Source: Octopus sinensis
Taxonomy: Eukaryota
NCBI RefSeq assembly: GCF_006345805.1
Contig: NW_021834050.1
Span: forward strand, 1 to 27,011
Direction of reading: 5' to 3'
DNA length: 27,011 nt
Below are positions 1 to 27,011 of this stretch, in pieces. The notes under the pieces were generated by a model. It made no database searches and was not told the origin of the DNA. It worked only from the letters and a program-made list of their open reading frames with translations. How positions within the stretch are numbered: position 1 is the stretch's first letter; each line of letters begins with the position of its first letter. The translations under genes were made by a program, and so were the position numbers.

Positions 1-303
1 CGAAAGGATGAAATTCAAAGTCGACCTCGGCGGAATTTGAACTCAGAACGTAGCGGCAGACGAAATACCTATTTCTTTACTACCCACAAGGGGCTAAACA
101 TAGAGGGGACAAACAAGGACAGACAAATGGATTAAGTCGATTACATCTACCCCAGTGCGTAACTGGTCCTTAATTTATCGATCCCGAAAGAGTGAAAGGC
201 AAAGTCGACCTCGGCGGAATTTGAACTCAGAACGTAACGGCAGACGAAATACGGCTACGCATTACGCCCGGCGGCACGCTAACGTTTCTGCCAGCTCGCC
301 GCC
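1..303 (-). mobile_element. tRNA-derived SINE 'family A', tandem array (one full unit plus a partial unit running off the window start)
   Basis: The reverse complement reads GGCGGCGAGCTGGCAGAAACGTTAG...GAGTTCAAATTCCG (A/B-box-like head), then GCCTTTCAyyCTTTCGGGrTCGATAAATTAAG body, then tail ...GCCCCTTGTGGGTAGTAAAGAAATA, joined directly to GGTATTTCGTC of the next unit (period 184 bp). The same sequence recurs at 3942, 14757 and 17835. Confidence 0.9.
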
Positions 304-304
304 A

Positions 305-560
305 ATGACAGAACTCTCTTCAGCGCCCTCGTTACCTGTATTCCGTGCCCTCTATGGGAAGTACTCTCATGCATAGCTTCATTTATAAACGCTCATTAAA
401 TCTGGTCCATCCGCTCATTAAATATATTGGTATCTTCAGAAAATGTTATTTCTGGTCTTCTACTCTTTCATCTTCACCGTCCTCTTCCTATGACTTACTG
501 TCTCCTCAGCTGTCTCGTGCATCTCACTGCCTTCTCATTAGAATATTCTGATATCTGATA
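305..560 (-). mobile_element. possible highly decayed RTE-type LINE 3' fragment
   Basis: A minus-strand reading gives a broken IGRGR*R*KSRRPEITF, reminiscent of the 'EGKRGRGRPRIT' C-terminus of RTE ORFs. Many stops; weak. Confidence 0.25.
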
Positions 561-885
561 AACGAATGCTTTTAAGTACACATCGTACAAATATCAAATC
601 ATTTCAGGGAACGGAAATAAACTTACATATCAATATCATACGGTAGGTTGAAGCCGTTCAATTACTTTTACGTGTTCATTAGCGTTTGGTTTCGTTTTAT
701 GTACCTAAGGCCCAGAGAAAGTAAAGTTATTTCTAAAGCAAATACGAAAAAGAGAAAAACATCTCTTTTTTTTTTTTATAAAATGTCACCGGATGTTAAT
801 GCGAAAAGTGAACACGCATAAATGTGCATTTCTGAGGTCGTAGCAAGGTATGTATTTGTGCGCTGTGTATGTATGCATATGGATT

Positions 886-896
886 TAATATATATA

Positions 897-967
<71 letters not shown>

Positions 968-1400
968 ATTGTATGCATGGGAGAGGGGGAAAGTGATAGA
1001 TAAAGAGTGAGACGAAATGTAGTACAATGTTTTGAGGCATAATTTTGTGAATGAGTATATATATTATAAACAAACATGCACATGCATATATATATATATA
1101 TATATATGTATACGTGTATATATATATATATATATATGTATATACGTGTATATATATATGTATATACATATAAATATACACACACATATGTATATATATA
1201 TGTATACGTTTTTATAACGTATGTACATATATATTTATATATATATATGTACACACACACATGTAAATGTGTGTGTAATTTTTCAATGTGTACAAAGGAA
1301 GAGATAAATATGATTTGACAAACACGTGCGTTTGACTCCATTTCTCAATTTATCCTTATATATATATATATATAATATATATATATATAATATATATATA
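886..1400. repeat. compound (TA)n/(TG)n/(CA)n microsatellite region
   Basis: Direct inspection; explains the YIYI/HTHT ORFs. Confidence 0.95.
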
Positions 1401-1756
1401 TGGGTGTTGTGTCTATGTATATATAAAAGTAGTTTTAGAGACACAACCACCTTCAACTCAATCAACACTGAAAGATTTTTTACCCGAGCACTCCATAAAA
1501 TGTTAAATATTAAATCTTATACTAACTATATCTTTTCTGAATCCCGTTTTTTCCGTTTGTAAGACTACGCGCGTTTCATGTAGGTGGTTCTGTCTTTGAA
1601 ACTACATTTATATATACGAATTAAACATTGAGGGATGCTCATTTTAGTGCATCTAATTTGAATGTTACATCCTTAACATTATTTACCTTGAAAAGCTTGT
1701 GGAGTGTATGCAAACCAGTCGAAAAAATAGTGTGCATATATATATATATATATATA

Positions 1757-1967
1757 TTTACTCTTACTCTTACTCTTACTTGTTTCAGTCATTTGACTGC
1801 GGCCATGCTGGAGCACCGCCTTTAGTCGAGCAAATCGACGCCAAGACTTATTCTTGTGTAAGCCAGTACTTATTCTATCGTCTCTTTTGCCGAACCGCTA
1901 AGTGACGGGACGTAAACACACCAGCATCGGTTGTTAAAGCAATGCTAGAGGGACAAACATATAAACC

Positions 1968-2011
<44 letters not shown>

Positions 2012-2212
2012 TATATATATATTATATATTATATATACACACATATATACGACAGGCTTATTTCAGTTTCCGTTACCCAAATCCACTCACAACGCTTTGG
2101 TCGGCCCGAGGCTATAGCAGAAGACACTTGCCCAAGATGCCACGCAGTGGGACTGAACCCGGAACCATGTGGCTTGTTAGCAAGCTACTTACCACACAGC
2201 CACTCCTGAGCC

Positions 2213-2213
<1 letters not shown>
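1757..2213 (-). mobile_element. tRNA-derived SINE 'family B' (CORE-like segment, internal microsatellite)
   Basis: Minus strand: AGG.TCAGGAGTGGCTGTGTGGTAAG...GGTTCAGTCCC head, CATCTTGGGCAAGTGTCTT segment, internal (TA)n, tail GGCGGTGCTCCAGCATGGCCGCAGTCAAATGACTGAAACAAG(TAAGAG)n. Near-identical to 22455-22877 and 6384-6799. Confidence 0.92.
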
Positions 2214-2272
<59 letters not shown>

Positions 2273-2273
2273 C

Positions 2274-2315
<42 letters not shown>

Positions 2316-2430
2316 CATACATATATATATATTATATATATATATATATATTATATATATATATAATATATATAATATACAATATATATATACATATATA
2401 TATATACATATATATATATTACACACACAC
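2214..2430. repeat. (TA)n microsatellite ending in (CA)n
   Basis: Direct inspection. Confidence 0.95.
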
Positions 2431-2986
2431 TATTTTTTCGAATGGTTTTCCACAAGCTTTTCAAGGTGCATAATGTTAACGATGTCTCATACTCTTGCGT
2501 AAAGAAAATCAATACTAATATTGTAATCCACAACCAATGATATGCATCTGCACAGACCCCATCCCTACGAACATTTTTCAGTTTTCCATGTCACGCTACT
2601 TCTTTACTATTTTCCTTCTATAATGTTTACTGATTTCTTTTTATAGCCCCTTGATTAGGAAGCCGAGAAAATAAACACATAACGCTCTCAATACAATGTG
2701 TAGCCTTGTCTATAAATCCTTCTACACCTCAGTTTTGCATTTTCAGAAATGCAAACCCTGTATGTCTGAAAAACTACATATATTTGAGTCCGCCGTGTCC
2801 CCAACAAAATATGAATAAATTCAGTCATGTATTTGATCTACTAGACATTAAGTGAGCAATCACACACTACAATGACGTTGTGCAATAAATATTCTTTTAC
2901 AAAGAAGGTTTAACTGTTATTTCTAACGTTCATCATGGACCAAATTCTTTCAATTGTAAATCATTGTCGTCTTAGATATTAAGAAA

Positions 2987-3375
2987 TCTCTATATATAAA
3001 GCTGAAGTTGTCTGTGTATGGCAGGTTTGGAAGCCCTCAACTAACACTATCTCCCCCAAGACCCTGCGGTGCAAGTTGACCAAAATTGAGAGTATGATAG
3101 AAGAAGACTTGCTCTTCCTTCCGTAGAAGAAAAAATTCAAATCGGACCACATTAACACCAAAAATTATTTACATAAAAAGGTGCTTTTTTTCTATGAAAA
3201 TCCCTTGTTTTACGATTTTTTTTACTGCTGTATCGCCATTTTTTGGTGTATTTCAACCAGAAAAATGTTCACTTAAAGAAAACAACAAGCTACATAATGC
3301 AAAATTTTTACTTTTCGAAAATTCCAATTCTAAAGGGCCAAAACAAACCCGAGCAACACCGGGCTATACTGCTAG
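2987..3375 (+). mobile_element. non-autonomous Helitron
   Basis: Starts A|TCTCTATATATAAAGCTG and ends CCCGAGCAACACCGGG (imperfect hairpin) CTATACTGCTAG|T: 5' TC, 3' CTAG, A/T insertion site, no TSD. Termini are shared with 16883-17280. Confidence 0.8.
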
Positions 3376-3941
3376 TTATGGTTAAATTTCAGTTGAGTTT
3401 ATATATTTTCTGGTTTATAAAGCAGAGCAATTAGTTGTCAAGTTATGTGGGAATGCGAAGTATAAAAGTTAATAGATATTTCGAGTGAGTGAAAATATTA
3501 ATTGAACTAATAACAAATGAAATTTAAATGTTTGAATACATGAAGATGTGAGGAAGGAGGTGATTAAGCCGTACAAGAAGAAGACGGTAGTGAAGAAGAA
3601 GAAAGAAAGAAGGAAGAAGAAAGGAGTAAGATAAGGAGCGAATGAATTTGCAGAAAGAGTAGATGATGAAAAGGGACGAAGAATGAAAAAGATGACGAGA
3701 AGGAGAAGACCGAGGGAAACTATGAAGAATAGCTCGAACAAATATTAGCAAATATCAGACAAATGAATATTAGTTTGGTAAAATATTAATTAAACACTTA
3801 AGAATCTCCATTGAAAATACAACGCGTGTTTGGATTAACGTTGCTCATGGTCCTCTTAAAGTGACAAATAATTCTAAAGAATGCTGACACAAATAAGTAA
3901 GCATATCTCTGTTTTGCACAGAAATTTAGAATTATTTAAAA

Positions 3942-4128
3942 GGACAAAGCGCTTGGCAGCATTTTGCTCGTATTTTCGTTGCGAGTTCAAATTCCGCCGA
4001 GGTCGAATTTGCCTTTCATCCTTTTGGGGTCGATAAATTAAGTACCAGTTACGCACTGGGGTCGATATAACTGCCTGTCCTTGTTTGTCCTCTCTGTGTT
4101 TAGCCCCTTGTGGGTAGTAAAGAAATAG
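3942..4128 (+). mobile_element. SINE A copy with a diverged head and a well-conserved body/tail
   Basis: GAGTTCAAATTCCGCCGAGGTCG...GGGGTCGATAAATTAAGTACCAG...GCCCCTTGTGGGTAGTAAAGAAATA. Confidence 0.88.
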
Positions 4129-4186
4129 ATATAATAAGTAATAACTGAACACTGTAATTGAATTGCCCATCTCTTATAAAAAATAT

Positions 4187-4218
4187 AAATCGGCACGAAC
4201 TTTCCGGACAACCCAGTA
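4187..4218 (-). mobile_element. solo mariner terminal inverted repeat
   Basis: AAATCGGCACGAACTTTCCGGACAACCCAG+TA is the reverse complement of the left TIR of the mariner at 8276 (one mismatch), followed by TA. Confidence 0.85.
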
Positions 4219-4657
4219 CAATCATAGATTAATGTATGTGTGTGTTCGCCATTGTTTTTCTTATTTTATTTACTGTCACTCATTTAAGCTGTCGACCATT
4301 AACTGATGTAGCACTCAATAAATTTCAAAACATAAGACTTACTTTTACAAGCAAAATGTTGCCTGTAATTTCGAATTTTCACATTGGTCTACGTTGTCAC
4401 ATTGTAAAGGTCTGAGACTTGTTTTTGTTTTTGTCTGTTGTATATCTGGCGAATATTTTGGTTGATTATAATCTGTGCAGTGCAAGTAAGTGTGGGTGTA
4501 TTTGGAAGAAGTGATACATGAAATAAATGGAATTTTAACTGGGAAATAAAGAAATAAAGAAAAGTGTTAGTAAATATTTTGGAGTGGATAAAAAGAAAAC
4601 AAATGTTAATTGAACTAAATGGAAATTTTGGATATTTAAATAAGCAGGACGAGTGGG

Positions 4658-4776
4658 CAGAAGAAGAAGAAGAAGAAGAAGAAGAAGAAGAAGAAGAAGA
4701 AGAAGAAAGAGAAGAAGAAGAAGAAAGAGAAGAAGAGGAAGGAAAAGAAAGGAAGAGAGAAGGAGAAGAGAGGAAA

Positions 4777-4808
<32 letters not shown>

Positions 4809-5008
4809 AGATGAAGGAGAAGGGGAAGAAGACGGAGAAGGAGAAGAAGGAGAAGAAGAAGGAAACGAAGAAAGAAAAAAAGAAGAAGCAGAAGAAGAAG
4901 AAGAAGAAGAAGAAGAAGAAGGAAAGGAAAGAGAAGAAGATATTGAAGAAGAAGAAAGAAATTGAAGAAGAAGAAAGAAATTGAAGAAGAAGAAGAGAAA
5001 AAGAAGAC
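4658..5008. repeat. imperfect (GAA)n homopurine tract
   Basis: About 350 nt almost entirely G/A; produces the poly-E, poly-S and poly-L ORFs. Confidence 0.95.
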
Positions 5009-5302
5009 GGTGCAATGAAGTATTAAGACTTGAATTAACAAACATCAGCCATCGGACAAATGAATAATACCAATTTAGTAAAACATTAAATTTTGTATGC
5101 TTTTAATTCCAATGAAGTAGGATTTAGTTTTCATTCTATCTAAACAACTCAGAATGCATAATATTAGAGATTTATAGTTCTTAATATAATTCTTCTACGG
5201 AGGCGTGATCTTTAAATGTCAAACCTGAAAATTATGCATCTACGAAACGAGCTATGAGCTATGAACTAGGTGCTGTTTATCGCTAAAGCAACTGATGTGA
5301 CT

Positions 5303-5303
5303 A

Positions 5304-5358
<55 letters not shown>

Positions 5359-5425
5359 ACATACATACATACATACATACATACATACATACATGCGTAC
5401 ACACACATACAGATATATATATATC
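5303..5425. repeat. (CTAT)n-(ATAC)n-(CA)n-(TA)n compound microsatellite
   Basis: Direct inspection. Confidence 0.95.
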
Positions 5426-5479
5426 TTTTTTACCGTTTTCCTGTTTCAGCCATTAGACCGTGGCCATGATGGAGCACAT

Positions 5480-5681
5480 TTTTTCTCTCAAATTTTTTCT
5501 CTCTTTTTTCTCTCCTTTTTCTCTCCTTGTTTCTCTCCTTGTTTTTTTCTGTGTCCCTTTCTGTAGAAGAGCTTAGGTTCGAAACGTAAAAGTCTTTTTC
5601 TATTCCTGAGCGTTATACTAATACATCTGTTTGTTTTGTATACCACCTGTCTTCGTCTCTTGTTTTTTTCGTAAACTCTCC
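5480..5681 (+). mobile_element. probable Penelope-like pseudo-LTR fragment with a degenerate minimal hammerhead-like motif, ending in (TA)n
   Basis: CTTT-CTGTAGAAGA-GCTTAGGTTC-GAAA-CGTA-AAAG resembles a type I minimal hammerhead layout, but the core is non-canonical. Pyrimidine-rich flanks. Confidence 0.45.
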
Positions 5682-5710
5682 TATATATATATATATATAT
5701 ATATATAAAT

Positions 5711-5828
5711 ATCACGTGATCACGTGACCGACCAGACCATCAGATATTGCTACATATCGCTGGTCACAATGCGTTCGCATTGTTTTAGCCTTCGAATGAC
5801 GCCGCCCCGCTGGCTAAGCGAGCAGGCC

Positions 5829-5829
<1 letters not shown>
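5711..5829. mobile_element. interspersed-repeat fragment (probably a SINE 3' part) embedded in (TA)n
   Basis: GC-rich island between two (TA)n runs, containing the palindromic ATCACGTGATCACGTGA and the hairpin ACAATGCG-TT-CGCATTGT. Confidence 0.45.
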
Positions 5830-5874
<45 letters not shown>

Positions 5875-6013
5875 ATGCCAATTGAAAGACAGAATATGGA
5901 ATATACGTGAATTATTAAACACGACAGTTGTTTCGACACTTCTGGCAACGATCCCTCGCGGGTAGGACACTTAACGACTGGTTCAGGAACATCCGGTGGT
6001 GCAGATGTTTTTC

Positions 6014-6108
6014 ATATATACATACATATGAATGCATGTATGTATGTATGTATGTATGTATGTATGTATGTATGTATGTATGTATGTATGTATGTATGTA
6101 TGTATGTA
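6014..6108. repeat. (ATGT)n microsatellite
   Basis: Direct inspection. Confidence 0.95.
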
Positions 6109-6274
6109 TTCAAGTAAAATCAAATTACTTTCAACCAGAGCGTAGGTTAACACTGAGGACCCGACATTTAAACTTACTTGTCTGTCGTGGGGGTGAAAAT
6201 TGATATTATGTCAGTTGTAGAATCCCAAATGACCATTTAAATGAATAGGGAAAAGTCAACCAATGAAGTTTAGT

Positions 6275-6900
6275 AATAATTCTTTTTACTATAGGTACAA
6301 GGACTGAGAATTTGGGGAAATGGGCAAGCATCAACCCTGGTACTCAACTAGTACATATTTTTTTTATACCGAGGGGGTATAAAAGGAGTGGCTGTGTGGT
6401 AAGTAGCTTGCTAACCAACCACATGGTTCCGGGTTCAGTCCCACTGCGTGCCATCTTGGGCAAGTGTCTTCTACTATAGCCTCGGGCCGACCAAAGCCTT
6501 GTGAGTGAATTTGGTAGACGGAAACTGAAAGAAGCCCGTCGTATATATGTATATATATATATGTGTGTGTATGTGTGTGTGTTTGTGTGTCTGTGTTCGT
6601 CCTCCTAGCATTGCCTGACAACCGATGCTGGTGTGTTTATGTCCCCGTCACTTAGCAGTTCGGCAAAAGAGACCGATAAAATAAGTACTGGGCTTACAAA
6701 GAATAAGTCCCGGGGTCGAGTTGCTCGACTAAAGGTGGTGCTCCAGCATAGCTACAGTCAAATGACTGAAACAAGTAAAAGAGAAAAGAGAGAAAAAGAG
6801 GGGGATGAAAGATGAATTTGAACTCAAAACATAAAGACGGACGAAATCGCCGCTTAGTATTTTGTTCAGCGTGCTGACGATTCCGCCATCTTAACGCCTT
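6275..6900 (-). mobile_element. old SINE A-related copy (different tail) split by the SINE B insertion
   Basis: Tail/body at 6275-6383 (CCCTGGTACTCAACTAGTAC) and head at 6800-6900 (GAATTTGAACTCAAAACATAAAGACGGACGAAAT). GAGGGGG.AT.AAA occurs on both sides of the insert. Confidence 0.65.
6384..6799 (+). mobile_element. SINE B
   Basis: Full head, internal (TA)/(TG) repeat, conserved tail ...CAGTCAAATGACTGAAACAAGTAAAAGAG. Confidence 0.92.
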
Positions 6901-6914
6901 ATTGAAAGCAATAA

Positions 6915-7035
6915 TTATTAGACTCAGATTTTGGCACGGGGCAGCAATTTCAGGGTATAGGGCAGGTCGATTATATTGACCTCAGTGTGCAGCTGGTACT
7001 TACTTTATCGATCCCAAGTGATGAAAGGTAAAGCC
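6915..7035 (-). mobile_element. old SINE A-related 3' fragment
   Basis: GTCGATTATATTGACCTCAGTG...CTGGTACTTACTTTATCGATCCC...ATGAAAGGTAAAG matches the family A body in reverse. Confidence 0.7.
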
Positions 7036-7037
7036 TA

Positions 7038-7345
7038 GTGGATACACATGGCCTCGGTATTAGAGCAGCGGACTCACGATCGAGGGATCGCGGGTTCGAA
7101 TCTCAGACCGGGTGATGTGTGTGTTTATGAGCGAAACACCTCAACTTCACGCGACTCCGGCAGAAGGTAATGGCGAACTTCTGCTGACTCTTTCGCCACA
7201 ACTTTCTCTCACTTTTCCTCCTGCATCTTGCAGCTCATCTGCAATGGACCGGCGTCCCGTCCGGGTTGGGAAACTATACGCCAAGGAAACCGGGAAACTG
7301 GCCCTTATGAGCCAGGCGTGGCTCGAGAAGGAACAAACAACAAAC
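7038..7345 (+). mobile_element. SINE with a family C-type tRNA head but a different (V-domain-like) 3' half
   Basis: Head ...AGAGCAGCGGACTCACGATCG...GGTTCGAATCTCAGACCGGG and body through CACAACTTTCTCTCACT are shared with 13551; then CTGCAATGGACCGGCGTCCCGTCCGGG...GAAACCGGGAAACTGGCCC and a (CAAA)n tail. Confidence 0.8.
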
Positions 7346-8275
7346 AGGAGGAGAGATTGCAACATATCCACATTGCACTGACTCCATAAGATTAAACACC
7401 ATATTTTAATGTGTGTAGAATGATCTTGGGTTAAACGTTGATACGACAGAGATTGATTCTGTGCGGTACATTGATTCGGTCATCTCGGTAGCTGCAAGCC
7501 AGAAGATTGCCCACTCTACATTCACACATTCATATGAGAAAACACTATCGAAAAATATTCTCGGTGTCATATAGGAAAAAAAAGCAAAGTCTATATATTT
7601 GCAATTTGAACTCAGAACATAAAGATGAACAAAACGCCGCCAAGCATTTTGCCCAGCTTTCTTACAGAAATGCTTTAAACATTAAAATGAATTCTCTGAA
7701 TATGAGACAGAGACTGAATTCATAAAATATATTAATGCATACAAAACCAACATAGAAGATTCATATGAAATTAATAACTATGAGAATCGTAAACAATACA
7801 GCCAGAAAATTTCATTTACATAGACCAATATCACAGTTTACTATCTTTTTGTCACTGAATAATTCTTGATAATCACATGGATGATAAGGAAATTTCGTAA
7901 TTTCTATTTGAAGAAATATTTTCGAATTCTTCTGAAGATTTTCCGATAATTTGCTGTCGTCATTCAGAAGTTACGCCGAAACGTCATATTATCTTGCAGA
8001 TATGCAGTTATATGTTTTCTAAGACATTTCAGTATCATCCAATTAGATTTTGATTCGACAAGCTTTTTTTTCTGGGTGACATTTTCATCCTCACTGACGA
8101 AGGATTTTACAAACTAGGAAAGTAAAAACAAAGGGAAATAAATTTACACGGTTATTTTCTGCCAAGGATGAATACTAAACAAGAAACAGCATTCGCTGTC
8201 CTTACACATTAAATTCTGACAAGGGTGAGAGCTAACTTTTATAAAGCCTCTCTTATGTTGCAACGGAAAGAAATA

Positions 8276-8840
8276 TTGGGTTGTCCGGAAAGTTCGTGCC
8301 GATTTATAGTAGCTTACCTTTCTACTTATTTTAGAATATGGTTGAGTCCATAGAATAGGATTTGACTACATCTCCGTTTAGAGCACAGTTTAAGCTATCT
8401 TTTCGTGGAAGAAGGTTTATGTTCCAATAACCTGTGTTAATTCTGTAACCCTTTAAAATGGAAGATAAGAAAGTTCATTTTCGGCACTTGATGCTTTGGG
8501 AACCAGACAAAAATTTGCTGCAGCTCGGCTGGGATGTGTTACCACACCCTCCATGTTTACCAGATATTGCTCCTTCGGATTTCCACTTATTCAGGTCTCT
8601 ACAGAATAGTCCGAATGGTAAAAATTTCAATTCTTTGGATGACGTTAAAAGATACCTTAATGAATTCTTTGCCATGAAACCACCTCAATTCTGGAAAGAG
8701 GGTATTTTCAAGTTAAAGGAAAGTTAGAGACGCACTGTGCAACAAAATAGTTCATATTTGGTTGTTTAAAAATGTAATGGCAAATATCTATTGACCTTTT
8801 TCTTTCCTTTAAAATCGGCACGAACTTTCCGACAACCCAA
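8276..8840 (+). mobile_element. internally deleted mariner transposon (mellifera-subfamily-like), TA target duplication
   Basis: TIRs TTGGGTTGTCCGGAAAGTTCGTGCCGATTT / AAATCGGCACGAACTTTCC-GACAACCCAA, with TA at 8274-8275 and 8841-8842. Confidence 0.95.
8458..8727 (+). pseudogene. mariner transposase remnant: N-terminal ~15 aa fused in frame to the C-terminal part
   Basis: MEDKKVHFRHLMLWE (mariner N-terminus) joined to LLQLGWDVLPHPPCLPDIAPSDFHLFRSLQN (the HPPYSPDLAPSD motif carrying the third catalytic D); premature stop near the end. Confidence 0.92.
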
Positions 8841-8867
8841 TAGTTAACTATATCACAATTAATTGTA

Positions 8868-9265
8868 AGGCGGTGGGCTTCCAGGTTCGGTAGCATGTCG
8901 GACAAAATGCTTAGCAGCATTTTCTCCGTTTTTAGGTTCAGGTCTAAATTCCGCCGAGGTTATCTTTGATTTTCCTCCTTTCTGGGTGGATAAAGTAAAT
9001 ACCAGTCAATGTAATTGATTTCCCTCCTCCCTCGAAATTTCTGCCTCTCTGCAAAAATTTGAAAGCAACGTTACTGATCCTTGCAAGGCAGCCATCTGAC
9101 AAATTTGTTTATCACAACGATATTTCATCCGTCTTCACGATCTGAGTTTAAAAGCCGGCGGCGTTGACTTTGTCTTCCATTCTTTCGGAATCGATAAAGC
9201 AAGGACCAGTTGAATATTGAGATCGATGTAATCATGGCGTTGTGCCAAATTTGGAAACCAATATT
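8868..9265 (+). mobile_element. two old SINE A-related copies (8868-9070 and 9120-9265)
   Basis: AGGCGGTGGGCTT...AAATTCCGCCGAGGTT...GATAAAGTAAATACCAG and TATTTCATCCGTC...GTTGACTTTGTCTTCCATTCTTTCGGAATCGATAAA; tails ..AAATTTG(G)AAA(G/C)CAA differ from the young tail. Confidence 0.7.
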
Positions 9266-9274
9266 ACTAGTAAT

Positions 9275-9678
9275 GGATGGGATGGAAGCACTCCATCGGT
9301 TACGACGACGAGGGTTCCGGTTGATCCGATCAACGGAACAGCCTGCTCGTGAAATTAACGTGTAAGTGGCTGAGCACTCCACAGACACGTGTACCCTTAA
9401 CGTAGTTCTCGGGGATATTCAGCGTGACACAGAGAGTGACACAGAGAGTGACGAGGCCGGCCCTTTGAAATACAGGTACAACAGAAACAGGAAGTAAGAG
9501 TGAGAGAAAGTTGTGGTGAAAGAGTACAGCAGGGATCACCACCATCCCTTGCCGGAGCCGCGTGGAGCTTTAGGTGTTTTCGCTCAATAAACACTCACAA
9601 CGCCCGGTCTGGGAATCGAAACCGCGATCCTACGATCGCAAGTCCGCTGCTCTAACCACTGGGCCTTTGCGCCTCCAC
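9275..9678 (-). mobile_element. tRNA-derived SINE 'family C', full length with TSD
   Basis: Reverse complement GTGGAGGCGCAAAGGCCCAGTGGTTAGAGC...GGTTTCGATTCCC; TSD TATTACTAGTAAT (9262-9274) / TATTACAAGTAAT (9679-9691); short CCAT-type tail. Confidence 0.93.
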
Positions 9679-10807
9679 TATTACAAGTAATACCGATGAT
9701 ACTTTGTTGTGAAGTACTGCCTTTCGTCGCACCTCTCACAACACCAGTGAAACTGCTTCTCATCAAGCTGAAAGTATAGAGCTGAGTAAAGAACTGTAGT
9801 TTAAATAAACTGTGCGCACTGATTAGTATAACCCATTCTGATATATATATAATTCTAGAGTCAAGACTATTGAAAAGGTTGCAAGACGCACCAAAATTTT
9901 TAGGAAAATACAAAGAAATTAGTGGAAATTTTACCGGTGAGTGTATTAAATTATAAGGCATAAAAAGAAAATGACTCTCCTCAGACACAACTGAATAATT
10001 TTAGTAATTTATACTAGTAAATACCTCTAGTCTGGTTCATGTAACCCAAAAGATTTCAAGTGCAGCCCGCATTTTAAAATGGAATTTGTTGATTTGCTCA
10101 AATTTGGTGGCAGAAATAATTCGAAATTGTCTCTGCGTGCCTGACTGCGCACAGTTTTAGTAAAAGTCAGCCGCTAGTGAACTTTCCTACGGAAGACTAG
10201 ATACGTAATGTTCTACTCCTAGAACTATTTAAGTGACACTTCTTTAGAGGAAGCGCCACCCTTGGAATAATTCCTTGTGTAAACAAAATTCTTAAGTTAC
10301 GTAGATCTATGTTTTTACTGAGATATAAATCGTATGGATTTTTTTACAGTTGGAAAGAGGTGATTATGTGTAAAAGGAAGCATTCATATTTATTTGGCAA
10401 ACATAAACAAGGCGTGTGTTTTGACAAAGAAAAATAAAATAAAATAAATCAATAAATAACGATAAATAATGTTTTTCGAACAAGAGTTAAAATCAATGAG
10501 AACCAGGAGCAACTACTGAGTTTAAGAAAAATTAAATCATAAATCAACATTTTTCATATGCAACCATCTTAGGTTAAAAAATAATACAAAAATAAACCAA
10601 TGTTTTTAAATAACAGAAAGAGTACATCATCACATGTGTTATGCTTCTCGAGTAAAAATAAAATCCAAAATTACAGTTAATATAAAAATATAAGCGTAAA
10701 ACTTTTCTGCTCAGGAAAAAATAATAAATAAAACAATTGCCGTAATTCTTCGCAAACCTCATCATATTTTACAAGAACAATAAAAAAATAACTAAACTAA
10801 CTCTTAA

Positions 10808-10880
10808 TTTTTAGCTCTAAATTTAATAGAAAAGGAAAATGTCTTTTTAGCTTTAAATTTATTAGAAAAGGAAAAATCTC
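10808..10880. repeat. two-copy ~37-bp tandem duplication
   Basis: TTTTTAGCT(C/T)TAAATTTA(A/T)TAGAAAAGGAAAA twice. Confidence 0.85.
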
Positions 10881-12134
10881 TTTTTTGTTTCAGGGAAGTT
10901 GGCCTTTAATGGAATGGAAGAAGATTTGGAATGTTTAATGATGGAAGCCACTGTTTATTTTTGCACAATGAACCAAATCTCGGTGCAATATTTGTAAATG
11001 CTGGTCCAAAGCGATTTCTAAATCCTGGAACGATTTTTTAGAATTTAAAGCCACTCAACAACGAAAACGTTGATTTGCATAAATACGTTGTTTTACTAGA
11101 CAAAAGTGTTTCAAATTTAAGCCGGAAAATAAGAATTTTAAGCGGAAACCCCCATGCCAAAATGCATTTAAAGTTTTCACAAGAAATTCAAGCCTGCAAT
11201 TTGAATCGGTCGAAAGTTCTGCATATCCGTTCTGAGTTGTTAATAGCGGATGATTTTATGCACGCTACTTCAGCTGTGAATGACTTGTGAAACGAATCTA
11301 ATTGGTTATGATTTAATTTTGGCCACAACTATTTCTAAAATTTTTCCTTCTGGACTTTGCAAATAATCAATTATCATTTGCTTGATCAAATGAAAATTCA
11401 GTGCGTTTTCAAAATTGCATCATTTGTATACGGAAACATTTTTAATTCATCATTTTCTGTTTTGCCTTTTCATATATTTATTATTTTTTTATTATTGAAA
11501 GCTTGTATTTTAGATTTAATTTGAAAATATTGGTTTCCCCTCCTTGTCGAAACATTTTAAGTTCATTAAGTTTTCTAGAAACATCAAATGAATTGCTTAA
11601 TTTACATAATCAATCTTCTTTGTGAAACAAATTAGCAAAATCTGAATTTTGCACTGACAGGAATATTATGTCATTTTAACAAATTTTAATAACCGTTTCA
11701 AAAATTGTCCAGTTGAGAGACACTACACTTCCGTTTTCAATAATGTTTGCTGAAATTGGATTTGCGAAGAGGCGACTATTTAGTGTACAAGTTTATAAAA
11801 GTTAATAATTAAACTACGTCTTGTAATACTGTATTCCGAGCAGCAGCAATTTTGTTAGAATCTAATACCTCTCGTAAATCATGTGCTAAGTGAAAATAGG
11901 AATTTCGCTAACAGATATGACTTTAACTTGAAATCAAGCTTTCATTCGTCCCATTGCTGCCTGCCATTCTTTATTACACATTCCAAATATTCTTCCATTC
12001 AATTAAAGGCCTACTTCTCTGAAATAAAAGAGACTCTTGTGAAAATCATTTCCGCTGAGCTACGTCCATATCACAATTGACAGATCAACAAGCCTACGTG
12101 GACACTATTCTCGTAACAATGCCTGATATATCCC

Positions 12135-12328
12135 GATAATTGTTCTGAGTTACTAATGTTAGCCATTTTACGCATTGGAATTGTATAATAATAAAATTCA
12201 CCCAATAAGTTCATGGAATCGGCTATCTTCTAAAACACGGCTACCAACAGTAATATTTCACTGTGAGACCTTCGTTAATTCATCTTCAAATTTTTGCTGT
12301 GAAGAATGTATTTAATTTTAATCGCTGC
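12135..12328 (+). repeat. left copy of the 194-bp target duplication
   Basis: Identical to 13262-13455 except GTGAAGAAT versus GTGAGGAAT. Confidence 0.97.
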
Positions 12329-13261
12329 ATACGGAGTGTCGCAAGGCTCTCCTGCTATTCCGTCGCTCGGGCAACGCCTGCGGTGGGGGTTCCACCACAT
12401 TCTTCTATAGAGGGTTGGTAGAGGCGAAATGTGAAGACACCTTGGGGGAAACCCTGGGTCTCGACGATAATCAGCTGGCCAGTCTGTTCCGACGTACGTT
12501 CGAGCCGAAGACACTGGACAACTTCCAGAAGTCTCTGGCATGGCAATGCTACGAGGAGCTCTACCTGTTCGGGATAAACTCGCAAGGCACGGTGGCCAAG
12601 ACAGTCCGATGTGTCCAAGATGCGGACGGGATAGGGAAACCGTCCCGCACGCTATTGTTCATTGTTCGGTCGTGTCTGAGGTGTGGGTTTATGCCGAACA
12701 GCTGTTGTCAAGCACACGAAGAGTACAGCTGTCGACTGAGTGTATTAAAAAAATTGACCCACCAGATTTCCTCGCGAAAGAAGGTAAGAATTGTTTTCTC
12801 GTTGTGGTAGCAATTGCGAAAGAGGTGATATGGAAGACGAGAATGAAAGGTATACGGTCAGGCAAGTTCATATCCGGCCCTGGGTTGATGAATTACTTCA
12901 TCTACCACCTGAAAAGGAAGATAGGGCTGGAGAGAAAATGCCTGACTAAAAGAGTGTATGAAGAACGATGGAAGGATGTAGCACGGAAGTTGAGAATGGA
13001 TGACACCACATAAATGTAAATCAGAACGAAACCAAAAGTATCAGTGGTGAGGCGGGGCTCGTGGGGTCCGAGCTGAACCCGCCCCCACTCCACTTGTAAT
13101 GTCTTCCGGTCTGTTTTTTCATTCGATTTTATAATTTTTGCATTTTTGTGAATTTTTGAATTTTTAATCTCATCCTTTTTGTAACCCCATCCGAGAATCT
13201 GACCCCACATCAGGTTGTATTGTCCCCTCTTTGTTTGCCCCTTGTGGGTAATAATAAAACA
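12329..13261 (+). mobile_element. 5'-truncated Tx1/L1-clade non-LTR retrotransposon (ORF2 C-terminus plus 3' UTR)
   Basis: Abrupt GC-richer insert. The reading ...FQKSLAWQCY/RGALPVRDKL...CPRCGRDRETVPHAIVHC...AKEVIWKTR is a zf-RVT/CCHC region typical of L1/Tx1 ORF2. One frameshift near 12552, stop at 13013, T-rich UTR, end GCCCCTTGTGGGTAATAATAAAACA. Confidence 0.9.
12540..13013 (+). pseudogene. Tx1-type ORF2 C-terminal zinc-knuckle fragment
   Basis: C-x2-C-x8-H-x4-C (CPRCGRDRETVPHAIVHC) followed by W and IWKTR motifs; continues upstream in the 12415 frame. Confidence 0.88.
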
Positions 13262-13455
13262 GATAATTGTTCTGAGTTACTAATGTTAGCCATTTTACGC
13301 ATTGGAATTGTATAATAATAAAATTCACCCAATAAGTTCATGGAATCGGCTATCTTCTAAAACACGGCTACCAACAGTAATATTTCACTGTGAGACCTTC
13401 GTTAATTCATCTTCAAATTTTTGCTGTGAGGAATGTATTTAATTTTAATCGCTGC
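13262..13455 (+). repeat. right copy of the 194-bp target duplication
   Basis: 193/194 identical to 12135-12328; the hAT reading continues beyond it. Confidence 0.97.
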
Positions 13456-13550
13456 TGGTAACACAATGTCTTCATCGATGACTTTTTAAAAATTTTGCTC
13501 TTGAAATTAATTAAACAACTTTAATTTAATTATGTCTATAGTATAAATAC

Positions 13551-13930
13551 GTGGAGGCGCAATGACCCAGTGGTTAGGGCAGCGGACTCGCGGTCATAGG
13601 ATCGCGGTTTCGATTCCCAGACCGGGCGTTGTGAGTGTTTATTGAACGAAAACACCTAAAGCTCCACGACGCTCCGGCAGGGGATGGTGGTGATCCCTGC
13701 TGTACTCTTTCACCACAACTTTCTCTCACTCTTACTTCCTGTTTCTGTTGTATTTCAAAGGGCCAGCCTTGTCACTCTCTGTGTCACGCTGTATAGCCCC
13801 GAGAACTACGTTAAAGGTACACGTGTCTGTGGAGTGCTCAGCCACTTACACGTTAATTTCACGAGCAGGCTGTTCCGTTGATTCGGATCAACCGGAACCC
13901 TCGTCGTCGTAACCGACGGAGTGCTTCCCA
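13551..13930 (+). mobile_element. SINE C, full length with TSD
   Basis: GTGGAGGCGCAATGACCCAGTGGTTAGGGC head; TSD GTATAAATAC at 13541-13550 and 13931-13940. Confidence 0.94.
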
Positions 13931-14058
13931 GTATAAATACAGTTCTCGAGACAATGCTTCTCTTAACCGAAATATTATGATAGGTTTTTCAAAATGTTCC
14001 TCCTGAATTTCGAAAATCGGAGAGATGCCTTGAATCAAAATATTTCAATTATAGGTAT

Positions 14059-14607
14059 AGACACAGGCGTGGCCGTGTAGTAAGAAGCTTGCCTCCCATC
14101 ATCATGTTTGCAGGTTCAGTCCCACTGCGTGGCAACTTGGGCAGTTGTCATGAGTGGATTTTCTAGACAAGCTGAAAGAAACCCATCGCATCTTTATGTG
14201 TGTGTGTGTGTGTGTGTGTTGTTGTTGTTAAGCAACAAGACGGGTAAGGGTGATTAGATGATGGTCTAGGGCTTAGGGGCGGGAGACCCCAGACCCTGGA
14301 AAAAACACCTTGGTCGTCTTGTTGTTGTCGAGGGCTCTTCGTTGACGCCTGATACCACTGGGAGGTGGTCCTCGAAGTCGCTAGAAATGGATATCTCGAG
14401 GTCCAAATTCTTGAAAGGCTGTGTGTGTCCGCTTGACAACCGATGTTTTTGTGTTTACGTCCCCGAAACTTAGAAGTACACCAAAAAACCGATGAATGAA
14501 TACTAGGTTTACAAAGAATAAGTCCCAGGGTCGATTTGTCGGACTAAAAGCAGTGTTCCAGCATGGCCGCTGTCAAATGACTGAAACAAGTAAAAGAATA
14601 AAAGAAT
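14059..14607 (+). mobile_element. diverged SINE B carrying a ~200-bp insertion in its (TG)n
   Basis: Head at 14059-14196, (TG)n, insert at 14218-14419, then the tail through GTCAAATGACTGAAACAAGTAAAAGAATAAAAG. Confidence 0.88.
14218..14419 (-). mobile_element. probable retroelement 3' end with an (AAC)n tail, inserted in (CA)n
   Basis: GC-rich insert bounded by TG repeats on both sides; the minus strand ends ...CGTCTTGTTGCTTAACAACAACAAC; internal stems present. Confidence 0.55.
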
Positions 14608-14756
14608 ATGGGTTTCATTCTTTCAATGGCAACGTAATCATAACAAATTAAGCAGATAGGTGTAAGTTCATTATGTTTGTAATTAAAAGTAAGTCCATAT
14701 TGCAAATTTGATTCGTTACATTTCCTGTATTTGGTGACATTTTGGTATCAATTTGT

Positions 14757-15337
14757 GTTGCGCGCTGGGCGAAATGCCTTGCAGTATTTCGTCTGCCGCT
14801 TCGTTCTGAGTGCAAATTCCGTCGAGGTCGACTTTGCTTTTCACCTTTCGGGATCGAAAGTACCAGTTACGCACTGGCGTCGATATAATCGACCAACTCA
14901 GTTTGTCTGTCCTTGTTTGTGCTCTCTGTGTTTAGCCCCTTGTGGGTAGCAAAGAAATAAGTATTTCGTCTGCCGTTACGTTCTGAGTTTAAATTCCGCC
15001 GACGTCGACTTTGCTTTTCTTCCTTTCGGGGTCGATGAATTAAGTACCAGTTACGCACTGGGGTCGATATAATCGACTTAATTCGTTTGTCTGTCCTTGT
15101 TTGTCCCCTCTGTGTGTAGCCCCTTGCGGGCAGTAAAGAAATAGAAACTTTAGCACGCCGGGCGAAATGCTTTTAGGTATTTCATCTGTCTTTGCGTTCA
15201 AATTCCGCCGAGGTCGGCTTTCCCTTTCAGCTTCTTCGTGTCGATAAATTAAGTATCAGTTGCGTACTGGATTCGATCTCATCAACTGGTCCCTTCCCAT
15301 AAAATTTCGGGCCTTGTCCCTAGTGTAGAAAAGAATA
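14757..15337 (+). mobile_element. SINE A tandem array: two units with the Tx1-like tail followed by an older-type unit with a different tail
   Basis: Junctions GAAATA|AGTATTTCGTC (~14960) and GAAATA|GAAACTTTAGCACG (~15143); the last unit ends ...AAATTTCGGGCCTTGTCCCTAGTGTAGAAAAG. Confidence 0.9.
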
Positions 15338-15615
15338 ATTTCATACAAAGTTTGAAGCGAAATAATTTGTTTTAATTCTTATAATTATTAATAGTATTCA
15401 CTTATCATTTCAGAATACTGCTAATTAATTTTAATCCAATTTGAATATTTAAAAATTTAATATTATTTCAGAACAACCACTTTTGTTCACACCTTTCTCC
15501 AAAATATACGATAACGCGCATATAATGCTAAAAAGCCTTCTTATCGCGTTTCTCTAAATTTTCAATAGTGCATCTTCACCTCACGGCTTACACACCTATC
15601 CGTCCACCACTCCCC

Positions 15616-15721
15616 ACATATGTATATGTATATGTATATATATATATGTTATATATATGTATTTATATATATACATATATATATGTATATATATACATAC
15701 ATATATATATATGTATATATC

Positions 15722-15775
<54 letters not shown>

Positions 15776-15826
15776 GTATCTATATACATATATATACATA
15801 TATATATATGTATATATCTCATATTC

Positions 15827-15860
<34 letters not shown>

Positions 15861-15866
15861 ATATAT
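15616..15866. repeat. imperfect (TA)n microsatellite
   Basis: Direct inspection. Confidence 0.95.
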
Positions 15867-16267
15867 TGTAAGCGTAAGTAGCTTTAAGCGGTCTCATGTT
15901 TTATTCTAATCCAAAATGCATAATGCAAAAAAACTTCCTATTAAATTGCAAATTAAAACAACTTCGATAAAACTCGAATAGACGAAGGTAAATGTCTAAT
16001 TAAAAGTACAGTGCTTTTCCATTATCTGAAATCATTCGGAAGGAAAGTTTCGCTTTAGCTGCTCCGAAATCACGTGAATTTAACATTAAATTAAGAAACG
16101 ATGTTATTATTGTAATATGATGGAATTATTTTCTGTTATTTGTTTGCATTTTAACTTTTTTTGCAATTTAAATTTGTGAATTCACTTGCGAATATTTAGT
16201 TCTTCGGGGAAAACTGTTCCAAATTGCTTTCGCTAACTTCCTTAAATTTGTATGTACTCCCCTAGGG

Positions 16268-16615
16268 TAGGGGTTCTGAACCATTCTTTAAATATGGATC
16301 CCTTTGATTGCTATTTCATGTTGGTGGATCTCCATTGCCATTCCATGTTTAAAAACTAGTTTTATAGAAACTCCTTTCAAAATTCCTATTTTGGTTTTCA
16401 GACCTTCACTTGCACAACTTAAACTATGTAAAATATTAGAGAAAGGAACCAATCTATTTCTTGCAATACATACTAATACACACATATAAAATTTTTTTTT
16501 TCAACTGCCCTTAAATTATTATTGCAGATCATCAATTTAATATTTTGCTGCGTGGACCGACAACATTTTTTTATGGACACTCAGGGGCTATATGAACCCC
16601 GGTTGAGAACTATTG
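16268..16615. mobile_element. hAT (Charlie/Buster-type) MITE
   Basis: Degenerate TIRs TAGGGGTTCTGAACC / GGTTGAGAACTATTG (cf. CAGGGGTTCTCAACC); 8-bp TSD with central TA, CCCTAGGG / CCCTAAGT. Confidence 0.75.
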
Positions 16616-16882
16616 CCCTAAGTTGTTACAATCTTTGACAAAAGTGTTATCTGGGTTGTGTTGCCGCTTGGATAATTGCTGATACTTTGATAATTATAAT
16701 TAAGAAATCCATAAGGTAATGCATTTATAAAAGCGCAATGATAGGAGGAAGACGATTTTGATTCCTTACTATAAACTTTATACCTAAGAAAAATACATTA
16801 GCAACATTTGTGGGTCAGTTACCTGTGAAAACCTAATGGTCACATTTACATGAAGTTGATTTGTATACGAATTTATAGAGAA

Positions 16883-17280
16883 CTAGCAGTATCGCCCGGC
16901 GTTGCTCGGGTTTGTAAGGGAAATAACTATATAAGCATTTTTAGAGATGTAAAGTATAATAGCCATCTCAATATGGCTAACCACAAAGGGAGGGGGGTTA
17001 CTGTAGCTTTTTACGTTCTGAGATTTAATAATAAATTTTTAGAGAGTTACTTCCCGTATATATGCCAAAAATGCATTAAAAATGGGAAAAATTGATGGTA
17101 AATTTTTTTTTAAATCTTAGACTCATCGTAGACGCGCGCTAATACCCAGAAGGGCTCGATATGAATCACGACCATAAGATACCCGGTTTGGGTTAAACTG
17201 CACCGCAAAATGTGGGAGGAGTTAGGAATCTAAATCGAAGGGGACAGACACTCACACAATCTCACTTTTATATATAAAAA
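16883..17280 (-). mobile_element. non-autonomous Helitron, second subfamily
   Basis: The minus strand starts TTTTTATATATAAAAGTG (5' TC decayed) and ends ACAAACCCGAGCAACGCCGGGCGATACTGCTAG|T; shares TGCGGTGCA with 2987-3375. Confidence 0.8.
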
Positions 17281-17436
17281 TATACACAAAGACATACAGG
17301 AAGTAAATAGATGCCTTTAATTTTCAAAATTTCTGATCTAAGCGTCTTAATATGTTTTCAGCGGTGTAGAATTTACAATGCAATCATTCTTTTTCATTCC
17401 AGGTGCCATTGTATTAAGCATTTGCGAAGAGTAACC

Positions 17437-17583
17437 ATACCACGCACAAAAAATTCAGCAGAACTGTTAGATTTTCAAAGAGGTCGTATTGTTATTCCAT
17501 CTGAGGTTGATCTTAGCCAGCGAAAAATTGCCGAAAATCTTCAAATTCCTCTTGCTACTGTTAATAGAATCATAGTGCAATGA
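17437..17583 (+). pseudogene. Tc1-like transposase N-terminal HTH remnant
   Basis: [19 protein letters not shown]...[21 protein letters not shown] matches the Tc1 pattern '[12 protein letters not shown]...G.SQR.IA..L.I..STV.RII'. Confidence 0.75.
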
Positions 17584-17834
17584 GTTTGCAGCTTAGAACT
17601 TTAAGGTTGAAATATACTTTGCGTTATATCATTCTCATCTTTCGGAATGCGTTGAGCCAAGAGTTGGTCTCAATGTCATCCTGCGACCTCCGATTCACTT
17701 CATCGCTCAAAATTCAGTTCCCAAAATATTGTGCTTGATCGATTATTTGAGAAATGGGAAAATCTTTCACTGATCGTACTATAAATTTAGAAATTGCAGA
17801 ATTTTTATTTCCTCTCAGCTGCTATAAATATATA

Positions 17835-18391
17835 TCTCTTTATTGCCCACAAGGGGCTAAACATGGAGGGAACAAACAAGGACAGACAAAGGGATTAAGT
17901 CGATTACATCGACCCCAGTGCATAACTGGTACTAAACTTATCGACCCTGAAAGGATGAAAGGCAAAGTCGAAATACCTATTTCTTTATTACCCACAAGAG
18001 GCTAAACACAGAGAGGACAAACAAGGGCAGACAAAGGGATTAAGTCGATTACATCGACCTCAGTGCGTAACTGGTACTTAATTTATCGACCCCGAAAGGA
18101 TGAAGGTAAAGCCGACCTCGGCGGAATTTGAACTCAGAACGTAACGGCAGACGAAATAACTATTTCTTTACTACCCACAAGGGGCTAAACACAGAGAGGA
18201 CAAACAAGGACAGACACACGGATTAAGTCCATTATATCGACCCCAGTGCGTAATTGGTACTTAATTTATCGACCATGAAAGGATGAGAGGCAAAGTCGAC
18301 CTCGGCGGAATTTGAACTCAGAGCGTAACGGCAGACGAAATACCGCTAAGCATCTCGCCCGGCGTGCTTACGATTCTGGCAGCTGACCGCC
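17835..18391 (-). mobile_element. SINE A tandem array of three units (the last internally deleted)
   Basis: Single head at 18391; junctions at ~18160 and ~17977; period 183 bp; the third unit lacks the B-box segment via a deletion between TCG microhomologies. Confidence 0.92.
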
Positions 18392-18917
18392 TTTTGAACT
18401 GCTATAGATATAACCTTGAAAATAAGCATAAAGTCCACATGGCACTATCTCTTGTACGGTACTATACTCTACACCAATCTTTAGTTCAAAAGAGAGAAAT
18501 ATCAATATACATACTAATCTATTCAGGTTTTATTATCTGTGTGTTCTCTTTTATGTGTTAATCTAATCGTACAATGCAACAAAAGTTATTACCGATATCA
18601 TTCAATTCGCACAGCCATATATGGAAACTGTGAAAAGTTTTTCACTTGATATAATATGCTTGTCATATCTTGTTTGAGAAAATTGATAATGACGACATAT
18701 ATTGAATTAAGAAGTAGACATTCAGAATCCGGTTTACGTTGCCATTCGACCTATCATTTTATATACTTTGTCAATTAACTATATGTAATACAACTGTGTT
18801 TTTACTAAGCCACCGAAGATCATTGGTGGATGCAAGATGTGCGAGAAATAACAGTTGCAATTTCTTCAAATCACATCAAAATATTTTAGTGAAAAATACT
18901 AGACAGGATAATATTGT

Positions 18918-19335
18918 TCAGAGATCATGAAGAAAAAAATGCTTTCTAATTGATGTATCAATACCAGCAGATGACAACGTGTCTCTAAAAGAAATGGAGA
19001 AACTTTCAAAATACAAAGAACTGGAAATAAAGGTAACCCGAATGTGGAGTCTAAAAACAGAAACAATTCCTATCATAGTAGGTGCATTAGGCATGATAAA
19101 AAAATATTCAGACAAATACATAACAAAAACACCAGGACTTACAAACACATATAACATACAGAAAATTGCACTACTGGGCACTGCACACATACTACGCAAA
19201 ACATTTTCAATACAGTAACCATCAGAGCATCACAACAAAACACAGCACATACCCAAGGCACACAGAGGCTGCGCTCGGTAGTGAAGTGAAAGCACGCTAT
19301 AAAAATAAAACTACTGAATAATGATAATAATAATT
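18918..19335 (+). mobile_element. 3' end of an R4/Dong-clade (restriction-like endonuclease) non-LTR retrotransposon
   Basis: RDHEEKKCFLIDVSIPADDNVSLKEMEKLSKY...IPIIVGALG...IQKIALLGTAHILRK is the RLE C-terminus; short UTR ending in AATAATGATAATAATAAT, consistent with the (TAA)n preference of Dong. Confidence 0.88.
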
Positions 19336-19875
19336 TCTAGCGAAACCAACAAAACTCATTTACTGATTCTATAAAAAAAAGTCGCTAATAATATTCAGAA
19401 AAGCACAACGAACTGACACAGTTAGAAATAAATGGAATTTTATTAAGTCACTGTTTTTAAAAAAACTATGAAGAGGCTGCCGTCTCGTCATTTGTCAGCC
19501 ATGTTTATAAACTGTAAGAGACGCATTTTAAGGATGATTTATTTTCAATGTAAAATCTGAAGAAAAAATTTATGAGCCTGTTTCGTGTTGTAACTGAAAC
19601 GATTGATAATTTCTTTGTTCATTCAACCAATTGATAGGATAATGCGATGCAGCCACTGAAAATGTGTCAAACGTGTATCAGAAATATGGTAGAACGTAGC
19701 TAATAAAATTTACGTACGAAAAAAAAAGGTGGATGAATTGTTAAGATTGTTAAAGGAAGTAAGTGAGAATGCCAATGCATATGGAGCAAATTGTGGTGCG
19801 TGTAGTATTCCGTAATTCAGGATTACATTTAATATTCTTATAGTTTTGCATTTTAAGAAAAATTTACACTATCAA

Positions 19876-20175
19876 GCATGTGTGGTTAAAAAGCTCGCTT
19901 TTGTAACCATAATGTTTCGCGTTCAGTTCCGCTGCACGGCAATTTGACTGCTGTTTAAGGGATAATTGATTATGCTTTGCATTTTTTTTTCAGTCATCGG
20001 AGTACAGCTATGCTGGGGAGTCGCTTTGAAGGGCTGAACAGATCGAATCTCAATGCTTTTTCTTAAGTCTGGTACATAGTTTAATTTGCCGAACTGCTAA
20101 GTTACGGGGGACGTAAAGAAAACAACACCAGTTGTTATGCTGGGTGGAATTTAACACAAACACAAATACACGCAC
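19876..20175. mobile_element. two decayed SINE B fragments in opposite orientation (head +, tail -)
   Basis: TGTGTGGTTAAAAAGCT...GTTCAGTTCCGCTGCACGGCAA (+) and TTTCAGTCAT...TTGCCGAACTGCTAAGTTACGGGGGACGTAAA (-). Confidence 0.6.
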
Positions 20176-20387
20176 AAAACAACAAAAAAGCAAAAGAAAA
20201 AACAAAAAGAAAAAAAGATTATGTCGTAGGAATTTTGACGCATCGAAAGAACTTGAAATTTTTTTTAAAGGCTGAAAACGAAGTCGAAAAGATCTAAATA
20301 TTTGCGTTTAAATATGAGATAAAAACTATTCAAAAGCAATTATATACCTTTTCTATTTCGAGTTCAACGTTATAAAAAAAAGGAATA

Positions 20388-20409
20388 GTATACATACATA
20401 CATGCATGC

Positions 20410-20450
<41 letters not shown>

Positions 20451-20516
20451 TATATATATATGCATATATACTATATATATACATATATACATCTATATAT
20501 ATATATATATGTATAC

Positions 20517-20562
<46 letters not shown>

Positions 20563-20620
20563 ATATAAAAGATGTATACATATATATATATAGATGTATA
20601 TATGTATATATATGTATGTA
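20388..20620. repeat. imperfect (TA)n microsatellite
   Basis: Direct inspection. Confidence 0.95.
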
Positions 20621-20772
20621 TTTTTTTCTCTAGTTTCAGCTCAGAGCTGCGGCCATGCTGATGCACCGCCGTTTTGTGCTACTCTGTTATTTCGAAGAAC
20701 CTCGTCTAATAAGTGGCTCTTGGTGAAGAATGGAGTTTGATATAGCTACTCTCATCTGCACCTCTTGCCGTG
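20621..20772 (-). mobile_element. 3' end of a probable CR1-clade LINE sharing its tail with SINE B
   Basis: Minus frame 20770-20687 reads RQEVQMRVAISNSILHQEPLIRRGSSK* (cf. the CR1 C-terminal 'R.A.SNSLLHQ'), then GGCGGTGCATCAGCATGGCCGCAGCTCTGAGCTGAAAC. Confidence 0.65.
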
Positions 20773-20814
<42 letters not shown>

Positions 20815-20868
20815 TCTATATGCATCCACACACACACACACATATACAGCACATATATATACATATAT

Positions 20869-21246
20869 GTGGCGGTGCAATGACCCAGTGCTTAGGGCAG
20901 TGGACACGTGGTCATAGGATCGCGGTTTTGACTTCCAGACCGGGCATTGTCAGTGTTTGTTAAGCGAAAACCCTTAAAGCTCCACGCGGCTCCAGCAGGG
21001 GATAGTGGCGAACCCTGTTGTATTCTTTCACCACAACTTCCTCTCAATCTTTCTTCCAGCTTCTCTTGTACCTGTATTTCAAAGGGCCGGACTTGTCATA
21101 CTCTGTGCCACGCTGAACCTCCCCGAGAACTACGTTAAGGATACAAGTGTCTGTGGAGTGCTCAGCCACTTGCAAGTTTATTTCACGAGCAGTCTGTTGA
21201 TCGGATCAACTAGAACTCTCTTCGTCGTAACCGATAGAGTACCACG
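20869..21246 (+). mobile_element. SINE C, diverged full-length copy
   Basis: Collinear with 13551-13930 throughout. Confidence 0.9.
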
Positions 21247-21442
21247 ATATACATACATAAATATCTATGTAGCTCTCTCTCTCTCTTTCTCTCTCTCCAC
21301 ACACACACACACGCACACACACACACATATATATATATATAATAATATTAGGGAATATAATTCCAAACTTACAAGGAAAAATTCAAATTAGAAATACTAA
21401 ATCAAATTTCACAAAATATTATATATATATATATATATCATA

Positions 21443-21852
21443 TAATTGATTAAGGGAACCGATGCAGTTGGTATTGGTTTTTATTTTGTACTACGATCGC
21501 TTCGACCGACCCTGCTACAGTCCCTTGTGGATGGTATTCTATGCATGAAGTTGCATTGCATCCATTTTGCAGTCTGTGTCATATCAGGTACATTCATAGA
21601 TAAATTTGTGTCTCGCTAAAGATATTGAATTGTTATCATAATAAAATGGCTGTCATGTTGTTATGGCCGACTAAACTCAAGATCTATTGCGAAAAACTAC
21701 TTTATGTATGAATGTACACTGCAAAATCGATGCAACATAGCATGATATATAGAATCCTACCCTTAAGGGACAGTAAAAGGATGGGGCGAAATGATGGTGG
21801 TACAAAATAAAGACGAGTACCAAATCCATCTTCAGCTTCCTTAACCAATTAT
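21443..21852. mobile_element. diverged inverted pair (21443-21598 minus / 21707-21852 plus) of a Penelope-like terminal repeat with a decayed type I hammerhead motif
   Basis: Minus copy: TGTAC-CTGATAT-GAC...GTC-GAAG-CGATCG-TA-GTACA. Plus copy: TATGAATGTAC-ACTGCAAAAT...GC-GAAA-TGATGG-TG-GTACAAAATAAA. Confidence 0.6.
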
Positions 21853-22005
21853 TATGTCAGCTAACATAACCGAATTCCTCGTGTAGATCCAAAAGGAATA
21901 TACCCCAAGTACAGATGACACCAGGTAGCCCAAACTGCGGCAGTGCTTGAATCAACACATTAACACACTAATTGACATATTCGTACTAGTCTAAAATATT
22001 ACACA

Positions 22006-22059
22006 GACACACACACGCATACACACACACACACACACATGCACACACACACACACACA

Positions 22060-22101
<42 letters not shown>
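22006..22101. repeat. (CA)n microsatellite
   Basis: Direct inspection. Confidence 0.95.
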
Positions 22102-22103
<2 letters not shown>

Positions 22104-22454
22104 AATATTGGGTTCTGACAGATTTTCCGACAGAAATTAATCGCACCACAAAGGATATATTTATTTTCTAGAATGCGCAAATAATCTGAGCAATTTTGAC
22201 ATGAAGTTTACATTCGCGATTCGAATTTCTGCCGTATATACCAAACATATTATGGAATTTCGAAGGCAGAACATTATTGCACTAATGAAAGAGCTAAGCA
22301 GATGATACTGATTAGACACTATTACACGAGAAAATTAAACATTCTAAAATACTAATGCTGATAAGTCTTGAAATTCATTTTTTCTAAATTAAACATTCTA
22401 ACAGAATTGGAAACATCATTTCCTACAATAAAGACTTTTTTCCCAAATTTATAG

Positions 22455-22877
22455 CTCTTTACTCTTTTACTCTTTTACTTGTTTCAGTCATTTGACTGCG
22501 GCCATGCTGGAGCACCGCCTTTAGTCGAGCAAATCGACCCCGGGACTTATTCTTTGTAAGCCCAGTACTTATTCTATCGGTCTCTTTTGCCGAACCGCTA
22601 ATTGACGGGGACGTACACACACCAGCATCGGTTGTCAAGCAATGCTAGGGGGACAAACACACACACACAAACACACACACATACACATATATACACATAT
22701 ATATAAATATATACGACAGGCTTCTTTCAGTTTCCGTCTACCAAATCCACTCACAAGACATTGGTCGGCCCGGGGCTATAGCAGAAAACACTTGCCCAAG
22801 ATGCCACGCAGTGGAACTGAACCCAGAACCATGTGGTTGGTTAGCAAGCTACTTACCACACAGCCACTCCTGCGCCT
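22455..22877 (-). mobile_element. SINE B, well-conserved full-length copy
   Basis: Head AGGCGCAGGAGTGGCTGTGTGG through the tail (GTAAAAGA)n. Confidence 0.93.
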
Positions 22878-23149
22878 ATTGTTAAAAGACACTGAGGGAG
22901 GTGAAATTCGTGCATAATATTCAGGAAATTAATATGTCGATAACGAATCAATAACATGGCAATACTAACCGTTGAAAAATCGTATCTAACAAGTACTTGA
23001 ATGTTGATCACTTAACTGATGCAGATGCAGAGACAAAAAAACCACACGGCGTTCACATATTAGTGACGTATAAATATTTGATTTTTATCTGCATGGAATC
23101 TCATTTTACGTGTATGCATATAGGTAATGCATGTGCATATGCTATGCAA

Positions 23150-23551
23150 ATAATACATATTATATATATTTATTATATATATATATATAGATATATATAT
23201 AGATATATAATATATATATATATATGCATATGCCAATATTCATAATATATATATATTATATATATATGTATATATATACATATACTATATATATATATAT
23301 ATATTATATATATATGTATATATATAATATACATATATATATATATATATATAGATATATATATATATAATGCGTACTTGTACATATATAAATATATGTA
23401 TATATATATATATATATAGTTGTATAAATATAATCATGTATAAATATATATACTTGTATATATATATGTATATATATATATATATGTATACATACTCACA
23501 CACACACCACACCACACATACACACATATATATATTATATATATACATACA

Positions 23552-23587
<36 letters not shown>

Positions 23588-23625
23588 CACATATATATAT
23601 AATTATAGCTATTTATATACATATA
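23150..23625. repeat. long imperfect (TA)n/(CA)n region
   Basis: Direct inspection. Confidence 0.95.
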
Positions 23626-23876
23626 TCTATCTAACTTTGTAAACCAATGAAATTTCTTGATGCTGTTGTTATTGTTGCCGTTGTTTTTTTTCTTCTTCTT
23701 CTTAATATAAGTATCTGCTACCTTTTAATCAGTTTTGTAATCTATGAAAACCACTTCAAACTGGCTTTTCATTTACACTTAATTTTATGTTACAGTAATT
23801 TATTCTGTGTGCTTGCAAAATCACTCTCTGCCAATCAGGAGTATAGTACATAGGTAAAAATTGTTTTATGATAATA

Positions 23877-24092
23877 AGGTGTGGCTGTGTGGCAAGGAGC
23901 TTCCTTCCCAACCACATGGCTCAGGATTCTGTCCCATTGTGTGGCAACTTAGGCTATGTCATCGGGCCGATCAAAGTCTTGTGAGTGGATTTGGCTGACG
24001 AAAACTGAAAGAAGCCCGTCATATCTATCTATCTATCTATCTATCTATCTTCTATCTATCTATCTATCTATCTATCTACTATCTATCTATCT

Positions 24093-24134
<42 letters not shown>

Positions 24135-24165
24135 ATCTATCTATCTATCTATCTATCTAATATCT

Positions 24166-24205
<40 letters not shown>

Positions 24206-24270
24206 ATATCTATCTATCTATCTATATATCTATCTTATTTATCTATCTAGCTATCTATCTTTTATCTATC

Positions 24271-24305
<35 letters not shown>

Positions 24306-24366
24306 CTATCTATCTACTATCTATCTATCTATCTTATCTATCTATCTATTATCTATCATAATCTAT

Positions 24367-24402
<36 letters not shown>

Positions 24403-24465
24403 ATCTATCTATCTATCTATCTAGCTATCTATCTTATATACTATCTTATCTATTTGTTTTTTTTT

Positions 24466-24530
<65 letters not shown>

Positions 24531-24736
24531 CTATTTGTGTTTTTGTTTGTACCACCCCAACCACTGCTTCACAACCAATGTTGGTGTGTTTACATCCCCG
24601 AAACTTATCGCTTCGGCAAAAAAACCCTGATAGAATAAGTACTAGATTTACAAAGAACAATTCCAGCCATCGATTTCTTCGACTAAGTGGGTGCTCCAGC
24701 AGGGCCGAAGTCAAATAACTGAAACAAGTAAAAGAA
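23877..24736 (+). mobile_element. diverged SINE B with a ~510-bp internal (ATCT)n expansion (24021-24535)
   Basis: Head through AAAACTGAAAGAAGCCCGTC, then (ATCT)n, then the tail ...GTCAAATAACTGAAACAAGTAAAAG. Confidence 0.88.
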
Positions 24737-24748
24737 TATATATATATA

Positions 24749-24991
24749 GTGACTTATATTTGCCATTTGAATATGGCTAACCCCTAAGGGTGGATGCTAC
24801 TGTGGTTTGTAGCCCCAGGAAGACACCTCCTCCAGCTGGCTATAGACACACTTTCTGTGCCCTATCAAAAACTAATAGGGCACAGAAAGTGTGGCTATAG
24901 CCAGCTGGAGGAGGTGTCTTCCTGGGGCTACAAACTACAGTAGCATCCACCCTTAGGGGTTAGCCATATTCAAATGGCAAATATACGTCAC
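24749..24991. repeat. 243-bp near-perfect palindrome (117-bp arms, 9-nt loop, 3 mismatches)
   Basis: 24749-24865 is the reverse complement of 24875-24991; loop CAAAAACTA; lies between (TA)n runs. Confidence 0.97.
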
Positions 24992-25649
24992 GATGTGTTG
25001 CTGCTACTGTTTATAACTCGCTCTGAGATTTATCATTAATATATATATATATATTATGCGCATACGTACACACACAAGCACACAGACTCATACACACACA
25101 AACACAGAAACACACACACATATACACACACATTTAGAAAAATTTCTAAGACGATCAGAATGTCAAGAATACCATTTGTGAATCTTAAATAGTGTAGTCA
25201 CCACCAAAATAATATTTGCATATATTCCTGGCCATTCTCTTTTTCTTGAACTAATATAGCATTCCCTAAAGCATCAGATGGAATCGAAAATGTGATTGAC
25301 AGCATTTCAAGGGTAAAATCACGCTCGCAGCCATCTTTCTTGACTTTGAGTATACCATCCTAATTAGACAGCATGTGTTGTCCTGAAGCAATAGACCTCA
25401 ATTTCTCGTCCCACTGTACTGATTCGAATATTCGAATCAGCCTTGCATTCTTCACATATTTAACTCTTAGTCTGATATATCTACGAAATTATAGTGGATC
25501 GAACGGTGGCAAGGAAGAAAAGGTATCATGTTTGCATGCAAATAGATGGATACCAGAAATTAATCGGCAAAAACATGGTATATGCTAACAAGCCACACTC
25601 GCTTGTGTGTTACAGTGCTGAGTTTTTTTTAAATACATGTACAGGCACA

Positions 25650-25820
25650 AGCATATGTATGTTAAAGTACATGTATGTATATCTGTATGCATATACATTT
25701 ATACACACATACACACACATGTATATATATATATATATATATGTGCATTCATACATACATAAACACACGCACATACACAACCAACCATACATATATGTGT
25801 GTGTGTGTGTGTGTGTGTGA
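25650..25820. repeat. mixed (TA)/(CA)/(TG) microsatellite region
   Basis: Direct inspection. Confidence 0.9.
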
Positions 25821-25845
25821 GTGACAGAGAGAGTTTGTTGTGCCA

Positions 25846-26136
25846 GCATTCCCTCCGTTACGCTGACGAGAGGTCCAGGTGGTTCGATGAATGCAATAGC
25901 CATCTTGTGAAACGAAGGTGCAAATGGCTGAGAATTCCACAGACACGGCCATCTTTGAGGTAGTTCTCAGGAAAATTCAGCGTCACACAGCATCCTTTGA
26001 ATTATCCATTGTTGCCTGCTGAGTGAACTGGAACAACGTGAAATTAAAAAGTGTCTTTCTCAAGGACACACCGAGTCGCTGAAAATTGAACTCACAACCT
26101 CGGAATCGTGAGCTGTATGTCCTAACCACTAAGCCA
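25846..26136 (-). mobile_element. old SINE with a tRNA head, a CORE-like segment and a family C-type tail
   Basis: Minus: TGGCTTAGTGGTTAGG...GAGTTCAATT...GTGTCCTTGAGAAAGACACTTT...CCAGTTCACTCAGC, then CTGAGAACTAC...GTGTCTGTGGAATTCTCAGCCA...CGTAACGGAGGGA. Confidence 0.7.
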
Positions 26137-26141
26137 AAAAC

Positions 26142-26276
26142 CATGGAGGTAACTTGGGTCAACTTGACATCCGCATCTTATCCAAGCACCCAAAAGACCC
26201 AACACTCAGACAAATACGGGAGTACGTCCTTATAAATGAAACCTCCCCAATATTAAATAGGAAATATACACAATAA
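26142..26276 (+). pseudogene. C-terminus of a Penelope-like GIY-YIG endonuclease
   Basis: My translation HGGNLGQLDIRILSKHPKDPTLRQIREYVLINETSPILNRKYTQ* fits the PLE motif 'H....IL......R.I.E...I....P.LN'. Below the ORF-track length cutoff. Confidence 0.7.
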
Positions 26277-27011
26277 ATACCATACCTCCATACCCACAGT
26301 TTACACAGGTAGAGTAGAATAGTTAGTGGACTGTCAGGTAGATAAATGTATGTATGTATGTATGTGGGTGAGAGTGTGTATGTATGCTTTTTTGAATATT
26401 TTTTTTATATTTTCTATTTTTTATTTTTTGAATTTCTTAATATTTTTTTATTTCTTTATTTCTCTATGTAATCATTTAGATATGTAAATAAACAGATCAA
26501 TATACAGACGGATAGGTATATAGACTATATGAACAGGCACATATGGAGACACGGATCCACACATATAAAGATACACATCCATACATACAAACATAGTACA
26601 TAGTTACATAACACACACACACAGATATGCACACACAAGGAGACAAGTGCATACATATACAAACACGTGCTCATACACACATACATATAGATATAAAGTA
26701 GCTGTTTTCATCGAGGTCTACCTCGTGATGGCGTCAGTATTTTAGTCTGTAATTCAAAGGAAATTCAGAAACAGTTTTTGATATATTCTTTGAATGTAGA
26801 TATAGGTTTCAAACCGTTATTACATAGTAGTAATTCTGCGTTGCATAAAAGAAGTGACATCTCTTCATAAACGTAACACTTTGACTTTTCATAAGCAACT
26901 TACTTGCATCATTTCGAATTCAAAACTAGAACTTTCCAAACATGAAGTTTCGCACTATCGAAATAATCAATTCTATATAGTATGAGGCGTGATTTGAAGT
27001 TGGAACTTAAA

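What the first reader, a model, noticed from the sequence alone, without database searches (positions are those of the whole stretch)
13215..13261. SINE A shares its 3' tail and stem-loop with the Tx1 LINE: a candidate Tx1-mobilised SINE
Seen: the LINE end TTGTATTGTCCCCTCTTTGTTT-GCCCCTTGTGGGTAATAATAAAACA aligns with the SINE A end TTGT-TTGTCCCCTCTGTGTTTAGCCCCTTGTGGGTAGTAAAGAAATA (41 of 48 columns by my count). Both keep a GCCC-CTTGT-GGG(T/C) hairpin and neither has poly(A). Known: stringent SINE-LINE pairs share 3' tails, mostly in the CR1/L2/RTE clades, whereas mammalian L1 recognises poly(A). Inference: a stringent L1/Tx1-clade partner, which is uncommon. Older SINE A-like copies here have another tail, implying that the family switched its mobilising LINE.
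Basis: partly seen in the sequence, partly recalled or inferred. Interest (0 to 1): 0.8.

Follow-up and report, generated by a model that had tools for sequence, protein, structure and literature searches.

The report
SINE borrowing a Tx1 LINE tail
A very abundant short jumping element in this genome (likely an octopus) ends in the same roughly 60-base hairpin tail, without poly(A), as a whole group of Tx1-type retrotransposons, so it is likely copied by their enzyme through specific recognition of that tail, a pairing I did not find described for this group.

Summary
Observation confirmed: 41 of 48 columns match, E 7e-10. The tail belongs to the LINE: 30 of 30 copies found with a tail-free query carry it. 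An intact ORF2 groups with proteins named TX1 (98/96), apart from a vertebrate L1-like protein. The tail design (pyrimidine tract, short hairpin, AATAAA, no poly(A)) recurs across Tx1 families at 42-100% protein identity, with compensatory stem changes, so it passed from LINE to SINE. Tailed SINE A (about 130,000-170,000 copies) has 11-18 bp target duplications, like the LINEs' 11-21 bp. Corrections: the window's family is a relative rather than the proven donor, since the SINE's last bases fit sister families better and its burst looks older. The hairpin alone is not unusually stable. Older SINE copies have other tails and another insertion context, but their LINE was not found and could be another Tx1. 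Known kind (stringent SINE-LINE pair) with an unusual partner; Repbase and Dfam could not be checked. The scan noted similar LINE tails in other genomes, not this pair.

The parts
12329..13261 (+). 5'-truncated Tx1-clade LINE copy (last 933 nt of a ~5.3 kb element): end of ORF2 with zf-RVT, frameshifted in this copy, stop at 13011-13013, then 3' UTR
   Evidence: zf-RVT E 2.7e-9; 87-100% identical to genomic copies, most of which extend further 5'
13215..13261 (+). 3' tail shared with SINE A: pyrimidine tract, hairpin, AATAAA at 13253-13258, no poly(A)
13237..13249 (+). Inner hairpin GCCC-CTTGT-GGGT
   Evidence: fold; covariation across families
12135..12328 (+). 5' copy of a 194-bp direct duplication flanking the LINE (unusually long target-site duplication)
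   Evidence: 99.5% identical to 13262-13455; only these two full matches in the genome search
13262..13455 (+). 3' copy of the 194-bp duplication
18161..18391 (-). Full-length SINE A copy (~231 nt): head with A/B-box-like motifs, central core to about position 168, Tx1-type tail of about 63 nt; first unit of a three-unit array 17826-18391
17826..18160 (-). Second and third, shortened units of the SINE A array, each ending in the Tx1-type tail
   Evidence: TRF periods 183 and 145
70..303 (-). SINE A copy with the Tx1-type tail, best match to the LINE end; followed by a further unit running off the window start
3942..4128 (+). SINE A copy with the Tx1-type tail
14760..15145 (+). Two tandem SINE A units (period 184) with the Tx1-type tail
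15146..15335 (+). Older SINE A copy with the other tail type (GGGCCTTGTCCC hairpin, then TAGAAAAG)
   Evidence: sequence; class defined
9121..9270 (+). Decayed older SINE A copy ending in the TTGTGCC...GAAACC tail type
   Evidence: sequence

Best explanation
SINE A ends in a tail shared with the genome's Tx1-clade LINEs, likely acquired from one of them, and is likely copied in trans by a Tx1 ORF2 protein that would recognise the tail's hairpin rather than poly(A). Shown: shared tail, its presence on all LINE copies, Tx1 placement of the RT, compensatory changes in the inner stem, fixed 3' ends a few bases after AATAAA/AGTAAA, no poly(A), and 11-18 bp target duplications. Inferred: a template switch joined the older SINE head and core to a Tx1 3' end; Pol III transcribes the SINE, whose tail lacks a T4 terminator; ORF2p binds the tail, nicks an AT-rich target and starts reverse transcription at a fixed distance from the hairpin, so downstream RNA is not copied. 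The mobilising family was probably an ancestor or sister of the window's family, active during the SINE burst.
For: 30 of 30 loci found with a query lacking the tail carry it (includes the window's own copy and some array neighbours). 127 of 133 ORF2 C-terminal ends in the loci then held (redundant set) have an AATAAA-type tail within 520 nt. Natural 1133-aa ORF2 with EN, RT, zf-RVT; PDB best L1 ORF2p 2e-67 against R2 2e-25; 36-row clade with two proteins named 'Transposon TX1', support 98/96, excluding a frog L1-like protein. Tail identity to seven sister-family copies is 62-75% against 49-60% for the upstream UTR and about 45% for shuffles. Inner stem: 3 of 4 pairs change on both sides, 15 cells against 6.9 in shuffles, 87% of cells paired against 46-61% when slid; RNAalifold predicts a covarying 3-bp stem unprompted. 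The SINE's A-to-G and T-to-C variants keep pairs (U-G, G-C). SINE TSDs: 15 of 44 units, 11-18 bp, control 1 of 434. LINE TSDs: 13 of 41 ends, twelve at 11-21 bp; sister family 9 of 29 at 11-19 bp. Tx1 copy L277 ends in the same ~26 bases as the SINE, L164-type copies match its upstream ~28 bases. Only 3 of 76 SINE tails hold a T4 run.
Against: The hairpin is weak: z -1.3 to +0.2 for 5 of 5 tails folded. The structure tested was my own, drawn from these sequences, and shuffles ignore relatedness. No single LINE family matching the whole SINE tail was found in three pattern searches (16 hits, 4 LINE-type ends, none a whole match). Target motifs agree only loosely: SINE flanks are AGAA 9, GGTA 9, TATA 8, GATA 3 of 44, the window family GAT 9 of 36, only 8 of 36 fitting the SINE-type motif against 8.6% background; the L164-type family prefers pyrimidine-rich sites. 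Ages differ: SINE pairwise median 0.90, 3 of 2850 pairs at 0.97 or more; LINE nearest neighbours 0.95-1.0, though that sample is biased to best hits. AATAAA could be conserved as a Pol II polyadenylation signal. No functional test.
Confidence: 0.75

Rival explanations
1. The tail came from a Tx1 element and Tx1 proteins move the SINE, but recognition is relaxed: the region is conserved as a 3'-end formation signal (AATAAA plus upstream U-rich tract), and priming depends on short base-pairing between RNA end and target rather than on the hairpin.
For: AATAAA is the most conserved part of the alignment; hairpin no more stable than shuffles; SINE subfamilies differ in flank (GGGC type AGAA 9 of 20, GGGT types GGTA 29 of 56), as expected if RNA ends anneal to targets.
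Against: Copies end 2-7 nt after AATAAA, too close for canonical cleavage 10-30 nt downstream (recalled), and carry no poly(A); the inner stem covaries; the Pol III-type SINE keeps the stem without needing a Pol II signal.
Confidence: 0.12
2. The SINE picked up the Tx1 tail as a passenger and is mobilised by another LINE clade in this genome (RTE, CR1/L2 or Dong/R4).
For: Exact donor not found; imperfect target-motif and age match to the window's family.
Against: The SINE ends where Tx1 elements end, with no microsatellite tail (0 of 26 with a 3' triplet run), TSD lengths match Tx1, and the tailed subfamily is the young, expanded one.
Confidence: 0.07
3. The window's own LINE family is the direct donor and current partner.
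For: Identical hairpin GCCC-CTTGT-GGGT; highest local score to the SINE tail among the families scored (53 against 20-49; L274 and L277 were found later and not scored).
Against: Its last bases differ from the SINE's and break the outer helix that the SINE keeps; over the last 66 nt it is no closer (69.7%) than sister families (66.7-72.7%); young LINE copies but almost no young SINE copies.
Confidence: 0.2
4. A SINE fragment happens to sit at, or was captured into, this LINE end (direction SINE to LINE).
For: SINE tails are far more numerous than LINE tails (28 against 0 strict motifs in 600 kb); late exchange of the hairpin between SINE and this family cannot be excluded.
Against: All 30 LINE copies have the tail, and homologous tails occur in families only 42-69% identical in ORF2, far older than the 90%-identical SINE subfamily.
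Confidence: 0.03

Closest known systems
Stringent SINE-LINE pairs sharing a 3' tail (eel UnaSINE/UnaL2, zebrafish ZfL2, bivalve V/CORE/Meta SINEs with CR1, CR1-Zenon, L2, Nimb; PMC3747384 Table 1, PMC4824008, PMC11481361)
   Same: Short shared 3' tail (35-61 bp at 72-95% in bivalves, PMC11481361 passages), stem-loop with compensatory changes, tail exchange on a conserved head and core.
   Different: Partner here is Tx1-clade; none of the pairs in Ohshima's Table 1 (read) or the bivalve survey passages ('Tx1' 0 occurrences) has a Tx1 partner. No terminal microsatellite.
ZmSINE2/ZmSINE3 with LINE1-1_ZM (maize) and SINEX-3_CR with L1-1_CR (Chlamydomonas); PMC3472496, PMC3747384
   Same: L1-group LINE with a conserved ~45-80 nt 3' end, covarying hairpin, shared with SINEs; taken as evidence of stringent recognition.
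   Different: Plant and algal L1 lineages that end in poly(A) or poly(T); this is an animal Tx1 lineage without poly(A). [quoted passage not shown]
Crocodilian SINEU mobilised by Tx1-Mar (Kojima 2015, PMC4494074)
   Same: A SINE attributed to Tx1 machinery; tandem insertions; Tx1 families that target other repeats or microsatellites.
   Different: SINEU was linked by shared target, and the paper found no non-LTR family sharing the 3' end of SINEU-1; heads are U1/U2 snRNA. Here the link is a shared structured tail and the head looks Pol III-type.
MetaSINE superfamily incl. cuttlefish SepiaSINE2 (PMC4824008)
   Same: Head plus conserved core plus exchangeable tail; the core here resembles the Meta domain as I recall it.
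   Different: Membership not tested (no reference sequence reachable); the paper says partner LINEs of MetaSINEs were unknown at that time.

Membership tests
Tx1 clade non-LTR retrotransposon (the LINE) | ORF2 with N-terminal apurinic-type endonuclease, RT and C-terminal CCHC zinc finger | tested here: met
   Pfam Exo_endo_phos 5e-16, RVT_1 5e-31, zf-RVT 2e-9 on a natural 1133-aa frame
Tx1 clade non-LTR retrotransposon (the LINE) | RT groups with Tx1 rather than vertebrate or plant L1 | tested here: met
   36-row clade 98/96 holding two proteins automatically named Transposon TX1; frog L1-like P0246 and Chara outside. Curated Repbase Tx1 references and human L1 itself were not in the tree; some outgroups are long branches.
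Tx1 clade non-LTR retrotransposon (the LINE) | ORF1 of RRM plus zinc-knuckle type, not Transposase_22 | tested here: inconclusive
   One CCHC knuckle, E 0.053; no RRM or Transposase_22 hit
Tx1 clade non-LTR retrotransposon (the LINE) | Target preference for repeats or microsatellites (many, not all, members; PMC4494074) | tested here: met
   Copies nest in other Tx1 copies and shared flanks; one sister family is followed by ATT/ATC/ACT repeats in 18 of 20 loci by my reading
SINE (Pol III retroposon) | Short, non-coding, interspersed, high copy, target-site duplications | tested here: met
   ~231 nt; 38 tailed hits in 600 kb; TSD 15 of 44, control 1 of 434
SINE (Pol III retroposon) | tRNA-derived head with A and B boxes | tested here: inconclusive
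   No ARAGORN or Rfam tRNA hit; against 15 genomic tRNAs of 6 isotypes one copy beat 200 of 200 shuffles (43.8 against max 42.4), another did not (40 of 200 as high); box-like motifs are visible in the alignment
SINE (Pol III retroposon) | Transcription by RNA polymerase III | not testable with these tools
   Compatible: 3 of 76 tails and 21 of 76 whole copies hold a T4 run
Stringent SINE-LINE pair | Homologous 3' tail ending where the LINE ends | tested here: met
Stringent SINE-LINE pair | Conserved stem-loop with compensatory changes | tested here: met
   but not thermodynamically unusual
Stringent SINE-LINE pair | Same insertion signature (TSD length, target motif) | tested here: inconclusive
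   TSD lengths match; motifs match loosely
Stringent SINE-LINE pair | Concurrent activity of SINE and partner | tested here: inconclusive
   SINE pairwise 0.90; sampled copies of the window's family are younger, other Tx1 families span 80-100%; LINE samples biased to best hits
Stringent SINE-LINE pair | Tail required for mobilisation by the partner's ORF2p | not testable with these tools
   needs a retrotransposition assay
MetaSINE superfamily | 66-bp Meta domain right after a tRNA-derived head | not testable with these tools
   Resemblance recalled only; motif searches in supplements of PMC4824008 and PMC4758252 found nothing and file 1 of each was not searchable

The most novel reading that the evidence does not exclude
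An entire animal Tx1 radiation reads its RNA by a structured, poly(A)-independent 3' handle, and a SINE with over 100,000 copies has hijacked that handle, perhaps more than once by moving between Tx1 lineages with different targets. This would be the first tail-sharing Tx1-SINE pair and direct support for stringent recognition being ancestral in the L1 group, testable with intact ORF2 copies in this genome.
Probability: 0.45. Interest if true: 0.7.

Novelty: new variant of a known kind. Interest (0 to 1): 0.55.

Why it matters
Mammalian L1 grabs any poly(A) RNA, whereas most other LINEs demand their own 3' tail. Whether the L1 group began as stringent and relaxed later is an open model that rested on plant and algal cases (PMC3472496). 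An animal Tx1 group with a covarying tail, no poly(A), natural intact ORF2 copies (open frames of 1132-1135 aa) and a natural SINE client gives a direct test, and a comparison with solved L1 ORF2p structures. It would also name the engine of one of the large SINE expansions in this genome (about 1.1-1.5% of it by my extrapolation from 600 kb).

Tried and rejected
Chance SINE insertion at this LINE end: rejected. Search for the exact donor family by three patterns: 16 hits, 12 SINE variants and 4 LINE-type ends (L164, L274, L277, L278), none matching the whole tail. Search for a LINE with the older tails: 84 hits in the loci then held, 7 without a SINE core upstream, none a LINE. Homolog search and cluster look-up gave almost no names; ESM Atlas only generic names; EN-loop comparison with PDB chimeras was not discriminating; PDB search of P0241 was swamped by its kinase. 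Rfam and ARAGORN found no tRNA head. First TSD screen had a 15% control rate and counted tandem junctions, so it was replaced; the LINE flank count used a faulty expression (3 flanks) and was redone; the protein column came out empty, so ORF2 linkage for L201-L240 rests on their seed loci. The SINE B control (1 of 48 TSDs) is unreliable because its repeated tail was not handled; SINE C also shows 10-12 bp TSDs (4 of 21), so TSDs are not unique to SINE A. Expression: no RNA holder listed on record; contigs of four runs cover LINE and tail but cannot show ends or poly(A); not used as evidence.

Full report
Setting. The window is contig C10521 of G000, a 2.72-Gb animal genome. The nearest named protein relative of the LINE is from Argonauta hians at 64%, and the repeat make-up resembles what papers describe for octopuses (PMC13282606, part 1 of 3 read; PMC8967140, passages), so I treat it as likely an octopus. 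That is inference.

Observation. The match begins at 13215 and stops at the element's end. The LINE piece spans 12329-13261, encodes a zf-RVT domain and lies between two copies of a 194-bp sequence, 99.5% identical, found in full only at these two places in the genome search.

Does the tail belong to the LINE? I searched with 3' UTR that excludes the tail (41 matches from 40 of 448 candidates scored, 30 loci returned). All 30 loci carry the tail directly downstream, including the window's own copy and some neighbours in arrays. A protein search (150 of 23,139 candidates scored) and extended loci gave the same picture: 127 of 133 ORF2 C-terminal ends, a redundant set, have an AATAAA-type tail within 520 nt (of the six misses, L041 and L044 show tails; one of the 127 was a false upstream motif). 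0 of 60 LINE copies end in poly(A); one distant family ends in a run of ten A.

What is the LINE? Full copies are about 5.3 kb with two ORFs. A natural 1133-aa ORF2 has endonuclease, RT and zf-RVT domains; ORF1 has one weak zinc knuckle. PDB hits are L1 ORF2p 2e-67 and R2 2e-25. In a tree of 48 RT rows (41 chosen from the proteins held, 7 genomic frames) the family sits in a 36-row clade, support 98/96, with two proteins named 'Transposon TX1 uncharacterized 149 kDa protein', while a frog protein that scores 472 bits against human L1 and a Chara protein lie outside. Those names are automatic, and curated references were not available, but nesting in other repeats and a microsatellite-associated sister family are also Tx1 traits (PMC4494074, parts 1, 3, 4 of 5 read).

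The tail is a property of the whole Tx1 radiation. Families at 42-69% ORF2 identity end in a pyrimidine tract, TCT-N-TGT, a 3-5 bp hairpin and AATAAAGAAA. For seven sister-family copies the tail is 62-75% identical to the window's, against 49-60% for the upstream UTR and about 45% for shuffles. In an unfitted alignment of 15 LINE and 5 SINE tails, three of four inner-stem pairs change on both sides (C-G to U-A, A-U, G-C); 87% of cells pair against 46-61% when slid, and RNAalifold finds a covarying 3-bp stem by itself. Against this, single tails fold no better than shuffles (z -1.3 to +0.2), and the structure was my own proposal. Since the design is far older than the tailed SINE subfamily, direction is LINE to SINE.

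The SINE. In 60 stretches of 10 kb taken at round coordinates on 28 large contigs, SINE A gave 119 hits: 38 with the Tx1-type tail, 44 with older tails, 35 without a recognised tail, 2 tail-only. That extrapolates to about 170,000 tailed copies, or 127,000 by a strict motif. Tailed copies are younger (pairwise core identity 0.90, n 34) than the older types (0.785, n 14; 0.796, n 15). They have 11-18 bp target duplications (15 of 44 units; control 1 of 434), matching 11-21 bp for twelve of the 13 LINE ends with a call among 41 and 11-19 bp for 9 of 29 sister-family copies. 0 of 76 end in poly(A) and 3 of 76 tails have a T4 run. A tRNA origin of the head is only weakly supported. The core resembles the Meta domain from memory; I could not test that (unseen supplement files and figures may bear on it).

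Which family is the partner? Not settled. The window's family shares the exact hairpin but ends AATAATAAAAC; the SINE ends AAAGAAATA like sister families and keeps the outer helix. L164-type copies match the SINE's upstream 28 bases, and L277 and L274 match its terminal part. Over the last 66 nt all families are 67-73% identical to the SINE. Three pattern searches found no whole match. Sampled copies of the window's family are young while the SINE has almost no young pairs (LINE sample biased). Flank motifs agree loosely. The likely mobiliser is an ancestor or sister lineage.

Tail switch. Older copies lie in ATT/ATC-type microsatellites (7 of 19 on each side, background 3%), tailed ones do not (2 and 0 of 26), so insertion signature changed with the tail. 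No LINE with an older tail was found among 84 hits. The older tails have a hairpin with the same CTTGT loop, and one older Tx1 family has that loop and the same microsatellite context, so the earlier partner may have been another Tx1.

Mechanism. Shown: shared tail, fixed ends, covariation, matching duplications, no poly(A). Inferred: Pol III transcript, ORF2p binding to the tail, target-primed reverse transcription started at a fixed distance from the hairpin. Confidence 0.75; rivals are listed separately.

Literature. Ohshima's survey lists 58 pairs, three with L1-clade tails (maize, Chlamydomonas), none named Tx1 (PMC3747384, passages and Table 1; PMC3472496, part 1 of 3). SINEU is assigned to Tx1-Mar by shared targets, with no shared 3' end found for SINEU-1 (PMC4494074). 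Mollusc SINE partners reported are CR1, CR1-Zenon, L2 and Nimb (PMC4824008 parts 2-3 of 6; PMC4758252 passages; PMC11481361 passages). Passages only were seen of PMC9004415, PMC4176376, PMC3531059, PMC7245038, PMC5381603 and PMC5203782. Ten searches showed no paper describing a tail-sharing Tx1-SINE pair or this octopus-type pair. Subscription journals, Repbase Reports and Dfam are outside that library; Ohshima and Okada 1994 on octopus SINEs was seen only as a citation. The scan's own notes hold similar LINE-tail findings from other genomes, not this pair.

Verdict. A real and well-supported SINE-LINE tail relationship, of a known kind but with a partner clade for which I found no tail-sharing precedent. 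New variant of a known kind; interest 0.55.

Noticed in passing
window 12135-12328 and 13262-13455: The LINE copy is flanked by a 194-bp duplication of otherwise single-copy DNA, about ten times the 11-21 bp seen at twelve other copies.
   Followed up: partly
L031, L032, L036, L039, L046, L083-L095: Full-length Tx1 copies form nested head-to-tail arrays, often of different families, inserted in the 5' UTR or ORF1 of another copy or re-using a previous junction.
   Followed up: partly
3' flanks of L020, L023, L065, L067, L070, L074, L075, L077: Many copies share the same ~190-nt downstream flank ending in a hairpin plus CTAGT, which looks like a Helitron-type end (recalled); either a preferred target or a carrier that amplified the insertion.
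   Followed up: no
window 14760-15145, 17826-18391, 1-303: SINE A forms tandems by joining at two sites of its own head (about positions 15 and 48); several arrays are flanked by a single target duplication (7 of 44 units multimeric).
   Followed up: partly
L221-L240: An older Tx1 family (80-86% to its seed copy) is followed by ATT/ATC/ACT repeats in 18 of 20 loci, like microsatellite-targeting Kibi/Koshi.
   Followed up: partly
L112 near 2562 (+): Another short element ends in a similar pyrimidine tract, hairpin and AATAAAGAAA, followed by (TATC)n; possibly a second Tx1 client.
   Followed up: no
L048 (G000:C18:46160300-46170200): A copy of the window's LINE family is inserted inside a SINE A copy in opposite orientation.
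   Followed up: no
window 13554-13931 (+), 9284-9682 (-), 20869-21240 (+): A second SINE family with a tRNA-Lys-like head (score 58) and 10-12 bp target duplications.
   Followed up: partly
window 6384-6790 (+), 1773-2207 (-), 14057-14608 (+), 22460-22879 (-): A third SINE family with an internal microsatellite and a repeated AAAAGAG/T-type end.
   Followed up: no
window 18918-19330 (+) and 8271-8845: By eye, a 3' fragment of a Dong/R4-type LINE and a short mariner-like element with inverted ends (one search shows the inverted match); labels recalled, not tested.
   Followed up: no

What the first reader, a model, noticed from the sequence alone, without database searches (positions are those of the whole stretch)
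17835..18391. SINE A forms fixed-register head-to-tail arrays with the same junction at three separate loci
Seen: at 1-303, 14757-15142 and 17835-18391 a single tRNA head is followed by ~177-184-bp headless units, each joined as tail-GAAATA|(G/A)(G/T)TATTTCG, i.e. restarting ~47 nt into the SINE between the A and B boxes. Units within an array differ by several substitutions. Known: many Tx1 families are sequence-specific for multicopy small-RNA genes. Inference: either the Tx1 endonuclease targets the SINE's own tRNA-like head and the 5' end joins seamlessly by homology, or the RT jumps repeatedly on (or circles) the SINE RNA, or a multimeric master copy exists.
Basis: partly seen in the sequence, partly recalled or inferred. 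Interest (0 to 1): 0.75.

Follow-up and report, generated by a model that had tools for sequence, protein, structure and literature searches.

The report
SINE arrays from a self-targeting LINE
A short mobile element in this animal genome stands in head-to-tail rows with one fixed joint (more than 24,000 exact copies of the joint), and a partner LINE inserts at exactly that spot in every copy examined, so the rows were likely built by copies landing inside one another.

Summary
All three window loci carry one head followed by ~183-nt headless units joined tail-GAAATA|(G/A)(G/T)TATTTCG.

- **Scale.** The exact 24-mer joint (J1) occurs 24,240 times in the genome and its reversed control 0 times. 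In 1.2 Mb of random sample, 16 of 65 SINE A tails are followed by it.
- **Partners.** The unit after the joint can belong to other SINE families (B, B', C).
- **Second register.** J2 restarts at head position ~15 and has 1,761 exact copies. It continues the 14757 array to 15338.

**Main new result.** A young LINE family ("LINE-A") carries the SINE A-type tail. It sits at exactly this site in 30 of 30 copies. In 20 of 20 further copies, plus one followed in full, a SINE head or joint plus the first ~13 unit bases lie directly upstream. The 13-16-nt target duplication keeps the head-type base in 15 of 15 pairs. Rare double-head SINE A insertions at the same site show the same duplication.

**Best reading (0.55).** This is self-targeted nested insertion with a homology-joined 5' end. 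Whole arrays are also retro-copied, and some arrays are duplicated in place.

**Not excluded.** RT template switching remains possible. The tRNA origin of the head and Tx1 clade membership were not confirmed.

The parts
1..303 (-). SINE A array 1: head (303-~252), unit 1 (~251-69), joint J1 at 69/68 (GAAATAGG|TATTTCG), then unit 2 from 68 to 1, cut by the contig end. The head is the 'alpha' type (..GCGTAGCCG).
14763..15144 (+). SINE A array 2: 5'-truncated head (from head position ~31), unit 1 (14785-14959), J1 at ~14960 (GAAATAAG|TATTTCG), unit 2 (14961-15144).
   Evidence: TRF period 184
15143..15338 (+). Continuation of array 2 through the second fixed joint J2 (tail GAAATAG|AAACTTTAGCACGCC, a restart at head position ~15). 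It runs into a body of SINE family B with its own tail (..CCCTAGTGTAGAAAAGAATA).
   Evidence: The J2 class is seen. The exact J2 24-mer occurs 1,761 times against 0 for the control.
17833..18392 (-). SINE A array 3 (the finding): 'beta' head (18392-~18343), unit 1 (~18342-18160), J1, unit 2 (18158-17977), J1, unit 3 (17976-17833) with a 38-nt internal deletion and an A2-type tail (GGGCAATAAAGAGATA).
   Evidence: TRF periods 183 and 145
18400..18407 (-). Upstream copy of the putative 8-nt target-site duplication TATAGCAG, which flanks the whole array 3.
   Evidence: read
17820..17827 (-). Downstream copy of the same 8-nt direct repeat TATAGCAG.
   Evidence: read
12329..13261 (+). 5'-truncated LINE copy. 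It holds the C-terminal zf-RVT domain and is related to LINE-A (76% nt identity over 540 nt of ORF2). Its last ~48 nt are 86% like the SINE A tail. It belongs to a subfamily that ends ..GGGTAATAATAAAAC and is not inserted at J1.
3974..4128 (+). Single 5'-truncated SINE A unit (unit positions 15-183, 83% identity), not in an array.

Best explanation
The fixed joint lies exactly where a young LINE family is inserted in every copy examined, so the arrays were likely built by the same machinery putting SINE A copies into resident SINEs at that site. The 5' end was probably joined through homology, so that no second head remains.

Shown:
- LINE-A has an ORF1 zinc knuckle, an APE-type endonuclease and an RT. 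Its tail is ..GGGCAATAAAGAAATT, the SINE A2-type tail.
- It always sits between a SINE head or joint carrying the first ~13 unit bases and (C/G)GTATTTCGTCTG.. plus the rest of the SINE. This is a 13-16-nt target-site duplication.
- Full-length SINE A copies inserted there with the same duplication and a second head exist, but they are rare.

Inferred:
- The endonuclease nicks the bottom strand just 5' of (C/G)GTATTTCG.
- SINE A RNA is then reverse-transcribed from its tail.
- The cDNA is homologous to the resident head region, so the upstream end anneals and joins seamlessly.
- Each event therefore adds one 'headless' unit 5' of the resident body, which may belong to family A, B, B' or C.
- Insertions at non-SINE sites prefer GGTAT or AGAAAC, which are the cores of J1 and J2.

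Secondary processes:
- Shown: whole arrays are re-copied as one cDNA.
- Shown: some arrays hold near-identical neighbouring units. Duplication or homogenisation in place is the inferred cause.
For: (1) LINE-A 3' ends. A query of LINE 3'UTR only, with no SINE part, gave 30 of 30 copies followed by ATT(G/C)GTATTTCGTCTG...

(2) LINE-A 5' ends. In 20 of 20 copies, LINE base 1 (99-100% identical between copies) is directly preceded by a site ending ..GTATTTCGTCTG(C/T)C. In 19 this is a diverged SINE head and in 1 (L251) an internal joint. One copy was followed in full. It has a 5,365-nt LINE between head+TATTTCGTCTGTCG and TATTTTGTCTGGCG+rest, inside an array with its own outer repeat TTTCCTGCATT.

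(3) The base at -2 is C in 'alpha' heads and G in 'beta' heads. It agrees between the 5' and 3' copy in 15 of 15 pairs.

(4) Double-head SINE A insertions. The pattern found 4 exact matches and 0 in the control. L255 and L252 show resident GGTATTTCGTCTG(T/C)C | AA + a full new SINE A + tail | GGTATTTCGTCTGCC + the rest of the resident.

(5) Only A tails stand at J1. It follows 16 of 65 A tails and 0 of 10 B tails. The 3' partner is A, B, B' or C.

(6) Only about 2-3% of GGTAT sites in the sample lie in the SINE joint context: 33 head sites (46 with array-internal joints) out of 1,747. Yet 16 of 27 GGTAT-type A-tail flanks are J1, roughly a 30-fold excess. A site-specific nuclease explains this.

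(7) Repeats flanking single copies were found for 22 of 30. They include GGTAT.. or AGAAA.. straight after the tail.

(8) The last unit shows more private change than the others: 0.042 against 0.035, last greater than others in 33 of 52 arrays, Wilcoxon p=0.013.

(9) Precedent. Tx1-Mar and SINEU-3 share a target, and tandem SINEU-3 copies sandwich a duplication (PMC4494074, passages read).
Against: - Double-head products are very rare (4 exact) beside 24,240 seamless joints. The seamless 5' join must therefore be nearly obligatory, and it was not observed directly.
- CpG loss shows no age difference: last unit 0.087, others 0.112, p=0.28. With 34 arrays neither measure was significant. The private-change signal may be confounded by subfamily.
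- Arrays with 'alpha' heads (..CCG|TATTTCG) have GG, not CG, at their first joint. This holds for 2 of 2 in the unbiased set. Genome-wide the CG joint has 215 exact copies against 24,240 for GG, which is no more than mutation could give. Simple insertion into alpha residents predicts CG. Repair of a heteroduplex head, or re-copying of arrays, must be invoked.
- LINE-A copies are 98-99% alike, while array units differ by 6-9%. The present LINE burst is therefore younger than most arrays.
- LINE-A's 3' flank is clearly B-type in only 1 of 30 copies, and 0 of 20 copies are followed directly by a B body. In contrast, 13 of 27 arrays in the pattern set end in a B-family tail.
- Two 5'-truncated arrays have no head upstream (L126, L182). 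Nested insertion alone does not give this.
Confidence: 0.55

Rival explanations
1. The reverse transcriptase switches templates. While copying any SINE RNA it reaches GGUAU (head positions 48-52, or AGAAAC at 15-20 for J2). The new cDNA end then pairs with the read-through 3' end of a SINE A RNA (..GAAAUAGGUAU), and copying goes on. The whole array is made in one insertion event.
For: - Target repeats of single copies include GGTAT or AGAAAC straight after the tail, so the RNA 3' region does seem to pair with a DNA end.
- The tail subtype goes with the kind of joint..TAGTAAAGAAATA+GGTAT against ..CAATAAAGAAATA+AGAAAC.
- The head type is uncoupled from the -2 base of the joint. This follows naturally if head and first unit come from the last template.
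- 5'-truncated arrays without an upstream head exist.
- CpG loss is equal along arrays.
- Mosaic elements between families are common.
- Template switching is the usual explanation for module exchange in SINEs (PMC4758252, passages read).
Against: - It cannot give the LINE-A structure: head plus duplication upstream, 15 of 15 concordant pairs.
- It cannot give the double-head SINE insertions.
- There is no clear pile-up of 5' ends at positions 48-50 among truncated copies without an upstream tail, about 6 of ~95. There is therefore no sign of a strong RT stop there.
- It gives no reason for the last unit's higher private divergence.
Confidence: 0.22
2. One or a few multimeric master copies arose once and were amplified as such. 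The same joint at many loci is then simply inherited. Single units arise when reverse transcription starts at an internal tail.
For: - Direct repeats flank whole arrays: L034, L050, L051 (15 nt), L024, and window array 3.
- 5'-truncated arrays lack a head.
- The joint is constantly GG whatever the head type.
- Internal and terminal tails differ in subtype.
Against: - Unit number runs from 2 to at least 10.
- Unit haplotypes upstream of A2-type end units differ from array to array.
- The 3' partners include A1, A2, at least two B variants, B' and C.
- Units do not sort by position across loci, apart from the end-unit subtype.
- It explains neither why the LINE sits at the same site nor the double-head insertions.
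Confidence: 0.12
3. The arrays arise at the DNA level only. Unequal crossing-over, slippage or gene conversion between SINE copies would make them, as proposed for SINE-derived satellites.
For: - Neighbouring units are near-identical in some arrays: L006-L008 at d 0.005-0.027, and L229 and L230 with a minimum d of 0.000.
- The nearest relative lies in the same array for 28 of 86 units, against 1.1 expected.
- Runs of 6-7 exact joints occur on contig C1.
- Unequal homologous recombination is the favoured origin of squamate sSats (PMC10702118, Discussion read).
Against: - It does not explain a joint between a tail end and position ~48 of a head. Aligned unequal exchange between SINE copies cannot create that joint.
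- It does not explain more than 24,000 dispersed short arrays with flanking repeats, nor joints to other SINE families.
- In the random sample, neighbouring units are as different as unrelated ones (d 0.08-0.14).
- It fits as a secondary growth step only.
Confidence: 0.06

Closest known systems
Tx1-Mar LINEs and SINEU-3 in crocodilians (Kojima 2015, PMC4494074; abstract and passages read)
   Same: A target-specific LINE group and the SINE it mobilises share one insertion site with a constant target duplication. Tandem SINE copies arise by sequential insertion.
   Different: There the target is an unrelated Mariner DNA transposon, and the tandem copies are whole elements sandwiching a visible duplication. 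Here the target lies inside the SINE superfamily's own head/body boundary. The duplication is hidden in the repeat, the added units look headless, and the joint reaches more than 24,000 exact copies. Tx1 clade membership of LINE-A was not tested.
SINE-derived satellites (sSat) of squamate reptiles (Vassetzky et al. 2023, PMC10702118; abstract and Discussion read)
   Same: Both are tandem repeats of a part of a SINE, with one longer terminal unit that reaches the SINE end. Both mix short variable loci with longer, more uniform ones. Both suggest a non-random origin.
   Different: Their origin is left open (unequal recombination, or insertion into the same locus), and no site-specific LINE was tied to the joint. 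Their loci can reach ~1000 units and lean to subtelomeres. Here most arrays have 2-5 units, are dispersed and carry flanking repeats. Chromosomal position was not analysed.
SINE multimers and dimeric SINEs: Dip/B1 multimers in jerboa and Alu-type dimers, as cited in PMC10702118 (Discussion read; the primary papers were not read)
   Same: SINE sequences stand head to tail at many loci.
   Different: Those are whole elements in tandem, or one fixed dimer amplified as such. Here units restart at an internal position and their number varies.
Site-specific non-LTR elements co-transcribed with their target (R2 in 28S rDNA; Keno, Kibi and Koshi of the Tx1 clade), as summarised in PMC4494074 (passages read)
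   Same: Both show a strict single target sequence in a multicopy repeat. In both, the 3' flank of each copy equals the target, so read-through RNA can pair with the next target.
   Different: Here the target is a SINE that carries the same LINE-type tail, that is, the LINE's own likely dependant. No paper describing this was found by the searches.

Membership tests
tRNA-derived SINE (SINE2) | Head derived from a tRNA gene with internal pol III boxes | tested here: not met
   ARAGORN found 0 genes in the window. Rfam gave no hit at gathering score and no tRNA hit at E<=10 on the head region. Box-like motifs (GAGCTGGCAGAA, GAGTTCAAATTCC) rest only on recalled consensus sequences.
tRNA-derived SINE (SINE2) | 3' tail shared with a partner LINE | tested here: met
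   The last ~48 nt are 86% like the 3' end of the window LINE. The LINE-A tail ..GGGCAATAAAGAAAT equals the A2-type SINE tail.
tRNA-derived SINE (SINE2) | Short, dispersed, high copy number, flanked by target-site duplications | tested here: met
   About 65 A tails per 1.2 Mb. Flanking repeats of 6-20 nt were found for 22 of 30 single head-bearing copies.
Sequence-specific LINE of the Tx1 kind | APE-type endonuclease plus reverse transcriptase | tested here: met
   Pfam hits on the L227 copy: Exo_endo_phos, RVT_1 and an ORF1 zf-CCHC. The related window copy has zf-RVT.
Sequence-specific LINE of the Tx1 kind | Insertion at one defined sequence with a constant target duplication | tested here: met
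   30 of 30 3' junctions, 20 of 20 5' junctions, and 15 of 15 pairs concordant at the -2 base.
Sequence-specific LINE of the Tx1 kind | RT groups within the Tx1 clade in a phylogeny | not tested
No reference Tx1 or L1 sequences were at hand.
SINE-derived satellite (sSat) | Tandem units from part of a SINE, with one extended terminal unit | tested here: met
   One head followed by 2 to at least 10 units.
SINE-derived satellite (sSat) | Long homogenised arrays and satellite-like chromosomal placement | tested here: inconclusive
   Arrays of 7-10 units have a mean neighbour distance of 0.02-0.054, against 0.091 between arrays. No array above ~10 units was seen, and chromosomal placement was not analysed.
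Dimeric SINE amplified as a unit (Alu-like) | One fixed multimer structure with position-specific diagnostic sites at all loci | tested here: not met
   Unit number, haplotypes and 3' partners all vary.

The most novel reading that the evidence does not exclude
A LINE has specialised on a single target that lies inside its own dependent SINE. LINE and SINE copies therefore nest into SINEs, and each SINE event adds one seamless unit through target-primed reverse transcription plus homology. This would be a retrotransposition-driven route from a dispersed SINE to satellite-like arrays, with tens of thousands of joints. It would also make the SINE population a safe landing pad for its own LINE.
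Probability: 0.5. Interest if true: 0.75.

Novelty: new variant of a known kind. Interest (0 to 1): 0.66.

Why it matters
- **Origin of SINE-derived tandem repeats.** How they start is an open point; the squamate sSat paper leaves the mechanism open. This genome offers a concrete, testable route. There is a defined 13-16-nt target, a young LINE family with many 98-99% identical full-length copies, and SINE products at every stage: single units, double heads, seamless arrays and long uniform arrays.
- **Target specificity.** It would be a case in which a target-specific LINE uses its own non-autonomous partner as the target. That bears on how such elements limit harm to the host, and on how SINE families exchange modules, as in the A-B and A-C chimeras.
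- **Annotation.** More than 24,000 joints mean that repeat libraries treating these arrays as separate 'families' or as plain tandem repeats will miscount SINE copies and ages.

Tried and rejected
- **tRNA and RNA family scans of the head.** These gave nothing.
- **Notes of earlier sessions.** There were none for this genome.
- **Strong RT stop or RNA 5' end at the joint.** The 5' ends of truncated copies without an upstream tail show no clear pile-up at positions 48-50, so this idea was dropped.
- **Plain microhomology (GGTAT) as the sole cause of nesting.** This was rejected. SINE joint-context sites are only about 2-3% of GGTAT sites, yet they take 16 of 27 such insertions.
- **Head type as a test of nested insertion.** This proved ambiguous. 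'Alpha' heads with GG joints speak against the simplest nested model. They can, however, arise by repair of a heteroduplex head, by collapse of a double head, or by re-copying of arrays.
- **Age by position.** With 34 arrays the test showed no significant difference. With 52 arrays only one of two measures was significant.
- **The LINE subfamily present in the window.** None of the 20 copies examined lies at the joint, so it is not the site-specific one.
- **Steps not run.** No read-mapping, complex prediction or structure job was run, because none bore on the question.
- Its tabulation was then made with a query cut from the window.
- **Supplements.** The supplements of the cited papers were not opened. 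Those of PMC4494074 and PMC10702118 may hold junction alignments relevant to the comparison.

Full report
**1. Observation.**

The window is one whole 27,011-bp contig of a 2.72-Gb animal genome. I refer to the element's parts as follows:
- a ~52-nt head (GGCGGCGAGCTGGCAGAA...);
- a 183-nt unit, made of X (117 nt) followed by Y;
- Y, the A-specific part, ending ..GGGTAGTAAAGAAATA.

- 303-1 (- strand): head, one unit, and a second unit cut by the contig end.
- 14763-15144 (+): a 5'-truncated head and two units.
- 18392-17833 (-): head and three units. The third lacks 38 nt.

The joints read GAAATAGGTATTTCG, GAAATAAGTATTTCG, GAAATAGTTATTTCG and GAAATAGGTATTTCG. I call this register J1.

An 8-nt direct repeat, TATAGCAG, flanks the whole third array. 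ARAGORN and Rfam do not recognise the head as a tRNA, so 'tRNA head' remains a resemblance.

**2. It is genome-wide.**

The trimer from the window finds many loci with one head and 2-5 units. The exact 24-mer joint occurs 24,240 times, and the reversed control 0 times. Of the first 100 places listed, 19 fall in three runs of 6-7 joints spaced 182-185 nt apart.

For an unbiased view I drew 120 random 10-kb stretches, 1.2 Mb in all. Elements containing an A tail part fall into these classes:
- 46 single units: HXY 30, XY 15, HXYY 1;
- 9 A-A arrays;
- 7 joints of an A unit to the body of another family;
- 2 cases of an A copy abutting a complete second element.

Of 65 A tails, 16 are followed by the J1 restart. 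None of 10 family-B tails is.

**3.

Head and X are shared by at least four SINE families with different tails: A, B, B' (ending in (ATT)n) and C. The unit downstream of J1 can belong to any of them. In 27 independent arrays found through the exact joint:
- 9 are A-B;
- 3 are A-A-B, plus one 5'-truncated A-A-A-B' (L182);
- 10 are pure A arrays of 2 to at least 10 units;
- the rest are complex or end in another body, one of them (L185) in a B tail.

A second fixed register, J2, joins tails of subtype ..GGGCAATAAAGAAATA to AGAAACGTTAGC at head position ~15. It has 1,761 exact copies and 0 in the control. The window's own 15142/15143 boundary is of this kind and leads into a family-B body ending near 15338.

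**4. Target sites of single copies.**

For 22 of 30 single head-bearing copies a flanking direct repeat of 6-20 nt was found.
- Many repeats begin, straight after ..GAAATA, with GGTAT (L033, L133, L138, L124, L052).
- Others begin with AGAAA(C/T) (L036, L056, L059, L076, L111).
- These are the cores of J1 and J2.

GGTAT alone cannot explain the nesting. Of 1,747 GGTAT sites in the sample, only 33 lie in a head-side joint context (46 when array-internal joints are included). Yet 16 of 27 GGTAT-type flanks of A tails are J1.

**5. The decisive lead: a site-specific LINE.**

One array (L185) is preceded by the 3' end of a LINE whose tail is ..GGGCAATAAAGAAATT, joined in the J1 register.
- A 221-nt query across that joint finds 40 scored loci, all covering the joint.
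- The LINE parts are 96-99% alike, and 98-99% in 18 of 19.
- The SINE units behind them vary in number and family.

With a query of LINE 3'UTR only, 30 of 30 copies are followed by (G/C)GTATTTCGTCTG...

I then fetched the expected 5' ends of 20 copies.
- In 20 of 20, LINE base 1 is 99-100% identical between copies.
- In 19 it is preceded by a diverged SINE head plus TATTTCGTCTG(C/T)C, with 'alpha' or 'beta' head types and different flanks.
- In one (L251) it is preceded by an array-internal joint.

The base at -2 is C behind alpha heads and G behind beta heads. It agrees between the upstream and downstream copy in 15 of 15 pairs.

One copy was read through. It is a 5,365-nt LINE inside an A-A-A-B array that has its own outer repeat.

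This LINE ('LINE-A') has an ORF1 zinc knuckle, an APE-type endonuclease and an RT. It is a strictly target-specific element whose target is the SINE's J1 site, with a 13-16-nt duplication.

The LINE fragment in the window (12329-13261) belongs to a related subfamily (76% nt identity) with another tail. None of 20 copies of that subfamily lies at J1.

**6. Do SINE A copies use the same site?**

A pattern for 'first 13 unit bases followed by a new head' gives 4 exact matches and 0 in the control.

L255 and L252 show the full expected structure:
- resident ..GGTATTTCGTCTG(T/C)C;
- AA;
- a complete SINE A;
- its tail;
- GGTATTTCGTCTGCC and the rest of the resident.

So SINE A is inserted at J1 by target-primed reverse transcription.

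These double-head products are about 1 in 6,000 of the seamless joints. The inference is that the cDNA, being homologous to the resident head region, is normally joined by annealing, which leaves one head. That step is not shown.

**7. Tests between models.**

- **Within-array similarity.** Neighbouring units differ by 0.062 on average, against 0.085 between arrays. For 28 of 86 units the nearest relative lies in the same array, against 1.1 expected. The effect comes from a subset of arrays (L006-L008). Arrays from the random sample are heterotypic (d 0.08-0.14). Arrays of 7-10 units have neighbours as close as 0.000. I take this as growth or homogenisation in place, a secondary process.
- **Age by position.** With 52 arrays the last unit has more private change than the others: 0.042 against 0.035, 33 arrays higher and 17 lower, p=0.013. 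Sequential insertion predicts this. CpG loss does not show it (0.087 against 0.112, p=0.28). With 34 arrays nothing was significant.
- **Against the simplest nested model.**
  - Alpha-headed arrays carry GG, not CG, at the joint.
  - The CG joint has only 215 exact copies.
  - Two 5'-truncated arrays have no head upstream, so arrays are also copied whole.
  - LINE-A is younger than most arrays.
  - LINE-A's 3' flank is clearly B-type in only 1 of 30 copies, and 0 of 20 copies are followed directly by a B body.
- **Against an RT stop.** There is no clear pile-up of 5' ends at the joint.
- **Against one master.** Unit number, haplotypes and partners vary.

**8. Verdict on mechanism.**

Most likely (0.55) is self-targeted nested insertion by LINE-A-type machinery with a homology-joined 5' end. 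Two secondary processes add to it: whole arrays are retro-copied from their head promoter, and some arrays are duplicated in place.

RT template switching guided by the same 5-6-nt homology (0.22) explains several awkward facts. It cannot explain the LINE and double-head structures. It may coexist with nested insertion.

**9. Known relatives.**

The nearest precedent is Tx1-Mar/SINEU-3 in crocodilians. A target-specific LINE group and its SINE share a site in a Mariner element, and tandem SINE copies sandwich a duplication (PMC4494074, passages read).

SINE-derived satellites of squamates have the same overall shape, but their origin is left open (PMC10702118, abstract and Discussion read).

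A recent repeat annotation of an octopus genome lists active L1-Tx1 and many unclassified SINE families. The passages shown say nothing of such arrays (PMC13282606). Whether this window comes from such an animal was not established.

Searches found no paper describing a LINE that targets its own SINE, or fixed-register SINE arrays of this kind. That is not proof of absence, because the library holds only part of the literature.

I rate it a new variant of a known kind.

Noticed in passing
window 12135-12328 and 13262-13455: A 194-nt direct repeat, 99% identical, flanks the 933-nt 5'-truncated LINE copy. This is far longer than the 6-20-nt duplications seen for the SINEs. It could be a very long target duplication or a local rearrangement.
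   Followed up: no
G000 C9:76,607,617-76,624,048 (L152-L156); also C3:123.74-123.77 Mb: The window-type LINE itself stands in tandem, with copies 3,573 nt apart. Several dispersed copies share identical sequence straight after their tail: four with AATTCCAGTCTG.. and four with ACATGGAGGAAAGC.. This hints at further fixed-register or site-specific behaviour in that subfamily.
   Followed up: partly
window 15142/15143; L093, L095, L125, L131 in the random sample: A second fixed joint, J2, links tail ..CAATAAAGAAATA to AGAAACGTTAGC at head position ~15. It has 1,761 exact 24-mers genome-wide and forms runs with a ~217-nt period. Whether another LINE subfamily is specific for this site was not examined.
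   Followed up: partly
L104:327, L104:1493, L139:5887, L126:8304: These are mosaic SINEs. A-type head and 5' X are combined with a B' or C-type 3' X and tail. This suggests frequent recombination or template switching between the families that share head and X.
   Followed up: no
L189, L191, L198: Three arrays hold a unit lacking X positions ~60-117 (X1-59/62 joined to Y1). This looks like a deletion subfamily of SINE A.
   Followed up: no
L020:3169-3567: A tandem array in a different register. Unit positions 27-182 are repeated three times with a 16-nt spacer (period ~172), so it was not made through J1.
   Followed up: no
L030:~1335-1394; L018:~3376: Other tail-to-internal joints with short homology occur. 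A B tail is joined to head position ~41 (..GAAAAAAAT|GCTTAGCGG), and a B tail is fused into X near position 20.
   Followed up: no
L002 and L003 (contigs C11656 and C8854): Two unplaced contigs carry identical 3.5-kb stretches around the same array. They are probably haplotigs or assembly duplicates.
   Followed up: no
5' junctions: Many SINE copies are preceded by one to three extra A residues (..aa|GGCGGCG). The double-head insertions have AA between the duplication and the new head. These could be untemplated additions, or the true 5' end of the RNA.
   Followed up: no
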